From positions 117,447-181,446 of the forward strand of contig JACQQD010000008.1 in assembly GCA_016207165.1 (NCBI GenBank): a stretch of 64,000 nucleotides of DNA, given 5' to 3'. Shown here piece after piece: positions 1-64,000 of this stretch. The DNA is from Candidatus Micrarchaeota archaeon. GTDB lineage: Archaea; Micrarchaeota; Micrarchaeia; Norongarragalinales; Norongarragalinaceae. How positions within the stretch are numbered: the first letter of the stretch is position 1; each line of letters opens with the position of its first letter. Both the position numbers and the translations under genes were made by a program. The notes beneath the pieces are model-generated. The model did no database searches, had not been told where the DNA came from, and saw only the letters and a program-made list of their open reading frames with translations.

Positions 1-1
1 A

Positions 2-211
2 AAGAAGACGCGTGTTGTCGTTATTACCGGTTTGATGACTGAACTTATTAAGAGCAACCCAGGCATCACGGCTTCAGTAAAGGGCAAGTCGGACAAAGAA
101 ATCAAGGACATTTTCTACCGATATTTGCGGGATGAATCGGCCCCGGTAGATTCTGAAACCGTAAAGTCGCAGTTGCTCGCCCGTCTTACGGGCGGCCTAG
201 TAGCGACTTAG
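2..211 (+). CDS. 3' end of a CDS entering the window (partial, hypothetical)
   Basis: Open frame from base 2 (KKTRVVVITGLMTELIKS...GGLVAT) to TAG at 209-211, followed by a T-rich tract. Confidence 0.6.
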   Translation, partial: KKTRVVVITGLMTELIKSNPGITASVKGKSDKEIKDIFYRYLRDESAPVDSETVKSQLLARLTGGLVAT

Positions 212-213
212 CC

Positions 214-247
214 TTTTCTTTCTTTTTTTCTTTTTCCTTCTTTTTCT
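214..247 (+). terminator. Oligo-T/pyrimidine tract, archaeal-type terminator
   Basis: ttttctttctttttttcttttccttctttttt-like run directly after the stop codon. Confidence 0.5.
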
Positions 248-367
248 GATTGGGTGCGAGCGTAGGCTTTGACTGGTTTCGGTTTGGGGGTTTGAACGGC
301 AGTGGGGGGCGGGAATGCTTGCCGCGTTTGGAACTGTTTTTATTCAGGTTGCGCCTACTTTTAGCAC

Positions 368-2128
368 ATGTCGGACGCCTCTTTTTCGGTTGCATCGGAC
401 GGCGAAAAACCGTCGTTGCCGTTAATTGGTTTGGCGGTGTTGGTGGTGTTGGCTGGCGCCGTAATCTTTTTGTCGCAAAATTCCACCACCCCGTTTCGTG
501 ACTTGGGTTCTCCGGCGCCCCCGCAAGCCGCTTCGGTTTCTGGCGTTGTTTCTTCCACGGAGTCTTTTTCGCTTTCCGGTGCCCAAGTCCGAGTCGATTC
601 CGAGGTCTTCGTGGTTGGCGAACGCATGACGGAAAAAGTGGCTCTTGAAAGTTCCAGTGCTTGGACGGGTTACTTCGTGGAAGTGATTCCCAAAGAGTTT
701 GCGGCTTCGGCTTCAAAATTGGATTTGAATGGATATTCGGACGTCCAAGTTCTGGAGGATGACCCCGTGATTGCCGTTCCCATCGTGCTTTCGCCTGGTA
801 GCCCGGTTTCGTTGTCGAAAACCGGTTCCAGCACCAATCTCCGCTTGCTTCACTTCCTGGTTTCGGACGACGCGCTGTCGTCGGATGCGTCCGAGCGGAA
901 AGAACAGCTCAGGCAAATTGCGGCGGCGTTTGGCGCGTTGGACTTCGAGCAGTTGCTGGTGTTCACCGGAAGTGACATTGAGGCGTTTCAAGGGGATGTT
1001 TCGGGTTTGTTGAGCGATTCGTCGAAGACTTTTCCGGAGCGCGTGGCCGCGTTGAAAGGGAAAGTCTCGGCGCAGACGTCGTCGGAGAACGTGGAAGCTG
1101 CTTTGAAGAGAAGCGAGAACAAGATTTACTTGGAACTCAATCCGTATGCGCCTTCTTCGACGTACCGGTTGCCCGTGGTTTCGACGCGAGGCTCTGTCGA
1201 ATTGACCCGCAATGCGTTTGCGCCTTTGTTGAAAGTGTCTGGGTTGGACGTGCCCCGGCTTGAGACGAACGTCGGTTTTTCCCAAAGCGTTGAGACCGAT
1301 CCGTGGCTTGTCGAGGTGGCCGTCGACGCGTCTCGGGTTGAAACTTCAGGGGGCAAACTGGTTCTGGACGGCGAGCCATTGATCAACGCATTGGGGTCTT
1401 TGGATGTGCAATTCACCCAGGAATTGGACGTCAAGCAAAGCATTCCGTTTTTGGTTGAGTTCACGCAGCCGCCGGTTGCCGATTACTTGGCGTTTTATGT
1501 TCCCGCCATTTATTACGGGTCCACTGACGTGCCCTTCTTGATGAGAAACGACGCATCCATGGATTTCCAAGTCAGCGTGTGCGGTCAAGAACAAATTTTG
1601 TCTGCTGAAACTTGGCAAGTTCTTTACGTGTCTCCGGAAAAAATCGACGACTGCCAAATCACGCAGGGAACGGAAACCCTGGTCTTGGGCGGAAAGACGG
1701 GGTTGACGGCGATGCCGGTTCGCGTGGATTTGTCCAAAGAGGATTATTCGCCGGATGTCAAGGCGGCTTTGTCTGGGAATGGATACTTGTTCCACCGGTA
1801 TGCCGTGCCGCTTTCCGAGTCGCCGTCGGATTACTGCTCCAACCGCTTGTGTACCTGCGATGCGGCCGTTGAATCGACCAAGAATTTGGTTCTTCGGGCA
1901 ACGGAATTGAACCGCCTTTACCAGGCAACGCATGCTTCGACTTTGGTGCTTTTGGATTCGACGGAAGCCGGTTGTGAATACGAATTTTCGGAGGATGGGC
2001 GACTTTCGCTTGAACCCGGTCTAAATGTCGTCCAAGCCACTTTTTCCGAATCCAATGCGCACGACCAGCCATTCACCGTCGTGGTTTCAACTGAAAAAAT
2101 AAAGGGCGGGTTCTTCGGGGCGGACTAA
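368..2128 (+). CDS. Membrane-anchored extracellular hypothetical protein
   Basis: 586 aa; one N-terminal TM (LIGLAVLVVLAGAVIFL); C-terminal Cys cluster YCSNRLCTCD; 3 nt upstream of the next gene. Confidence 0.75.
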   Translation: MSDASFSVASDGEKPSLPLIGLAVLVVLAGAVIFLSQNSTTPFRDLGSPAPPQAASVSGVVSSTESFSLSGAQVRVDSEVFVVGERMTEKVALESSSAWTGYFVEVIPKEFAASASKLDLNGYSDVQVLEDDPVIAVPIVLSPGSPVSLSKTGSSTNLRLLHFLVSDDALSSDASERKEQLRQIAAAFGALDFEQLLVFTGSDIEAFQGDVSGLLSDSSKTFPERVAALKGKVSAQTSSENVEAALKRSENKIYLELNPYAPSSTYRLPVVSTRGSVELTRNAFAPLLKVSGLDVPRLETNVGFSQSVETDPWLVEVAVDASRVETSGGKLVLDGEPLINALGSLDVQFTQELDVKQSIPFLVEFTQPPVADYLAFYVPAIYYGSTDVPFLMRNDASMDFQVSVCGQEQILSAETWQVLYVSPEKIDDCQITQGTETLVLGGKTGLTAMPVRVDLSKEDYSPDVKAALSGNGYLFHRYAVPLSESPSDYCSNRLCTCDAAVESTKNLVLRATELNRLYQATHASTLVLLDSTEAGCEYEFSEDGRLSLEPGLNVVQATFSESNAHDQPFTVVVSTEKIKGGFFGAD

Positions 2129-2131
2129 TCC

Positions 2132-5100
2132 ATGCGTTTTTTTGTCTTCATTGTTTTCCTGGTGTTGGCGGGTTTGGCTTCATCCGCCGCCTTTGACTTG
2201 GCCAACCAACCCAAAGTCAGCGTATACATCGGCTCGGATGCGTCCGTTCCCCATGCTTCCGGCGGGGCTTCGTACGCGTTTCGTTTGGCCGGCCCCGCCG
2301 TGGTCGGACCCAAGGGGATTGAGGCCAAAATCCAGGCCACGCGTTCCGGCCAAGCCGAGTGTCCCGGTACAATCAAGGTCAACACGCAGGAGCAATACGC
2401 GTGCAACACGGTGTGCATTCGGTTGATTGGCTACCGGACGCAAGCCGCCATTGATGCGGACAGCGCTTCCGGTCAACAACCTCTTTCCCAAGAGGACGCC
2501 ATCGGCGAGCACGCTTTCATGCAAATAGGTTTGAAGTCATCGGATGGCTCGTGTAATGTCGCGCCGACGGCCGCGGATGTCCAGGCCCTCGCGCAATCGT
2601 CGTCGAAAATGACTCCTGAAGAGCAGGCCCGCGCAAGCCAATCCATTTCCGGCGGCTATCACCGCTTCCTGAAAGACGTTTCAATCGATGTGGCGTTGCT
2701 GGCTGGCATCCGCTTCAAGCGGGCGACGCCGCAATACTTGGAGCACCCCCGTGAATTGACGGACTTGATGGCCAGCTTACACAAAGTGGAATACCTCGTC
2801 TTTCATGCCCCGACGTTTTTGGGCGTCCGCGATACCGTGGAACAATCCCAACTCGCGATTCGCGCGAATTCCGTGGAGTTGGCGTCAAGCGCCATTGCCT
2901 CCTGCGGCGCTCATCCCGCCTTTTTGGAGGAGTTTTCCGTGAATGGTTATGGGCCCAGTTCACTGTTTTCCGTTGGCCCCTCCGATGAATGGATTCGCTC
3001 GTCGTACAAGACGGCGGCTTCCTTGGATGAAGCCAAACAATTTCTTTCCTGCATCGGGCAAATCAAGGGCGAAAAGGGGTACTTCTTTTTCGACCGGAAA
3101 ATTGACCCCAAGACCATCACGCGCGCCTTGGAGGATCCAGGGTACACGTTTTTGACGGAGTACGACAAGTCCCGCCGGCAGGAAGGCAACCTGGATGTGA
3201 CGCAAGCGGACCGCGTGGTTTTCGCCTACGAATTTGGCAAGTACCTGTATACGCAGAAAGAGGACGCCGACGCCATCAACGTGCTTTCCGCCGCGATTCT
3301 GGAAGCCGAGCGGTTGCGCATTCCCAACGTGGTTCACCCTCAAAGCGGTTTGGGACTCCAGAAAGACGCGTTTGACACCATCAACGCCGTTTTGGCGCGG
3401 CAGGGCCGGGAACCCATGGCGACGCTGGGCGGTTGCCTCAACGGCTTCTTGAATCCGCTTATCATCCTAAAACCTCTTCAGTTGCTCAAGATAGGTGCCA
3501 AGACCGGCGCCGTCATGTCTGCGGGCGGCCGCGTCATCCACTTGGGCTTTGCTTTACAAGGCGGTCAGCAACTCATTGGCGCGGCCCAAACCGCGCAGGA
3601 GTCGGCTTTGGACTCCACCATTTCGGGTGTGTGCGGGACGGTCATGTTTTTTGGCGGCCTGAAAGCGGGTCTGACGCGAGCCCCCGCGGCGTCTACGGAA
3701 ATGGTTCGAACGCCTGAGACAGGCAAATGGGTGTCGCGTCCGGTCATTGGAGGCTCCAAGGCGGCGTCGGCGCGTGCCTTGGTCTTGAACAAGGAATTGG
3801 CGGATACCCCGGTTGAGTTGGTTGTACAACGCTTCACCAAGTTTTCAAGCCAGCTTAAACCCGGTGAATCCGCTGGAGAGTTTTTTGTGCGGTTGACGGT
3901 GAAAGGCAAAGAATTGACTATTCGCGTCACGCCCGAAAACCATCGAGCCGTTTTGGCGGACGTGTTGCACATAAAGGCGACGCTGGCCATGGAAAAAGCA
4001 GACGCCGCCCAGTTTTCTCCCAGTTCCATCAAGGAGTTCCAGCAGGCGCTCTCGGAATTGTCGAAAGTGGATTCGGAGAAGGCATCATTCTACAACGAGT
4101 TCAATTTCCAGTTGAATGAACTGCTGAACGCCAAATCGAAGGAGGCCAAGCAGTCCATCCAGGAAAAACTCATCGGTTTGGTCTTCCAGCTATCCAAGCC
4201 TGAAAATAATCCCGCCAAGCAGCGCATCACGTTCTTGCAAGCGTTGCCTTCCGGCAAAGCCCAGACTCTGGATGGCTTGACCCCTGCCCAACCCCCTGGA
4301 ACCGCTCAGCCCAGCGATCGCCGGACCCTCACGGAGCGCTTGCAAGCCGCGACGGAACTCTTCAAGAAGGCGAAAGAAAAGTTCGGCCGCAGCCTTTCGC
4401 GCGTGAAACAGTTCTTTTCGTTCAAGGACGGCCGGAGGATTGAAGTTCCGGAAGAGGCGTCCAGCCAAATCGCGGACGCCCACGTGGCGGCGTCGGCGAC
4501 CGGCGAAGCCCAACAAGTCGTTGTTGAGGTTTTGGTGAACGGAAAGAAGCAGAACATGCCGGTGTTTGTTCGCCCTGGCGGAAAATTTTTGTCGATTGAG
4601 GAAATCAAGCAAGTGGCCAAAGACGGGAAAACCACGATTGCGGGAGTAGTTCGACTCGGGGAATTGGTCGTTTTTGATACCCGCCCCCAGAACCTGCGCT
4701 TTTTGCAAACTATTCGCCTCAATGACCTGCTTTCCGACTCCAGGCCCCTGCCTGCTCTTCGTGAATCGGTTACGGCGTTGGCGGATGCCGAAACCCTGTC
4801 AACTGATCCTTCAAGCGCCGGCAAGTCAACTCGTCCAGGTGACGCCGTCCAATTGCCTGAAACCCGCTGGAAGGATGCGTTGACGCGTCTGGGGTTAAGG
4901 CGAAATGGAAAATATGATGCCTACTACTTGGTTGAAGGTGCGGCGTTGCGGAATGGGGTTCCCCTCCGTTTCGAAGTGACTGGATCCGACAACCACGTCG
5001 GTTTTCTGGTTTTGAAAATCATCCGGAACAAAATTCCGGAAAGCATTCGCGACGCGACCATTGAAACGCTCAAGAAGGAGGGTTTCACGGAGCACTCCGA

Positions 5101-7714
5101 CGGCACCGTGTTCTCGAAGGAAGTCGACGTCCGGGGCCAGCAGGTGCTCTTGGTTCCAAAGCCGGGAGCCACAGGCTTGGCCACCCCGATCTTGGATACC
5201 GTGGCACCGGAGTTCCAGGCCTTGATTAAAGAACTTTTGCCAAACGAAGGCCGCGCCCAACGCGTTGCAACCGTGGAGGAAGCCGAAGCCCTGCTTGGGG
5301 AAAAAGGTTTGCTGGCGGATCCAACCGCCAAGACCCAGGAAGGCGGCAACCCATTTGACCCCGGCAAACTTATTGAAGATCAAGCCGCCAAGGCCGAGCC
5401 CAATGCTCGTGAAGTGGCCGAGGAACAACGCCGGCTTGCGGAAGAGCAATCCAAAGTCGAACCGGTGCGCGCTCCAGTGCAAACCCAGGATGGGGTGTGG
5501 GAGGTTTCGGAAGGCCGTGGGTTGACTGTCGGTCGACTGACCGCCAACCGAGTCGTTCTTCCATCCGAGTCCATTGCCCGCCGGCAAGGAACCTTTTCCG
5601 CGGATTCAAAGGACGGCGTCTTTTACGTCAACACTGGTTCAACGAGCGGATACAGGGTTATTCGGGGCCGCAACGAGCAGGAGTATCCGGGGAGCCACAC
5701 GGAACCCGTTTCGCTTAAGGCGGGGGACTCCGTTGTATTCGCGGACGGTTCCCGCGTCGTCGTGGACTCTTATTCGCCGAAATCCGGTTCCGGGCCTGCG
5801 GTGGCCCGCTTCCGCGTTGAACCCGCGGAAACGTCTACGTCGCCCACCCTGGAAACTCTTCCGAGGACGAAAGGTGGTTCGTATTCGATTACGGGTTGCG
5901 CCGTTTGCCTGACGCAAAATCCGTTGGCCAGGGATTTCCTGGTTGACGAGGGCCAGAAGGCTTCGGTCGGACGCCAGGAAGGCAACACGATCATGTTTGA
6001 AAATGCGCATGTTAGCCGCGAGCAAGGAAGGTTCGACGTGGGCGCGCTGGGCGTTACTTACACGAACTTGGGCAGGTCGAACTTCTTTGCCGCTGTAATC
6101 GGGGGCCGCCGCCATGATTTTCCTCCGACGCACGGCGAGCCCATTTTGCTTGGCCCGTTTGATTCCATTCTTTACTTGAACGGCGAAAAAATCGTCGGCA
6201 GCATTACCGTTCAAGAGTTCGCGAAAGCCGCGTCGACGGGCAGTTCCCGGCTTTTGTTGCGCGTGGAGCGCGCTGGCTTCACTTCAACTCCGGAAACAGA
6301 GGGGGGGCCCGCAGTGACTCCGGAAAAAGCCGAGGCCAACCGCGAGGCGTTTGAAAAGCCACCGGCGCGTGCGTCCGGCGCCAAGCCCAAACTTGAAGTG
6401 AAAAAAGCCGGAGTGGCCGAACAGGCCAAAGTGGGGGAAACGGTATCCCAAGATTCTCTTTTGAGCATAGAACAAGGTGACCGGTCGGTGGATGTCGTCG
6501 CAGATGGCGTAGGCGGCGCGCTTGGAGGCAGAGTCGCGTCGCAAGCCTTTGTAAATGGGATTAATACCCGCTTTCCAGAAATGACGGATCAACTTTCGTT
6601 GGAAGAAGCCTTTAATGGAGCTGCAGGAGACACCGTCAGCGCGTTACGCCCTGTTTTAGAAGCAAACAAGTTTGACCGTGAGACTGGCGAGCCGTTGAAT
6701 CCGCAGGGCGGCACCACGGCGTTGGTTCTTCTGATCAACGGACGTAAAGCGCACCTCGCGGGCATCGGGGATGGTGCGTTGTTTATGATTCGCGGCGGTA
6801 ATATTGAACTGTTATCGGAAATACACAACGACGCGTACGGCGCCCGCGGTCAGGTTGCGGGTTTGAGACCTGAGGACGCTTTCGTTGACAGAACCGAAGC
6901 CGGCGTAAATACGATGCGTAACTCCATTACCCGATCGATTGACGCCGGGATATACGACGGGGAGTTCGAATCCTCTCAAGGCATCCCTCGGGGTCAGCAT
7001 TTCTCTCGTGAATTCTCCGTACAAGACGGCGACCGGTTTATTCTCGTTTCAGATGGCGTGGCGGATGTGGTCACGCCGACCGAGATTCGCGAGATTGGCA
7101 GACGGGGTACGCCGGAACAAGCCGCCCAAGCAATCTTGGCCTTGGCCCGACAGCGCATCTCCGGCCGGCATGAAGGCAACTTTGAAGGTCGCAAAATTCC
7201 CATCGACGGCAAGAACGACGACATTTCCGTCATCGTGCGGGATGTCGGCGAGCGGCCGGCTTCTGAGGAATCCTCTTCGGAGCCTTCGCGGTCCGAACCT
7301 GCGGTGGCGCGTTCGGCTCCTCCGGCAAGCATGGATTTGGAGCCGTTTACCCGGCTGATGCCTGCTGGGCCGACTTATTCCATTCGCATTGGCCGCGACG
7401 CCGTAAATGATGTGGTGTTGCCCAATGACTTCGTCAGCCGCTATCAGGGGGTGTTGCATTCGGATTCCTCCGGTCGGTTGTTTTACGAAAACGAAGGCGG
7501 ATCCAATTCGTTTTGGCTTGGTCGTGGAGGCAGTTTGACGGAGTTGTCGGGTCGCCGAACCATTGAACTGCGTGTTTTAGACTCGATTTTCTTTGCCGAT
7601 GGAAGCCGAGTGTACTTCCGTCACCTTAACCCCGCTTACCCCGGTTCGCTGCCAAGCGCGGTTTTCGACTTTTTCCCGAAATCCGTGGATGCCCCCGAAT
7701 TTCAACCGACGTGA
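2132..7714 (+). CDS. Large exported multidomain protein: signal peptide, hydrophobic Gly/Ala region, three FHA domains and a PP2C-family Ser/Thr phosphatase
   Basis: Signal peptide MRFFVFIVFLVLAGLASSAA; FHA motifs VGRLTAN..SIARRQG, VGRQEGN..HVSREQG, IGRDAVND..FVSRYQG; PP2C motifs VADGVGG, GGTTA, GIGDG, LVSDGVAD, NDDISVIV. Confidence 0.85.
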   Translation: MRFFVFIVFLVLAGLASSAAFDLANQPKVSVYIGSDASVPHASGGASYAFRLAGPAVVGPKGIEAKIQATRSGQAECPGTIKVNTQEQYACNTVCIRLIGYRTQAAIDADSASGQQPLSQEDAIGEHAFMQIGLKSSDGSCNVAPTAADVQALAQSSSKMTPEEQARASQSISGGYHRFLKDVSIDVALLAGIRFKRATPQYLEHPRELTDLMASLHKVEYLVFHAPTFLGVRDTVEQSQLAIRANSVELASSAIASCGAHPAFLEEFSVNGYGPSSLFSVGPSDEWIRSSYKTAASLDEAKQFLSCIGQIKGEKGYFFFDRKIDPKTITRALEDPGYTFLTEYDKSRRQEGNLDVTQADRVVFAYEFGKYLYTQKEDADAINVLSAAILEAERLRIPNVVHPQSGLGLQKDAFDTINAVLARQGREPMATLGGCLNGFLNPLIILKPLQLLKIGAKTGAVMSAGGRVIHLGFALQGGQQLIGAAQTAQESALDSTISGVCGTVMFFGGLKAGLTRAPAASTEMVRTPETGKWVSRPVIGGSKAASARALVLNKELADTPVELVVQRFTKFSSQLKPGESAGEFFVRLTVKGKELTIRVTPENHRAVLADVLHIKATLAMEKADAAQFSPSSIKEFQQALSELSKVDSEKASFYNEFNFQLNELLNAKSKEAKQSIQEKLIGLVFQLSKPENNPAKQRITFLQALPSGKAQTLDGLTPAQPPGTAQPSDRRTLTERLQAATELFKKAKEKFGRSLSRVKQFFSFKDGRRIEVPEEASSQIADAHVAASATGEAQQVVVEVLVNGKKQNMPVFVRPGGKFLSIEEIKQVAKDGKTTIAGVVRLGELVVFDTRPQNLRFLQTIRLNDLLSDSRPLPALRESVTALADAETLSTDPSSAGKSTRPGDAVQLPETRWKDALTRLGLRRNGKYDAYYLVEGAALRNGVPLRFEVTGSDNHVGFLVLKIIRNKIPESIRDATIETLKKEGFTEHSDGTVFSKEVDVRGQQVLLVPKPGATGLATPILDTVAPEFQALIKELLPNEGRAQRVATVEEAEALLGEKGLLADPTAKTQEGGNPFDPGKLIEDQAAKAEPNAREVAEEQRRLAEEQSKVEPVRAPVQTQDGVWEVSEGRGLTVGRLTANRVVLPSESIARRQGTFSADSKDGVFYVNTGSTSGYRVIRGRNEQEYPGSHTEPVSLKAGDSVVFADGSRVVVDSYSPKSGSGPAVARFRVEPAETSTSPTLETLPRTKGGSYSITGCAVCLTQNPLARDFLVDEGQKASVGRQEGNTIMFENAHVSREQGRFDVGALGVTYTNLGRSNFFAAVIGGRRHDFPPTHGEPILLGPFDSILYLNGEKIVGSITVQEFAKAASTGSSRLLLRVERAGFTSTPETEGGPAVTPEKAEANREAFEKPPARASGAKPKLEVKKAGVAEQAKVGETVSQDSLLSIEQGDRSVDVVADGVGGALGGRVASQAFVNGINTRFPEMTDQLSLEEAFNGAAGDTVSALRPVLEANKFDRETGEPLNPQGGTTALVLLINGRKAHLAGIGDGALFMIRGGNIELLSEIHNDAYGARGQVAGLRPEDAFVDRTEAGVNTMRNSITRSIDAGIYDGEFESSQGIPRGQHFSREFSVQDGDRFILVSDGVADVVTPTEIREIGRRGTPEQAAQAILALARQRISGRHEGNFEGRKIPIDGKNDDISVIVRDVGERPASEESSSEPSRSEPAVARSAPPASMDLEPFTRLMPAGPTYSIRIGRDAVNDVVLPNDFVSRYQGVLHSDSSGRLFYENEGGSNSFWLGRGGSLTELSGRRTIELRVLDSIFFADGSRVYFRHLNPAYPGSLPSAVFDFFPKSVDAPEFQPT

Positions 7715-7844
7715 ATTCCTGAGGGGTAGAAGCGTTCCGGTTCATTTTGTGATAATGAACGAGTATAATTCGAGCCAATTCAGCTTTTTTGTATGATTCA
7801 AGATATCAAAAATGATGTCTTTTTCCGTTTGGGTCGCCGCGACG

Positions 7845-8594
7845 TCATTTCGGCATTTTCTGGATGGCGAGGCGGGCGGCGTCATCAAAATCCACGGGGT
7901 TGGGGCTCAAGGCGTTCATTTCCGTTTTCCAGATTTTTTCGGTTTGCCGTACGCGTTTTTGGAATTCATTGGCGTTGAAGGTTTTTTCGTAGTACGTCAG
8001 TTTGCCGTTGACGAGTTCTTTGTCGGGGACGGCGTTTCTTCGTAAAAGAAAGTAGAGGTCGTACAGGTCGCGGGCGGATTGGCGGGTGAGGATGGCGCGG
8101 ATTTTTTCGGCGGCGATTTCCGTTGCGTCCATGGTCTTGAGTGCGTAGGGGAACACGTCGGGATACGGCGGTTGAATGCTGGTGATGACGGGTTCCAGAC
8201 GCGTTTTTTCGCGTAGGCTGAATTCAAGTTGCACCGTGCATTCGCTGATGGGTTTTCCCATGTAAAGCGGGCCGCGGACGCGCAGTTTGGCGGTTTTCGA
8301 AACGGGGGTTTGACTGGTTTTCCACGTGGGTTCGGAAAAGCCCGCTGAAGCCAAAAACGCGGAGGCATTATCTGCGTCGGGTTGTTCTTCCTGGTCCGCC
8401 AGCGTAAAGTCCAAGTCCTCGGAGTAGCGGGGAAGCTGGAAGGCTTTCTGGAGGCAGGTGCCTCCCTTGAAGACGCCGGCAAACCCGGTGCGCGACAAGT
8501 ACGACAAAAGCCAGTGCTGGACGTAGTCTTTCTCTTTTTGGCCTAATGTGAATCCCGGCGGCCCGTATTGGTCGAGTCCTTTCCGGTCAAGCAT
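7845..8594 (-). CDS. Type IV TA toxin, AbiEii-family nucleotidyltransferase
   Basis: EKDY, FKGGTCL, RYSEDLDF, AEKIRA, ARDLYDL motifs. Confidence 0.9.
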   Translation of the reverse strand: MLDRKGLDQYGPPGFTLGQKEKDYVQHWLLSYLSRTGFAGVFKGGTCLQKAFQLPRYSEDLDFTLADQEEQPDADNASAFLASAGFSEPTWKTSQTPVSKTAKLRVRGPLYMGKPISECTVQLEFSLREKTRLEPVITSIQPPYPDVFPYALKTMDATEIAAEKIRAILTRQSARDLYDLYFLLRRNAVPDKELVNGKLTYYEKTFNANEFQKRVRQTEKIWKTEMNALSPNPVDFDDAARLAIQKMPK

Positions 8595-9147
8595 GGCGCA
8601 TCAGGTTTTTCAGGCGTTTGTTGGCGGCGGCGCTGGACAAGTAAGGCGGAATTTTTCCGGCTTTGACGTGGGCCAGTGCTTCCATGATGATGGCCGCCGG
8701 ACAGCTTTTGGGGATGCTGATGGCGTCGGCCACGGCTTTTTCGGGTGTGGCCAGGAACAGGTTGTCTTTTTTCTCGTAGGCCCGGAACTGGTTTTTAGGG
8801 ACGCGGTATTCCTGGACGGGTGTTCCAAGGACCTGATACTTTTTTGCGTTGCGCGTGACGGCAAGCTGGATGGTGCGGTGGGGTTGTGTGGTCAATCCGT
8901 GCAAGTGCAATGCGGTGTGGAAAGACACGTAGGCGGGGGTTGAAATCTCGCAGGCAACGGCTTCATGCATGGCATCGGAAAACGCCCACCAACCGCGATG
9001 GACCAAAAAAAGGACGCCTTTTTTGTGGAGGCGATGCAGGTGCAGACGCGCGTACGCCGGGTTTTGGGCCAAGGCGACGAATTCTTTGGTGCGGAAGGCG
9101 GCGCGCCCGGAACCCCGAAGAATTTCTATGATTTTATTGCTTTTCAT
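8587..9147 (-). CDS. Type IV TA antitoxin, AbiEi family
   Basis: N-terminal wHTH-like region; PAYVSFHTALHLHGLTTQ and ATPEKAVAD motifs; overlaps the toxin start. Confidence 0.85.
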   Translation of the reverse strand: MKSNKIIEILRGSGRAAFRTKEFVALAQNPAYARLHLHRLHKKGVLFLVHRGWWAFSDAMHEAVACEISTPAYVSFHTALHLHGLTTQPHRTIQLAVTRNAKKYQVLGTPVQEYRVPKNQFRAYEKKDNLFLATPEKAVADAISIPKSCPAAIIMEALAHVKAGKIPPYLSSAAANKRLKNLMRHA

Positions 9148-9175
9148 TATCAAAAATGATAACGAAATAGTATAA
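9142..9175 (-). promoter_or_regulatory. Inverted-repeat operator and TATA box of the abiE operon
   Basis: tttcattatca-aaaa-tgataacgaaa inverted repeat next to a tataaaaa box; AbiEi proteins are known to autoregulate at such repeats. Confidence 0.5.
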
Positions 9176-9259
9176 AAACGTTTTCATGGGGGTTTGGTGT
9201 GGGAATCGGCTTCCGACGCCCTTTCCGCCTGATGCGGGCTTGGCCGTCCATGGCCTGCT

Positions 9260-10372
9260 TCAGGGTAAGTAGATTTTTTCGTAGGCTTTCGTGGTGTTAT
9301 CCCAGTTGAATTGCTTGAGGACTTTCTTTCGGCCGTTTCGACCGAATTTCTTGGAGGTTTTCGGGTCGGCCAAAAGTTCGTTGGTTTTTTGGGCCAGGAG
9401 CTTCGGGTTTTTCGGTGGAACCAAGAAGCCGTTTTGGTTTTGGTCCACGACTTCGGGAATGCCGCCGGTTGTGGTTGAAACTACGGGTTTTCCGGAGGCC
9501 ATGGCTTCAAGCAAAACCATGCCGAAGGGCTCCCACAGTGAGGGAAGGACGAAGACGTCGCAGGCGGCGTAGTATTGGGCGATCACGTCTTCGGACAGCT
9601 CGTCGGTGATGAAGGTGACGGGCGCCTTCTTTTTTTTCGCGTATTTTTTCAGGGTTTTTTCAAGGGGCCCGCGTCCAATGATGACGGTGTCGGCGTTGAT
9701 TTCCAGGGAGGCGTCGATGAGGTATTTGAGGCCTTTTTGTTTGACGAGGCGTGCGACGCACAAGACGAATGGTTTTTCGTGGGGTGCGTTTGGGGTTTGT
9801 TTTCTCGGTTTGAAGACGTGGGCGTCAACTCCGTTGTAGGCCACGGCCTTTTTTCCGTGGAATTTTTTGGGGAGGGTGATGTCCAGCGTGTTTTGGCTGA
9901 CTCCGAGGATTCCGGTGCACGCGTTCATTACAGTTGAACCTATGGTGTCGTCAAAGGCTTGGCCCCAAAAGTCGGTGGCCACGTCAATGCCTGTGGTTCG
10001 GGCGTTGTGCAGGGTCAAGTACAAGGGAACGCCGTATTTTTTGGAGGCGGCCACTAGGTCCAGTCCATAAAAGAATCGGTTGTGGGCGTGGACGAGGTCC
10101 ATGTGCGGCAAAAGTTTGGCGAGGTCTTTGGCGTGGTCCGGCATGATGGGGATGGGTGGGACGAGGGGTTGGGGTAAGTCTTCCAGGACCCAGGCGTTGG
10201 AGCGTACTAAGTGCATGCCGTGAAGGTCCTCTTTTTTTGGGGTGTTGGGCAGCTTTGCGGTCAGGACCGTGACGTCGTGGTTCTTGGAGAGCCGTTTGCC
10301 GACTTCCAGGACGTGTTTTTCGGTGCCGCCTTGGTAGGGGGAAAAAAAGGGGTTGAGCATGAGGATGCGCAT
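9260..10372 (-). CDS. Glycosyltransferase family 4 (GT-B)
   Basis: MRILMLNPFF..GGTE; ARLVKQKG; EPFGMVLLEAMASGKPVV; start refined to the ATG at 10372. Confidence 0.9.
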   Translation of the reverse strand: MRILMLNPFFSPYQGGTEKHVLEVGKRLSKNHDVTVLTAKLPNTPKKEDLHGMHLVRSNAWVLEDLPQPLVPPIPIMPDHAKDLAKLLPHMDLVHAHNRFFYGLDLVAASKKYGVPLYLTLHNARTTGIDVATDFWGQAFDDTIGSTVMNACTGILGVSQNTLDITLPKKFHGKKAVAYNGVDAHVFKPRKQTPNAPHEKPFVLCVARLVKQKGLKYLIDASLEINADTVIIGRGPLEKTLKKYAKKKKAPVTFITDELSEDVIAQYYAACDVFVLPSLWEPFGMVLLEAMASGKPVVSTTTGGIPEVVDQNQNGFLVPPKNPKLLAQKTNELLADPKTSKKFGRNGRKKVLKQFNWDNTTKAYEKIYLP

Positions 10373-10437
10373 GCTAATGGTGACGGTGGAATTGGATTTA
10401 AAGCGTGACGGCTGACACGGGAAGAATTGTTTGTTGG

Positions 10438-10782
10438 TTATGTTTTCGTTCGTCGGTTCCATTCGCGTCGTATTCGCTTGACGTATTTACTTCCGCTTCC
10501 TTTTTCATTTTTCCAAAGTCCCGCGGCGTTGTCCATGACTTTTTTTCTGAGTTTTATAGCAAGACCGGCAAATGAAACAAACCGCTTGGCGGTTTGTTGC
10601 ATGCTGCAAGCCGTTATCGGCTTGCATCATTTCACGACGAATAGGCCGGTCTTGCTAGACAGCACAGCACAAATTGCTATGGCAATTTGTGTGGCCTTGC
10701 AAATCTTAGCGATTTGCAAGAAACCAAGACTATTGGCTTGGGAAACTTTCTTGGTTTGCTGTATTGATGCCATCGATGTCAT
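10438..10782 (-). pseudogene. Small antitoxin-like ORF interrupted by the palindromic element
   Basis: Removing 10557-10761 plus one TA restores MTSMASIKLRKKVMDNAAGLWKNEKGSGSKYVKRIRREWNRRTKT*. Confidence 0.5.
10557..10761. mobile_element. TA-flanked palindromic mini-element, copy A (205 bp, with two nested 57-bp inserts)
   Basis: TA at 10555-56 and 10762-63; 91-bp core colinear with 20897-20987; inserts at 10572-10628 and 10664-10720. Confidence 0.8.
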
Positions 10783-10821
10783 TTCGCGTCAAGTTCTGAT
10801 GTTTTCTTCGATTTATTCGTT

Positions 10822-12075
10822 TCACACGGTGACGGTTTTTCCTTCGGTTGGAGCCGATGCGTCGAAGCCTTCGGCTTTGAGGTCCGCGACGAGGGCTTTG
10901 GCGGCGGATTCGTCGCCGTGCACGCAGAAGACGTGTTTGGGGTTGACGGCTTTCGCGTAGGCCACCAGCTCGGGGCCGGAGGCGTGCGCCGAGAACTCGA
11001 ATTGGCTTACCGGGAGGTTGACTTTGTCGGAGTAGCCGTTGAACCGCACTTTTTGGCCGTTTAGAAGCGCGTAGCCGTTGGATCCAGGGGCTTGGTAGCC
11101 GGTTAACAAAACGACGCCGTTTTGGCGGTGGTTCAGAGCCTTCAAATAGGATAATGCGGGTCCGCCGTCAAGCATTCCGGCGGTGGCGATGATGACTCCG
11201 GGTTTTTTGACGGCGGCTTGGCGTTGCGTGTGGGATTCCATGAAGCGCGTGCGTTTTACGGCGTCGCGCAAGAGGTTTGGGTTCTTGATGTAGGAGGGAA
11301 AATCCAGCATGATGTCGGTCACGGTTTTGGCCATGCCGTCCAAGTAGAAATCGGCTTGAACGCCTCTAGCTTGTAAAATGCAGAGGATTTCCTGCGCTCG
11401 GCCGATGGCGAAAGCGGGAACCAAGACGGTTTGGTTGTGGTCGACGGCGTCTTGGACTTGGTCGCAGAAGCGTTTTTCGAGTTCGTTTCGGTCGGGGTGG
11501 TCGGCTCCGCCGTACGTGCTTTCCGTGACCAGCACGTCGACGTCGCTTTTGGGTGGCTTGGCGCCGGCGTGAAGCCGCGTGGGTTCGGGTTTGAAGTCGC
11601 CGGTGTACAAGAGCGTTTTCTTGTTTTGGATGAGGACTTGCGCGGCGCCCAGGATGTGGCCGGCGTCGAAGAACTCGAAGCGGGTGTCTTCGTAGAACGC
11701 GTATTGGGCGTTGTAGGGAAGCGGAATGGCGTGTTTGAGCAGGGTCTTGACGTCTTTGCGGTTGTAGGGTAGCGCTTTCTTGTTTAAAATCGCGATTTTT
11801 TCGGAGTCTTCCCACAACAAGTTCACCAAGGGCAATGTGGGAAAGGTGGCGAAGGCGGGGATGGGGTGGTGTTTGTAGAGGGAGGGCGCGGCGCCGGAGT
11901 GGTCCAAGTGGGCGTGGGAGAGAATGAATGCGTCGGCTCTGATTTTCGAGAAATCCGGCATGCTGTCTTCTTCCCGGATTTTCATGCCCGCGTCCAAGAC
12001 GATTTTGACGTCGGATTCGACGAGAAACGCGCTTTTGCCGACTTCTTGGCAGGCGCCGATGAAGGTGAGCTTCAT
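10822..12075 (-). CDS. Metallo-beta-lactamase/beta-CASP ribonuclease (aCPSF-like)
   Basis: GACQEVGKS, SHAHLDHSG, AGHILG, YTGD, ESTYG, FAIGRAQE, FSAHA, VHGD. Confidence 0.9.
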   Translation of the reverse strand: MKLTFIGACQEVGKSAFLVESDVKIVLDAGMKIREEDSMPDFSKIRADAFILSHAHLDHSGAAPSLYKHHPIPAFATFPTLPLVNLLWEDSEKIAILNKKALPYNRKDVKTLLKHAIPLPYNAQYAFYEDTRFEFFDAGHILGAAQVLIQNKKTLLYTGDFKPEPTRLHAGAKPPKSDVDVLVTESTYGGADHPDRNELEKRFCDQVQDAVDHNQTVLVPAFAIGRAQEILCILQARGVQADFYLDGMAKTVTDIMLDFPSYIKNPNLLRDAVKRTRFMESHTQRQAAVKKPGVIIATAGMLDGGPALSYLKALNHRQNGVVLLTGYQAPGSNGYALLNGQKVRFNGYSDKVNLPVSQFEFSAHASGPELVAYAKAVNPKHVFCVHGDESAAKALVADLKAEGFDASAPTEGKTVTV

Positions 12076-12130
12076 TCGATTTCCAGAACGGCGGGACTGT
12101 ATTTAATGCATTGCACGGTTCGTGCCCTTG

Positions 12131-12430
12131 TCAGAGGGGTGTGGCGTGTTGGAGGACGTCCTTGATGATGACTGAGGTTTTCGATACTTTTTGGAATTCG
12201 TCGGGGGTATAGCACAGCAAGTCCGCCACAATGGGCACATCGGTGTGGCGCCAAATAAGGCCTCCCCGGTTCACGAATGGTGTTGCCTTGAATTTTTGGC
12301 TGATGATGATCAAGTCGTAGTCGGATTGGGCTTTGGCGGTGCCTTTGGCCCGGCTTCCGAACAAGTAGATTTTGGCGTCGGAAAAAAGGAGGCGTATGTC
12401 CTTCAGTAAGGCGCTTAGTTTTTCATCCAT
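12131..12430 (-). CDS. Minimal nucleotidyltransferase (MNT antitoxin-like)
   Basis: LFGSRAKG..SDYDL; DLLCYTPDEF. Confidence 0.85.
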   Translation of the reverse strand: MDEKLSALLKDIRLLFSDAKIYLFGSRAKGTAKAQSDYDLIIISQKFKATPFVNRGGLIWRHTDVPIVADLLCYTPDEFQKVSKTSVIIKDVLQHATPL

Positions 12431-12490
12431 GTCTCAATCAGTTCCAGGCCTTCTTGTGCGTCGGCCTTTTTTTAGTAGGTTGTTGCCGGA
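12415..12490 (-). pseudogene. Remnant of a HEPN toxin C-terminus
   Basis: PATTY*KKADAQEGLELIETWMKN* overlaps the MNT start as in HEPN-MNT pairs; has an internal stop and no recognisable N-terminus. Confidence 0.4.
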
Positions 12491-12668
12491 TGGCTTTTGT
12501 TTTTTCCGGTGCGCGCCTTCCAACCGTCTCTTCGTCGTTTGTCGAATTGGGTTGGCGTTTAAAGGAGGTGTCCGCGTTGTTTTCTTAAAGAGCCTTAGGC
12601 GTTTCCATGCCCGTCTTGCGGGGTTCATGGAAGGCGGTTTGGGTTTTTTTTGAAGAGGTGTTAAGGAA

Positions 12669-13037
12669 ATGGCTGGAAAAAGCATGTGGCCGATGTTGGG
12701 CGCGTACGCGTTCATCGTGGGCGTAGTGTTGGCAATCGTGTTGGGTGTATTGATTCCGCCGAACGCGTGGTTGTTGGCGGGCTTGTCCATCTTGGGGTTG
12801 CTCGTGGCGCTTTTGAACGTCACGGAAAAGGAAGTCCACGACTACTTGTTGGCCAACGTTACGGTGATCATTGGCGCGAACGCGTTTAACGTCATGGTCA
12901 CGTCTTTGGCGTCGCCGTTGGGCTTGGGTGCCATGGCGACGACGCTGCAGACGATTACGTCGAACCTGGTGTTCTTCGTGGCTCCAGGCGCCGTTTTGGT
13001 GGCCCTCAAGGAAATCTATCAGTTGGCCCGCAACTAA
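12669..13037 (+). CDS. Small 4-TM membrane protein
   Basis: Hydrophobic 122 aa (LLNVTEKE, FVAPGA); gaggtg SD-like site upstream. Confidence 0.8.
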   Translation: MAGKSMWPMLGAYAFIVGVVLAIVLGVLIPPNAWLLAGLSILGLLVALLNVTEKEVHDYLLANVTVIIGANAFNVMVTSLASPLGLGAMATTLQTITSNLVFFVAPGAVLVALKEIYQLARN

Positions 13038-13090
13038 GAAAACCGTTTGGGGGGCGTTTTGCCCCCGATTCTCTTTTTTCCGTTCTTTTT

Positions 13091-14083
13091 CTATTTCAAT
13101 AGTTCGGCTTTCTTCAAGGCGTTGAGGTCTTTGGATCGCGTCAGAAACATTGTGGTTTTCAGTTCGTGCTTGTATTTCTGGATGGCTTGCCGCACGCCCG
13201 AAACGCCGGCGTGTTGTTGGGCTTTGATGAAGGGGGACGCGGCGCCAGCCAGGGTGGCGCCCAATCGGATGGCTTTGGCGGCTTCCAACCCGGAGCGAAT
13301 GCCGCCGGAGGCAATTAATGGGACTTTGACGGCTTTGGCGCATTGGGCTAGGGCTGAAGCGGTGGGGATGCCAAAGTCCCAGAACACGTCTCCGCTTAAT
13401 CCGTGGCGGTGGTGTTCCACGGCGGACCAGGACGTACCGCCGGTGCCGGACACGTCGATGGCTTTCACGCCGGCTTTTTGGAGTTCCTTGGCGATGGTGA
13501 CGTTGATGCCGGCTCCGACTTCTTTGGCGATGACTGGCACCCGGAGGGCGTCACAGGTGTCCGCGATTTTTGCGAGGATTCCGTTCCAGTTCTTGTCGCC
13601 TTCGGGTTGCACGGCTTCCTGCAAGGGATTCAGGTGGATGCAGAGCGCGTCGGCATTAATGGCGTCCACGAGCCACTGGATTTGCTTGAGGGAGTATTGC
13701 TTGAGTTGGTAGGCTCCGATGTTGCCGCATAGGAAGAGGCCTTTCTGTTTGACGGCGTAGGTTTTGGAAAGCGTGGGGTCCTCCAGCATGGCGCGTTGGC
13801 TGCCGACGGCGAAAACGATGCCTTCTTGGGCGCAGGCTTGCGCGATTTCGGAATTGATTTTTTGGGCGTCGGTATATCCTCCAGTCATGCCGGTGACCAT
13901 GAATGGCGCTTTGAGGGCGTGGCCTAAAAACGTGGTTTCCAAGTTGACGGCGTGGAAGTCTTGTTCCGGCAAGGCATAGTAATTGAATCGGATGGCGTCA
14001 AAGCCGTTGCTTTGGTGGCCTTGGACGTCTTGGTTCAAGACGATGTCGACGTGTTCGCCTTTGCGTTTCTGGGTTTGCTTCAT
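13091..14083 (-). CDS. fni: Type 2 isopentenyl-diphosphate delta-isomerase
   Basis: RKGEHV, GMTGG, GSQR, HLNPLQE..QPEGD, KEVGAG, GGTSW, SGGIR. Confidence 0.95.
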   Translation of the reverse strand: MKQTQKRKGEHVDIVLNQDVQGHQSNGFDAIRFNYYALPEQDFHAVNLETTFLGHALKAPFMVTGMTGGYTDAQKINSEIAQACAQEGIVFAVGSQRAMLEDPTLSKTYAVKQKGLFLCGNIGAYQLKQYSLKQIQWLVDAINADALCIHLNPLQEAVQPEGDKNWNGILAKIADTCDALRVPVIAKEVGAGINVTIAKELQKAGVKAIDVSGTGGTSWSAVEHHRHGLSGDVFWDFGIPTASALAQCAKAVKVPLIASGGIRSGLEAAKAIRLGATLAGAASPFIKAQQHAGVSGVRQAIQKYKHELKTTMFLTRSKDLNALKKAELLK

Positions 14084-14099
14084 ATGACGGTTTACTCCT

Positions 14100-15188
14100 T
14101 CAGGCTTTTTCAAGGCGTAGGCCGGCGTTGTCGATGGCCAAGTCAAATACGGCGAGGCCTTGTTCAAGTAAGTGGCTTTTGAGGTTCTCGGCTTTTTCGG
14201 TGGATAGGCACAAGGCGGCGATGGAGTCCAGGCCCCCGGCTCCGGGGCCTTTGGCGACGAAGGCGCCGTGTTTTGGGGCGCCTGAAAGGATTTTTTCAAG
14301 TGGCGGGGGTTGGATGGGGGCCCCGCTTTCTTCTCCGAGTTTTGTGGTGAGGCTCCATCCTTCGTTGAACCACTTCTTGAATTCGTTGAGGTTTTCCGGC
14401 GAGAAATCGGTTTGCAGTTCGTCGAGGTACCCCATGGCGTTGACGTTGGCTTCGTTTAAGCGTTTGACGAGGTCGTGGTATTGTTCGGCGTGCATTTTTT
14501 TCCAGGCGTTCACGGTTTTGACCATGGACGTCGTGGACGCGCTGTCTTTGGGGAAGGTGGCAAAAACGAGTTGGAACAGATCGGGTGTAGCCAACGGCCT
14601 AACCAGGTAGTCCCAGGTTTCATCCGCGTTTTTTGGGAAGGATTCCAGGGTTTCGGGGGTGAAGCGCTGGTATTCGCAGGAGCCGAAACACGCCGCCGCC
14701 ACGTCGTAGCCTGACCCGATTTTGCCTTGGGCCTGCGCGTGCGCGGCTTGCGCCACGTGGTGCGTGGTTTTGAGGTCGGAAATGTCGTGGAACGCCAGCA
14801 GCCCGTGGGTCATGGCGGCGGTGGCGGCGGCGGAAGAACCCAACCCGCTTTTTCCGGCGGTGACGTTGAAGGCCGCATCCGTTCGGGTGTTGAGGTGGAA
14901 TGGTTTTGGCGTGATGCCTCTGCGTTCCAGGTATTGGAATGTTTTTTCGATGGCGGATTGAGCGAACTTGGTTTCCGGCGCGCCGCGTTCCAGTTCCAGT
15001 CGCCCGTTTTTCCACTGGGCGTGCGTGTCGACGTGGAATTGGGGGATTTGGATGCGGATGGTTTCCGCGGAACTGACTTCCGCGTGCACGCGGGCGGAAA
15101 CGGTGGACAAGTAACTGGTGTTGCCTTTTTCCAGGACGCTGTAGCCGCCAAGCCAACCGATTTTTCCGGGGGCGGAAGCTGAAATCAT
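14100..15188 (-). CDS. Phosphomevalonate kinase, ERG8-like
   Basis: SAPGK..GGYSVLE, KSGLGSSAA, AHAQAQGKIGSGYDVAAA, PGAGGLD; alternative GTG start at 15209. Confidence 0.9.
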   Translation of the reverse strand: MISASAPGKIGWLGGYSVLEKGNTSYLSTVSARVHAEVSSAETIRIQIPQFHVDTHAQWKNGRLELERGAPETKFAQSAIEKTFQYLERRGITPKPFHLNTRTDAAFNVTAGKSGLGSSAAATAAMTHGLLAFHDISDLKTTHHVAQAAHAQAQGKIGSGYDVAAACFGSCEYQRFTPETLESFPKNADETWDYLVRPLATPDLFQLVFATFPKDSASTTSMVKTVNAWKKMHAEQYHDLVKRLNEANVNAMGYLDELQTDFSPENLNEFKKWFNEGWSLTTKLGEESGAPIQPPPLEKILSGAPKHGAFVAKGPGAGGLDSIAALCLSTEKAENLKSHLLEQGLAVFDLAIDNAGLRLEKA

Positions 15189-15205
15189 GTGGTTGGAACC
15201 TTGGT

Positions 15206-16270
15206 TCACGTAAAGACGATTCCTTTTGATTGGTTGAAGGCGTGGGGGATGACGTTTCCGGATTCATCGAGCAGGTGGCCGGTTTCAAGGCGTTTGGGGC
15301 CGTTTCCAACGCCGCAGACCAGCGTCTCGGTGACCCCTGGAATTTCTTCCAGCATTTTTTGGACGGCTCCGGCTTGGTTTTTCGTGGTGTAGACGTGGGC
15401 GTTGGGTCCGGCGTCAAAGGTGTACGCCGCCTGGATGCCGTTGGCGTTAAACTCGTTCACGGCGTGCATGACGTCTTTGGAGTGGTCGTTGAGGTACAAA
15501 ATCGGGGGCCACGTGTCAAGCATCACGGCGTGCATGTTGCTGGACTCGCGCATGGTTAATTCGCCGAAGGTTTCAAAGTCTTTGGCTAGAACGGCTTTTT
15601 TCATGTCGTGGATGAGTCCGGGCAAGTACGCCAGGCGGGCTTTGTAGAGCTGGCTTGTGGCCACAGTCTGTTTCATGCCGGCTCGTGACGAGACTTTCTT
15701 TTTGGTGGCGTCAACGACGGCAATGACGTTGCGGATTTCCGGCCAATGCGTTGCCGGAGCGACTTGTTCGGCAAACGAGTCCGAGCCGTCGGCTTTGACG
15801 CCTTTCTTCCATTCCACGAATCCTCCCAGAACGGAGCGGCAGGCGGATCCGGAGCCCAGGCGCGCGAGCATGGAGGTTTCCCGGGGATTTAGTTTTAGTC
15901 CGGCGGCCATGGACGCGGCGCAGGAAAGCGCGGCAAGTCCTGCGGCGCTGGAGGCAAAGCCGGCGGCGGTGGGGAAACAGTTCAACGACGCGATGTGGGC
16001 TTTGTCTTGGATTCCGGCTTTTCGGCGGATGACGTCTAAAAGCTGTAGGCGTTCCGCGGTTTCCTTGTCTGAAAGATCGATTTTTTGGCCGTTGAGCCAG
16101 AACGAGTCGGCCTTGAATTTTTTCGAGTAGACGACCGTGGTGCGGGTCTTGAGGGTCTCGTCCATGGTAAAGGAAAGCGATCCTTCGGTGGGCAGGATGA
16201 GTTTCTCGTCGCGTTTGCCCCAGTACTTGACCACGGCAATGTTGGGCGTGGCTTCAAAAGTGGCTCTCAT
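15206..16270 (-). CDS. mvaD: Diphosphomevalonate decarboxylase
   Basis: NIAVVKYWGKRD, FPTAAGFASSAAG, GSGSACRS, YTFDAGPN. Confidence 0.95.
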   Translation of the reverse strand: MRATFEATPNIAVVKYWGKRDEKLILPTEGSLSFTMDETLKTRTTVVYSKKFKADSFWLNGQKIDLSDKETAERLQLLDVIRRKAGIQDKAHIASLNCFPTAAGFASSAAGLAALSCAASMAAGLKLNPRETSMLARLGSGSACRSVLGGFVEWKKGVKADGSDSFAEQVAPATHWPEIRNVIAVVDATKKKVSSRAGMKQTVATSQLYKARLAYLPGLIHDMKKAVLAKDFETFGELTMRESSNMHAVMLDTWPPILYLNDHSKDVMHAVNEFNANGIQAAYTFDAGPNAHVYTTKNQAGAVQKMLEEIPGVTETLVCGVGNGPKRLETGHLLDESGNVIPHAFNQSKGIVFT

Positions 16271-16953
16271 GGCGTCTTCACGTAGGATAGGATGTCTTGC
16301 GGCTTTTTTAAGGTCGTCACGTCTTCGTCGGGAGTCGGCGGCAATCCGTAGCCCCACTCCGCAAAAAACAATCGGGCGCGGCCTTGCAGGCTTTTCAGGA
16401 CGCGGGGCATGTCGTCGACGAACCACACGGTTTCTTCCTTGAGGCTTTCCACTTGCCGTTTTTTGAGTTCGTCGCTGGAGGCCGAGAAGCGGCTGGAGCC
16501 TACCACGCGGTCAAAGTAAGGGAACAATTGCTTGGCGGCGAGGTATTTTTTTAGGCTGGAGTCGTCGCGCGCCGAGACCACGGCCATGCGTGGGCCTTGG
16601 TTTTTGAGTTGTTTCAGGGTATCGATGATGCCGGGATAAACGGGGTTGTGGGGGAACTGTTTTTCCAGAAGCAAGTCGCGGTGCTTGTGGTAGAGTTCGC
16701 GAAGCTCCAGAACGCCGTTTTTTCGCTCCAGGCCGACGCGGTGGAGGTTTTCGCGGGTGTACGGAACGTGTTGTTGCCGGGCGAAGTACTGGATGAAGAA
16801 GTCGGTGGCTTGCACCGCGGTTTTTCGTTCGACTCGGAATTGTTTCAGGCTCAAGGGTTCAAGGCCGAATTCTTCCAGCGCCGCGTTGTAGCTGGCAAAG
16901 CATTCGTGGACGGTGTCCACCAAGACGCCGTCAAAATCCCAGGCTAAAAGCAT
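16267..16953 (-). CDS. HAD-superfamily hydrolase
   Basis: DFDGVLVDT motif I, VVSAR, FVDD, WGY; ATGA overlap with mvaD. Confidence 0.85.
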   Translation of the reverse strand: MLLAWDFDGVLVDTVHECFASYNAALEEFGLEPLSLKQFRVERKTAVQATDFFIQYFARQQHVPYTRENLHRVGLERKNGVLELRELYHKHRDLLLEKQFPHNPVYPGIIDTLKQLKNQGPRMAVVSARDDSSLKKYLAAKQLFPYFDRVVGSSRFSASSDELKKRQVESLKEETVWFVDDMPRVLKSLQGRARLFFAEWGYGLPPTPDEDVTTLKKPQDILSYVKTP

Positions 16954-17020
16954 TTGCAAAAACCCTTAAACCTTTGCGTACAGTTTTCCGTAATTGGTTT
17001 GTGGGGGTTGGATTGTTTTT

Positions 17021-18040
17021 ATGGTTCTGGTTTCCGCGTCGGCGCCAAGCAAGGTTCATTTGGCGGGCGAGCACAGCGTGGTGTACGGGGGTTGGGCGTT
17101 GGTGGCGCCGGTGGAAGTGGGTGGCAAACGCAACGCCGTTTCCCTGGAGAAACGCGGTGGCGGGTTTTGGTTTGGAGGCGACTTGGGTGCTGCTTGGCTT
17201 GAAGGCGGGGCCAAGAAGGGCGACGAAGTCTATCACCCCTTGTTGGACGTGGCCTTGCATGTGGCCGGCAAAACAGGCCGTAGCCTGGACGGATTGAAAG
17301 CCACGCTTTCTTGGGCCGGCGCCCCAAGGGGCACGGCGAATTCCGCGTCGATTTCCGTGGCGTTGGCTTTGGCGTTGTTCAAGCACTTCGGGAAAAACCC
17401 AGGCCAATCCGAGTTGTACGACGCGGGGTTCGTGGGCGACAACGCGTACCACGGCGGAAAGAGTTCGGGCGGCGACGTGGCCGCCGTTGTTTCCGATAAG
17501 GCCAAGAAGTTCCGGCGCGTGTTCAAGGACGGTGCCGTGGTGCCGGAGTCGTTGGACGTGGAACTTCACATGCCTCGCGGTACGCAGTTGGTGCTGGCTT
17601 CCACCCAAAAAGAAGGCCAGGAACGCTCCTCTACGGCCGCGCTCATCGAACAGTTTGCCAAGGCGCATGGCGTGTCCAAGAAGCCGGCGGAAATGTCGGA
17701 TGCCGAACGCCATGCGCTGTTTGACGCGTTTGATGTCGTGGTGGAGAAAATCGCTTCCTTGTGCGGGAGGGACGCGTCGCCGGAGGCGTTGGGAGCGGCG
17801 TTGGATGAAAACCATTCCTTGTTGGAAAGCGTGTCCACGCCCGCCATTGACCAAACCCTTTCCGTGGCGAAGCAGGCGGGGGCGTTGGGTGGGAAACTCA
17901 TTGGCGCCGGGGGCGCGGGTAGCGCGTTGATCGTCTTGGTGCCGGACGAGAAGCTGAAAACCGTCCAGTCGGCGGTGTCGGATCTTGGCTTTGAGTCGTG
18001 GCCCGTTGGCTTGGCGAAGCGCGGGCCGGCCTTGGATTAA
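17021..18040 (+). CDS. mvk: Mevalonate kinase (GHMP family)
   Basis: SAPSKVHLAGEHSVVYG, SGGDVAA, ENHSLL, KLIGAGG; pathway context. Confidence 0.85.
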   Translation: MVLVSASAPSKVHLAGEHSVVYGGWALVAPVEVGGKRNAVSLEKRGGGFWFGGDLGAAWLEGGAKKGDEVYHPLLDVALHVAGKTGRSLDGLKATLSWAGAPRGTANSASISVALALALFKHFGKNPGQSELYDAGFVGDNAYHGGKSSGGDVAAVVSDKAKKFRRVFKDGAVVPESLDVELHMPRGTQLVLASTQKEGQERSSTAALIEQFAKAHGVSKKPAEMSDAERHALFDAFDVVVEKIASLCGRDASPEALGAALDENHSLLESVSTPAIDQTLSVAKQAGALGGKLIGAGGAGSALIVLVPDEKLKTVQSAVSDLGFESWPVGLAKRGPALD

Positions 18041-18056
18041 CTTTTTTTGGGTTGGC

Positions 18057-18455
18057 TTAGTGAACGCGTTGAATGCGTTCGACGTGGTCAAAGTCCGAGT
18101 CAAACGAGAGGATTTCTCGGAGGCCTCGTTTGTTGGTGGCATGGACGCTGAGGGCGTCGGAGAGGCTGAATCGGCCGTATTTCTTCATCAGTTTGCCGGC
18201 GGCTTCCAGGTCTTGGACGCTTACAGATTCAATGGCGATGTTTTTCGCGTTCAGAAATGCCTGCAGTCCTTCGTGGGCGGCTTGCGGCCCGTCCCGGCTG
18301 AAAAGATACGTTACGGCTTCTTCGATGACGTGCGTGGTGACGACGAGGCGTTCATTGTCTTTGACGATGTCCTCGATGAGTTCTTTTGCTCGGTCATGAT
18401 GGGCGTCGCTTTTCCGGAACAATGCGATGAAAAGCGATGCATCGGCGGTCTTCAT
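18057..18455 (-). CDS. VapC/PIN-domain toxin
   Basis: DASLFIAL..DAHH, VIEE, LSLSDA-like motif, SFDSDFD. Confidence 0.9.
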   Translation of the reverse strand: MKTADASLFIALFRKSDAHHDRAKELIEDIVKDNERLVVTTHVIEEAVTYLFSRDGPQAAHEGLQAFLNAKNIAIESVSVQDLEAAGKLMKKYGRFSLSDALSVHATNKRGLREILSFDSDFDHVERIQRVH

Positions 18456-18734
18456 TTAATCCCCGTAAAGCACCTGATGTAGATCTTCCGCGGCATTGGA
18501 GGGCGGCCCGCTCTTGACGATGCCTGCAAAGTCCCTCAAGGTTTTTTTCTTTCCAGCGGTCAACCCCTGGTTTTCAAGGGTGAACGCCAATGCCTCCCCC
18601 ACGACTTCCGCGTCGGAGACCTTGGCTTCCCGCTGAAGAATCATTTTAGCCTTTAATTGATGCAGCTTGCGCATGACGGGCTCCGGCACGCGAAGTGAAA
18701 CGAGGTGACCCAAGAGAAAACCACCACGAGTCAT
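18456..18734 (-). CDS. Antitoxin cognate to the PIN toxin
   Basis: Abuts the PIN gene; VSLRVPE N-terminus; LRDFAG..SNAAEDLHQVLYG tail. Confidence 0.7.
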   Translation of the reverse strand: MTRGGFLLGHLVSLRVPEPVMRKLHQLKAKMILQREAKVSDAEVVGEALAFTLENQGLTAGKKKTLRDFAGIVKSGPPSNAAEDLHQVLYGD

Positions 18735-18750
18735 ATATTTTTTATACTTT

Positions 18751-19011
18751 TTATACTTTTTGGTATTTTTGACGCGCCGTTTTCAGGTCGTATCGTTTGC
18801 CGAAACCCGGTACCCGAACGGCTTTGGTCTTTCGGATTTTTTCCAGTTTTTTTAGGTATTCCGGCCGGATTTCCCGTTCCATGAGGGTTTGCCCGTATTC
18901 GGCCACCACGTAATTGAGTGCTTCGTCTTTCCGCTTGAAGCCATGCAAGGCCTTGACGACGTTCAACACGCGATCTGTTTTTTCATCCAAATGGACGACG
19001 GCTTGTTTCAT
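18751..19011 (-). CDS. DUF2683-like antitoxin
   Basis: RVLNVVKALHG..KDEALN..EIRPEYLKKL; direct repeats ttatttcaYgtaat upstream (19013-19046). Confidence 0.75.
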   Translation of the reverse strand: MKQAVVHLDEKTDRVLNVVKALHGFKRKDEALNYVVAEYGQTLMEREIRPEYLKKLEKIRKTKAVRVPGFGKRYDLKTARQKYQKV

Positions 19012-19147
19012 GTTATTTCACGTAATCTCATTTTATTTCATGTAATAAAACGGTTTCGGTGGCTGGTGGATGGGGTGGTGGAACGGTTGTCGAAACGCGT
19101 TCCGCCGCTGGATAACGTTTATTTTAGCCAATGTCTTGAATGGTTTC

Positions 19148-19501
19148 ATGGACTGTGTCTTGTGTTCGGAGGTTCAGGCCGTCGTTGCTGCCGGCGACCA
19201 TTACTGGGAGCCCCTGCCGGATTGCGTCAATGCGTTGGATGTTTTCGGGTATTTCGGCGATGACTTGGATTGCGTTTATCTTAAGAAGTGTCCGGCGTGC
19301 AAGACGTATTTCGCGGAGTACCACGCGGACCATTTTGAGTCCGGTGGCGCGGTAAGCCAACGCATTGAAAAAATCGATGCCGAGAAAGCCCTCGAAATCA
19401 TCAAGAAAGTGATGACGAAGGTTGAGGGTGCAGAGTGGCTTAAGTCTAAGTATTCGTTGGCCAAGCTGCAAAAAGAATTGAGGAGTTTAGAGAAGTCGTA
19501 G
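19148..19501 (+). CDS. Hypothetical Zn-binding protein
   Basis: CVLC and KKCPACKTYF Cys motifs. Confidence 0.6.
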   Translation: MDCVLCSEVQAVVAAGDHYWEPLPDCVNALDVFGYFGDDLDCVYLKKCPACKTYFAEYHADHFESGGAVSQRIEKIDAEKALEIIKKVMTKVEGAEWLKSKYSLAKLQKELRSLEKS

Positions 19502-19518
19502 CACACGTCGTGGTGGGT

Positions 19519-20784
19519 TTAACCGTCCAAGAGTTCTTTGGCGCGCTTTACGTTGACGTTTTTCTCTTTGGCCATGATGGCGGCGATGCGGTCAATGTCG
19601 TCGCCGGTTGCCCCGGCTTGCACGGCAATGTTGGCGGCGTGCAACTTCATGTGACCTTGCTGGATACCTGTCGTCGCCAAAGCGCGCATGGCCGCAAAGT
19701 TCTGCGCCAATCCAACGGATGCCAGGATTTCGCCGAGTTCTTTTGCGCTTGAAACCCCCAGAATCTTGAGGTTGGTTTTGGCCATGGGGTGGGTGCGCGT
19801 CGCGCCGCCGACGACTCCAACGGCCATGGGCAACTCGATTTCTCCGGTCAAGTCGCCGTCCTTGGTTTTCCAGTATCGCGTGAGGGTAGTGTATTGGCCG
19901 GTTTTCATGGCGTACACGTGTCCGCCGGCTTCCATGGCGCGCCAGTCGTTGCCTGTCGCCAAAACGACGGCGTCCATGCCGTTGAAGATGCCTTTGTTGG
20001 CGGTGCAGGCGCGGTACGCGTCGTTGGCGGCGAAGGCGTAGGCGTCAAGCATCGCTTCCACGATGGCTTCTCCGTTGAAAGCGCCTTTGGTGCTTTCCGC
20101 AAGGGCTTCTTTCGTCCAAGTGGCATGCGCTTTGGCGGTGCGGTGCACGGCCAAATTCGAGAGGATGCGGAGGCGGGCTTTGGCGCCGGTGATTTGCTCG
20201 ATTTTGGGGCTGATGGCTTCGCACATGGTGTTCACGGCGTTGGCGCCCATGGCGTCCTGGACGTTGACCAGCAAATGCAAGATGAGCATGTCGCCGCGGC
20301 TGGTTTTAATCACCCGGCTTTCCAGGTCCACGGCTCCACCGCCGCGGGAGACCATGACGGGGTCTTTTTCGTTGGCGGTTTCAAGCAATTCGCCCTTGTG
20401 TTTTTTGACGGCGGCTTGGGCTTTACGGAAATCCGGGACGTGCACCAACTGGATTTGGCCGATCATGATGGGTTGCGTGGTGGATGCCGTGAATCCTTTT
20501 GGGAGGCACAATTTGGCGGCGTGGCTGGCGGCCGCCACTACCGAGGGCTCTTCGACGACCATGGGGACGAGGCGTTCTTTGCCGTTGACTTTGAAGTGGT
20601 CGGCGATTCCCAACGGCAAAGGGTAGGCGCCCACCACGTTTTCGATCATGCGGTTGGCCGTGGATTCGTCCAATCCCCCAAACGTCTTGAGGCGCGCGAG
20701 GTCCTCGGCGTCCAATTTCGCCAGTGTGGCGACTTCCTCGGCGCGTTCTTGGGGTGACTTGTTCCTAAACTCTTTGGAGAGCAT
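19519..20784 (-). CDS. mvaA: HMG-CoA reductase, class II
   Basis: MIENVVG, EEPSVVAAAS, DAMGAN, NKGIFNG, GNDWRA, GIQQGHMKLH. Confidence 0.95.
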   Translation of the reverse strand: MLSKEFRNKSPQERAEEVATLAKLDAEDLARLKTFGGLDESTANRMIENVVGAYPLPLGIADHFKVNGKERLVPMVVEEPSVVAAASHAAKLCLPKGFTASTTQPIMIGQIQLVHVPDFRKAQAAVKKHKGELLETANEKDPVMVSRGGGAVDLESRVIKTSRGDMLILHLLVNVQDAMGANAVNTMCEAISPKIEQITGAKARLRILSNLAVHRTAKAHATWTKEALAESTKGAFNGEAIVEAMLDAYAFAANDAYRACTANKGIFNGMDAVVLATGNDWRAMEAGGHVYAMKTGQYTTLTRYWKTKDGDLTGEIELPMAVGVVGGATRTHPMAKTNLKILGVSSAKELGEILASVGLAQNFAAMRALATTGIQQGHMKLHAANIAVQAGATGDDIDRIAAIMAKEKNVNVKRAKELLDG

Positions 20785-20896
20785 GAAACCGTATTGGAGT
20801 CCTGGGGTTTCAAAAGGCTGCCGGGTGTTGGGCGATTGACGAAGGGTCTACGGGTTTTTATACGCGGATTGTCCAGAAAACGCTTGAACTGAATTA

Positions 20897-20987
20897 CAGT
20901 AAACCACGAATGTTTCCCGACAAAATAGTCGTGGTTTACTGTCTAGCAAACTCCGCCTATTCGTCGTGAAATTTGCGGGGTTTGCTA
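20897..20987. mobile_element. TA-flanked palindromic mini-element, copy B (91 bp), in the hmgR/hmgS intergenic region
   Basis: TA at 20895-96 and 20988-89; two inverted hairpin units; homologous to copies A and C. Confidence 0.8.
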
Positions 20988-21008
20988 TACTGGAAGGTTT
21001 ATTGTTCA

Positions 21009-22046
21009 ATGGCAGGCATCATCGGCTACGGCGTCTCCATTCCGCGCTTCCGCATCAAGACCGAGGAAATCGCGCGGGTGTGGGGCAAAAACGGGGCGCA
21101 CATCACCTCGGGTTTGGGCGTCAAAGAGAAAGCCGTAGCCAGCATCGACGAGGACTCCGCTACTCTGGCGGTGGAGGCCTCCCGGCGGGCCGTCCTTATG
21201 GCGGGCATTGACCCGCAGAAAATTGGCGCGGTGTACGTGGGCTCGGAATCCAAGCCGTATGCCGTCAAGCCCACGGCGTCCATTGTCGCGGATGCGTTGA
21301 TGGCTGGACCGGACCTCATGGCCGCCGACTATGAATTTGCGTGCAAGGCGGGAACGGCTGGAATGCAGAACTGCCTGGGTTTGGTGTTAAGTGGAATGGT
21401 GGACGTGGGACTGGCGGTAGGCGCCGACACCGCTCAGGGAAGGCCGGGGGATGCATTGGAGTTTTCGGCGGCCTCCGGCGGCGCCGCGTTTTTGGTGGGG
21501 TCCAAAAACGTGATCGCGGAAATCAATTGCACGTACTCGTTCACCACGGACACGCCGGACTTTTGGCGGCGCCAACACGCCGAGTTTCCGCAGCACGCCG
21601 GAAGGTTTACCGGCGAGCCCGCGTATTTTCGTCACGTGGTTTCCGGGGCCAAGGGCGTGATGAAAAAGGCGAAGACGAAACCCGAGGACTACCAGCATGC
21701 CGTGTTTCACCAGCCCAACGGGAAATTCCCTGAACGCGCGGGCCACATGCTGGGCTTTTCCAAGGAACAACTCCAAACCGGCTTGGTCACGCCGTCCATT
21801 GGCAACACGTATTCCGGCGCGTCCTTGATTGGCTTGGCGGCGGTGTTGGATGAAGCCAAACCCGGCGACCGCATCTTGTGCGTGTCGTATGGTTCGGGGG
21901 CGGGAAGCGACGGGTTTGACATCACGGTAACGCCGGAAATCAAGAACAAAAAGCCGGTGGTGTCCGTCAAGCAGTTGGTGGCGGATAAGCAGTACATCGA
22001 TTACGGGCTGTACGTCAAGCACCGGAGAAAACTCAAGAGTTTGTGA
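21009..22046 (+). CDS. HMG-CoA synthase (archaeal type)
   Basis: [49 protein letters not shown]. Confidence 0.95.
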
Positions 22047-22051
22047 GATTG

Positions 22052-23218
22052 ATGCGATCCGTTTCCGTTATTGGCGTGGGGCAAACCAAGTTCGGCGAGC
22101 ACTGGAACGATTCGCTTAGGGACTTGGTTACCGACGCGGGCGTGGCCGCCATTTCCGATGCGAACGTGGAAGGAAAGGACGTTCAAGCCGTTTTCGGCGG
22201 CTGCATGGCCGCCGGCCGCTTCATCGGCCAGGAGCACATCGGCGCGCTGTTGGCCGACCAAATGGGGTTGAACCCACTGCCGGCTGTACGCGTCGAGGCG
22301 GCGTGCGCGTCCGGCGGCGTGGCGCTTCGCATGGGGTACTTGGCTGTTGCTTCCGGCATGTACGACGTGGTGGCGGTGGCGGGTGTAGAGAAGATGACGG
22401 ATGTGTCCACCGAGGACGCCGCCGTGGCGTTGGCGGGCGCCGGCGACCAGGAGTGGGAGTTGTTCAATGGCGCGACGTTTCCCGCGATTTACGCGTTGAT
22501 GGCGCAGCGCCACATGCTTGATTTTGGGACGACGGAGGAGCAGATGGCGTTGTGTGCGGTCAAGAACCACGGCCATGCCGTGTCCAACCCGTATGCCCAG
22601 TTTCGTAAAGCCGTTTCCTTGGAGCAAGTCATGGATTCGGGGTACATTGCTTCTCCCCTCAAGTTGTTGGATTGCTCGCCGCTGACCGACGGCGCCGCCG
22701 CGTTGGTGTTGTGTGCATCCGAAAAAGCCAGTAAATTCACGGACAAGCCCGTGGACGTCATGGCTTCAACCCAGGCTTCCGACACGCTGGCTCTCCACGA
22801 ACGCGAGACGCTGACGGGGTTGAAGGCCACGCAGGTGGCCGGCAGGGACGCCTTCAAGCAAGCCGGCATTTCGCAGAAAGACGTGGATGTTTTGGAGTGC
22901 CATGACTGTTTCTCCATCGCGCAAATCATGGCGTTGGAGGACTTGGGTTTCTGCAGGAAGGGAACCGGCGGGAAATTCGTGGAAGAAGGCCGTTCGGACA
23001 AAGACGGCGAGATTCCGACGAATTTGTCCGGTGGGTTGAAAGCCGTCGGCCACCCGGTGGGCGCGTCGGGGGTTCGGGAAGCCATTGACGTGGTCCGGCA
23101 GTTGCGTGGCGACGCGCCGAAGGAAGTCCAATTGAAGGATGCAAAAATCGGTGTGTCGCACAACGTGGGCGGTTCCGGTGCCACGGTGGTCGTTCACGCA
23201 TTCAAGAGAGGATTTTGA
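22052..23218 (+). CDS. Acetoacetyl-CoA thiolase (archaeal)
   Basis: VEAACASG, GVEKMTD, DCSPLTDGAAA, ECHDCF, GHPVGASG, HNVGG. Confidence 0.95.
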   Translation: MRSVSVIGVGQTKFGEHWNDSLRDLVTDAGVAAISDANVEGKDVQAVFGGCMAAGRFIGQEHIGALLADQMGLNPLPAVRVEAACASGGVALRMGYLAVASGMYDVVAVAGVEKMTDVSTEDAAVALAGAGDQEWELFNGATFPAIYALMAQRHMLDFGTTEEQMALCAVKNHGHAVSNPYAQFRKAVSLEQVMDSGYIASPLKLLDCSPLTDGAAALVLCASEKASKFTDKPVDVMASTQASDTLALHERETLTGLKATQVAGRDAFKQAGISQKDVDVLECHDCFSIAQIMALEDLGFCRKGTGGKFVEEGRSDKDGEIPTNLSGGLKAVGHPVGASGVREAIDVVRQLRGDAPKEVQLKDAKIGVSHNVGGSGATVVVHAFKRGF

Positions 23219-23245
23219 TATGGTTGCGCGAGACGGGGTTTTGGC

Positions 23246-23656
23246 ATGAGGGAAGCCTTGCCTTTGATGTGGCGGAACATTGCGGAACGCTATAATTTGA
23301 TTGGCACGCACTGCGCCACCTGCGGCTCGAATTACTATCCCCAGCGAAAAGTCTGTCCCAAGTGCCGTCGGAAAGGTCAGCTTGAGGGCCGCGTGTTCCC
23401 TGGAAAAGGCGTGATTTTGTCGTCAAGCCAGGTCTTCGTTTCTCCGAAGGGCTTCGAGCACGAAACGCCGTATTGGCTGGCCGTCGTTGAATTGGACAAC
23501 CACGCTAAATTGTTGACGCAAGTCGTGGATTCCGCGGATGACCAAGTCAAGGCCGGCGCGCGGGTGGAAGTGGTTTTCCGCAAGATCTACGAAGACAGCC
23601 ACGAGGGAGCCATTGCCTACGGCTACAAATTCAAAGTCGTGCCCGGCGGCAAGTAG
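23246..23656 (+). CDS. DUF35 Zn-ribbon/OB-fold scaffold of the thiolase-HMGS complex
   Basis: CATC..YYPQR..CPKC; YGYKF C-terminus; directly follows the thiolase. Confidence 0.9.
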   Translation: MREALPLMWRNIAERYNLIGTHCATCGSNYYPQRKVCPKCRRKGQLEGRVFPGKGVILSSSQVFVSPKGFEHETPYWLAVVELDNHAKLLTQVVDSADDQVKAGARVEVVFRKIYEDSHEGAIAYGYKFKVVPGGK

Positions 23657-23678
23657 TTTTTCATTCGGGTGCTTTTGA

Positions 23679-23966
23679 GTGTCGCAGGAACCCCACTTGT
23701 ACTACTTTTTTGGGAGGGAATGCAGTTGGTGCGAGAAAATGCATCCGTTGGTGGATCTTTTTGAACACAAGGAAAACGTGAAATTCGTGCAACTGGAAGT
23801 CTGGCACAACACGCAAAACCAGGAGAAACTCAAGGAGTTCGCCGAAGCGATTCGGCCCGCGTGCGGGGGACGGTTGGCGGTTCCCGCGTTTTACAATTTG
23901 GAAACCAGAAAAGCCTTGTGCGGGTACGTGGACTACGAGGCGTTGAAAAAGTGGGCGTTGGGTTGA
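23679..23966 (+). CDS. Thioredoxin/glutaredoxin-like protein
   Basis: ECSWC, LEVWHN, VPAF. Confidence 0.8.
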   Translation: MSQEPHLYYFFGRECSWCEKMHPLVDLFEHKENVKFVQLEVWHNTQNQEKLKEFAEAIRPACGGRLAVPAFYNLETRKALCGYVDYEALKKWALG

Positions 23967-23972
23967 ATTGCT

Positions 23973-24410
23973 TCAGCCTTCCACGATGACGGTGCCTTTC
24001 ACGCCGGAATCAAGTTCTTCAAACGAGTACTCGCCGGGTTCGGTGAACTGTTTTTCGAATTTTTCTTTGTAATTGAGCGGTTCGGAGAGCTCTTCTTCCA
24101 GTGAAATTATTTTTTGCTTTTGGCTGTCGTAATTGATCCATTGCACGATGGTTCCTGTTTTGACGGTGGTGGTTTCCGGCGTCAATCCGTTTTCGGAGAG
24201 CAGGATTTGCCGGGCCAGGGTTTGCGGGTCCGGCGCGCTTTCAAGTTCGGAGGGTGGTTGGGCATCCAGGTTTTCTCCGGGGGTTATTTGGTCAACGGTT
24301 TGACTGATTCGGTTATCCAAGTCCCGGAACGAGGGCGAGTCGGAAATGGGTTGCGTCTGGACGCATCCCAGAAGAGCCAAACCCAAAACAAGCAGCATCC
24401 ATTTCATCAA
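23973..24410 (-). CDS. Lipoprotein with a cupredoxin-like fold
   Basis: Lipobox LLGC; VKTGTIVQWIN, FTEPGEY, KGTVIVE; canonical Cu ligands absent. Confidence 0.65.
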   Translation of the reverse strand: MMKWMLLVLGLALLGCVQTQPISDSPSFRDLDNRISQTVDQITPGENLDAQPPSELESAPDPQTLARQILLSENGLTPETTTVKTGTIVQWINYDSQKQKIISLEEELSEPLNYKEKFEKQFTEPGEYSFEELDSGVKGTVIVEG

Positions 24411-24416
24411 AAACGC

Positions 24417-26811
24417 TCACCTGGATAACGCTTGCAAGTCAAGATATTGGTCGTTGACCGTGCACCCTCGGCCGTCCACCCACTTGCAGAAATTGATTCC
24501 CAACGCGCCTCCTTGTCCGGTGCTACGGCATTGGGCCTCCGGAATTTTCTGGCATTGCTTCTCCAGTTGCGCAATGGCGGGATCGTTGTTGCGCACGGTT
24601 TCCGGAGTTGCAGCGTATGCGCCGGGGTTGGTGCAACATACTTCTTGGGGCGACTGGCAACTTTGGAATCCGTTGAATGCCTGAGCGATGGCTGGCACGA
24701 TGTACGCGTCGCTTCCGCCGAATTGGCGAGCCAGTTTCTTGACTTTCTCTTGGAATTGCCCGTCCCTGACGATGTCCTTGGCTTCCGTCATTTTCCTCCA
24801 GCCTGGTTCTTGAGAGGAAGTGGGGCATTGGGTGACGAAGCACTGCCCGCTTCTGTGTTCCAGCGTTACGTCAACAATGCCGCGGTAGGGCCACGTTTTT
24901 GGGTTATTGGAGTCATACAATCGGGGCTCGTAGCCGCGGTGCGTGATGACGTGGCCTGTGGACAATAGGTTCAGGTCGCCCACGCAAGCCCCTCGGCCTC
25001 GAATGGCGGGCGGAGCCGGCTGGGGTTTGGGTGGCGCCCCTTTCACGGTGACGACTTGGTTGTTCGTGCCCAAAATTTTTCGTTCGTCGTCTTGCTGGTA
25101 GGCTACGGTGGTAATAACGAAATATTTGCCTGGAGTTACCTGCAAATTCACTTGCTTTGCCGGTGGGCCTCGCTCCGAATATTGTCGTTTATACTCGGCA
25201 TCCGCAAAATAGGGCACGTTAAACTTGTTGGCCACGGTTTGGCGGTCGCTGAATCGCTGGACGACGATGTCGATGGTTGGGGCAACCGGGCCGGTGTAGT
25301 CGATGCGTGTGGTGACTACAACTATAGTCTCCACTGGATTTTACGCTAACACTTCGGAGTCGGCCTTCGCCTGGCAGCGACGACGCAGGTTCGGGTTCTT
25401 GAGGACCGGAAACCTGAACTTCCTTGGGCGTTTCGGTGGCCTCTTTGGGCGTTGTGGCCGGCGGCTCCGGCAAGTCCAGGTCCGCGGTTTGGCGGATGGT
25501 CAAGACCACGTATTGTTTGGGGATGCGTTCCAGCCATGGCGCGTCCAAGGGGTTGTCACCGTTTTTGACTTGGTCTTTGTAGGCGGCCGCAATTTGTTCA
25601 CGGGTGGGCCGGCTGAACATGAATTGGAGGGCGATTTTTTCCTTGGCTTCTTTTTCGCCAAGCTTAGCGCCGGCGGCCAAGCGGTCGGCGCTGGGAAGCG
25701 TCGACGTTTTTCCGTTGGAAAGCGCGACTTGAGAGACGATGTCGTTGCCTTGGAACGTGTTTTGCCCGCCGACGTTGAACGAATGGCCCCAAAAGTCCTT
25801 GAGCTTGAACCGGATGCCTCCGTCCTGCGAGGCGTCAATGATTTCAATGCGGTAACCTTGGCCGAATGTCAACGTCACCGGCGCGTTGGCGATTTGGCTG
25901 ACGTCCAGCAAGTATTGGGCGGTTTGTTGGGGTTTCACGTGGTGGGCGACGGCGGCCAGTTCCGGTGCGGCAAAGCGCTTGGGCGTTGGCTGGTAGCCCT
26001 TGGATTCGCCGCGGAAGACTTCCGGGTACGCGTCCATGAACACGGCGTAGTCGCCGTTGGGCGCGTATTGGAGTTGCGTTCGGCCACTCCACGAGAAAGC
26101 GGGCGACGTTCCCGTCGGTCTTCGGAGTCGTCCGGGGTTGACGCTGCGCCGGATTTCCAGCGAGTCGAAACGCGGAGCGGATCCGGCTATGGACTGGAAA
26201 GCGGCTTCGTCGAAAATCACGGGTTTGGCCATGGCCACGATTTTGGCGTTGTCGGCTTGGGCGTCAAGCCACCCGCCGCGGACCACGTCCGTGCTGTCGT
26301 AGCGGAGCGCAACCGAAGGGATGTGAAACAAAGGGTAGAACTGGCCATACGCCTTGGTGACTTCCTGTTTCAGTTGGGCGTCCGTTTTCGCGTTTAGTTC
26401 TTTGTCGATTCGCTCGGATTTGACGAAGTCGCTTGGGAAAGAGAGGGCGGTTTTCGGGGTCTTGGATTGCCAGACGCTGGCGTCGTTGCCGGCGGCACGG
26501 ATTTCAATGACTACGACGAATTCACTGCTTTTCGGGGACGCCAAAGGGGTGGCCTTGATCAGTTCGTCTTTGGATGCGTAGTTTTCCAAGGACAAGTCGG
26601 CTTGGATGTTCACGAAGTTTCTTTGTTCCGCCGACGTTTTTTCAACCAAAACGAATGCGCCATCGGTTTTTTCGACGGCGTCCACCGAATCCAGGGTGTA
26701 GGTTCCCCCGTCTGAAAGCGGGTGGAACGAGATGCTGACCGGCGCCGCGGATGCGGCGGACGCAAAAAGAATGAGGACGGCCAGGATGTGCCAAGCGGAC
26801 CGATCGTGCAT
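24417..26811 (-). CDS. Secreted hypothetical protein apparently split by a frameshift near 25330
   Basis: Signal-peptide ORF 25219-26811 loses protein-like character where the overlapping ORF 24417-25334 (Cys-rich C-terminus) opens. Confidence 0.6.
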
Positions 26812-26935
26812 GGTGTGTTATACGCGTTGAAAGCGCTTAAAAGGGTTTTGGGGTTTCCAGGTTCCGGCTTCGGAATCTTTTTAACCGCCCGAAGCCTGCT
26901 TGTTGTTCGGAAGGCCTTTTTCGGGCGGTTTTTTC

Positions 26936-27769
26936 ATGATCGGCATTTACTCGAATTTTGAAGAGTTTTCGAAAGTCGCCGAACAAATGGGCGTCAAGGA
27001 CGACTTGCGGGCGTTGTTGACGCTGAACCTCATCTTTTTCGAGCGGTACGAGGATTACTCGATTGTCAGCGTGAGGGATTACTCGGATTCGCCCAACAAC
27101 ATTCTGGTTTTGTCCAAGGACAAGACGGTTTTGTATTCGGAGAAGCAGATCACGCAACGCGATTTCCGGTTGTTCAAGTACACGGTGCAGAAGACGTACG
27201 GCGAGTCCACGGCCTTGACGCTTCTGGTTTTAAAGGAAGTGTTGCGGTCGTACACGAAGCATTTCGACAAGATCAATGCCGAGATCGACACGTATTCCGG
27301 GGTCAAGGACCTCGACAAAATCGAGTTGACCACCGTCAACTTGCGTAAACTCACGGTGGACGTGGAGGACTTCCAGAACTTGTTGTATACGTTGGAGGAC
27401 CGAAAAGTCCGGGAATTCCGCACCGAGTACTTGGAGTACGACTACGACTTGGTGTTGGCGCGCACCCAGCACTTGTTGGACCGGTGCCGGAACCACTTGC
27501 AGGAACTGCGCGACTTGCGGTCGGAAGTCGAGGTGCGGGCCACCGCCGACTTGAACCGGAGCATCAAGAGCTTGACGGTGGTCATGATGTTTTTGACCAT
27601 CATCACCGTGGTGTTGTCGGTTCCCAACACCGTGGCCACCGTGTTCGGCGTGCCTCCGATTGCCGCGTTGTACGACCCCCAGACGATTTTGGCCATCGTG
27701 GTTTTGTCCATGGTTGTGGCGGCGGCTTGGGGCGTGCATTACTGGACGAAAAAAAAGCTGGAGTTGTAG
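26936..27769 (+). CDS. CorA-family divalent cation transporter
   Basis: Helical stalk, LNRSIKSLT, two C-terminal TMs, VFGVP in place of GMN. Confidence 0.75.
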   Translation: MIGIYSNFEEFSKVAEQMGVKDDLRALLTLNLIFFERYEDYSIVSVRDYSDSPNNILVLSKDKTVLYSEKQITQRDFRLFKYTVQKTYGESTALTLLVLKEVLRSYTKHFDKINAEIDTYSGVKDLDKIELTTVNLRKLTVDVEDFQNLLYTLEDRKVREFRTEYLEYDYDLVLARTQHLLDRCRNHLQELRDLRSEVEVRATADLNRSIKSLTVVMMFLTIITVVLSVPNTVATVFGVPPIAALYDPQTILAIVVLSMVVAAAWGVHYWTKKKLEL

Positions 27770-27773
27770 CCGA

Positions 27774-28199
27774 ATGGAATCCTGGATTGTTTACGCGTTG
27801 GTCGCCGTCTTGTTGTTGGGCGTGTCGAACTTCTTGTTTAAAACAGTGGTCAACGCCGTTGAATCCGAGGACTTGAAGTTGGAGGCCGCGTGGCCGGTTT
27901 TGGCCGTTTTTTTTGGGGCGGCATTGCTGGTGGCGTTGGCTTACGTCTACTTCGTCATCCAGCCGCCCGCGACGCTGCTTTTGTCCGTGGCGGCGTTGGC
28001 GGTTCTGTCCATGGTCGCGGTGGGCTTCATCTTTTTGTCGCTCAAGACGGGCAAGGTGGCGGTGGTCACCGCTTTGCTTGGTTTGAGCGCCGTGGTCGTC
28101 GGCGTTTTGTCTTATGCCTTCTTGGGCGACCGGTTTTCGGCCAAGGAATTGGTGGGAATGGGTTTGGCGTTGGCGGCCGTGTGGGCGCTTGCCGCGTAA
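27774..28199 (+). CDS. EamA/DMT-family membrane protein
   Basis: 5 TMs; SLKTGKVAVVT, FLGDRFS. Confidence 0.8.
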   Translation: MESWIVYALVAVLLLGVSNFLFKTVVNAVESEDLKLEAAWPVLAVFFGAALLVALAYVYFVIQPPATLLLSVAALAVLSMVAVGFIFLSLKTGKVAVVTALLGLSAVVVGVLSYAFLGDRFSAKELVGMGLALAAVWALAA

Positions 28200-28206
28200 G
28201 GGGCGT

Positions 28207-29328
28207 TCAGTCTTTTTGGAGTTTGAGGACGTCGACTTTCCTGCCGTTCTCGAATTGGCGGAGTTTTCGGCGCGTGTGTCCGGGGTTGGGGTATCTTTTT
28301 TCGAGTTGTTTTCGCCGTTCCTGGAGTTGTCGGACGCGGTCGTCGCCTAAGGCGTTGGCCCCAATTTCAAGGGCGTTGTGGATTTGCTCCAATTCGTCCA
28401 AGTCGAGGTGGACTTCCATGTATTTTTCGTATTCGCGGCGGTCGTTGGCCAACCGGTTTTGCAGTTCCAGCCACTCGTCTTCTTTCCCTGGTTCCGGGGG
28501 CTCGTCGGCCAGCCGCGCCGTGCTTTGTTTGAAATAGGAGAACAGCCGTTCATGGCGTTCTTCGGGAGTTGCGGGAGCCTTTTGAGTTCGGGATGTCGCG
28601 GGAAGCGTTTTTTCAAGGACGTGCCAGACGCGTCCGCCGGTGGCCCTGGAAAGCATGCGATCGCCCCACAAGCGCAGGGCGTCTTGTTCGGTGCGGGGTC
28701 GCTTGGGCTGGGAAACCAATTCGCGCAAGGCGTCCAGCATCCGCAGCGTGATGGCCAGTCCCTGGAAGTTCTTCTCGATTTTCTGGCTTTCCTTGTGCAG
28801 GTGCTCCATGTTTTCTCGAATCTGTTCTTGGGTCAGCAAGCCGTCGTCGGGGCGCGGGTGCCGGACTAAATTCTTGGCTTTATAGAACAAGGGGTAGCGT
28901 TGCCTGCCGAGTTTTTCGTGCCACCTTCGCCGTACCAGCGTGCGGGCGGGTAAAAACAGGCCGCTGGCCGCGGAGTAGAAGAACATGTGTTCGGGGTCTC
29001 CCACGGCGTGCGAGAAGGCCGCTCCCAAAGCCGAGGCGTGAAGCACGTCGCTGAGTTTTACGGATTCGGCTTTTCCGGTGTCCGTGGGGATGGGCAGCGG
29101 GTTTTCGCCGCGGACGATGGACAGCCGCGTTTCCGGGTTCGCGACGATGGCTTTCAGCGCCAGGTGGACGTAGTATTCTTGTTCGACGTCGCGGATGCGG
29201 CTTTCCACGATTTTTCGGGCCCGATTCGCATCCCAGTCTTTCAGGCGCAACGCGTATTCCTTGAGCATCTGGTTGGAAATGGTCCGGAAGCGGGAGGGCA
29301 AAGGCGAGCGGAAGGGTTTTTCACGCAT
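28207..29328 (-). CDS. Hypothetical Arg/Glu-rich protein
   Basis: 373-aa ORF filling the gap; short hydrophobic hairpin. Confidence 0.65.
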   Translation of the reverse strand: MREKPFRSPLPSRFRTISNQMLKEYALRLKDWDANRARKIVESRIRDVEQEYYVHLALKAIVANPETRLSIVRGENPLPIPTDTGKAESVKLSDVLHASALGAAFSHAVGDPEHMFFYSAASGLFLPARTLVRRRWHEKLGRQRYPLFYKAKNLVRHPRPDDGLLTQEQIRENMEHLHKESQKIEKNFQGLAITLRMLDALRELVSQPKRPRTEQDALRLWGDRMLSRATGGRVWHVLEKTLPATSRTQKAPATPEERHERLFSYFKQSTARLADEPPEPGKEDEWLELQNRLANDRREYEKYMEVHLDLDELEQIHNALEIGANALGDDRVRQLQERRKQLEKRYPNPGHTRRKLRQFENGRKVDVLKLQKD

Positions 29329-29481
29329 ATGGCTTTCCTGGTGTTCCCTCCAATATTAGGCTTTTTTCTGGGGTCAAACCCAAGAAATAAAAGCCACCGC
29401 GGCAAAAATTTTTTCACGTTTCTTGGGCGGTGAAGCCGTTTATTGGTACGCGGCCCAATTGGTTTTCGAGGGATTTACTTT

Positions 29482-30432
29482 ATGGACTTTGATTTTGACG
29501 TGTTGATTGTCGGCGCGGGCGCCGCGGGCTTGACGGCGGCTTTGTACACGTGCCGGAAAAACCTCAAGACGGCCATCGTCTCCATTGACGTGGGGGGGCA
29601 GACGAATTTGACGTCCAACATCGAGAACTATCCTGGGGTTGAACCCATGCATGGCGCGGTTTTGATGCAGAAGTTCCTCAAGCAAGCGCAGGGCGTGGGC
29701 GCCCAACTGATTTCCGGCAAAGTCGGCAGGATTGAAAAAATCGAGAACGGTTTTCGCGTCAACCTCAAGGACGGCCAAGCGTTTACGTCCAAATGCGTGC
29801 TGTTGGCTTTTGGCAAAGTCCCGCGCACCCTGGGCATTCCTGGGGAGGACCACTTTTTTGGGAAAGGCGTGTCGACTTGCGTCACGTGCGACGGGCCCCT
29901 GTTTCGGGGTAAGGACGTCGTGGTGGTGGGCGGCGGCAATTCCGCCATTGAAGGCGCTTTGGAACTGGCGGAAATCGCGAACAAGGTTTATTTGGTGCAC
30001 CGCCGGGACGCGTTTAGGGCGGACGAAATCACGGTGCAGAAGCTGAAGTCCCACAAGAACATGGAGTTGGTCTTGAATTCGGCGGCGGTGGAAGTCAGAG
30101 GCCAAAAATTCATTGACACGGTGGTCGTTCAAGACGTCAACACCAAGGCCACGCGCGACTTGGCCGTCAAAGGCATGTTTTTGGAGATTGGCTTCATCAT
30201 GGACATTTCCATGCTGGAGGGGTTGAACGTGAACGTCAACGCCAAGAAGGAGATCTTATCGGATTCCGTGACGTGCCACACCAACGTTCCTGGATTGTTT
30301 GCCGCCGGGGACTGCACGGCGATTCCTTTCAAGCAGACCGTCATTTCGGCGGGCGAGGGCGCCAAGGCGGCGTTGGAAATCCATCGTCACATGACTGGAG
30401 CGAAAGGCATTGCCCTGGATTGGGACCATTAA
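29482..30432 (+). CDS. trxB: Thioredoxin reductase
   Basis: GAGAAG, IENYPG, CVTCDG, GGGNSA, HRRDAFRA, FAAGD. Confidence 0.95.
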   Translation: MDFDFDVLIVGAGAAGLTAALYTCRKNLKTAIVSIDVGGQTNLTSNIENYPGVEPMHGAVLMQKFLKQAQGVGAQLISGKVGRIEKIENGFRVNLKDGQAFTSKCVLLAFGKVPRTLGIPGEDHFFGKGVSTCVTCDGPLFRGKDVVVVGGGNSAIEGALELAEIANKVYLVHRRDAFRADEITVQKLKSHKNMELVLNSAAVEVRGQKFIDTVVVQDVNTKATRDLAVKGMFLEIGFIMDISMLEGLNVNVNAKKEILSDSVTCHTNVPGLFAAGDCTAIPFKQTVISAGEGAKAALEIHRHMTGAKGIALDWDH

Positions 30433-32249
30433 GCGGCTTCGTGGTGCAGGGCTTTTGGCAGTAAAAGCGTCAGGGCGGCGTCTTTTCCGTGATCCAGTTC
30501 CCGTGCCATGTGTTCCAACACCGTTCGCGGGTCGTCCTTATCGGTACGGAGGTTTCGCCAGTGCCGGCGCCAGCCTTTACCCAGTTTGAGTTGGACGGCG
30601 TTTTCCTGCAGTTCTTGCGCGGTCAGGTTGACGCCGGAACGCCTTGTCAATTCTGTTGCCAGAAATTCGTAGGCCTGTTCCCTGCTTTGGGGGAGCTTGG
30701 GCACCGGTAAACTTGCCGCTTTAGCTCCGGCGAGGTCCTTGTACTGGCTTTGCAGGCGCTCCCGTTCGCTCTGACCGGAAATGCCGAGGCTGTACAGCAG
30801 CTTGTTGAGGTTGTGCCATGTATCGGCTTTTGCGCCGGGACCCTTGGGCGGTTTTCTCACCCGGTTTCCAAGAGAGTCAATCCACCAGTCTTTGTCTTCG
30901 AGGATCAGGTTGCCGGTGTTGTTGACCACGGCTTTGGCGACGTGTTGCGCAAAGCCGTCCAGTCTGTCTTGGGTGAAGTGGGGGTCCACCTGGGCTTTGC
31001 GGCGAAGCAATAGTTCGGTGACTTTGATGAAGTCGTAGCCGGCGTTGGGGTGGTGTTCATGGACTTGGGCAAGCGGGACGCCCAATTCGGCGGCCACGGC
31101 TTTTTGGGCGGCGGCTTGGAACGCGTTGGTGGGCGGCGCTGGCGTTTTTGCGGGGGCCGGGCCGGGCGTCAACGTGATTTGAGGCGGCTTGCCGCCGGTG
31201 GTGTGCGTGAACAGTGGCGTCGGGGCTTCAGCCCCGGTCGCGACTGCGGCTGGCGTGGGCTTGGCAAAAGATTGTTCGATTTGGTCCGCGATGAAGCCAG
31301 GGGTTTTCAGCGCACCCAGCATGATGACGGCGCCGATGGCGGCGGCTTTGGCTCGTTCTTTCCAGAGAAACGGCGCCGGTTTTTCCGCGAAGCGTCGCAT
31401 GGCTGTGTGTTTGTCTTTTCGGCGCAAAAGCTTGAGTTCCTCGATGCCGTGGAGCATCTGGCGCGGGGTGGCGGTGGCTTTGGAAAGGATGTCGTTCGTC
31501 ATTTGGGCAGGAAAGTGCGAGAGCATGTATTCCCTCACCAAAAACTCGTTCACGTCGCCTTGGACGCGCCGCAGTTCTTGTTTGTACTCGTCCAAGGCGG
31601 CGCCTTTGACTTCAGGACTCCAGTTCGGCTCGGCGCGTATGGCGTGGCTCAGCTTGTTTTGTGCGGTGTCGCCTTGCTCGGCGGCTTTCAGGTGTCCTTG
31701 AGCGACGTGGAGTTGTTGTTCCAGGAGGCGTTTCATCTCGTCGGGATGAACGTCGCTGGGTAATCTCCATTCCCGGTTGCCTACGCGGATGAAGTTGCCT
31801 CCCAGAAGCACTAGCGGGTCTTTTCTTCCGCTGATTCTCCTCTGGCGCTCCATGAAGGCGCTGAGCCTTGCCAGAAATCCGCGGAACATGAAGTTCGGTC
31901 CCAAGTCTCGGAATTGGTGCTGCAAGCGATTTTCGATGTCGGCGTCAACTTTTTCTTGGAGCTCAGCTTCAAGCGCTCGCGTTTTTTCCTCGAATTCCAG
32001 GAGTTTCGGGTTGGTGCGCCGCAATGCGTTTTCATGTTCTCTTTCGACCGCCGGCGCGTACCCGTCGCCCAGCATGGTTTGAACCCGGGTTTGGATTTCT
32101 TCGTGAAGGGCGCGTTCTTCGTGGGCGCTCAGCCGTGTTTTGATGCCTAAGACGGCGGGAGTCCACGTCTGCTCTCCCGCCCATCGCATGAGTTTCCTAG
32201 CGTGGTTTCGGAATGCTTCCAGGAACGTCATTTTTTCTTCCTCGGCCAC
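30429..32249 (-). CDS. Single-pass membrane protein with Pro/Thr linker (paralog 2)
   Basis: Charged helical N-terminus, TM AAAIGAVIMLGAL, P/T-rich linker. Confidence 0.75.
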   Translation of the reverse strand: MAEEEKMTFLEAFRNHARKLMRWAGEQTWTPAVLGIKTRLSAHEERALHEEIQTRVQTMLGDGYAPAVEREHENALRRTNPKLLEFEEKTRALEAELQEKVDADIENRLQHQFRDLGPNFMFRGFLARLSAFMERQRRISGRKDPLVLLGGNFIRVGNREWRLPSDVHPDEMKRLLEQQLHVAQGHLKAAEQGDTAQNKLSHAIRAEPNWSPEVKGAALDEYKQELRRVQGDVNEFLVREYMLSHFPAQMTNDILSKATATPRQMLHGIEELKLLRRKDKHTAMRRFAEKPAPFLWKERAKAAAIGAVIMLGALKTPGFIADQIEQSFAKPTPAAVATGAEAPTPLFTHTTGGKPPQITLTPGPAPAKTPAPPTNAFQAAAQKAVAAELGVPLAQVHEHHPNAGYDFIKVTELLLRRKAQVDPHFTQDRLDGFAQHVAKAVVNNTGNLILEDKDWWIDSLGNRVRKPPKGPGAKADTWHNLNKLLYSLGISGQSERERLQSQYKDLAGAKAASLPVPKLPQSREQAYEFLATELTRRSGVNLTAQELQENAVQLKLGKGWRRHWRNLRTDKDDPRTVLEHMARELDHGKDAALTLLLPKALHHEAA

Positions 32250-32545
32250 CGGCTAGCGATTTCATCGGATTGGGCAATCAATTGCCTGACTTCGTTTTGG
32301 AGTCTTATCACTTCCTTTTCTTGCTCTACTTGGGCCTGGACACTCGTTTTTGCCAACTCCATCATGCGGCGGATTTCAAGGCCTGTATGGTCGTTTCCCG
32401 CTTGTTTGCGGATGTCTTGGCACACGGCTTCTGCGATTTGTCGAGCCGTTTCAGGATGGATGTGGTGTCTTTCGGGCAATTTTTTCTCGAGGAATGCCTG
32501 CAGGCCCGTCAGGCTTGCTTCCAACCGTTGCCTCGTTGTTTCCAT
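32228..32545 (-). CDS. Small helical hypothetical protein
   Basis: 105 aa; overlaps the downstream start. Confidence 0.65.
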   Translation of the reverse strand: METTRQRLEASLTGLQAFLEKKLPERHHIHPETARQIAEAVCQDIRKQAGNDHTGLEIRRMMELAKTSVQAQVEQEKEVIRLQNEVRQLIAQSDEIASRWPRKKK

Positions 32546-32577
32546 GATAGCAGATATTTAGGGAAACGACTTTTTTA

Positions 32578-32622
32578 TAGCAATCCCCGACTATTTTGTC
32601 GGGTCACTTTCTTGGTTTGCTG
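32578..32622. mobile_element. TA-flanked palindromic mini-element, copy C (45 bp, single unit)
   Basis: TA|tagcaatccccgactattttgtcgggtcactttcttggtttgctg|TA; same termini as copies A and B. Confidence 0.75.
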
Positions 32623-32643
32623 TATTGACTTTCGTTTTTTTCC

Positions 32644-34404
32644 TTATTTTTTGGGTGTGCGCGGGCTTTTGGTTCGCGTGCGGCCGAGTTCGTCTTCGTA
32701 GGTGGACGCGCTTCCGTCTTGTTTCCAGCCGCCTTGGGATACCGGGATTTCCTTCATGCGTTGGTGGTAGCGTTGCATCACGGTTTGGACGTCGGCGTCT
32801 TTCCATAGTCCGCCGCCGTCCATGCCCCAGGGAACGGCCCAATTCCAGCTTTTCAGGATGGCGCGCAGGTTTTGGTCGACGTCGGCTTTCGTCTTGTTCT
32901 CGTCCAGCCACGTGATGGATCCGTCTTTGACGCCTTGGTCGCGGGCCAAGAGGATTTTGGTGTGCCAGTTTCGGCCCCATAACTTCAAGTCGCCGACGTG
33001 GAGCGCCTTTTCTTTCTCGGCTTTGCGTTCCATGAGCACTTCCAAGAGGATGCGGTCGTTGACGCCGGTGTTCTTGTCCGTGACGTTGGCCTGGCCTTTT
33101 TTGGCCGCGGATTGGAAGGCGTCCACGATTTGGTTGGCGTACTGGGCAAACAGGCTTGGTTCCGGGGGTGGCGTGGGTCCGCCGCCCGTTACTTCAGGCG
33201 CCGGAGTCTTGGGCGACGGCGTTTTCGGCGAATCGGGGGCTGTGGGTGAAGGCGTGACGGCGACTGAAGTTGGCGTCGCGCTTCTCCGGATGGCTGGCGG
33301 CTCGGCTTGTTGGGCGAAGTATTGTTCGGTTGCTGGCGCCACGACTTTGGGCCCGCTTACGCCCGCCAGCATGGTGGCCATGACGCCGACGGCCGCCCAG
33401 TTTTGAGCTTTGGCGGATTGGGAGAGTCTTTTGACCCAGGATTCGGCTTGCCCTGGGGTTTGGATGCCTTGCAGGGCCTTGTCCACGCCTTGCTCTTCGA
33501 TGATGTGGACGATGAACGCGTGGTTGATGTCTCTGCGCAATGCCAAGTTTTCGGCCAGGTCGTATCCGTAGCGCGAGCCGATGTGGTGTTTGAACAAAAG
33601 CTCCGCGATTTTGCGTTCGGCGTGTCCGCGGCCAAAGAGGCCTTGGACTTGGAACATGTCGCTCAGGTGCTGGGGTCCTCCGCCTTGTTTGTAAAACACT
33701 TTTCCGAGTGCGCGCTTCGTTTTGCCCCAGCCTTGCTTGACGCCGTGCTTGAATTTGTTCAAGCGTCCTTCGGCAGGCAGGGCTTCTTGGGGTGCGGGTT
33801 CTGGGTGTTCTGAGAACTGTTCGAGAGCGGCTTGGTATTGGGCCAGCATTTGTTGGGGTGCGGCGTCGCGGTCCCATTCCAGGTTGCCGATGGTGGGGTG
33901 GTTTCCGCCGGTCAGTTCGTGCACGTCGTCGAGGTATTGTTGAAAGCTGAAGTGTTGTCCGAGGCCGAATCGGGCTCGGAATCTCTCGGATAAGTCGTCT
34001 TCGACGAATTGCTTGAGGCGGCGCGCGGTGGCTTGTTCTTGGGATTGTTTGCGTTGGGGGTGGCGTTCTTCTTCGCGTTCATGGCGGGCTTGCAGGCGAG
34101 CCGCTTTTTTCAAGATTTCTTGGACGGCGGATTCCAATTCGGCGTCGGCGTTGGCCACTCCCCGGGCGGTGGCCTCGGTGACGGCGTCATAGAAGTCTCG
34201 AGTCGTGTGGTCCTTGACTTCTCTTTCGATGGCGGCCTGGTACCTTTCCGCCAAGCCGTCCAGGGCGTGTTCGGTTTGCAGTCGAGCAAAGTCGTGGGCG
34301 GCTTCCCGGCTGGCGGAAAACTCGCCGAAGAATCTGGGCCAGTTGATGTTTTTGAGGTTTTCCCGGAACCGGTTCACGCTTTCCCGAATTTTTCGTAGGA
34401 TCAT
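32644..34404 (-). CDS. Single-pass membrane protein with Pro/Thr linker (paralog 1)
   Basis: Same architecture as 30429-32249, with shared motifs. Confidence 0.75.
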   Translation of the reverse strand: MILRKIRESVNRFRENLKNINWPRFFGEFSASREAAHDFARLQTEHALDGLAERYQAAIEREVKDHTTRDFYDAVTEATARGVANADAELESAVQEILKKAARLQARHEREEERHPQRKQSQEQATARRLKQFVEDDLSERFRARFGLGQHFSFQQYLDDVHELTGGNHPTIGNLEWDRDAAPQQMLAQYQAALEQFSEHPEPAPQEALPAEGRLNKFKHGVKQGWGKTKRALGKVFYKQGGGPQHLSDMFQVQGLFGRGHAERKIAELLFKHHIGSRYGYDLAENLALRRDINHAFIVHIIEEQGVDKALQGIQTPGQAESWVKRLSQSAKAQNWAAVGVMATMLAGVSGPKVVAPATEQYFAQQAEPPAIRRSATPTSVAVTPSPTAPDSPKTPSPKTPAPEVTGGGPTPPPEPSLFAQYANQIVDAFQSAAKKGQANVTDKNTGVNDRILLEVLMERKAEKEKALHVGDLKLWGRNWHTKILLARDQGVKDGSITWLDENKTKADVDQNLRAILKSWNWAVPWGMDGGGLWKDADVQTVMQRYHQRMKEIPVSQGGWKQDGSASTYEDELGRTRTKSPRTPKK

Positions 34405-34991
34405 GGTTTGGACTCCTGATGTCGGTCGTGCAACGCTTTTGCCGCGAGCATGACTTCTTTTTCATCTGCGGTAAGTTCTTCCAGCTCTTGTTTCCGGCGT
34501 CGTTCCGCTTTGGCCCATTCCCGGATTATCGCTTTGAGTCCTTCAGCGGTTCCACGCAGTTTTTGGCGTCGGGCGTATTCGGCGTCGTCCTCCGCATTTT
34601 TCACTCCTTGTTCGGCTTGGGCGAGGTGTTCCCGGATGCGGGTTTCGGCTTCTTCTCGATGTTCTTCCACTTGCTGCATGACGTGCTTCACAGCGGCCTG
34701 CGTCATTGGAGTAATGTGTTCTTCTTCCACTCCGGCTTTTCGGAGGGCGGCTTCGACTTCGGTCCACACGTGTTCGCCGTTTTCGCCGAAGATGTCTTCC
34801 AAGTGGCGGGCCGCAGCGGTTTGCAGTTGTCCGAACCGGTTGAAGTGGATGCCTTGCACGTCTGCGAAGGCGACGCGCATGCCGATGCGTCGCTGGAGCG
34901 TGAGCAGTTTTCTTCGGTTTTTCAACAGTTTTTCTCGGGTTAGCGCGTTGTCCAAGTCTTGGGGTGTTGTGCGGCGTCGTTCTTCTGGCAT
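34401..34991 (-). CDS. Coiled-coil hypothetical protein
   Basis: 196 aa, E/R/K-rich; ATGA overlap with the next gene. Confidence 0.7.
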   Translation of the reverse strand: MPEERRRTTPQDLDNALTREKLLKNRRKLLTLQRRIGMRVAFADVQGIHFNRFGQLQTAAARHLEDIFGENGEHVWTEVEAALRKAGVEEEHITPMTQAAVKHVMQQVEEHREEAETRIREHLAQAEQGVKNAEDDAEYARRQKLRGTAEGLKAIIREWAKAERRRKQELEELTADEKEVMLAAKALHDRHQESKP

Positions 34992-35038
34992 TGAAGTGTC
35001 TTAGGCATTTTTAGACTTAAAAAGGTGGCTTGTAGGTT

Positions 35039-35521
35039 TTAGAACAAGCGGTGGCTGTCGTCTTTGAGGAAGTCTTGGACTTCTTCCTCTTCTTGGCCTT
35101 GCGGGCTGGTCTGAGGCATGGAGAACATGTCCATGCCGCCGCCGGTGGCTGGAGGTGGAGTGGGTGGGGCGTGTTCCAGGGCCTCCAAAAGCGCGCGGTC
35201 CAAGTCGTTTTTGAGTTGCTGGTCCAAGACGTTGATGTCTTCTATAACCAGAAATACGTATTTGCCTTCCGCGATTTCCACGTCGGCGATCTTGTCTCTT
35301 AAGAAACTCATTTCGTGTTCGTTGTCGGATTCCGTGGTCACTACGGCTACAATGGCGTCGACTTGTCGGCCGAAGAGCTTCTTGCAGGCGGCGGGAACCT
35401 TGAAGGGGTTGGGGCACGTGAATTTCTCGATTTGGACGTCGGCCTGCAAGTCGGCCAATTCGCTGAAAGCGGGGTAGGCGTCTTTGGAGTTGGTTTTGCA
35501 GTCAAGAAACCCGATGCGCAT
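35039..35521 (-). CDS. Degenerate archaeal riboflavin-synthase (lumazine synthase fold) homolog
   Basis: MRIGFLD..FTCP..VPAACKKL resembles archaeal RibC (TVPG..LPVACKKL); acidic tail. Confidence 0.6.
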   Translation of the reverse strand: MRIGFLDCKTNSKDAYPAFSELADLQADVQIEKFTCPNPFKVPAACKKLFGRQVDAIVAVVTTESDNEHEMSFLRDKIADVEIAEGKYVFLVIEDINVLDQQLKNDLDRALLEALEHAPPTPPPATGGGMDMFSMPQTSPQGQEEEEVQDFLKDDSHRLF

Positions 35522-35735
35522 GGTGTATGGAGCAAACGGCGTGCAGGCTAATTAATGTTTTTGAGGTCTTTTGGACTCATGTAGCTTTGGGGGGTTTGCT
35601 TTCGTGAACTTAACGGCCCCTGCGTTGCGGAAGCGGCTGGAACCGCGTGGGTGGTCCGGGCCGAGCCGGACGCGGGAGGCAGGCGTTTTTATTCATGGGG
35701 CGTCCTTAGTGGCTTGTCTTTGGAGGTGGGCGTGA

Positions 35736-36071
35736 GTGCCTGGATTGTTGGCCGAGGCGTTGCATCGGCGTTTGGAAAAAATGGGTTTCAAGGATGTGGA
35801 GTTGAACAAGCGAGGGGGAGTAGTTCATGTTCCCTTGGACGTCAATACGCGTTCAACCCGGCTTTTTGAGCACGTTGGCGGCGAGGGTTCCCGCGCGGAA
35901 CGCCTCAAGCAAGCGTTGCATCAGCACGTTGGGGTTATCCGGGAGGCTTTGGGCGGGGGAAGTTTTACGTTGGAGGATGTGACTTCCCAGCCGCGTCGGC
36001 TCGGCGGCCCGCGTGAGGCTCAATACGATGTGAGCCACGTCTTGGGTTACAAAATTACTTTCCATGCTTAG
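35736..36071 (+). CDS. Hypothetical protein
   Basis: GTG start with ggaggtg upstream. Confidence 0.5.
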   Translation: MPGLLAEALHRRLEKMGFKDVELNKRGGVVHVPLDVNTRSTRLFEHVGGEGSRAERLKQALHQHVGVIREALGGGSFTLEDVTSQPRRLGGPREAQYDVSHVLGYKITFHA

Positions 36072-36724
36072 AGTCGCACGCAGGCGGTGGTGCGGTACAA
36101 GCGTTTTCCTTCGCGTTCGCCGATGAGTTTGCGGGTGTACGTGGCGTCCAGGCGTAGCTGGGTCAACGCCTCAAGGCCGGGGCGTTTTTTGCCGACTTGG
36201 ATATCGACGCCTTCTTTTTGTTGGACCACCTTGGTGACGAACGTCTTTTTCTCGATGAGGCGGACCAGTTGCGCCGAAATTTTCTGGGTTTTTTCCTTGG
36301 GTCCGCGGATTTGGATGACGGCTTCGTGGTAGCCTCCTGACCGCAGGGAACAGTCGGGGCACATTTTCTTTTCCAGGGGCATGGCCAGGGAATATTTTTC
36401 GGCGACGGCTTGGCCGTCTACATTGAATTCCATGTCGATTCTTGCCTCGACGTGCTTTTTGTCGGGCTGGTGGAATTGAATGCGGCAGTGCGTGAGGGCG
36501 TATTTGGACTGGATTTTTTCGCGGATGTGCGCGTGGAGAAAGTCGGAGGCAACCCACTCGCCTTTCAAGCGGATTCGCTCGCATTTTGGGCATTGCAGTA
36601 AGGAGATTTCCGGCAGGCTGAAGATGCGGTTGCGTTGGATGAAGCAGTTCCTGCAAAACGATGCGAGGAAGGGCGTGTCGCGGCTTGACGCGCCGCATTG
36701 GGGGCAGATTCTTTCCATGTCCAT
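36068..36724 (-). CDS. Nmd3-family protein
   Basis: Four CxxC pairs; GGYHEAVIQIR; EGVDI; KRLYRTT. Confidence 0.9.
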   Translation of the reverse strand: MDMERICPQCGASSRDTPFLASFCRNCFIQRNRIFSLPEISLLQCPKCERIRLKGEWVASDFLHAHIREKIQSKYALTHCRIQFHQPDKKHVEARIDMEFNVDGQAVAEKYSLAMPLEKKMCPDCSLRSGGYHEAVIQIRGPKEKTQKISAQLVRLIEKKTFVTKVVQQKEGVDIQVGKKRPGLEALTQLRLDATYTRKLIGEREGKRLYRTTACVRL

Positions 36725-36830
36725 TGGGTCTTTGGGGCGTTGACTGGTTTTAAGCCATTGGGCTCGGGGTGGGGGGGCGGGCGTCGCTTGGCGTATTTTA
36801 TATGCCGTTGCCGTAGAACTTCTCTATTGC

Positions 36831-38624
36831 ATGAAGCAGGATTTGCGGGGCAAGTTCGTGCACTTGTCCGACGTGTTGGTGGAGTTGCCGTCCGTCAAGA
36901 GGCTCTTGGCGTATTTGGTGGTTGCCGCGTTTTTCGCCGGATTTCTCATCCGCTTCAGTCACGGGCGCAGCCTGTTTGACGCGGCGCTGTTTGGGGGCCT
37001 GGAGGGGTTTTGGCTGTTGTTTTTGCCGGCGGTGCTGGCCGCCGCGCTGGCGTCGTCGCTTTACCACAACAAGTTTTTCCAGTACTTTCTGTCCACCTCC
37101 CTGGTTTCGGCCGTCGTCGTGGGCCTCTCGTACGTGTTGAGTGTCCTGGTTTTCAACCAGTTCAAGTTGGGTTTGAGTTTTCTGGCGTTGCTGGGCAACG
37201 CGTTCGGCTTGGTCATTTGGTTTGTGGCCGCGTACGTGATTTTGTCTTCGCGGCCGGTCAAGGCGCTCGTCGTTTCCGTCGTCTACCCCGTGTTCAACAT
37301 TGCGTTTCTGGTATCGTGGAACTTGCTGGGCGTGGCGGAGTCGTCGCTTCCCTTGGACGTGTCTTTCGTGACGTTGTTCAAGTTTGCCGTGGCCGCCGGC
37401 ATCTTGTTGTTGTCGTTGGGCGCGCTTTTTTACGTGATCAATGCGCCGTCGCGCCGCAACTTCGGCGTGTCGACCATGCAGGCCCTCACGCTTTTTTTTG
37501 CGCAGTGGATTCAGGGGGACAAAGGATTGGAGGAGTTCTTGGGCCGGTTCGGTGAGCAAGTAACGACTCTGATTGGGGCTGTGGCTTTTAAGGCAAAATC
37601 CGGGAGGCTGAAAGCCGTTTTTTTGGTGCCGCACGTGCATTTCGGTCCTTTCGGCAATTTGGGCGGCAGCGCGTTTCCGGCCGTGCTCTCGAAACGCTTG
37701 AAGCGGGTCTTTGGCGCGGAGACGTTTGTGTTCCATCCGCTGGTCACGCATGACTTGAATCCCGTGCACTCCAACCAGGCCACCCACTTGGGGAAAGAAT
37801 GCGAGGCGCTGGTCTCGTCCTTGGCGTCGTTTTCTCCGAAGGGCTTCATCGCCGAAAGCCAGGTCCGGGAGAACCAAGTGGGCGTGATGGGTTTTGGAAG
37901 GAAAGCGTTTTTTTCCATTACGCGGGCGCCGCATTCCACGGAGGACTTCGAGTTGTCCGTGGGCGTGGCGTTGCGCAACTTGGCGCTTCGGCGCTTTGAC
38001 GACGCGTTGGTCGTCGACCGGCACAACAGTTTGACGGATGGGGAGATGTATGACGTGGGCTCGGACGTGTACTACGCGTACGCCGACGCGCTTTCCGCCT
38101 TGGAACCCGAAGCCGAAGGGGTCTTGTCTCTGGGCGTTTCTTCGGATGCGTTGGAGGATTTCTCGTTGGAGCAGGGCCACGGGGCCGGTGGAATGAAAGT
38201 CGCGGTTTTGGGTTTCGGAAGGAAAAAGGCGTGCGTGGTGTGGGTGGACGCCAACAATGCGTTGCCGTCGTTTCGGGACGCCGTGCGGGAGCGCTTGAAA
38301 GAATTTGGCTTCGTGGACTTGTTCACGTCCGACACGCATTCCGTCAACACCGTGGGCGGCATTCACAACCCGTTGGGCGCGCACCCGCGCCACCAGGAAT
38401 TATTGGACCGGATTTCGGCGTGCGTGGCGCGTGCCGAAAAAGACGTGGAGCCGGTGTCCGCCGCCTTGTCGTCGCGGCGCGTGTCGTTGTCGGTGCTGGG
38501 CATCCAGCGGCAAGCCGAATTGGTCACCACCGTCAACGCCATTGTTTCCGTGGCGAAAATCGTGGCTCCGGTCATGTTCTTTTTGGCGTTGGTGTTGGTC
38601 TTCTTCGCGTTTCTGGTGCTCTGA
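36831..38624 (+). CDS. DUF2070-family membrane protein
   Basis: N-terminal TMs; PHVHFGPFGNLGGS, THDLNPV, DRHN, DANN, TSDTH. Confidence 0.85.
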   Translation: MKQDLRGKFVHLSDVLVELPSVKRLLAYLVVAAFFAGFLIRFSHGRSLFDAALFGGLEGFWLLFLPAVLAAALASSLYHNKFFQYFLSTSLVSAVVVGLSYVLSVLVFNQFKLGLSFLALLGNAFGLVIWFVAAYVILSSRPVKALVVSVVYPVFNIAFLVSWNLLGVAESSLPLDVSFVTLFKFAVAAGILLLSLGALFYVINAPSRRNFGVSTMQALTLFFAQWIQGDKGLEEFLGRFGEQVTTLIGAVAFKAKSGRLKAVFLVPHVHFGPFGNLGGSAFPAVLSKRLKRVFGAETFVFHPLVTHDLNPVHSNQATHLGKECEALVSSLASFSPKGFIAESQVRENQVGVMGFGRKAFFSITRAPHSTEDFELSVGVALRNLALRRFDDALVVDRHNSLTDGEMYDVGSDVYYAYADALSALEPEAEGVLSLGVSSDALEDFSLEQGHGAGGMKVAVLGFGRKKACVVWVDANNALPSFRDAVRERLKEFGFVDLFTSDTHSVNTVGGIHNPLGAHPRHQELLDRISACVARAEKDVEPVSAALSSRRVSLSVLGIQRQAELVTTVNAIVSVAKIVAPVMFFLALVLVFFAFLVL

Positions 38625-38628
38625 GTTT

Positions 38629-39783
38629 ATGCGGATTGGTTTTTTTACGGATACGTTTTTGCCGAACATCGACGGCGTGGTCACGTCCATTCAGAACGCG
38701 CGCGGGTTTTTGACGCGCCACGGGCACGACGTGTACGTGTTTTCGGCGGGAAGCAAAAGCGACGCGGCTCAGAACGCGGACGAAAACGTGTTTTTCTTCC
38801 GTTCCATCGCGTTTCCGCCGTACCCCATGTACAAGCTGGCCTTGTTTCCGTATTTGGGTGCGGTAAGCAAGGCCAGGGAAAAGAAGTTGGATGTCGTGCA
38901 CTGTCACGCCATCACGTCCATGGGATTGGCGGCTCGGCGGGTGGCTGGGCAATTGGACTTGCCTTTGGTGGGCACGTTTCACACCATGATTACCGACGCG
39001 ACGCAGTACGTTACGCGCAACCAGTGGATCAAGTCGCGGGCGTCGAAAGTCGTGTGGAGGGGCATCTCGCTTTTCTACAAGCCGTTTGACGCGGTGACGG
39101 CGCCCTCGCAGGTGACCGCCGACTTGTTGGAAAAGCACGGCGTTGCGCGCGTCAGGGTGGTGCCCAACGGCGTGGACGTGCACCGTTTTTCGCCGGACTT
39201 GGATTCCAGGGTGGTGCGGAGCCTTTTGGGGTTGGAAGACGACGAGGCCATGGTGTTGGTGGCCGGCCGGTTGGGTTTTGAAAAGAACGTGGACGTCGTC
39301 ATCCAGGCCGCCCAGCGCGTGCTGAAAAAAAGGAAGGCGCGGTTCGTGGTGACGGGCGACGGGCCGGCTCGGCCGTCGCTTCAGGCGTTGGCGAAAAAAG
39401 CCGGGGTTCGTGACGCGTTCGAGTTCGAGGGTTTCGTGAACTCCAAGGCGTTGCCGTATTATTATGCGGCGGCGGACGTGTTGGTTTCCGCGTCGGCATT
39501 TGAGACGCAGGGCTTATCGATTTTGGAGGCCATGGCGGCCGGCTGTCCGGCGGTTGGAGCCAACGCGTTGGCGATTCCGGAGGCCATTGCCGACGGTCGA
39601 AACGGGTTCTTGTTTGAGCCGTTCAACGCAAGCGATTGCGCGGACAAGGTTTTGGCGGTGTTGGACGCCGATTCGAGGCAGTCGTCCAACTTGTCGAGGG
39701 CCGCCCGCAGGACGGCGGAAGGCTATTCCTTGGAGAAAACGGGCGGGGAATGGTTGGACGTGTATGAATCCGTGATGGGTTAG
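38629..39783 (+). CDS. Glycosyltransferase family 4
   Basis: FTDTFLPNIDGVVTS, GRLGFEKN, ETQGLSILEAMA. Confidence 0.9.
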   Translation: MRIGFFTDTFLPNIDGVVTSIQNARGFLTRHGHDVYVFSAGSKSDAAQNADENVFFFRSIAFPPYPMYKLALFPYLGAVSKAREKKLDVVHCHAITSMGLAARRVAGQLDLPLVGTFHTMITDATQYVTRNQWIKSRASKVVWRGISLFYKPFDAVTAPSQVTADLLEKHGVARVRVVPNGVDVHRFSPDLDSRVVRSLLGLEDDEAMVLVAGRLGFEKNVDVVIQAAQRVLKKRKARFVVTGDGPARPSLQALAKKAGVRDAFEFEGFVNSKALPYYYAAADVLVSASAFETQGLSILEAMAAGCPAVGANALAIPEAIADGRNGFLFEPFNASDCADKVLAVLDADSRQSSNLSRAARRTAEGYSLEKTGGEWLDVYESVMG

Positions 39784-40421
39784 GCGTCCAGCCGGCTTTC
39801 GATTTGTTCTTTGGAGTGGAATCCTTCGAGTTTTTCGGCGTTTAAAACCAGGGTGGGGTACCGCGTGACTTGGTGGATTTCTTTTAGGGCGTTGACTGCC
39901 GGCATGTTCAAGCTGGAGTCCAGGGCGTAAATCAAGAGTTCGGGGCGGTCTTTTTTCAGGGGCGGGCCTACCAGGCCTTGTTTGAGGCATTCGGCGCAGT
40001 CTTTCGTGTAGAAATACAAGAGGGTCTGCGTCTTGGCTCCGCATTCCTCTTTGATTTTTTGGGTCAACAGGTAGTCGCGGACTTGTTTGAGGGTGTACTC
40101 GCGTTTGAGTTTCAAGACGTTTTCGTCGCTGGGGCCTTGGCTGTGCTCAAGGGCGTCGATTTTGACGCCGAATGCCGTGGTTTCCAAGTCAAATTCCGAA
40201 AGCGTGGATTGGTAGAAGGGGCACAGCGTGGTGGTGGAGTTGGGGTTGAACAGCAACAGCACTTCCAGTTCTCCGGTGCGGCTTTGCAAAAGCGAGAGCT
40301 CCGAGGCCAGCTGGTTGGAGGCGTCCTCTGCAATGAAGGCGCCGGTGAGGATGCCGACGGCGAACAAAAACGCGGAGATGGCAAACGCCGCGGCGTAGGT
40401 TTTCCAGGAAATGCTTCGCAT
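39780..40421 (-). CDS. Membrane-anchored thioredoxin-like protein
   Basis: N-terminal TM; LYFY..CAEC..QG; YPTLV. Confidence 0.75.
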   Translation of the reverse strand: MRSISWKTYAAAFAISAFLFAVGILTGAFIAEDASNQLASELSLLQSRTGELEVLLLFNPNSTTTLCPFYQSTLSEFDLETTAFGVKIDALEHSQGPSDENVLKLKREYTLKQVRDYLLTQKIKEECGAKTQTLLYFYTKDCAECLKQGLVGPPLKKDRPELLIYALDSSLNMPAVNALKEIHQVTRYPTLVLNAEKLEGFHSKEQIESRLDA

Positions 40422-40468
40422 CAATGGTTTGAACCCCTTTTACCGTTTTAAGTGCTTTGGGCAACCGC

Positions 40469-41662
40469 CTACCACTTGAGTTTTTCTCTCCGAAGTTCGC
40501 GAAAGGCGGTGACCAGCCAGAAAAACGTGATGAGCGGCGTGTAGATCAACAGGTACAGCGCCAGGACGGGGGTGGAGAGGCGTTCGCCTTGCATTTGACG
40601 GATGCCCAGGTACGCCCACGCGACGGTGGCCGTGAAGATCAAAACGCCAAGGACGTGTAGGGGAGTGAGGCCAAGGTAGATGTTTTCCAAGCCGTAGGCG
40701 AAGAGTTCCCCGACGGTTCCGCTGAATACGGCGTACAGCATGAGCAAGAAGACGATGAATACGGCGAAGATGCTTAAAATCGCCAGGGGCATGACCAGCA
40801 AGCCAAAGTCTCCGTACTTGGGGGAGACCAAGTACCAATGTTTGATGATGTTTCGGATGCCGCCGCGGTGCCAGCGCACGCGTTGGTTGACCAGGGCGTT
40901 GAGGGTTTTTGGCACGCGCGTGTACACTACGGCGTCAAGGCTGGAGGCGATTTGGTATTGGTGGCCTTGGATGCGGTACGCCATTTCTTGGTCTTCCAAA
41001 ATGTTGCCTTCGTCGTAGCCGCCCACTTCGTCAAAGACGTTTCGGCGGAACATGCTGAGCGGCCCTGGGGTGACGGTGACGGAGTGGATGAAGGACTGGA
41101 GTTTTCTTGAAAAAACGGTGAGCAGGTACTCGACGCGCTGGAGTTTTTCCAACACGGTCTTGGGTTGGTACACTTTCATCAGGGGCGTGACGGCCGCGAC
41201 TTTCGGGTCGGAAAAGTATCCCACCATGTGAAGGAGAGCGTCTTTTTGAATGAAGGAGTCCGCGTCCAAGGTGGCCACGAGTTCGGTCTTGGTTTTGGAC
41301 AAGGCGTTGTTCAGGGCCCGGGCTTTGCCCGCGTTTTTCTGGCGGATCAACGTCACGTTCTTGTGTTTTTCGGCGAACGGCCGTGCAATCATTGGGGTTC
41401 TGTCTTTGGAGCCGTCGTCCACCACGATGATGTTCTTGACCCCTTTTTTGTAGTCCACGTCCAAGACGGATTGGATGGTTTGCGCGAGGCCGTCTTCTTC
41501 GTTGTACGCGGGAATGATGATGGTCAAGGACGGGAGTTTCTTGGGTGGTTTTGGGGATTCGCGGACGCGTTCGCGGTTTTCCAGGTACACCAAGATAAAA
41601 AATACGGTGGCAAACAGCGTCAAAAAAGACAGTCCGTAGGCCAAAAGCAACCGGATTTCCAT
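40469..41662 (-). CDS. Processive GT2 glycosyltransferase (PgaC/IcaA-like)
   Basis: PAYNEE, DDGS, GKA, DADS, ED, QRVRW; C-terminal TMs. Confidence 0.9.
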   Translation of the reverse strand: MEIRLLLAYGLSFLTLFATVFFILVYLENRERVRESPKPPKKLPSLTIIIPAYNEEDGLAQTIQSVLDVDYKKGVKNIIVVDDGSKDRTPMIARPFAEKHKNVTLIRQKNAGKARALNNALSKTKTELVATLDADSFIQKDALLHMVGYFSDPKVAAVTPLMKVYQPKTVLEKLQRVEYLLTVFSRKLQSFIHSVTVTPGPLSMFRRNVFDEVGGYDEGNILEDQEMAYRIQGHQYQIASSLDAVVYTRVPKTLNALVNQRVRWHRGGIRNIIKHWYLVSPKYGDFGLLVMPLAILSIFAVFIVFLLMLYAVFSGTVGELFAYGLENIYLGLTPLHVLGVLIFTATVAWAYLGIRQMQGERLSTPVLALYLLIYTPLITFFWLVTAFRELRREKLKW

Positions 41663-41687
41663 ATGGATTTTTTTTGTTTTCCTGGCT

Positions 41688-41975
41688 TTAAGAGCCCGCG
41701 TGGTGCGCTTTTTCCCAGTGCTTTCCTAGGTATTCGAACATCTCGTGAAAGGTTTCCAGTTCCCGGCGAAACTGGGGGACGTACATTCGCGCGCTTTCGC
41801 GTGGGTCGCCTTCCAGTTTTTCGATTTTTTCACCGTGGTCTCGAATGTATCGTTTGAGTCTTTCTTCCAACTGCGGGTAGTCAACGGTGCCCTCGTCGCT
41901 CATGAGCCTGAATCCGATGTGTAGTTCCGGCTTTTTTTCCTTGACGTATTCCAGGAAACGTTTGATGTGACTCAC
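41688..41975 (-). CDS. Hypothetical protein
   Basis: 95 aa; overlaps the upstream stop. Confidence 0.55.
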   Translation of the reverse strand: MSHIKRFLEYVKEKKPELHIGFRLMSDEGTVDYPQLEERLKRYIRDHGEKIEKLEGDPRESARMYVPQFRRELETFHEMFEYLGKHWEKAHHAGS

Positions 41976-42679
41976 CGCACGATGGCGTAGCGCTTCGTCT
42001 TTTTCCCCAAGAGGAAGTTGACGGTGGTGTGGCCCCAGTCCAACAACAACCCCATCCAGCCTTCTTTTTGGAGGCGGCGGTTGGATGTGTACGCCGTGTA
42101 TTGGTTCAAAAGAACGACTCGGCCGAACTTCGAGATGCGGAGGGACAAGTCTTGGTCTTCGGAGGCGTGCATTTGCTCGTCAAATCCATGCACTTTCCAC
42201 AAGGTTTTTGCCCGGTAGAACACGCAGTTGCCGGCAATGACCGGTTTTCCGAATGCGGTGGAAACGCGGACGATGGCGTTGAGCAACGTAAAGAACAGTT
42301 GCGTGTTCCAATCCGTCACGCTCGGCCGGATTTCGCAGCCCACGCTGACGACGTCGGGCTGCATGTCCAGGATTTCCAGGGCTTCCTCTACGAATTCTTT
42401 TTGGGGTTTCGTGTCCGCGTCGCAGAAAAGCAGGACGTCGCCGTTGGCTTTTTTCGCGCCGGCGTTGCGGCCCGCGGCGATGCTGGCGTTCTTCCAGTCT
42501 TTTCCGCGTTCGCGCACCACGTTCGCGTATTTTTTGGCGATGGCGCGTGTGGCGTCGGTGCTGTGGCCGTCCGCGACAATGAGTTCCGCATTCTTGGGAG
42601 TGACTTTTCGGAGGTGTTTCAGGGTGGCGGCGATGCCTTGGGCTTCGTTGAGTGTGGGGATGATGACGGAGAGCTTCAT
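41972..42679 (-). CDS. Glycosyltransferase family 2
   Basis: IIPTLNEA, DGHSTD, GRNAGA, DAD, SED, TSNRR. Confidence 0.9.
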   Translation of the reverse strand: MKLSVIIPTLNEAQGIAATLKHLRKVTPKNAELIVADGHSTDATRAIAKKYANVVRERGKDWKNASIAAGRNAGAKKANGDVLLFCDADTKPQKEFVEEALEILDMQPDVVSVGCEIRPSVTDWNTQLFFTLLNAIVRVSTAFGKPVIAGNCVFYRAKTLWKVHGFDEQMHASEDQDLSLRISKFGRVVLLNQYTAYTSNRRLQKEGWMGLLLDWGHTTVNFLLGKKTKRYAIVR

Positions 42680-42706
42680 CAGAGCAAAGCACGCCGTTTG
42701 GAGTTA

Positions 42707-45049
42707 TTAATCCGCTGGCAGGCGGGTTTTCTCGGTCATGGCGCGCAAGCGCTCCAGCATGATTTTCTGTTCGGCGGATGCCACGACTTTGCGGGTCACG
42801 TCGATGACGTCGGCGTTGACGGAGACGCTGTCAATGCCGAAGCGCACCAGGGCTTCCGCGAATTCGGGGTAAACCGAGGGTGCCTGGCCGCAGCAGGAGA
42901 CGTTCACGCCGAACTTGTGGCAGGATTCAATGACGCGTTGGATGGACTTGATGACGGCCGGGTCGCGTTCGTCGAAGTCTTCGGCGACCAAGCTGGAGTC
43001 GCGGTCCAATCCCAGGGTCAGTTGGGTGAGGTCGTTGGAGCCGATGCTCATGAAGTCTACGCCCAACTGGCAGAATTCTTCCGCTAAGACCGCCGTGGAT
43101 GGCACTTCGCACATGATGCCCAATTTGAAGTCCTTGTTCTGGTGTAAGCCGCTTTCCTCGACCAAGGCCTTGCAGAGCTTGTATTCGTGGAGGGTTCTGA
43201 CAAAGGGAATCATGAGCCACAAGTTGGTCAACCCGAATTCCTCGCGGACTTTCTTGATGGCGGCCAGCTCCATGCGGAAGACTTCGGGGTCCTTGATGTA
43301 GCGGAAGCAACCGCGGAAACCGATCATGGGGTTTTCTTCCTTGGGTTCAAACTCTTCACCGCCTTCCAAATTCCGGTATTCGTTGGTCTTGAAGTCCGTG
43401 GCGCGGTAAATCACGGGGCGGGGAAAAAATTCGGAGCAGGCTTTGCGCAAGCCGTTGGCCACGGCGTCAATGAATTCCTGTTGGCGGCCTTCAGCAATCA
43501 ACTTTCGGGGGTGAACTCCTAAGCCGGCGACCATGAACTCGGCTCGCAGCAATCCGATGCCGTCAACGTTCTTGGAAGCGACTCGGTCGGCCAGCTCCGG
43601 TTCGGCGAGGTTGACGTAGATTTTGGTGCCGGTGACCAGTGGAGCGCCGGCAGAAACGGAGGCCGCCGCTGGCGCGCTGGATTCCAGTTTGACTTCGCCG
43701 TCATAGATGACGCCGCGCTTCGCGTCCACGGTGACTTTTTGGCCGTCGGAAAGCGTTTGGGTGGCCGTGTTGGTGCCGACGATGCAGGGCACGCCCAGTT
43801 CCCGCGAAACGATGGCGGCGTGGCACGTCATGCCGCCTTCATCGGTGACGATGGCCGCCGCGCGCTTCATGGCGGGCACGTAGTCCGGCGACGTCATTTT
43901 GGCGACCAGGATGTCGCCTTTTTGGATTTTGTCGATTTGCTTGGCGGATTGAAGGATTTTTACCGGTCCAAAGCCGATGCCCGGCGCCGCTCCAAGGCCT
44001 TTCAGAAGCACCGTGGCTTTGCTTGCGTCCATTCCTTCACTCACCTCTTCTTCCTGGTTTTCCTTGTACGTGGTAATGGGCCGGCTTTGCACGATGAAGG
44101 CGTCTCTTCCTTCGATGGCCCACTCGATGTCCTGCGGCTTTCCGTAGTGGTCCTCGATTTTGCGCCCCAAACCCGCAATGATGGTGATTTCTTCGTCGGA
44201 GAGCTTCTGGTTCTCCTGCATTTCCTCGGGCACTTCCTCGTCGCGCGTCACGGTCCCGACGCGGACGACCATTTGGGTCTGTTTGCGGACGCCTTTCTCG
44301 ACGATCTTGTTGGAGTTCTTGTCAACGACGTAGTGGTCCGGGGAAATGGATCCGGATACGATGGCTTCCCCCAATCCGAACCCGGCTTCAATCACGATTT
44401 TGGTCCGGTCGTTCGTCATGGGCTCGACGGTGAACATGACTCCGGACTTGTCGGATTGCACCATTTTCTGGATGACCACCGCGATGCCGACGTCGACGTG
44501 GTCAATGTCTTGGTCTTGGCGGTAGTAGATGGCTCTGGCTTCAAAAAGCGACGCCCAGCATTTCTTTACGGCGTCCACCACGGCGTCGGCGCCCTTGACG
44601 TTCAAAAACGTGGCCTGTTGGCCGGCGAATGACGCCTCTGGCAAATCCTCGGCGGTGGCGCTGGAGCGGACGGCGACGAGCACCTCGCTTTCGTTGGAGG
44701 GGATGAATGTGGCGCCGCACAGCTTGTTGTAGGCCCGAACGATTTCGGCGCGGATGTCGGAGGGCACTTGCTTTTCGAGGATGGCGTCCTTGATTTCTTC
44801 GCTGACGCTTTGCAGTTTTTTGGAGTCTTCAGGATCCAAGTTCTCGGTTTTCACGCGCACCAGGGCGTCCAGACTGGAACGGTTCATGAAGTCGTGGTAG
44901 GCTTGCGCGGACGTGATGAAGCCGGGAGGCACGGGGAAACCGGCTTGCGTCATTTCCCCCAAATTGGCTCCTTTTCCTCCGGCGACGCTCAGGGAGGCCT
45001 TGCTTAATTCATTGAACCAGTAAACGACTTGCGTCAAACGTTTCCCCAC
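42707..45049 (-). CDS. ppsA: Phosphoenolpyruvate synthase
   Basis: GGKGANLGE, VRSSATAED, SFAGQ, GGMTCHAAIVSRE, EENPMIGFRG, SIGSNDLTQ. Confidence 0.95.
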   Translation of the reverse strand: MGKRLTQVVYWFNELSKASLSVAGGKGANLGEMTQAGFPVPPGFITSAQAYHDFMNRSSLDALVRVKTENLDPEDSKKLQSVSEEIKDAILEKQVPSDIRAEIVRAYNKLCGATFIPSNESEVLVAVRSSATAEDLPEASFAGQQATFLNVKGADAVVDAVKKCWASLFEARAIYYRQDQDIDHVDVGIAVVIQKMVQSDKSGVMFTVEPMTNDRTKIVIEAGFGLGEAIVSGSISPDHYVVDKNSNKIVEKGVRKQTQMVVRVGTVTRDEEVPEEMQENQKLSDEEITIIAGLGRKIEDHYGKPQDIEWAIEGRDAFIVQSRPITTYKENQEEEVSEGMDASKATVLLKGLGAAPGIGFGPVKILQSAKQIDKIQKGDILVAKMTSPDYVPAMKRAAAIVTDEGGMTCHAAIVSRELGVPCIVGTNTATQTLSDGQKVTVDAKRGVIYDGEVKLESSAPAAASVSAGAPLVTGTKIYVNLAEPELADRVASKNVDGIGLLRAEFMVAGLGVHPRKLIAEGRQQEFIDAVANGLRKACSEFFPRPVIYRATDFKTNEYRNLEGGEEFEPKEENPMIGFRGCFRYIKDPEVFRMELAAIKKVREEFGLTNLWLMIPFVRTLHEYKLCKALVEESGLHQNKDFKLGIMCEVPSTAVLAEEFCQLGVDFMSIGSNDLTQLTLGLDRDSSLVAEDFDERDPAVIKSIQRVIESCHKFGVNVSCCGQAPSVYPEFAEALVRFGIDSVSVNADVIDVTRKVVASAEQKIMLERLRAMTEKTRLPAD

Positions 45050-45139
45050 CGGACGCGCCGTGCTTTGGCGCCTGACGGAAAAAGAAATTCGTCAGTTGAC
45101 GCTTACAAGGGTTTCAACGTTTAAAACGCTTTGGCCGGC

Positions 45140-46144
45140 TTACGGGGTTTTCGGTACCGGCACTTTTTTCCCGGTGGTGGCCGAATCCACGCAGGCCTGG
45201 GCAATCGCGATGGCGTTGAGGCCGTCTTGCGCGGTGCAGAGGGGTTTCTCGTTTCCTTTTGCGGCTTCCAAAAAGTGCTCCAGTTCGGCGCGAAGGGGTT
45301 CTTTTTTGGTGAAGTACGGCCGCATTTCCGTCCCGCGTCCGGCCCGCCACAAAATCTCATCAAAGGTCTTGTACTCGGGTTTCTGGTCGCCTTGAAGCGT
45401 GACGGTGAGTTCCTGGGTAATGTAATCCAAGTGAGCGGATCCTTTTGTGCCGGTAACGATGAGTTGCCTCGTCTTGATGGGGGTGACGCGGTTGGTTTCC
45501 ACGGCCGCGTAAAATCCGGGAAATTCCAAAATCGCGGAGGCCACGTCGTAGGAATCCAAGACGGCTTGATGGACGCCGAACACCGTTTCCGGCTTTTTGC
45601 CGGTCAGGTAGCACAATACGTCCATGTCGTGCACGCCTTGGTCAAAGAAGGCGTGGCCGAGTTTTCGAGGCGACGGCACGCCGAAGCGGTGGGCGGAGGC
45701 GTACACGATGTCGCCGATTTGGTGCAGGTGTTTCTTGAGGGTTTGAACTCCCGGGTTGAAGCGCTCGATGTGGCCCACGCACAAAACGGCTTCGTGTTTT
45801 TCGGCCAGGGCTTTCAGCGCCACGCCTTCGGGAATCGAGGCCGCCAACGGTTTTTCCACGAGGCAGGCGATGCCTTTCTCCAAAAGGATGCCGGCGACTT
45901 GGGCGTGAAACGGCGTGGGGACCACGATGCTTGCGGCCTGCGGTTTTTCCTTTAACGCTTCTTGCAAGGAGTCGTGGACGCGGACTTTGCCGTCCAAGTT
46001 CATTTCAGTGAGTTGTTTCTTGGATTCCGCGTTGGGTTCCACCACGTGCACAAACGCCACGTCGTGCATGGCGACGTAGTTTCGGATGTGGTGCCGTCCC
46101 ATGGCGCCGGCGCCTACCACTAAGACGTTCATGGGCTGTTTCAT
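45140..46144 (-). CDS. Gfo/Idh/MocA oxidoreductase
   Basis: GAGAMG, VEKP, GHIERFNP, VHDMD. Confidence 0.9.
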   Translation of the reverse strand: MKQPMNVLVVGAGAMGRHHIRNYVAMHDVAFVHVVEPNAESKKQLTEMNLDGKVRVHDSLQEALKEKPQAASIVVPTPFHAQVAGILLEKGIACLVEKPLAASIPEGVALKALAEKHEAVLCVGHIERFNPGVQTLKKHLHQIGDIVYASAHRFGVPSPRKLGHAFFDQGVHDMDVLCYLTGKKPETVFGVHQAVLDSYDVASAILEFPGFYAAVETNRVTPIKTRQLIVTGTKGSAHLDYITQELTVTLQGDQKPEYKTFDEILWRAGRGTEMRPYFTKKEPLRAELEHFLEAAKGNEKPLCTAQDGLNAIAIAQACVDSATTGKKVPVPKTP

Positions 46145-46331
46145 GCGACAAACCAAATAAATAGTTGGGTTCCGGAAGCGGGTGCACAACGCACGAGGGG
46201 GTGTCCGGCACCCACCCCGGATGTATGTAAAGTATGTTTTACATTATGTATATAAAGCTTTACGTCGGGTTTTGGGTGTTTCCCTTGGCGAAATCTCTTA
46301 AGTTTCCGTTTCCACTTTGAGTGTCCGATTT

Positions 46332-46439
46332 GCGGCTGTGGTCTAATGGTTTGCTTCCTGGTTTCAAGATTCAAACCGGATATTGGCATGATTCGAGCTT
46401 CCCAAGCTCGCTGCGCGGGTTCGATTCCCGCCAGCCGCA
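46332..46439 (+). tRNA. tRNA-Gly(CCC) with a ~37-nt intron in the D-loop
   Basis: Acceptor stem GCGGCTG/CAGCCGC; anticodon arm CGAGC-TTCCCAA-GCTCG; T arm GCGGG-TTCGATT-CCCGC; hairpin-forming insert at ~46350-46386. Confidence 0.9.
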
Positions 46440-46550
46440 TTCAGTCCAGGTCTGTGTGCGCAATTGGTCAGATTGTGCCGTATTGCGCAAGAATATGCAG
46501 AATACGGCACTATTTAACCTCAGGCCTGTTTGGCCATTGACGAGCGGGTC
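46429..46550 (+). repeat. att core plus left end X (copy 1)
   Basis: Diverged direct repeat of 48718-48837 (cagtccaggtctgtgtgcg ... gcactatttaacctcaggcc). Confidence 0.9.
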
Positions 46551-46625
46551 TTCGTTCAAAATTGGATCAAGTGCATAGCGTTGTTCCCGCGTTTCTCTTG
46601 AAAATGACGGCGCGTTTGATATTAT

Positions 46626-47648
46626 TTAATGTTGGGCGGGTACTTTTTCAACATGCCAGAGTTGCCGTTGAGGGTCAAACCGTGCTCGAAACAAAGACTG
46701 CATGACTTCCGCATCCACTCCAAGGGAGTCTAAATGAGGACGAAAGTGTTGAATCATCGCTTCTCGCAAGGAAGGATCCATCAGGTGTTCTTTGAGGGAA
46801 GCGTGGTTCGCGCCCCATACCATTCCAATGGTTGGTTTTTTACCGCGCTCTTTGGCGACGGTTTCCGCAACGATCTCTTCCAATTTTTTCGCACCCATCG
46901 CATTTCGGAACTCGGATGCGGCCGTTGGAAAGAAGCTTCCAGAGTACCAAGCTAACGCGCGTCGGGCAATTTCCCTTCGACGGATTTCACCCGGCCAAGA
47001 GACGGCATGAAGCAACGCTTGAAACGGAGGCAAAAAGGCGTAAGAAAAGGCGGCTGCGCCAGCTTTCAAACCTACTTTTTTTCCCAATCCTAAAAATGCC
47101 CGACGCGAAAGGGTGGCCGAATCCCTGATTTCTTGAGCTCTTTTAAGACGCGCTTCAAGCTTTTTGAGTTTATTTGATCGTGATTTTCCTTGTTGGGCTA
47201 ATTCCGTTTTATGGGCCTGAATTTCGCCCTCGATTAGTTTTTGTGCGGCTTCTTGTTGACCTCTGGCCTTTTTCTTCTCGAGTATTTCTAGCAGGTCAAG
47301 CAAGGCAGATCCGCCTAGTAGCATCCCGATAATTCTTCCCGGTCCGGGCCTGTATTTGAGCCGAAGGTTCACGTCCTCCCGATTCAAGTCAAAATCCCCT
47401 AACCAGACTTCCGCTCCACCTTGAGCCGCTTTGGCCAAAAGCATCCGCAACTTTCTGTCTCCGGCGTTTAGAGTCGCTTTGCTGTTCATCACCCGTCCAA
47501 GGTATTCCGCATCGTCTTTTTTTGTCAACGGATAATCGAAAAACAGAGCGTCCATGTGCTGCGGATCGAGGTCCGACCAGTCCTCTTGATGGGATTCCAA
47601 TTCTAGTGCGTAATGCGCCTTAGGTGTTTCAAAGCGGAGGTATCCCAT
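46626..47648 (-). CDS. Hypothetical cargo protein with an internal twin-arginine-like motif
   Basis: 340 aa; SRRAFLGLG followed by a hydrophobic stretch; visibly AT-richer DNA. Confidence 0.7.
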   Translation of the reverse strand: MGYLRFETPKAHYALELESHQEDWSDLDPQHMDALFFDYPLTKKDDAEYLGRVMNSKATLNAGDRKLRMLLAKAAQGGAEVWLGDFDLNREDVNLRLKYRPGPGRIIGMLLGGSALLDLLEILEKKKARGQQEAAQKLIEGEIQAHKTELAQQGKSRSNKLKKLEARLKRAQEIRDSATLSRRAFLGLGKKVGLKAGAAAFSYAFLPPFQALLHAVSWPGEIRRREIARRALAWYSGSFFPTAASEFRNAMGAKKLEEIVAETVAKERGKKPTIGMVWGANHASLKEHLMDPSLREAMIQHFRPHLDSLGVDAEVMQSLFRARFDPQRQLWHVEKVPAQH

Positions 47649-47725
47649 ATGCAATCTCTGAACTTCTTTTCTTTAAAACAATTTGACCTCCGCTTTTCGG
47701 CCGTCAATAGTCCTTTCGATCCACA

Positions 47726-47850
47726 TTTCAAATGTTTGACCTATGTCTTGAAGAACTTCTCATGCGTCTCCTTGAGGCGCGCATAAAGGAAATTCTCAAG
47801 CGTAATGGTTCGTCCGTTGTCTGAATCTTCCAGGGCCGAAAAATAGGTTA
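47726..47850 (-). pseudogene. Fic gene 3' remnant
   Basis: LTYFSALEDSDNGRTITLENFLYARLKETHEKFFKT*VKHL, near-identical to the C-terminus of 49462-50415. Confidence 0.9.
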
Positions 47851-47898
47851 ATAAGATAGTCTTACCAATAAGACTTTAGCTGAAAATGAGGTGTTCAT

Positions 47899-48180
47899 AT
47901 GGCTCGTTCAAAGGACCTTCAAATCACGAAGATGTCGTCCCGCGGCCAAATCGTCATTCCGGAAGGCATCCGGGACGAACTGGACCTGCACGCCGGATCC
48001 ACGTTCGTCGTATTCGGAAAAAAGGAAGCGGATGCCATCATGCTGAAAAAACTGGAGTTTCCCGAACCGAGCAAAGCCTTTGACGAAATGGCGCAATGGG
48101 GAGAAAAACACGCCAAATCGAAAGGGTTGGATACGTCCGCCAGCAGAATCGTTGAAAACCAGCACAAACGCAGAAAATGA
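47899..48180 (+). CDS. AbrB/MazE-family antitoxin
   Basis: KMSSRGQIVIPEGIRDELDL. Confidence 0.9.
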   Translation: MARSKDLQITKMSSRGQIVIPEGIRDELDLHAGSTFVVFGKKEADAIMLKKLEFPEPSKAFDEMAQWGEKHAKSKGLDTSASRIVENQHKRRK

Positions 48181-48590
48181 CTTCCCTTCCAAGCGTGGTT
48201 TTTGACACGAACGTCCTGGTGTCCGCCATCTTGTCCACGAAAGGGGCCTCATACGCACTGGTGCGCCTCGCTGCCGAGGGAAAAATCGTCGGCTACACGT
48301 CCAAGACGCTGATGGATGAATTCCGGGAGATCATCCAGCGGGATTACGAAGTCTCGCCGGAGAGGGCCAACCGCATGGTCGACGTGTTCCTGCAGTTCCT
48401 GAAAATAGTCGACCCCACCATTCGACTGGACGCCGTCCGCGAAGATCCGGATGACAACCGTGTTTTGGAATGCGCCGCCATGGCCAACGCGAAATTCGTG
48501 GTTTCCTGGGATCCGCACCTCACCAAACTTGGCAGGTTCGAGGAGATTCAAATCTTGAATCCGGGAAAAATGCTCGGTTTGCTGAAGTAA
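48177..48590 (+). CDS. PIN-domain toxin
   Basis: VVFDTNVLVSA, EDPDDNRVLECA, SWDPHL; ATGA overlap. Confidence 0.9.
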   Translation: MTSLPSVVFDTNVLVSAILSTKGASYALVRLAAEGKIVGYTSKTLMDEFREIIQRDYEVSPERANRMVDVFLQFLKIVDPTIRLDAVREDPDDNRVLECAAMANAKFVVSWDPHLTKLGRFEEIQILNPGKMLGLLK

Positions 48591-48622
48591 ACCGAACGGC
48601 ATCAGGTCTGTTTCTTTTTAAC

Positions 48623-48837
48623 GTCGTGTTGAATTCAACACGATTTTACCAAACAAACCACACCCACCAAGCAGGCCTCTAAGCGCGGCAGCCGCATCCA
48701 GAACAAGTCTGAGTTCGCGCCAGCCGCATCCAGTCCAGGTCTGTGTGCGTTTTTTGCACGATTGTGCACATATGCGCATGATTATGCAGAATTCAGCACT
48801 ATTTAACCTCAGGCCCGTTTGGCCCTTGACGAGGGTC
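48623..48837 (+). repeat. Central junction: right end Y, att core, left end X
   Basis: First half matches 50494-50600 and second half matches 46429-46550; contains the 20-bp palindrome tcgtgttgaattcaacacga. Confidence 0.9.
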
Positions 48838-48861
48838 AAATTGTCCTTTGTCAGGCTTCAT

Positions 48862-49380
48862 TTATTCCTGACTGTTTTTCAAGTTGAACGTTACATTCAT
48901 TACTCGTTCGGAAAACGCTCGGGCACGAATCGAATCGGAATCACTAAGATTCCCAAAACCAAAGACTGAAAATGTCCCTTGCAGTTGGGCATAAAACACA
49001 GTTTTATCCAATTGCGCGCCCTTCTGCCGCAGATTCTTCACGACAAAATCCAAATTTCCGGGTTCATTTCTAATACGACGGTCTTGATCGGTTAAATCAA
49101 ACAAAATTGATTTTACGGCCAAGCCAAAGTTTCCGGTTCCTTTCTTGACACAAAAAAGCGCCATCTTTGTTTTTGAAAGGTTTTGCGATTCCAAGTATTT
49201 CTGGATTGAAAAGCCATGATGCAGTAGGCCTCCAGCAAAAACAAAATCAAACCCGGAAATTGATGGTGTTTCCAATGAAGTCTTAACGACAACCCTCGAA
49301 TTTATCTTCCGTGCGCCTTGAGCAATAGCCTCAGCCAATTGTTTAGCTTTTGAACCATCATAAACCACCAAAACGTTCAT
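48862..49380 (-). CDS. Flavodoxin-like fold protein (cargo)
   Basis: MNVLVVYDG..LAEAIAQGA, FDFVFAGG, KMALF, RARAF; AT-rich DNA. Confidence 0.65.
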   Translation of the reverse strand: MNVLVVYDGSKAKQLAEAIAQGARKINSRVVVKTSLETPSISGFDFVFAGGLLHHGFSIQKYLESQNLSKTKMALFCVKKGTGNFGLAVKSILFDLTDQDRRIRNEPGNLDFVVKNLRQKGAQLDKTVFYAQLQGTFSVFGFGNLSDSDSIRARAFSERVMNVTFNLKNSQE

Positions 49381-49461
49381 GTTTGAGGGTAACCGTCCAA
49401 ACTTAATTAAACCCACATTTTTCTCAGGAAAATGTGACAATATACCGAAGAGTCTCAATAA

Positions 49462-50415
49462 TCATTCCAAATATTTGACGTAAATCTTGAAGAACTTTTC
49501 ATGCGTCTCCTTAAGCCGCGCATAAAGAAAATTCTCCAAAGTGATGGTTCGACCGTTGTCCGCATCTTCCAGAGCTGAAAAGTAGGACAGCCGCTGCGTT
49601 TTGCGGATGATGAGTGGAGGGTAGCCAGCTTGCAACAACATGGCGTTGATGAGGAAGCGACCGACGCGGCCGTTGCCATCTTCGAAAGGATGGATTTGTT
49701 CGAAACGGCCGTGAAATTCAGCTGCGAGTTGCAGCGGGTGCTTTTTGGAGCGGTTTTCCTCAAACCAGACAAATAGCTCGCCCATTTGTTTTGCGACGCC
49801 TTCCGGCGGCGTGGTGAGCACTTGCCGGCCGTGGATGTAATTGGGCAGTTGCTTGTAGCCCGTAGCGATTCCCATGTCCTTGACGAGAATCGAGTGCATT
49901 TTGTGCATGTCCTTTTCGCGGACTTTGAGTTTGCCCCGCAAAATAAGGTCAATGACTTGCCGGGAATTACGGGTTTCGTAGATTTCGCGCAAGTTTTTGC
50001 CCGGAATGGCGACGTTTTCATGAATGACGATGGCAACGTCCTTGAGAGTCAACGAGTTTCCTTCAATGGCGTTGGATTCGTAGGTGAAGTTAACGGTGAA
50101 GCGGTCGAACAAATCGGTTTTTTGGGCATCCGTCATCTTCGACATCAGTTTGCGGTATTCCAACCGCATGCGTTCCATTTTTTCAGGCGCCGAAAGGTCT
50201 CGTAGTTTCAGCGAGGCATAGTGCTTTTTCGCGAAACGAACCCGAGCTTCAACCTCTTTTTGTTCAAAATAATCCTCAAGTTCCCGATTGTTTTTGCCGG
50301 TTCGGCCTTGGACGCGCTTGGCTATTTTGTGCACCCGACCGTCCGGTAAGCGGATGGACTTGACCGCATACAGATAGTCTTTGCCTTTGATGCGCTTTTG
50401 AGCGAAATGAGCCAC
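49462..50415 (-). CDS. Fic-domain protein
   Basis: HPFEDGNGRVGR catalytic motif; SNAIEGN inhibitory-helix motif. Confidence 0.95.
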   Translation of the reverse strand: MAHFAQKRIKGKDYLYAVKSIRLPDGRVHKIAKRVQGRTGKNNRELEDYFEQKEVEARVRFAKKHYASLKLRDLSAPEKMERMRLEYRKLMSKMTDAQKTDLFDRFTVNFTYESNAIEGNSLTLKDVAIVIHENVAIPGKNLREIYETRNSRQVIDLILRGKLKVREKDMHKMHSILVKDMGIATGYKQLPNYIHGRQVLTTPPEGVAKQMGELFVWFEENRSKKHPLQLAAEFHGRFEQIHPFEDGNGRVGRFLINAMLLQAGYPPLIIRKTQRLSYFSALEDADNGRTITLENFLYARLKETHEKFFKIYVKYLE

Positions 50416-50422
50416 GAATTAG

Positions 50423-50465
50423 TTAACCCCACAGATTTATTTAAACCTATCTTTTGTGGGGTTAA
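50423..50465 (-). promoter_or_regulatory. Inverted repeat bracketing the fic TATA box
   Basis: ttaaccccaca ... tgtggggttaa (11-bp arms) around tttatttaaa. Confidence 0.6.
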
Positions 50466-50493
50466 AACAAACGTTACGGACTATTTCAATTCA

Positions 50494-50600
50494 TGTGCCG
50501 AATTCAACGCGATTCAACCAAACAAACAACGCACGCAGCCAACACTGTAAGCGCGGCAGCCGCATTGAGGACAGGACTCAAGGTGCGCCAGCCGCATTCA
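50494..50600 (+). repeat. Right end Y plus att core (copy 2)
   Basis: gaattcaac..accaaacaaac..taagcgcggcagccgcat..gcgccagccgcattca. Confidence 0.9.
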
Positions 50601-50691
50601 ACGTGGCCGCTGCGTGATGGGAAAAAATAAGAAAAAGAGGCCAAGCGGCCGAAAAGAAATGGATGCTTGACGCGTTGCGCGTCCAACGTCT

Positions 50692-50883
50692 TTAAACTTT
50701 CTTGGCGTTCTTGGCGCGTGGGCCGCGTTCGGATTGTTCCACGTCGTATTCGACTTGGTCGCCGACGGCAAACGCGGTGCCCCCCTGGATGGCCGAGGAG
50801 TGCACATACACGTCTTTTCCGTCGTCTCCGGTAATGAACCCGAACCCGCGGGCGTCGTTGAACATCTTGACTTTTCCTTTCAT
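50692..50883 (-). CDS. Cold-shock domain protein
   Basis: KGKVKMFN, RGFGFI (RNP1), DVYVH (RNP2); aggtga SD-like site. Confidence 0.95.
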   Translation of the reverse strand: MKGKVKMFNDARGFGFITGDDGKDVYVHSSAIQGGTAFAVGDQVEYDVEQSERGPRAKNAKKV

Positions 50884-51024
50884 ACTCAATCACCTAATTT
50901 TTCAAAATCAGAAAACAGGTTTTGCTTTCCAACCCAATTCTTGGGGTGTTGGTGGTATAAATGGCCGACTTTTGGCTTTGTTTCGGGTTTCCGGCGGGCG
51001 GGTAATCAAGAAATCAGTCTTTGG

Positions 51025-51318
51025 CTATGCCGCGACCGCCAGGGCCAAAAATCCGGCAACCGAGATCACAAAAAACCCTGCTCCGTTTTCCATTCCAAGA
51101 ATTTTTGCGGTTCCCAGGACCAGTGCCAATGCGGCGAATAAAGCCAGTCCAACCTGGAGGGAGGCCAAGCCCGTAACGATGCCCATGGTTGCCGCCAACA
51201 GCATGCCGGGCGCCCAAAGAAGTGGGCTTGCCGCCGCGTCGCCGGCTCCCGCATAGCCGAAGAACAGGCCGAGGGTCAACACGACCCAGACGTTTTGGGT
51301 GCTGAACAAGGCGCTCAC
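51025..51318 (-). CDS. Small hydrophobic membrane protein
   Basis: Almost entirely hydrophobic; GTGA overlap with the upstream gene. Confidence 0.55.
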   Translation of the reverse strand: MSALFSTQNVWVVLTLGLFFGYAGAGDAAASPLLWAPGMLLAATMGIVTGLASLQVGLALFAALALVLGTAKILGMENGAGFFVISVAGFLALAVAA

Positions 51319-52274
51319 AAGCCGTTGGCCTCCGAGTCAAACACGGCATGCGTTTTTTGGATGTAGCGGCTTGGACCGAACTTCTGCTTGAATTGGTGTA
51401 GGGACTCAAACTCGCTGCCGCCGAGGTTGGCCGCATTCATGCCTTGGGCGTGGGCGCGGCGCAGGGTTTCAAGGACAATGGTTTCGGAAAAGCCCGGAAA
51501 CCGGTTGGTGGAAATGTTGCAGTAGAGTCCCACGCTTTGTTTTCCGGTTCGTTCCGCGAGGCTGAAGCCTTCGGGCTTGCCGTCGAGGTAGAATACGTAA
51601 GAGAACACGTTTTTTTCGTCGCAGCGCGTGTAGAGGCTTTCCATGTAGCGGTGGTGCAAGTCCACGGAGTGAAGGAGGAGGGGGTCTCTTCGGATTTTTT
51701 CGTCAAACCGGTTGGAAAAATGTCTTTCCCACCCCGATAGCACGCGCACGGCGTCTTCGTACATGGACGGATGGTAGGGCAGGGCCACCGCGTTTTTGCG
51801 TTTTCGGAAATGCGTCGTGGCGTGCCGCAGGCGCTTGAGGGCCGGTCCTTTCAACGTGACCAATGCGTCCAAGTCCACGATGGTCTGGGGAAACGTGTCT
51901 TCGTCGTAACGGTAGTCGGAGTGCCAGCCTTCGTTTGGTGCGTAGCTTCGGAAATTGTGGCGTTCCAGGAAGGAAAATTCGTTCTCGGAGAGGTTTTTCA
52001 CGATCACCGGCTTTCCGCTTTTTCGTTCCAGGGTTTCAGCCAGTTCCGGCACGCGCCCCAATCCTTTAGGTCCGAGCCACTTCGTGATGACGTACGGGGT
52101 CTGGTTGGGGTACCGTGTGGTGTAAAGCACCGCGGATTCGTTCTCTTGGTGGATATACCCGCCGAAAAACGTGCTTTGCATCACGTAGCTCCACGAATCG
52201 CTGTAGTCGCCCCCCGGATATTGCTCCGCCAGTTCATTTCGGTGGTCCGGCGTCAGTTTATGTTTTTCAGCCAT
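51315..52274 (-). CDS. DUF2156/MprF C-terminal-like GNAT-fold aminoacyltransferase domain protein
   Basis: DLDALVTLKGPALKRLRH, DGKPEGFS, ANLGGSE..LHQFKQKF. Confidence 0.7.
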   Translation of the reverse strand: MAEKHKLTPDHRNELAEQYPGGDYSDSWSYVMQSTFFGGYIHQENESAVLYTTRYPNQTPYVITKWLGPKGLGRVPELAETLERKSGKPVIVKNLSENEFSFLERHNFRSYAPNEGWHSDYRYDEDTFPQTIVDLDALVTLKGPALKRLRHATTHFRKRKNAVALPYHPSMYEDAVRVLSGWERHFSNRFDEKIRRDPLLLHSVDLHHRYMESLYTRCDEKNVFSYVFYLDGKPEGFSLAERTGKQSVGLYCNISTNRFPGFSETIVLETLRRAHAQGMNAANLGGSEFESLHQFKQKFGPSRYIQKTHAVFDSEANGL

Positions 52275-52366
52275 GAAATCCTTATACTTGGCCGAGAATA
52301 AGATTTTTTGAACGATTTTTTACCTAAAACGGTAAATTTATAACCATTTTTTACCCATTATGCTTC

Positions 52367-52873
52367 ATGCGGAGCAAGAACGTGTTGTCGTTGGAGTACG
52401 GCCCGAAAGCGGACTTGGACGAGACGGACTGGAAAATTCTGAAATTGTTGGAGGAGGACGCGCGCATGAGCATCAGCCGCATGGCGCGGCGGTTGAATCT
52501 TTCGCGTGACAAAGTCAAATACCGCTTGAAGCGGTTGGTCTCCGAGAAGATCGTTCTGTCGTTCATGGTCATGACGAACCTGCCGAAACTGGGCTACACG
52601 GTGTGGGGCTACATGCACGTTCGTTTTGCCAATCTTACGCGCAAGCGCGAGCAGGACTTCATCAACCACGTGCGCAGCCACCCGAACATCTTGTTCGCGC
52701 ATTCGACGCTGGGGGCTTGGGATTTCGGGGTGGAGTTCTTCGCCAAGGACCCCGGGCATTTTTTCCAACTGCAGAAAGACTTGAAGGAAACGTTTTCCGA
52801 CATCATCAAGGATGCGGAAACCGGTTCGTTTGTCGACGTGTACAAGACGTTGTACGTGCCGCCGAGGCCGTAA
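52367..52873 (+). CDS. Lrp/AsnC-family transcriptional regulator
   Basis: LDETDWKILKLLEEDAR HTH; GAWD; tttacc/ggtaaa repeats in the divergent promoter. Confidence 0.9.
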   Translation: MRSKNVLSLEYGPKADLDETDWKILKLLEEDARMSISRMARRLNLSRDKVKYRLKRLVSEKIVLSFMVMTNLPKLGYTVWGYMHVRFANLTRKREQDFINHVRSHPNILFAHSTLGAWDFGVEFFAKDPGHFFQLQKDLKETFSDIIKDAETGSFVDVYKTLYVPPRP

Positions 52874-52909
52874 TCGTCTTTAATGGGTTTGACTCCAGAG
52901 CTTCTGGAT

Positions 52910-54220
52910 ATGGCCCCTCTTCCTTTTTCAATTCGAAAATTGACTGCGCAGGAGCGTGCACGTCACGAGGAATTCTACCGTTACATGGCGGAAAACCATC
53001 CTGACGTGCATGAGGCGCTCATTGAGGGCAAGCGTCCTCGAATTCCTCCGTACGTCTTGAAGCTCAGTTTTCCGCGCCTTGCTGGCAAACTTAGGGAGTT
53101 GCACGCGTTGAATCAGGAACGAGGTACTGGTCTTCAAATTGAGGAGCTTGGAAGCTACCTGAATTTCGGTCGGGACAAATGGGAGGCCTTACTGGAACGG
53201 CGTTCTCCTTCAAGCGTTTCAAAACCCGGCGAGGTGCCTGCTGAAGCCACTGGTTCGTCGGGTAACCGAAAGGTCGATTCGCCTCCTGCTCCGGCTTCTC
53301 AGAGCCAAAAATCGACGGGTTCTTTACCGGCCGGCGCCGCCCGTCGGAAAACCCAGACGCCGCCTCCCGCCCAAACCAGTTCCGTCAAGCATCAGTCTGC
53401 CGCGCAACAAGTCAAACCAAAGCCGGCTCTTCGGGCGCCTTCGCGTCCCGCGCCCAAGGAAACGACGCCGGAAGAGGCGTTGGCGCATTTGGAGCAATCC
53501 CTGTCTTTGTGGGCCGCGGCGGGTCTGGCGTCCACGCATGGGCACAAGGACTTGTCGGATTTGGAGATTGAGGGCCGGGTGGCGGACTTGGTGGCGGATA
53601 AAATGGATGCCACGGCGCGCGTTCTTTCTTCTCCCAAACTGGTTTCGAGTTTGGCGCGGCGCCTGGAAAAAAGCAGGCTCAAGCCGAGGGAAGTCCTGTA
53701 TTTTTCAAACCAGGTGCGAAACGCGGTGGAACGGTGGCAGAGCCAGAGGGCCGGGGAATCTTTTGCCGCGGCAAAGCCTTCCAAGAGGACTTTGAGGGAT
53801 TCCCTGACTTCGTTTTCCGCGTTGTTGGCGGATCACCGGAGGAAAATGAAGGATTCATTTCTGCGCTTGAACCGGGATCCGGCCACTTCCGTTGGACAGC
53901 TTGAGACGCGTGATTTGGGTGTCTCGATTTCTCATCTTGCCGAAGACGAGAAACTTCAAGAGGCGTTTCGTGCGGTTCTGAAAAAAGCCTTTGAGGGTTC
54001 TTCAACCAGCGGAAGCTTTCTTCTTCGAAAGCACCCCGCTCTTGTAGACTCCATGAACGCGTCTGGCGGCGACCATTTTTTCAATCTGGTTCACGTCAAC
54101 GACGCCTTGGTCCAGGAGTTGGGGCATGAACTAACGCGGTCTGGAGTGTCGGCGGAATCGTTTGACGCGTTTCAGAAAAAACTGTATGCCCGTTACAAGC
54201 TGTTTGGCTTGGTCTCTTAG
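52910..54220 (+). CDS. Hypothetical protein (N-terminal domain shared with the next gene, P/S-rich linker)
   Basis: Long ORF; start uncertain (52883 or 52910). Confidence 0.65.
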   Translation: MAPLPFSIRKLTAQERARHEEFYRYMAENHPDVHEALIEGKRPRIPPYVLKLSFPRLAGKLRELHALNQERGTGLQIEELGSYLNFGRDKWEALLERRSPSSVSKPGEVPAEATGSSGNRKVDSPPAPASQSQKSTGSLPAGAARRKTQTPPPAQTSSVKHQSAAQQVKPKPALRAPSRPAPKETTPEEALAHLEQSLSLWAAAGLASTHGHKDLSDLEIEGRVADLVADKMDATARVLSSPKLVSSLARRLEKSRLKPREVLYFSNQVRNAVERWQSQRAGESFAAAKPSKRTLRDSLTSFSALLADHRRKMKDSFLRLNRDPATSVGQLETRDLGVSISHLAEDEKLQEAFRAVLKKAFEGSSTSGSFLLRKHPALVDSMNASGGDHFFNLVHVNDALVQELGHELTRSGVSAESFDAFQKKLYARYKLFGLVS

Positions 54221-54260
54221 TAGGGAAACTTTGAATAACGGGGGCTTTCCTTTTTTTCCC

Positions 54261-54617
54261 ATGGCGGGTTGGCGACTCAAGTTTCATGAATTGGATGGGC
54301 GTGGGCAAGACTGGCACGCCCGCTTTTATGAGCAGCTTCTGCGGCAAGATCCCGAAGCGCATGCCGCTTTGGTCGGACCTCTGAAACCCGTTTTGTCATA
54401 TCAACTCACTCAGGGCAATGTTTCCAAGGCGGTGGGCTATGCCGTGACGCTCCATCGGCTCAACGAAGCGCTTGGTACCGCGGTGCGTTTGGAGGACATG
54501 CAATCCCACATCAGCACGGGTTCCAGCCGGTTCATCCCTCAATTTGAAATGAAGTCCGGGGTAATGGTTCCGGAAGAAATCCGGGTAAAACTAAAAATTG
54601 CGCCCCGCCGGCAATAG
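54261..54617 (+). CDS. Hypothetical protein, paralog of the preceding N-terminal domain
   Basis: Shared H..FY, P..H.AL and LH.LN...GT motifs. Confidence 0.65.
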   Translation: MAGWRLKFHELDGRGQDWHARFYEQLLRQDPEAHAALVGPLKPVLSYQLTQGNVSKAVGYAVTLHRLNEALGTAVRLEDMQSHISTGSSRFIPQFEMKSGVMVPEEIRVKLKIAPRRQ

Positions 54618-54631
54618 CTGTTCAGCGGATT

Positions 54632-55243
54632 TCATTTTTTTTCCGGCTTGGTGAGTTCCGCGAGAAAGTAGCCGGTGTGCACGTGGTCGATGAATTCTTT
54701 TCCCATGTGTTCTTCCAGGATGCGTCGGTGGTCCGGTGGAGGAATGACGAGTCCCGTTTCGTGAAACGTTTCTGGGGCGTGGCTGTCCTTGGTCAACAAA
54801 TTCATGGCCAGCTGGTTTTCTTTGGCCAACTTTTCCAGGAATTCGGGTGGCGCGGCGTAGGGCATTAGGGTGTGGCCGACGAGGATGCGGCCGCCGGGTT
54901 TAAGCCATTTCGCGGCCAACGCGATAATTTGTTGGGCTCGCCTTTTGATGTTGGGTTGGTTTAACACGTTGTGGATGTGGATTTCGTCGGCCCGTCCTTC
55001 CGGAAAATGGGTTTCTTGCGCGGTTTTCGGGACCACCAGGACGTGTTGGCGGATGGATTCGAATGCTTTTTTCATTTCTTCGATTAATTCATATTGGTCC
55101 GGGTCGGGTTCGATGCAGACGTGGAGTTCGCCGGCTTTAATGACGCGGCCTTCTCGTATGCCGGGGAAACGGCTTCCGGGACCGATGTGGACGATGACGG
55201 CGCCGGGGTGTTCGCGGATGCGTTGGAGTTGTTCTGGGTTCAT
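54632..55243 (-). CDS. Class I SAM-methyltransferase-like protein
   Basis: VHIGPGS, HVCIE, DEIHIHNV, LKPGGRILVG. Confidence 0.65.
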   Translation of the reverse strand: MNPEQLQRIREHPGAVIVHIGPGSRFPGIREGRVIKAGELHVCIEPDPDQYELIEEMKKAFESIRQHVLVVPKTAQETHFPEGRADEIHIHNVLNQPNIKRRAQQIIALAAKWLKPGGRILVGHTLMPYAAPPEFLEKLAKENQLAMNLLTKDSHAPETFHETGLVIPPPDHRRILEEHMGKEFIDHVHTGYFLAELTKPEKK

Positions 55244-55246
55244 GCG

Positions 55247-56263
55247 TTAAAACCATTTTTTCAGGGAGGACTGTTTCTCGTCGGCGTTCTGGAAGGCTTT
55301 CTCCAGCGTGGTTTGAATGCGGTCTTCGCCGAAATCGTTTTCGTCCACCATGAATGTTTTGATGCCGGGGATGTCGGCGGGTTTTCGTTTGAGTTGTTCG
55401 GCCGTGACCTTTTCGTAGGGCGGGTGTAGGAAGAGTTTTTCGAGGGGTTCATAGTCGATGGGGGCTTCCAGTTTGGCGTTGATGTCGTCAAAGGATTTGG
55501 CGTCTTGGACGAGTTTGAGGGCTTTTTTGGGGCCGATGCCGTTGATGCCGTCGTTAAAGTCGGTGCCGATGAGGATACCGGCCCACACCAGCTGTTCGTG
55601 CGTGAGTTTCAAGGCGTCGAGGTTTTCTTTGAGGTAATATATTTCGGGGTGGATTGTGGCGTACTGGTTGCGGCGGGGAAGCTTTCGCCTTCCACTGAAA
55701 GTGAGGTTGCGGACGAACGCGGGGGCGCCAAACAAGAGCGCGTCAAAGTCTTGCGAGGCCACGGCGTCAACTAGTCCTTTCTTCACCATGCCGGCGGCTT
55801 GCGCCTCGCCTTCCGAGGGCGCCTGGATCCAGGGCAGGCCCATCAAGTCCAAGAGTTTCTGGCTTTGTTTGACCATGTCGCGGGTGAGGCGGGCCGTTCG
55901 TTGCGCCAGCATGGCGGCTTCTTCCAGGCGGCCTTCTTCGCGGGCTTTGCGCAATAGCTCTTCGGCTTCCATCTTTTTTTCGACGCGTTCGGCGATGGTC
56001 TTGGCTTTCAGTTCGCTTGGGACGCCGTCAAAGACGTAAATGGGCGTGATGTTTTTTTCCAGAAGCGCGCAGGTGCGGTAGAAGAGGCCCGAAAGGTGTG
56101 ACGTGATTTCGCGGTTTTGGTTTTGAAGTGGCGTTCCGTCGGGTTGGCGGATGATGGTGAGGAATTGGTAAAGCGCATTGTAGGCGTCCACGGCGTAGGT
56201 GCCGGAAAGCTGGTCCAAGGTTTTTTCGTGGGCCACGAGTATGGGTTTGAGTTTTACTCCCAT
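55247..56263 (-). CDS. fen: Flap endonuclease 1
   Basis: MGVK, DAYNALYQFL, TSHLSG, APSEGEAQ, SQDFD, GTDFN, PIP box QSSLKKWF. Confidence 0.97.
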   Translation of the reverse strand: MGVKLKPILVAHEKTLDQLSGTYAVDAYNALYQFLTIIRQPDGTPLQNQNREITSHLSGLFYRTCALLEKNITPIYVFDGVPSELKAKTIAERVEKKMEAEELLRKAREEGRLEEAAMLAQRTARLTRDMVKQSQKLLDLMGLPWIQAPSEGEAQAAGMVKKGLVDAVASQDFDALLFGAPAFVRNLTFSGRRKLPRRNQYATIHPEIYYLKENLDALKLTHEQLVWAGILIGTDFNDGINGIGPKKALKLVQDAKSFDDINAKLEAPIDYEPLEKLFLHPPYEKVTAEQLKRKPADIPGIKTFMVDENDFGEDRIQTTLEKAFQNADEKQSSLKKWF

Positions 56264-56343
56264 GCGTGGTTTGGTGGTTTGCCGGGTTTATTTTTCTTGG
56301 GGATTTCGGAAAGCTTTATAGCGCGTGCGGCAAAGTGGCTGTC

Positions 56344-56805
56344 ATGGAGTCTTGCCAGGTTTGCGGAAGGGAGGCGGTGGGCGAGGGGTTCGTTGAAGGA
56401 GCGAAGGTGCCTTTGTGCAACCGGTGCATTGACCACGCGTCGAAATTCGACGTGTACGACGACTACAAGCCGCACGCGCCCGAAAAAAAGTTCGTGCCCA
56501 AAGCCCAGGTCGTGGAGCGGTTCGTGGATGGCTGGGCGCAGAAAATCAAGTCGGGCCGGGAAAAGAAGGGCTGGGACCGATTGGAGCTAGGGAAGCGCTT
56601 GTTCATTTCGGAGACGGACATCAAGGCGTTTGAGGATGGAAGGAGAAAGCCGGAGCCGGGCCAGCGCGAGAAAATCGAGAGGGAACTGGGCATTTCGTTG
56701 GTGGAGTCGGAGGTCTTGGATTCCGTGGAGAAAACGCAGACCGCTCCGCCCAAGCCCGGTCAGGCGTTGACGCTTGGGGATTTAGTCAAGATCAAGAAGA
56801 AGTGA
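56344..56805 (+). CDS. Archaeal multiprotein bridging factor aMBF1
   Basis: CQVCG..CNRC Zn ribbon, HTH, LTLGD tail. Confidence 0.85.
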   Translation: MESCQVCGREAVGEGFVEGAKVPLCNRCIDHASKFDVYDDYKPHAPEKKFVPKAQVVERFVDGWAQKIKSGREKKGWDRLELGKRLFISETDIKAFEDGRRKPEPGQREKIERELGISLVESEVLDSVEKTQTAPPKPGQALTLGDLVKIKKK

Positions 56806-56812
56806 CGATGGA

Positions 56813-57385
56813 ATGGGTATCCACCGTTTGCCTTTCCGTGTCTTGAATTATGAGGGGCCCAAGGTCTTGGCGGTTGGCTCGGGTGAATACTATCCCGGTA
56901 CGGAACATGGGCCGCCGCTTCTGGATGGCGCACTTCACGTATGCGTTGAACAGCGTCGTAACATGCATGACGCTTTTCAGCAAATCGGCAACTTGGAGCA
57001 CGTGGAGCCGATTTGCGGTTCCGTCCAAACCTTTCGCCTGCCCTCGGATTTTTTCGACCAGGTCCATTTTTTCAACGTGTTCAATTCCTATCCATTTGGC
57101 ATGAGCTTGTTGCCTTGGATGGAAGACCATTTGGGCGTGGTCAAGCCGGGTGGACTTGTTTTGGTGGGTAACACGCATACGCCGAATTTGACGTGGATGG
57201 ACCAAATTGCACCCGTGTTTGCCCGTCGCGGGTTTTCCGCAGAACAATTGGCGTACTGGGACCCCGCCAAGTCCGAACTGTCCGCTCGTCAGAGGGAGCG
57301 TTTTGTGAAGTTCATGGGATCGGGTGTCCTCAATCACATCACGCCCGGCGCCGTTCTGGTGGCCTTCAAAAAAAGGAAGGCCTAA
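56813..57385 (+). CDS. Class I SAM-methyltransferase-like protein (paralog of 54632-55243)
   Basis: LAVGSGE, HVCVE, DQVHFFNV, VKPGGLVLVG. Confidence 0.65.
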   Translation: MGIHRLPFRVLNYEGPKVLAVGSGEYYPGTEHGPPLLDGALHVCVEQRRNMHDAFQQIGNLEHVEPICGSVQTFRLPSDFFDQVHFFNVFNSYPFGMSLLPWMEDHLGVVKPGGLVLVGNTHTPNLTWMDQIAPVFARRGFSAEQLAYWDPAKSELSARQRERFVKFMGSGVLNHITPGAVLVAFKKRKA

Positions 57386-57463
57386 TGCAATTCGCCAACC
57401 ACTACCTTTTTCTTGGGCTTTGGGCCTAGGTTTGTTTCTCCGTTTGGGATTTTGGTTTACTTC

Positions 57464-64000: not shown

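Follow-up and report, generated by a model that had tools for sequence, protein, structure and literature searches.

Archaeal intergenic DNA carries small non-autonomous repeats (MITEs), archaeal tRNA introns, which can be mobile or variable, are tolerant and turn over quickly, and the reduced genomes of DPANN archaea are usually described as poor in mobile DNA. In bacteria, the ERIC/IRU elements and the BOX elements of Streptococcus pneumoniae are intergenic imperfect palindromes that form size classes through internal blocks or the number of modules, and both ERIC and BOX are described as transcribed. Bacterial REPINs (PMC3116915) are inverted doublets that represent the predominant and best-kept form, with singlets being decayed. 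REP dimers are described inside larger palindromic repeats of Anabaena variabilis, Thermomicrobium roseum and Halothiobacillus neapolitanus in PMC3733652, and REPs are presented as preferred IS targets in PMC1525189.

We analyzed a window of 64,000 nucleotides (the whole stretch of DNA under study) from a Candidatus Micrarchaeota archaeon, whose genome assembly (G000) comprises 1.27 Mb in 12 contigs, is 90% complete and has 56% G+C. The window contains an interrupted palindromic doublet, copy A, which belongs to a dispersed repeat family of groundwater DPANN archaea. This family resembles REP, BIME and REPIN elements in being made of short intergenic palindromes, in having more doublets than singlets, in its compensatory stem changes and in its lineage-restricted, patchy spread. 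The family differs in having no GTAG or CGTC tag, its ends reading TTAYAGCAA / TTGCTRTAA, in a longer unit (~47 nt) with a conserved 18-22-nt loop and in its archaeal host. It also differs from REPIN-RAYT systems in that the four module-richest genomes have no RAYT and the presence of Y1 transposases does not follow that of the elements in 68 genomes of the order; the end tag and the RAYT thus set the family outside REP/RAYT.

The nesting within copy A is similar to that of the bacterial palindromes and REP-targeting IS, in that a hairpin of one repeat family receives a member of another. However, the guest here is a 53-60-nt noncoding double hairpin rather than an IS or a REP dimer, and it is also present in a tRNA intron and in tRNA-side hairpins and forms arrays of up to at least six hairpins. 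The likeness to ERIC/IRU and BOX is one of plan only, with no sequence relation (no Rfam match). Terminal inverted repeats, a feature of MITEs, are present on both the modules (outer 9 nt) and the smaller units, but membership of the MITEs fails for lack of a parent IS with the same ends, and in contrast to archaeal MITEs no cognate IS was found in G000. The literature searched contained no account of repeats like these in Micrarchaeota or DPANN. On balance, we think it probable that copy A combines two tiers of non-autonomous, structure-defined DNA repeats, namely REPIN/BIME-like doublets and smaller double hairpins that nest in hairpins.

Architecture of copy A

Copy A (10554-10763, plus strand) is an inverted doublet composed of two palindromic modules with two nested double-hairpin units, and measures 210 nt, or 96 nt without the inserts. 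Module 1 (10554-10657, plus strand) is of the H1 type, with the stem TATAGCAAGACCGGC / GCCGGTCTTGCTA and the loop AAATTTCACGACGAATAG, which houses insert 1. This 57-nt insert (10572-10628, plus strand; 10573-10629 fits equally) belongs to the TGAA..TGCATGC..TCA subtype and forms two perfect hairpins of 9-10 bp at 10576-10598 and 10605-10626. The doublet centre at 10658-10659 is the dinucleotide GA (TC on the opposite strand), as at every doublet junction read. Module 2 (10660-10763, plus strand), of the H2 type and in the orientation opposite to module 1, has the stem CAGC^AAACCAAG / CTTGGTTTGCTG and the loop ACTATTGGCTTGGGAAACTTT; its 5' arm is broken by insert 2, 4 nt off the doublet centre. 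Insert 2 (10664-10720, plus strand) is likewise 57 nt long, belongs to the ACAG-CACAAAT..TGGC-CTTGCAA.. subtype, scores 64.7 bits with the R2 model of the small units and folds into two perfect hairpins of 9-10 bp at 10668-10691 and 10696-10720.

Alignment of window positions 10545-10775 with four uninterrupted or half-interrupted paralogs and copy B, a second doublet in the window, opened two gaps of exactly 57 columns each, with a boundary ambiguity of 2 nt (AT) for the first insert and 1 nt (A) for the second. The sequence-only reading had taken copy A for the 91-bp core of copy B plus two inserts of exactly 57 bp at these positions, each a pair of hairpins, homologous to one another and placed at different points of the core. 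The paralog alignment agrees with the inserts and their extents, and the placement in the loop of module 1 and the 5' arm of module 2 bears out the last point. An uninterrupted element does exist as proposed, but it spans 96 nt rather than 91. Homology between the inserts is supported by their full-length alignment with 15 units from other contexts, which retains 10 invariant columns among the 17 units.

The nearest insert-free paralog of copy A, at C12:74380, matches module 1 at 46 of 47 positions and module 2 at 48 of 49. Copy A is nevertheless a mosaic, as module 2 is nearest to C12:74380 and module 1 with insert 1 is nearest to the copies on contig C7. The site of insert 1 is shared with C7:5945-6001 and C7:33196-33252, each of which is identical to insert 1 at 53 of 57 positions. 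With R1, the covariance model of the modules, module 2 of copy A is matched at C8:128160-128211 and module 1, read across insert 1, at L239:1389-1497.

When folded as single-stranded DNA, positions 10550-10768 reach -67.6 kcal/mol, compared to -29.1 +/- 3.4 kcal/mol in 200 shuffles (z -11.3; none of the 200 as good), and both host hairpins persist in the fold as multibranch junctions. Adjacent arrays of at least two perfect hairpins of at least 8 bp occur 10 times in the genome and 0, 0 and 0 times in three mononucleotide-shuffled genomes. At the junction of insert 1, AAATGA and TCATTT form by eye one continuous helix without 3-nt bulges, and a bulge-helix-bulge (BHB) motif is absent there, in contrast to archaeal BHB-bounded introns. 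RNA-level mobility via tRNA splicing was considered as a candidate and rejected on this absence and on the lack of an RVT_1 match.

Depth at copies A and B is three- to four-fold higher, and both are points at which contigs end. In run X2, one contig jumps from 10663 to 10721 and thus has no insert 2; its shorter side has only 35 letters, and the insert-free C12:74380 is an equally possible source of this contig.

Two repeat families and their distribution

The module of the larger family is a palindrome of ~47 nt in which TTAYAGCAA and 5-7 variable stem bases precede a conserved loop, followed by the complementary stem strand and TTGCTRTAA, with the outer 9 nt acting as terminal inverted repeats. 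The loop is asymmetric, 18-22 nt long and present in two variants, AAATTTCACGACGAATAG and GAAAGTWWCCCGACAAAATAGT, which align as a single family once the modules are oriented by the loop; in that orientation all doublets are tail-to-tail and joined by GA/TC. The R1 covariance model identified 46 distinct modules (56 matches) in G000, and together with interrupted modules seen by eye these make up 29 loci, 22 inverted doublets and seven singlets. Several of the singlets, copy C of the window included, are chimeric or degenerate with mismatched arms. All 29 loci lie outside confidently coding sequence on a gene map drawn by a crude longest-ORF heuristic, by which long-start or doubtful ORF calls reach into 11 of 30 regions.

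Beyond G000, BLAST detected the module family in four of 41 relatives, and R1 matched 13 of 68 genomes of the order, from four families, with 65 down to one match per genome; all of these genomes are metagenome assemblies, in which repeats may be collapsed or missing. Distant matches retain the doublet plan and the loop motif, and several families of the order share the loop motif GAAAGTAAYCCGAC. Among named genome records, a pattern scan found the module pattern in three Candidatus Micrarchaeota MAGs, and a scan of metagenomes found it at 66 loci, with no match to the pattern in viral contigs.

The small units are double hairpins of 53-60 nt with the ends TGAAGCAA / TTGCTTCA, and the blocks nested in paralog pairs measure 57, 57, 60 and 109 nt. 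Counted on both strands, R2 matches number 13 in G000 (nine places), 49 in G001, 22 in G002 and 75 in G009. The R2 family is also abundant in G008, a genome in which R1 finds nothing, whereas G064, G030 and G060 have R1 matches and no R2; nesting was found where the two families coexist.

Within modules, the units occupy several sites. Three G000 copies carry a unit in the H1 loop. The centre-proximal arm is occupied after YAGC^A in copy A, by relatives of insert 2 with two or four hairpins in G001, G002 and metagenome contigs, and by a related 109-nt array of four hairpins in a different module type, an H3 module of G000 (C1:47019-47130). An H3 arm holds a 60-nt block, and an H2 loop is used in G009. 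The junctions of nested units have no common target sequence and would allow a target duplication of at most 1-2 nt. Among 28 unit loci, with several of the contexts judged by eye, 10 are in modules, one is in a tRNA-Ser(CGA) intron, one lies by a tRNA-like 5' half and 16 are elsewhere; of the last group, five have a called tRNA gene at a distance of 18-75 nt and eight are by eye at the tip of a TTTTCTTTT...AAAAGAAAA hairpin.

The sequence-only reading had suggested a second, smaller hairpin family that targets the first. Its existence as a family that nests in the first is supported by at least four kinds of site, by a genome distribution of its own and by an orthologous site that is filled or empty by 57 nt, but the targeting is not specific, given that 16 of the 28 loci are outside the first family. 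The search that the same reading had proposed, for free-standing units and for cores with varying inserts, did recover other units of the 57-nt type in several genomes and contexts.

Two of these contexts involve tRNA genes. In the cleanest case, a T-rich hairpin upstream of tRNA-Thr(CGT) is simple in G000 and carries a 57-nt unit in its loop in G002, the tRNA genes themselves being nearly identical. At G000 C11:34292-34495, the tRNA-Ser(CGA) intron is 118 nt long and contains a three-hairpin cluster, compared to introns of about 40-78 nt in three relatives. This cluster is 81-83% identical to G001 C17:104428-104508 and G009 C69:16589-16671, and the tRNA-Ser introns of G001 and G009 are short and lack it. 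A unit at G001 C14:33373 was considered as a second intron case because it follows a tRNA-Ser-like 5' half, but was rejected as ARAGORN calls no tRNA there.

Several further observations were made on hairpins of this kind. The G001 C17 copy of the cluster is flanked by a 29-nt direct repeat (two mismatches) of the first codons of a gene, the product of which begins MILAWDFDGVLVD and is HAD-like by eye. T-rich hairpins of the form TTTTCTTTT-loop-AAAAGAAAA lie ~60-75 nt from tRNA genes in G000 at C6:92184-92208, C6:95458-95479, C6:89996-90021 and C11:34430-34451, and relatives hold a double-hairpin unit at the tip of the T-rich tRNA-side hairpin. Arrays of six to seven mini-hairpins are found at G001 C4:587-763, G002 C68:16540-16726 and G009 C97:8984-9157; those of G001 and G002 are free-standing, and the G009 array takes up the loop of a lone module (~170 nt).

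Base pairing, turnover and possible routes of spread

In an alignment of 43 modules from four genomes, 97% of the cells are paired, and both partners vary at 11 of 14 pairs; as the rows had been chosen with a hairpin finder, this percentage is circular and the test was redone on modules picked solely by their 5' box and loop. A complementary 3' arm (at most three mismatches in 13) was present in 65 of 80 unique modules so picked, and at least six of the 15 without one carry nested units. The non-Watson-Crick cells, 56 of 845, include four G-T and 10 A-C. For the small units, helix a of the alignment is 93.5% paired with seven of 10 pairs changing on both sides, a percentage that is partly circular because a hairpin finder picked the rows, and 18 of 20 pairs change on both sides in the R2 alignment, a model-fitted one in which both strands are counted.

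Such strong stem covariation with few unpaired cells would suit functional structured RNAs, either small RNAs or cis-acting elements of mRNA or pre-tRNA, bound by a conserved RNA-binding protein, with the 57-nt blocks as optional expansion hairpins placed where the fold is undisturbed. We regard this explanation as possible but rather unlikely. It is consistent with the conservation of the loop motif across families of the order and with the nested units all leaving the host helix foldable as a multibranch junction; like the tRNA intron position, both would also suit a host protein site. With one unit cluster in the tRNA-Ser(CGA) intron, the family is transcribed at least there, and pre-tRNA transcripts are likely at the five of 16 other units that lie near tRNA genes. 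However, G-U pairs are rare and no commoner than A-C, the orientation to neighbouring genes is variable (copy A and C6:70082 are oppositely oriented to the gene upstream of them), and a start directed by the terminal TATA read inward would fall inside the first hairpin. Chimeric and truncated copies, the patchy spread among genomes and differences in presence at orthologous sites also argue against it. No relevant Rfam family was found, as the window at gathering thresholds gave only a tRNA and the C6:93037 locus gave nothing; at E values up to 10, the best match in 10400-10900 had 15.9 bits against a cut-off of 40. Since G-T is rare, orientation varies, copies are chimeric, presence differs between genomes and Rfam has no match, the indirect evidence leans towards DNA.

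Evidence on turnover comes from comparisons between paralogs or between species of ~70% identity, from which the direction of gain or loss, and movement itself, are inferred. Within G000, copies whose flanks are unrelated share 96-98% identity with copy B, whereas orthologous genes of G000 and G001 are only about 66-73% identical. Where G001 has the elements L015 and L069, the counterpart intergenic regions of G000 are just ~93 and ~75 nt, and two genes that overlap in G000 are set apart in a metagenome relative by a 297-nt spacer that contains a doublet; the intergenic DNA at these empty G000 sites and filled G001 or metagenome sites is too diverged for alignment. The TA/TTA flanks belong to the conserved palindrome and are hence inseparable from any target duplication. 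The small unit appears to be gained or lost as a discrete block in noncoding hairpins, with the host hairpin foldable in every case.

Hairpins within hairpins could also arise with no movement at all, as by-products of template switching or slippage at palindromes during replication or repair, spread afterwards by gene conversion. Compensatory changes nearly without G-T intermediates are what arm-to-arm correction is expected to leave, and the modules with mismatched arms, the mosaic nature of copy A and the lack of a match to seven transposase and reverse transcriptase families in G000 fit this origin as well. We nonetheless find it very improbable, because homology extends over the whole of the units, linkers included, even between unrelated contexts and different genomes, which points to shared descent rather than local origin. 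The same conclusion is favoured by the resemblance of the G000 tRNA-Ser intron cluster to G001 and G009 loci outside tRNA-Ser introns, and by the near-identical doublets with unrelated flanks.

Under the favoured two-tier reading, both tiers would spread as DNA. The likely route would be through hairpins extruded from single-stranded or cruciform DNA, recognised by their shape together with a conserved loop or box. The enzyme would act in trans and would be outside the seven families tested, and the small unit would land in, or survive only in, unpaired or helix-interrupting positions of existing hairpins. A bolder form of this reading, in which the small double hairpin is a free-living mobile element, among the smallest known, that encodes no protein, is recognised by its fold alone and integrates into unpaired or helix-interrupting positions of other DNA hairpins (those of repeats, tRNA introns and tRNA-side hairpins), seems to us unlikely. 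It would call for an enzyme of a kind so far not connected with transposition, perhaps a nuclease of host replication or repair.

The search for a mobilising enzyme gave no match in G000 (90% complete) to Y1_Tnp, TnpB zinc ribbon, DDE_3, DDE_Tnp_1, rve, RVT_1 or DEDD_Tnp_IS110, and the linked HUH/TnpA-REP or IS630 transposase that the initial reading had suggested looking for is absent from that genome. The Y1 profile PF01797 had no match in G000, G001, G002 and G009, which are 71-90% complete. Across the order, Y1_Tnp occurs in 18 of 68 genomes, that is, in two of 13 with modules and 16 of 55 without. A long IS-like repeat is absent from the G000 assembly, in which the only long repeats are three contig-end overlaps.

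These overlaps, of 88-95% identity, pair C7:1-468 with C12:1-469, C10:28626-29020 with C11:400-794 and C4:1-236 with C6:1-236, and may be strain variants or unresolved assembly duplications. As candidate IS fragments they were rejected, since reading their ORFs by eye revealed no obvious transposase. An autonomous element was also sought between adjacent doublets, at C6:68974/70082, C12:35205/36007 and C9:44596/46796, and rejected similarly, the ORFs there being small or spurious-looking with no transposase by eye. Integron attC sites, replication-origin boxes, H/ACA or C/D RNAs and K-turns were set aside, as the loci are dispersed and not in cassette arrays, the stems are perfect without a pocket and there are no box motifs.

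G000 therefore has none of the seven transposase and reverse transcriptase families tested, despite ~50 copies of one structured repeat and a second repeat nesting inside. If the elements move, they would point to an unrecognised enzyme that reads DNA hairpins and would represent an archaeal counterpart of bacterial REPIN-RAYT, minus the RAYT. If the small double hairpin is itself mobile, DPANN genomes that look free of transposons would hold an active, self-nesting layer of structural DNA. If the repeats are RNAs, they would form a new multi-copy class of structured RNA with modular growth. In either case, the repeats break metagenome assemblies, alter tRNA intron length between species and bring TATA-like ends to gene starts.

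Gene context and other features of the window

Copy A lies between two minus-strand genes, a family 4 glycosyltransferase gene (9260-10462), the start of which is 92 nt from copy A, and a gene for a beta-CASP / metallo-beta-lactamase RNase (10822-12075), the stop of which is 58 nt away. Copy B (20894-20989, minus strand) is an uninterrupted doublet with the H1-to-H2 orientation on the minus strand, and its TATA end is 19 nt ahead of the ATG of a plus-strand gene. Copy C (32574-32626, plus strand; 43.9 bits) is a single chimeric module with a 5' arm of the TCCCCG subtype and a 3' arm of the CTTGGTT subtype, and because the arms are of different subtypes they do not pair.

The two ends of every module read TTATAG / CTATAA, despite the 56% G+C of the genome. 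On the crude ORF map, roughly 20 ends face a gene start, and ~7 of them lie 19-32 nt from a candidate start codon of the gene directed away from the element; they include window positions 20989-21011 and 32545-32579, and G000 C9:27417, C6:69070, C1:47186 and C2:33849. These ends could be donated promoters or could reflect insertion into TATA boxes.

The doublets might instead be protein-binding DNA sites, such as operators, nucleoid-organising sites or TATA carriers for a leaderless gene, in which case the nested units would be tolerated passengers. The TATA-like termini, their spacing from candidate starts at copies B and C among others, and the position of all 29 loci outside confidently coding sequence are in line with such a role. 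Archaeal BREs have a purine-rich consensus, however, unlike the GGTTTGC just inside the TATA, and three loci (C7:5925, C8:34495 and C8:76444) lie between convergent genes. The start codons are only candidates from the crude ORF map, no common function was noticed among the neighbouring genes, and presence at the same genes differs by species. We therefore attach little credence to the doublets being binding sites.

Other features of the window were recorded in passing. An intron-bearing tRNA of 108 nt at 46332-46439 (Rfam 52.4 bits) was missed by ARAGORN defaults, which called nothing on the window; with introns allowed, ARAGORN called 44 tRNA genes genome-wide, 24 of them with introns of 20-235 nt. 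Near this tRNA, direct repeats of 36-124 nt with 79-85% identity are spaced ~1.7-2.3 kb apart (46425-46544 and 48714-48833, 47724-47847 and 49463-49586, 48626-48732 and 50495-50600), which suggests tandemly duplicated genes. An ORF at 7845-8594 on the minus strand matches AbiEii, the nucleotidyltransferase toxin of a type IV toxin-antitoxin system (E 5.6e-31). Finally, the exact 20-nt direct repeat GTTTTTTGACGGCGGCTTGG occurs at 11202-11221 and 20400-20419 in two different minus-strand ORFs, with a third copy of 85% identity at 31100-31119.

Follow-up and report, generated by a model that had tools for sequence, protein, structure and literature searches.

What placed two blocks of foreign genes in tandem directly behind a tRNA-Gly gene in the genome of a tiny groundwater archaeon, Candidatus Micrarchaeota, and how could such blocks have moved? 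We addressed this question in a 64,000-nt stretch (the window; all coordinates count from its first letter unless a contig is named), for which the original prediction envisaged a family of integrase-less cassettes mobilised in trans.

A tandem array at the 3′ end of tRNA-Gly(CCC)

The 12-nt core CGCCAGCCGCATYCA, which is the 3′ end of an intron-bearing tRNA-Gly(CCC), matches the 64-kb window exactly at 46429, 48718 and 50586, and these three copies delimit two units of 2289 bp (unit 1) and 1868 bp (unit 2), confirming the predicted repeats and sizes. Both units are low in GC (0.499 and 0.464, whereas the 10-kb flanks have 0.571 and 0.556 and the contig as a whole 0.566). With up to 2 mismatches allowed, the core has 8 matches in the window, compared with 0.44 expected, a number reached in 0 of 100 shuffles. 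Two of the mismatched copies, at 48686 and 50554, represent a second, inner core that was absent from the earlier description; those found elsewhere in the window, at 15432, 31241 and 54054 on the minus strand, look like chance matches. The tRNA gene holds a 38-nt insert in the D region and is missed by ARAGORN, which at default settings reported no tRNA; its anticodon loop, CUUCCCAAG, is read as CCC, that is, Gly. The features of the array and its flanks are as follows.

46332..46439, +, tRNA-Gly(CCC), proposed integration target (Rfam RF00005, 52.4 bits, E 2.2e-8)
46429..46440, +, outer core copy 1 (CGCCAGCCGCAT), tRNA 3′ end, attL-type junction (core search)
46441..46544, +, arm X of unit 1 (83% to 48714-48833; nhmmer profile)
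46626..47654, -, 342-aa ORF, unit 1 cargo (no Pfam, NCBIfam or PADLOC family)
47724..47847, -, remnant of a Fic gene 3′ end, unit 1 (85% identical to 49463-49586)
47899..48180, +, AbrB/MazE-type antitoxin candidate, unit 1 (PF04014, 24.4 bits, just below the cut-off of 24.7)
48177..48590, +, PIN-domain toxin candidate, unit 1 (PF13470 PIN_3, 78.9 bits)
48619..48685, +, arm Y of unit 1 (homologous to the arms beside the integrase genes in islands C3 and C5, below)
48686..48697, +, inner core of unit 1 (CGGCAGCCGCAT, 1 mismatch to the tRNA end; core search)
48698..48717, +, spacer between inner and outer core, unit 1 (sequence comparison)
48718..48729, +, outer core copy 2, unit 1/unit 2 junction (core search; overlapping public contigs)
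48730..48833, +, arm X of unit 2 (alignment to unit 1)
48862..49458, -, 198-aa ORF, unit 2 (no Pfam family)
49462..50415, -, Fic-domain protein, unit 2 (PF02661, 67.2 bits)
50487..50553, +, arm Y of unit 2 (alignment to unit 1)
50554..50565, +, inner core of unit 2 (core search)
50566..50585, +, spacer, unit 2 (sequence comparison)
50586..50597, +, outer core copy 3, right array boundary, attR-type (core search)
50692..50889, -, cold-shock protein gene, chromosomal flank (PF00313, 71.5 bits)

The cold-shock protein gene adjoins tRNA-Gly(CCC) also in the congener G001.

Arm alignments bear out the conserved unit ends of the original prediction, X on the left and Y on the right. Arm X is 83% identical over 120 nt (46425-46544 versus 48714-48833); arm Y reaches 83% between 48626-48661 and 50495-50530 and 79% between 48677-48732 and 50545-50600, or about 70-80% overall. 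Within X, unit 1 displays a box (GTCTGTGTGCG, 46450-46460), a palindrome-like site (46497-46510) and the conserved 20-mer GCACTATTTAACCTCAGGCC (46507-46526), with counterparts in unit 2 at 48739-48749, 48786-48799 and 48796-48815, respectively. Within Y, the palindrome GTGTTGAATTCAACAC (48626-48641) and ACCAAACAAAC (48648-48658) of unit 1 correspond to the palindrome-like GTGCCGAATTCAACGC (50495-50510) and ACCAAACAAAC (50517-50527) of unit 2, where an inverted box, CGCACGCAGCC, follows at 50530-50540. In each spacer, a box-like sequence extends 2 nt into the outer core (CTGAGTTCGCG at 48709-48719 in unit 1, CTCAAGGTGCG at 50577-50587 in unit 2), and the inner and outer cores at the right end of unit 1 lie 32 bp apart, start to start. 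The Y-core-X junction between the units resembles attP, as had been proposed. Folded as single-stranded DNA, this junction (48615-48840) forms local hairpins only (z = -2.5).

Neither unit encodes a recombinase, again in agreement with the original prediction: the ORFs between 46440 and 50600 encode a PIN protein, an AbrB-type protein, a Fic protein and two proteins without a family; no integrase match was found in the 64-kb window at E<=1; and a Pfam search of the 1.27-Mb genome yielded no PF00589 or PF00239 match on contig C8, which holds the array. The Phage_integrase (n=3) and Resolvase (n=1) matches of this genome all fall on other contigs, the nearest tyrosine recombinases being on C1, C3 and C5. 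An element of the SSV type, in which the integrase is split on integration, was rejected because there are no flanking integrase fragments and the integrases of related islands are intact.

Cargo of the two units

In unit 1, the AbrB/MazE-type gene lies directly upstream of the PIN gene with a 4-nt overlap, the arrangement of a VapBC-type toxin-antitoxin pair, with the activity predicted from sequence. The 342-aa ORF of this unit matched only itself in a search of 5.8 billion proteins, with a best Atlas score of 0.78. In unit 2, the 198-aa ORF is possibly flavodoxin-like, a lead provided by Atlas feature matches of 0.82-0.84 to Flavodoxin_5 clusters. Its neighbour is a predicted member of the Fic/DOC family, judging by the domain and by HPFEDGNGRVGR in its translation, which we take to be a form of the Fic catalytic motif, and it matches a candidate defence family (PADLOC PDC-S04, E 1.4e-41; SoFic, E 5.7e-25).

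The claim that cargo differs between the units holds for most genes but not for all of the DNA. Unit 1 retains, in the position and orientation of the unit 2 Fic gene, 124 nt with about 35 in-frame codons that end in a stop and translate as the Fic C-terminus. Given this remnant, the two cargos are not independent and share ancestry beyond the arms, so that an old tandem duplication is possible for this pair of units.

Further members of the family

A third X..Y element, of about 7.4 kb, is present in the same genome (G000) at tRNA-Gly(UCC). Here, the tRNA gene (C12:131065-131135) is followed by spacer, core and X, a permuted core layout, whereas Y lies at C2:4776-4848 and terminates in the 11-nt 3′ end of tRNA-Gly(UCC); the two contigs share a 63-nt overlap containing 2 mismatches, and their join is crossed by an MscS ORF. 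Its cargo comprises otsB, otsA, MscS, a Na/Ca exchanger, a Na/H exchanger and an SNF symporter; otsA occurs in 3 of 31 relatives and in neither of 2 congeners. A fourth element, of about 1.1 kb, has the same layout at tRNA-Gly(UCC) in the congener G002 and contains a single 250-aa ORF. In all, two genomes hold 4 members, distributed over two tRNA-Gly genes; their cargo differs in every case and none (0/4) has a recombinase, which supports the notion of a family of recombinase-less elements with conserved ends. The narrower description as ~2 kb toxin-antitoxin or defence cassettes does not survive: sizes range from 1.1 to 7.4 kb, and cargo extends to genes for trehalose synthesis and for ion transporters. 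More X/Y variants, and a diverged element with Fic and Y, are present in Logan contigs of 4 runs.

The arms of the family are 66-82% alike. Arms from this genome resemble one another no more than they resemble those of other genomes, so that the insertions are possibly old. At the tRNA-Gly(CCC) site of G001, there is only a T-rich segment of 20 nt and, behind it, an inner core, a spacer and an outer core that is degenerate, these three being orthologous to the right end of the array (36 of 43 nt identical). This site is the scar of an imprecise loss rather than of clean excision.

Integrase-bearing islands with homologous arms

The original prediction suggested looking for an autonomous copy in which a tyrosine recombinase adjoins X or Y; two such relatives, with the integrase gene beside a Y-like arm, were found in the same genome. 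Low-GC islands at tRNA-Glu (C3:215-4802, GC 0.49) and tRNA-Leu (C5:~28050-33750, GC 0.44) are closed by exact 12-nt tRNA-end repeats at +4564 and +5676, respectively, and each encodes, starting beside its Y-like arm, an intact Xer-like tyrosine integrase with a C-terminal zinc ribbon (406 and 429 aa; PF00589, 73.8 and 71.9 bits). These are tRNA-targeting tyrosine-integrase islands. Archaeal XerA is the best-scoring model for the integrases, but their scores (107.6, 99.7 and 84.1 bits) are far under the NCBIfam equivalog cut-off of 220, and assignment to XerA was rejected. The integrase family is patchy and multi-copy, being found in 28 of 61 relatives at E<=1e-20.

The arms link these islands to the array. 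Searched with nhmmer against the whole genome, the Y-arm profile built from the 4 cassettes has inverted X (E 8e-4) and the C3 island end (17.5 bits, E 0.0034) as its best non-self matches; conversely, the X profile finds Y in inverted orientation (E 0.005) and, with 15.8 bits (E 0.0084), that C3 arm again, compared with best matches of only 7.9 and 11.1 bits in a control on the reversed genome. Alignment of 6 right ends indicates that the Y arms of the cassettes are homologous to the arms on the integrase side of islands C3 and C5, and a 23-nt Y motif, sought in 68 genomes of the order, occurs in only 5 places in G000, all of them cassette or island ends, and once in G002. Between X and the integrase-distal island arms, likeness extends over about 35 nt only, as judged by eye. 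A double core is likewise present at the integrase-proximal end of integrase-bearing elements in G002 and G001, with spacings of 32 nt and 78 nt, respectively. The resident integrases are located at tRNA-Glu and tRNA-Leu cores, and the searches turned up no integrase element whose core derives from a tRNA-Gly. Because their ends match the island ends, the units are most likely dependent relatives of the integrase islands.

Origin and mobility of the array

We consider it probable that two integrase-less, att-bounded genomic islets are joined in tandem at the 3′ end of tRNA-Gly(CCC) and belong to a family of at least 4 copies in a Micrarchaeota genus, with arms homologous to the att arms of tRNA-targeting integrase islands. 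Repeats, arms, the lack of a recombinase gene, low GC, additional copies with other cargo and homology to island ends are all directly observed. The circular form of a unit would carry Y-arm, inner core, a spacer of about 20 nt, outer core and X-arm, and an integrase supplied in trans would exchange strands within a 9-12-nt core identical to the 3′ strand of the tRNA acceptor. Crossover at the outer core would produce tRNA/X ... Y-inner core-spacer-core/flank, the layout of the array, and a second insertion into the pre-existing core would give the tandem; crossover at the inner core would instead generate the permuted layout at tRNA-Gly(UCC).

Movement of the units in trans is plausible. Evidence of it did not emerge from the Logan contigs of 4 public runs (one study): there was no excision, empty-site or circle junction, and depth in run X1 was flat, about 21-23, over flank, unit 1 and unit 2. 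Since contigs drop rare variants, the absence of junctions weighs little.

Flat depth and the lack of junction variants in these contigs would also suit an immobile relic, in which a single insertion of one Fic island at tRNA-Gly(CCC) was followed by its tandem duplication through unequal crossing-over between cores, after which the copies diverged, had part of their cargo replaced and became static. The matching Fic remnant of unit 1, arm identities of 69-82% within the unit pair, comparable to the divergence between species, and the orthologous right-end module in G001 all fit such a history. We nevertheless regard it as rather unlikely: it leaves unexplained the X..Y elements with unrelated cargo at tRNA-Gly(UCC) in G000 and G002, their permuted core layout, and the additional X/Y variants and diverged Fic+Y contig in the samples, and a second mechanism would still be needed for cargo replacement in each copy.

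It is highly improbable that X and Y are host sequences, namely, flanks, promoters or small RNA genes of tRNA-Gly loci, between which genes arrived separately. The first 23 nt of X do resemble the native trailer of tRNA-Gly(UCC) in the cassette-free G001, and a TATA-like TATTTAA can be read in X, but the arms appear again within the array, together with a repeat of the tRNA end, and share homology with the ends of integrase islands located at other tRNAs, the DNA between them is low in GC, and Rfam detects no RNA family at the arms. Least probable of the explanations considered is an assembly artefact, whereby the assembly fused two strain versions of a single island at the core repeat of 48718. 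Public contigs do end at the repeats, and none of those listed spans the whole stretch; however, most genes differ between units 1 and 2, which are therefore not alleles, depth in run X1 is equal in flank and both units, and contigs ending at 48733 (X1 record 3, 48383-48733) and 48736 (X2 record 12, 47982-48736) overlap a third (X4 record 27, 48686-48915) over the junction-specific spacer.

Relationship to known elements

Integrons, including those reported from archaeal metagenome-assembled genomes, carry short cassettes that vary in cargo, end in a recombination site and lack a recombinase of their own, next to a platform of intI with attI and a promoter; their attC sites are imperfect inverted repeats that fold as single strands. 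The array described here shares the short, variable, recombinase-less cassettes, but the original comparison to integrons is not supported, and an integron was rejected: no integrase gene lies next to the array (the closest tyrosine recombinases being those on C1, C3 and C5), and the repeats are direct copies of a tRNA end with protein-site-like arms and are apparently not attC hairpins. The genes lie on both strands, so that a common promoter for the array is unlikely. IMEX and pdif modules likewise lack a recombinase and are moved by a Xer-type tyrosine recombinase encoded elsewhere, but the cassettes target a tRNA 3′ end, not dif, and their candidate recombinases are island-encoded.

The reading that suits the units best is that they are archaeal equivalents of the cis-mobilizable elements (CIMEs) of bacteria, joined in tandem. 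By sequence, they would classify as CIME-like, having att repeats, no PF00589 or PF00239 gene, and att sites related to those of an integrase element. CIMEs, which in streptococci accompany tandem accretion at the att sites of ICEs and IMEs, have lost their integration genes and kept attL and attR; they have been defined, and a three-step scenario set out, in PMC5704250. Both kinds of element form tandems at the 3′ end of a gene, such as a tRNA gene, and derive from or are related to integrase-bearing elements. By contrast, the host of the cassettes is archaeal and conjugation genes are lacking; the 4 cassettes keep arms of about 100 nt around four unrelated cargos; their right end is a double core, 32 bp apart; and no autonomous element adjoins them at their tRNA, so that any movement, itself putative, would need an integrase in trans rather than cis-mobilisation.

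Among archaea, a review describes several integrated mobile genetic elements without an integrase, presumably lost after integration, and notes that tandem integration at one locus is possible (PMC8371274); a Thaumarchaeota survey reports arrays arising by re-use of one site (PMC6563490). Such elements are described as decayed plasmids or proviruses, whereas here we encounter a family of small islets in Micrarchaeota that share arms and swap cargo. The terms 'DPANN', 'Micrarchaeota' and 'zinc' have 0 mentions in the main text of PMC8371274, and, judging by titles and abstract openings, none of the papers listed for Micrarchaeota, integrases and tRNAs describes such elements in this group.

Implications

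The interpretation of this locus as mobile cassettes is partly supported, and to it are now added further X..Y elements, integrase islands with homologous arms, the double core and the Fic remnant. A bolder reading, though unlikely, is that this Micrarchaeota genus practises cassette exchange at its tRNA-Gly genes. The Xer-like zinc-ribbon integrases of the islands would act in trans on an attP with two cores 32 bp apart, tuned to Gly-CCC and Gly-UCC; given two cores matched to two isoacceptors, one cassette could enter either tRNA gene, and integron-like arrays may thus be built without a platform integrase.

Tandem cassettes without a recombinase gene at tRNA-Gly(CCC)

A pattern scan of the window recovered the predicted core of the tRNA 3′ end, CGCCAGCCGCATYCA, in exact copies at all three positions (46429, 48718, and 50586), which delimit unit 1 (2289 bp) and unit 2 (1868 bp); with up to 2 mismatches allowed, the window holds 8 matches against 0.44 expected, a count reached in none of 100 shuffles. 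The tRNA itself is a full-length Rfam match with a 38-nt insert in the D region, and its anticodon loop, CUUCCCAAG, identifies it as tRNA-Gly(CCC); this match overrules the ARAGORN count of 0 tRNAs in the window. Inserts are expected in the tRNAs of an archaeon, and the source genome has many insert-bearing tRNAs. The conserved ends that had been described for both units, namely, the left arm X and the right arm Y, were also returned by a repeat finder. In addition, each Y arm ends in a second, mismatched copy of the core, the inner core, which the original prediction had missed and which precedes the outer core by 32 bp, the spacer between the two resembling the first 23 nt of X. The arms contain a palindrome of the GTGCCGAATTCGGCAC type and a box, GTCTGTGTGCG.

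Features of the array (window coordinates)
46332-46439: tRNA-Gly(CCC), Rfam 52.4 bits, E 2.2e-8
46429, 48718, 50586: outer cores
46425-46544 and 48714-48833: X arms, 83% identity across 120 nt
48626-48661 and 50495-50530: Y arms, first block, 83% identity
48677-48732 and 50545-50600: Y arms, second block, 79% identity
48686 and 50554: inner cores, CGGCAGCCGCAT
47724-47847: remnant of a Fic gene in unit 1

Both units are foreign in composition: their GC is 0.499 (unit 1) and 0.464 (unit 2), whereas the 10-kb flanks have 0.571 and 0.556. Neither encodes a recombinase, as originally stated, and a domain search found no tyrosine or serine recombinase domain on the contig (C8).

Cargo of the two units
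Unit 1: 342-aa ORF; no family, sole relative found is itself; best protein Atlas score 0.78, a lead only
Unit 1: AbrB/MazE-type ORF; 24.4 bits, cut-off 24.7
Unit 1: PIN_3 protein; 78.9 bits
Unit 2: 198-aa ORF; flavodoxin-like as a lead only, protein Atlas score 0.84
Unit 2: Fic protein; 67.2 bits; PADLOC candidate family PDC-S04, E 1.4e-41; also SoFic

The claim that the cargo differs between the units holds for most genes but not for all of the sequence: the stretch at 47724-47847 of unit 1, previously overlooked, shares 85% identity with the 3′ end of the unit 2 Fic gene and still translates in frame into the Fic C-terminus, indicating that unit 1 formerly held a Fic gene. The AbrB-PIN pair has taken the place of the 5′ part of that gene.

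Related cassettes at tRNA-Gly(UCC)

The suggested search for further copies of X and Y uncovered cassettes with other cargo at tRNA-Gly(UCC), both in the source genome and in a congener (G002). In the source genome (1.27 Mb), the parts are distributed over two contigs.

C12:131065-131135: tRNA-Gly(UCC)
C12:131168-131273: X arm, directly 3′ of the tRNA
C2:4776-4848: Y arm

The last 63 nt of C12 overlap the start of C2 with 2 mismatches, and an MscS reading frame runs on across both, so that we read the two as one element of ~7.4 kb. Its cargo comprises genes for trehalose-6-phosphate phosphatase and synthase, an MscS channel, a Na/Ca exchanger, a Na/H exchanger, and an SNF symporter, but none for a recombinase; given that otsA was detected in 3 of the 31 relatives searched and not in the two congeners, this cargo is accessory. 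The GC content of the element, 0.50-0.59 per 500 nt, is near the genome value. The order of its parts is permuted: the tRNA end is followed by a 23-nt spacer, the second core, X, the cargo, Y, and a final core that is identical to the UCC tRNA's own 11-nt end. The same permuted layout is found at tRNA-Gly(UCC) of G002, where the cargo is a single 250-aa ORF of no family; of 61 related genomes, these two were found to have a Y-core-X junction. Variable cargo between conserved arms is present at two tRNA genes and in two genomes. Similarity is 66-82% among the four X arms and 69-77% among the four Y arms, with pairs from one genome no closer than pairs from different genomes.

An exact scan for the Y motif returned 1 record in the genome contig collection, the congener's contig, and 0 in the metagenome and viral contig collections; the core+X pattern gave 0 in viral contigs, and a looser version of it 0 in metagenome contigs. 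No autonomous element with a tRNA-Gly core was detected by exact-pattern scans of the genome, metagenome, and viral contig collections. On another contig of the source genome (C10), weak Y-like matches within repetitive coding sequence (AACAACAC repeats) were dismissed as chance.

Integrase islands with cassette-like ends

The source genome encodes three tyrosine recombinases, two of which (406 aa on C3 and 429 aa on C5) are 62% identical paralogues with a C-terminal zinc ribbon, each in a low-GC island.

Integrase islands of the source genome
C3:215-4802: at tRNA-Glu; the last 12 nt of the tRNA again, exact, at C3:215-226; integrase start ~80 nt inside the repeat
C5:~28050-33750: at tRNA-Leu (Rfam, C5:27968-28053; missed by ARAGORN); exact 12-nt repeat 5676 nt downstream; integrase start just inside

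The autonomous arrangement that the original prediction had proposed to look for, a tyrosine recombinase next to a Y-like arm, is present at both island ends: the cassette Y arms can be aligned with the sequence from the far repeat to the integrase start, and common to both are a palindrome-like site (GTGCGGAATTCGGCAC type), CACGATTNNACCAAA, and ~43-47 nt to the core. When a profile built solely from the four cassette Y arms was run against the whole genome, the best non-self matches were an inverted X (E 8e-4) and the C3 island end (17.5 bits, E 0.0034); an X-arm profile matched an inverted Y (E 0.005) and the C3 arm (15.8 bits, E 0.0084), compared with top scores of 7.9 and 11.1 bits in the reversed-genome control. 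These inverted cross-matches indicate that X and Y are partly inverted repeats of one another. The palindrome is common to the two arms, as is the box (as GTCTGTGTGCG or its complement), and the C5 island has a perfect 10-nt inverted pair at the corresponding positions. Closest to the cassette arms is the C3 arm, although the two islands use Glu and Leu cores. Within the source genome, a 23-nt Y motif is confined to the Y arms of the three cassettes and the ends of the two islands, and it occurs elsewhere in 68 genomes of the order once in G002; one further match with 1 mismatch (genome G007) was discarded, being at the level of the reversed-pattern control (2 in 68 genomes).

This integrase family is present in 28 of 61 relatives, often in multiple copies. 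The integrases of the source genome score best against the archaeal XerA model, yet far under its cut-off. Inspected by eye, 7 of 21 integrase upstream regions have a tRNA 3′ end directly upstream (loci L046, L047, L049, L051, L053, L054, and L067), with the box, the palindrome, and an AT-rich stretch, to varying degrees, between the tRNA end and the start codon; for the homologues at L044 and L045, no tRNA was found within the 1.5-kb flanks. The integrase elements of both congeners carry two cores at the integrase-proximal end, spaced start to start by 32 nt in G002, exactly as in the cassettes, and by 78 nt in G001, so that the double core is a feature of the family and no accident of the window locus. 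These two elements (L043 1309-1480, reverse strand of the locus, and L050 1353-1477) target a tRNA ending in CGG(T/C)CAAGGCGT, with the core duplicated integrase-proximally; for the counterpart tRNA of the source genome (C6:126067-126138), the only repeats carry 1 mismatch (+5.5 and +7.1 kb), and GC is normal.

Sequencing runs and congeners speak against current mobility

The region is covered by assembled contigs of four public runs from one study, with some stretches lacking coverage in two of them (runs X3 and X4); depth in the best run is flat, ~21-23 over the flank and both units. No excision, empty-site, or circle junctions were found in the contigs of the four runs, a form of data that cannot show rare forms. 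The concern that the assembly at 48718 might be strain-chimeric is countered by overlapping contigs that share the junction-specific spacer at 48686-48736. Further variants of X and Y, and a diverged Fic gene beside a Y1-like arm, are found in the contigs, indicating that related elements are present in the community. Two apparent rearrangements were rejected: the 15 letters of a joint skipping 2304 nt belong to the third X copy, on C12, and a joint going back 1838 nt is a diverged Fic 5′ region (23 differences in 243 nt) that is joined via 31 other letters to a Y1-like arm, i.e., another element of the community. Contigs of runs X1 and X4 have other X and Y variants at window positions 46432 and 46468-46505; in one of these, with 30 letters visible, a Y-like end (...AAAGCGCGG) leads straight into the core and X1-like sequence, and could represent a single-core Y-X junction of another array or a circle.

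Comparison of the interval between tRNA-Gly(CCC) and csp across relatives, suggested as a check, was informative for G001 but not elsewhere, the ppsA and csp flanks not being collinear across the genus. In G001, ~960 bp separate tRNA-Gly(CCC) from the same csp gene; 3′ of this tRNA come a T-rich 20 nt and then an inner core, a spacer, and a degenerate outer core, which agree with the array's right end at 36 of 43 positions. Behind its tRNA-Gly(UCC), G001 has only a trailer resembling the first 23 nt of X. These remains are scars, and the loss was imprecise; the association of the elements with both tRNA-Gly genes is older than the split of these species. The ~850 bp from scar to csp in G001 (L034 544-1500, contig C17 of that genome) holds two ORFs absent from the window and could be a further, arm-less insertion.

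Other tRNA-linked features

At no fewer than 7 (at least seven) tRNA genes of the source genome (L075-L081), the last 12-20 nt of the tRNA recur, exact, 84-156 nt downstream.

Short tRNA-end repeats in the source genome
C8:845-983
C12:19327-19495
C8:76114-76213
C8:8645-8800
C8:23517-23613
C10:4402-4499
C8:6290-6423
C6:21062-21146

A T-rich terminator sits after the second copy, and the GC-rich intervening stretch ends like a second T-arm and acceptor strand, with a conserved ~45-nt hairpin in the T loop. The stretch matches no Rfam family at E≤1; its consensus fold has 18 pairs, 5 with compensatory changes, and a covariance model detects 9, 8, and 11 copies in the genus's three genomes, with several in G001 and G002 located immediately 3′ of tRNA genes; of 38 other relatives, 3 have 1-2 copies. 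It may be a mini integrated element, a scar, a half-tRNA gene, or a 3′-proximal intron.

Insert positions vary between orthologous tRNA-Gly genes: in tRNA-Gly(CCC), the 38-nt insert is in the D region in the window and near the anticodon region in G001 (L034 424-543), and tRNA-Gly(UCC) has none in the source genome (L013 5066-5136) and two each in G001 (L033) and G002 (L025). With the intron option on or off, ARAGORN missed tRNA-Gly(CCC) and the tRNA-Leu of C5. The third tyrosine recombinase of the source genome (372 aa) overlaps the 3′ end of an intron-bearing tRNA-Met (C1:152884-164700; L018 and L019), the last 12 nt of which recur, exact, 11,669 nt downstream; no longer repeat of this 3′ end was found. 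The sole serine recombinase of the genome is inside this span, and a second AbrB/PIN pair is just upstream of tRNA-Met.

Discussion

With their core repeats, conserved arms, and foreign composition, their lack of a recombinase, and the homology of their arms to the ends of integrase islands, the units are most likely non-autonomous relatives of tRNA-targeting integrase islands, arranged in tandem and carrying a toxin-antitoxin pair and a Fic gene. The circular form would consist of the Y arm, the inner core, the spacer, the outer core, and the X arm. Strand exchange between its outer core and tRNA-Gly(CCC) would produce the layout seen in the window, with a second insertion, into a pre-existing core, giving the tandem, whereas exchange at the inner core with tRNA-Gly(UCC) would produce the permuted layout of the C12/C2 element and of G002. 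The letters of the cores fit this two-core model: those adjoining chromosomal DNA carry the tRNA's own letters, and those internal to an element read CGGCAGCCGCA, one step from either tRNA. In G002, the one position that differs between the tRNA core and the far core places the crossover to the right of it. Alternatively, units 1 and 2 are possibly an old tandem duplication in which cargo was replaced later.

The interpretation of the units as recombinase-less cassettes with common ends, related to integrase islands, is supported, and they may be mobilised in trans. The label of an integron-like array is not supported: unlike an integron, the array lacks an adjacent integrase and has genes on both strands, and its ends appear not to pair in the manner of attC, the junction at 48615-48840 forming local hairpins only when folded as single-stranded DNA. 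Among described systems, the units come nearest to the bacterial cis-mobilizable element, which has lost the integration genes but kept attL and attR and is often in tandem with kin at a tRNA gene (PMC5704250). For archaea, a review describes integrated elements without an integrase, presumably lost, and tandem integration at one locus (PMC8371274), and a survey of Thaumarchaeota describes arrays arising through site re-use (PMC6563490). Judged by their titles and the openings of their abstracts, the papers listed for Micrarchaeota, integrases, and tRNA describe no such elements for Micrarchaeota. Unlike SSV-type elements, the units have no flanking integrase fragments.

How DPANN archaea such as Micrarchaeota, whose genomes are very small, acquire genes is, to our knowledge, little understood. 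Here, accessory genes reach tRNA-Gly genes as short, recombinase-free modules, bringing a toxin-antitoxin pair, a candidate-defence Fic gene, and, at the sister locus, a full trehalose and ion-transport set; a widespread family of integrase islands has ends that match those of the modules. Should the modules still be mobile, they would form an archaeal counterpart of bacterial cis-mobilizable elements and integron cassettes, and a simple system, with a 12-nt core, ~100-nt arms, and a defined integrase family, for studying how tyrosine integrases choose among tRNA genes. If movement has ceased, the locus documents the decay of islands into fixed accessory genes.
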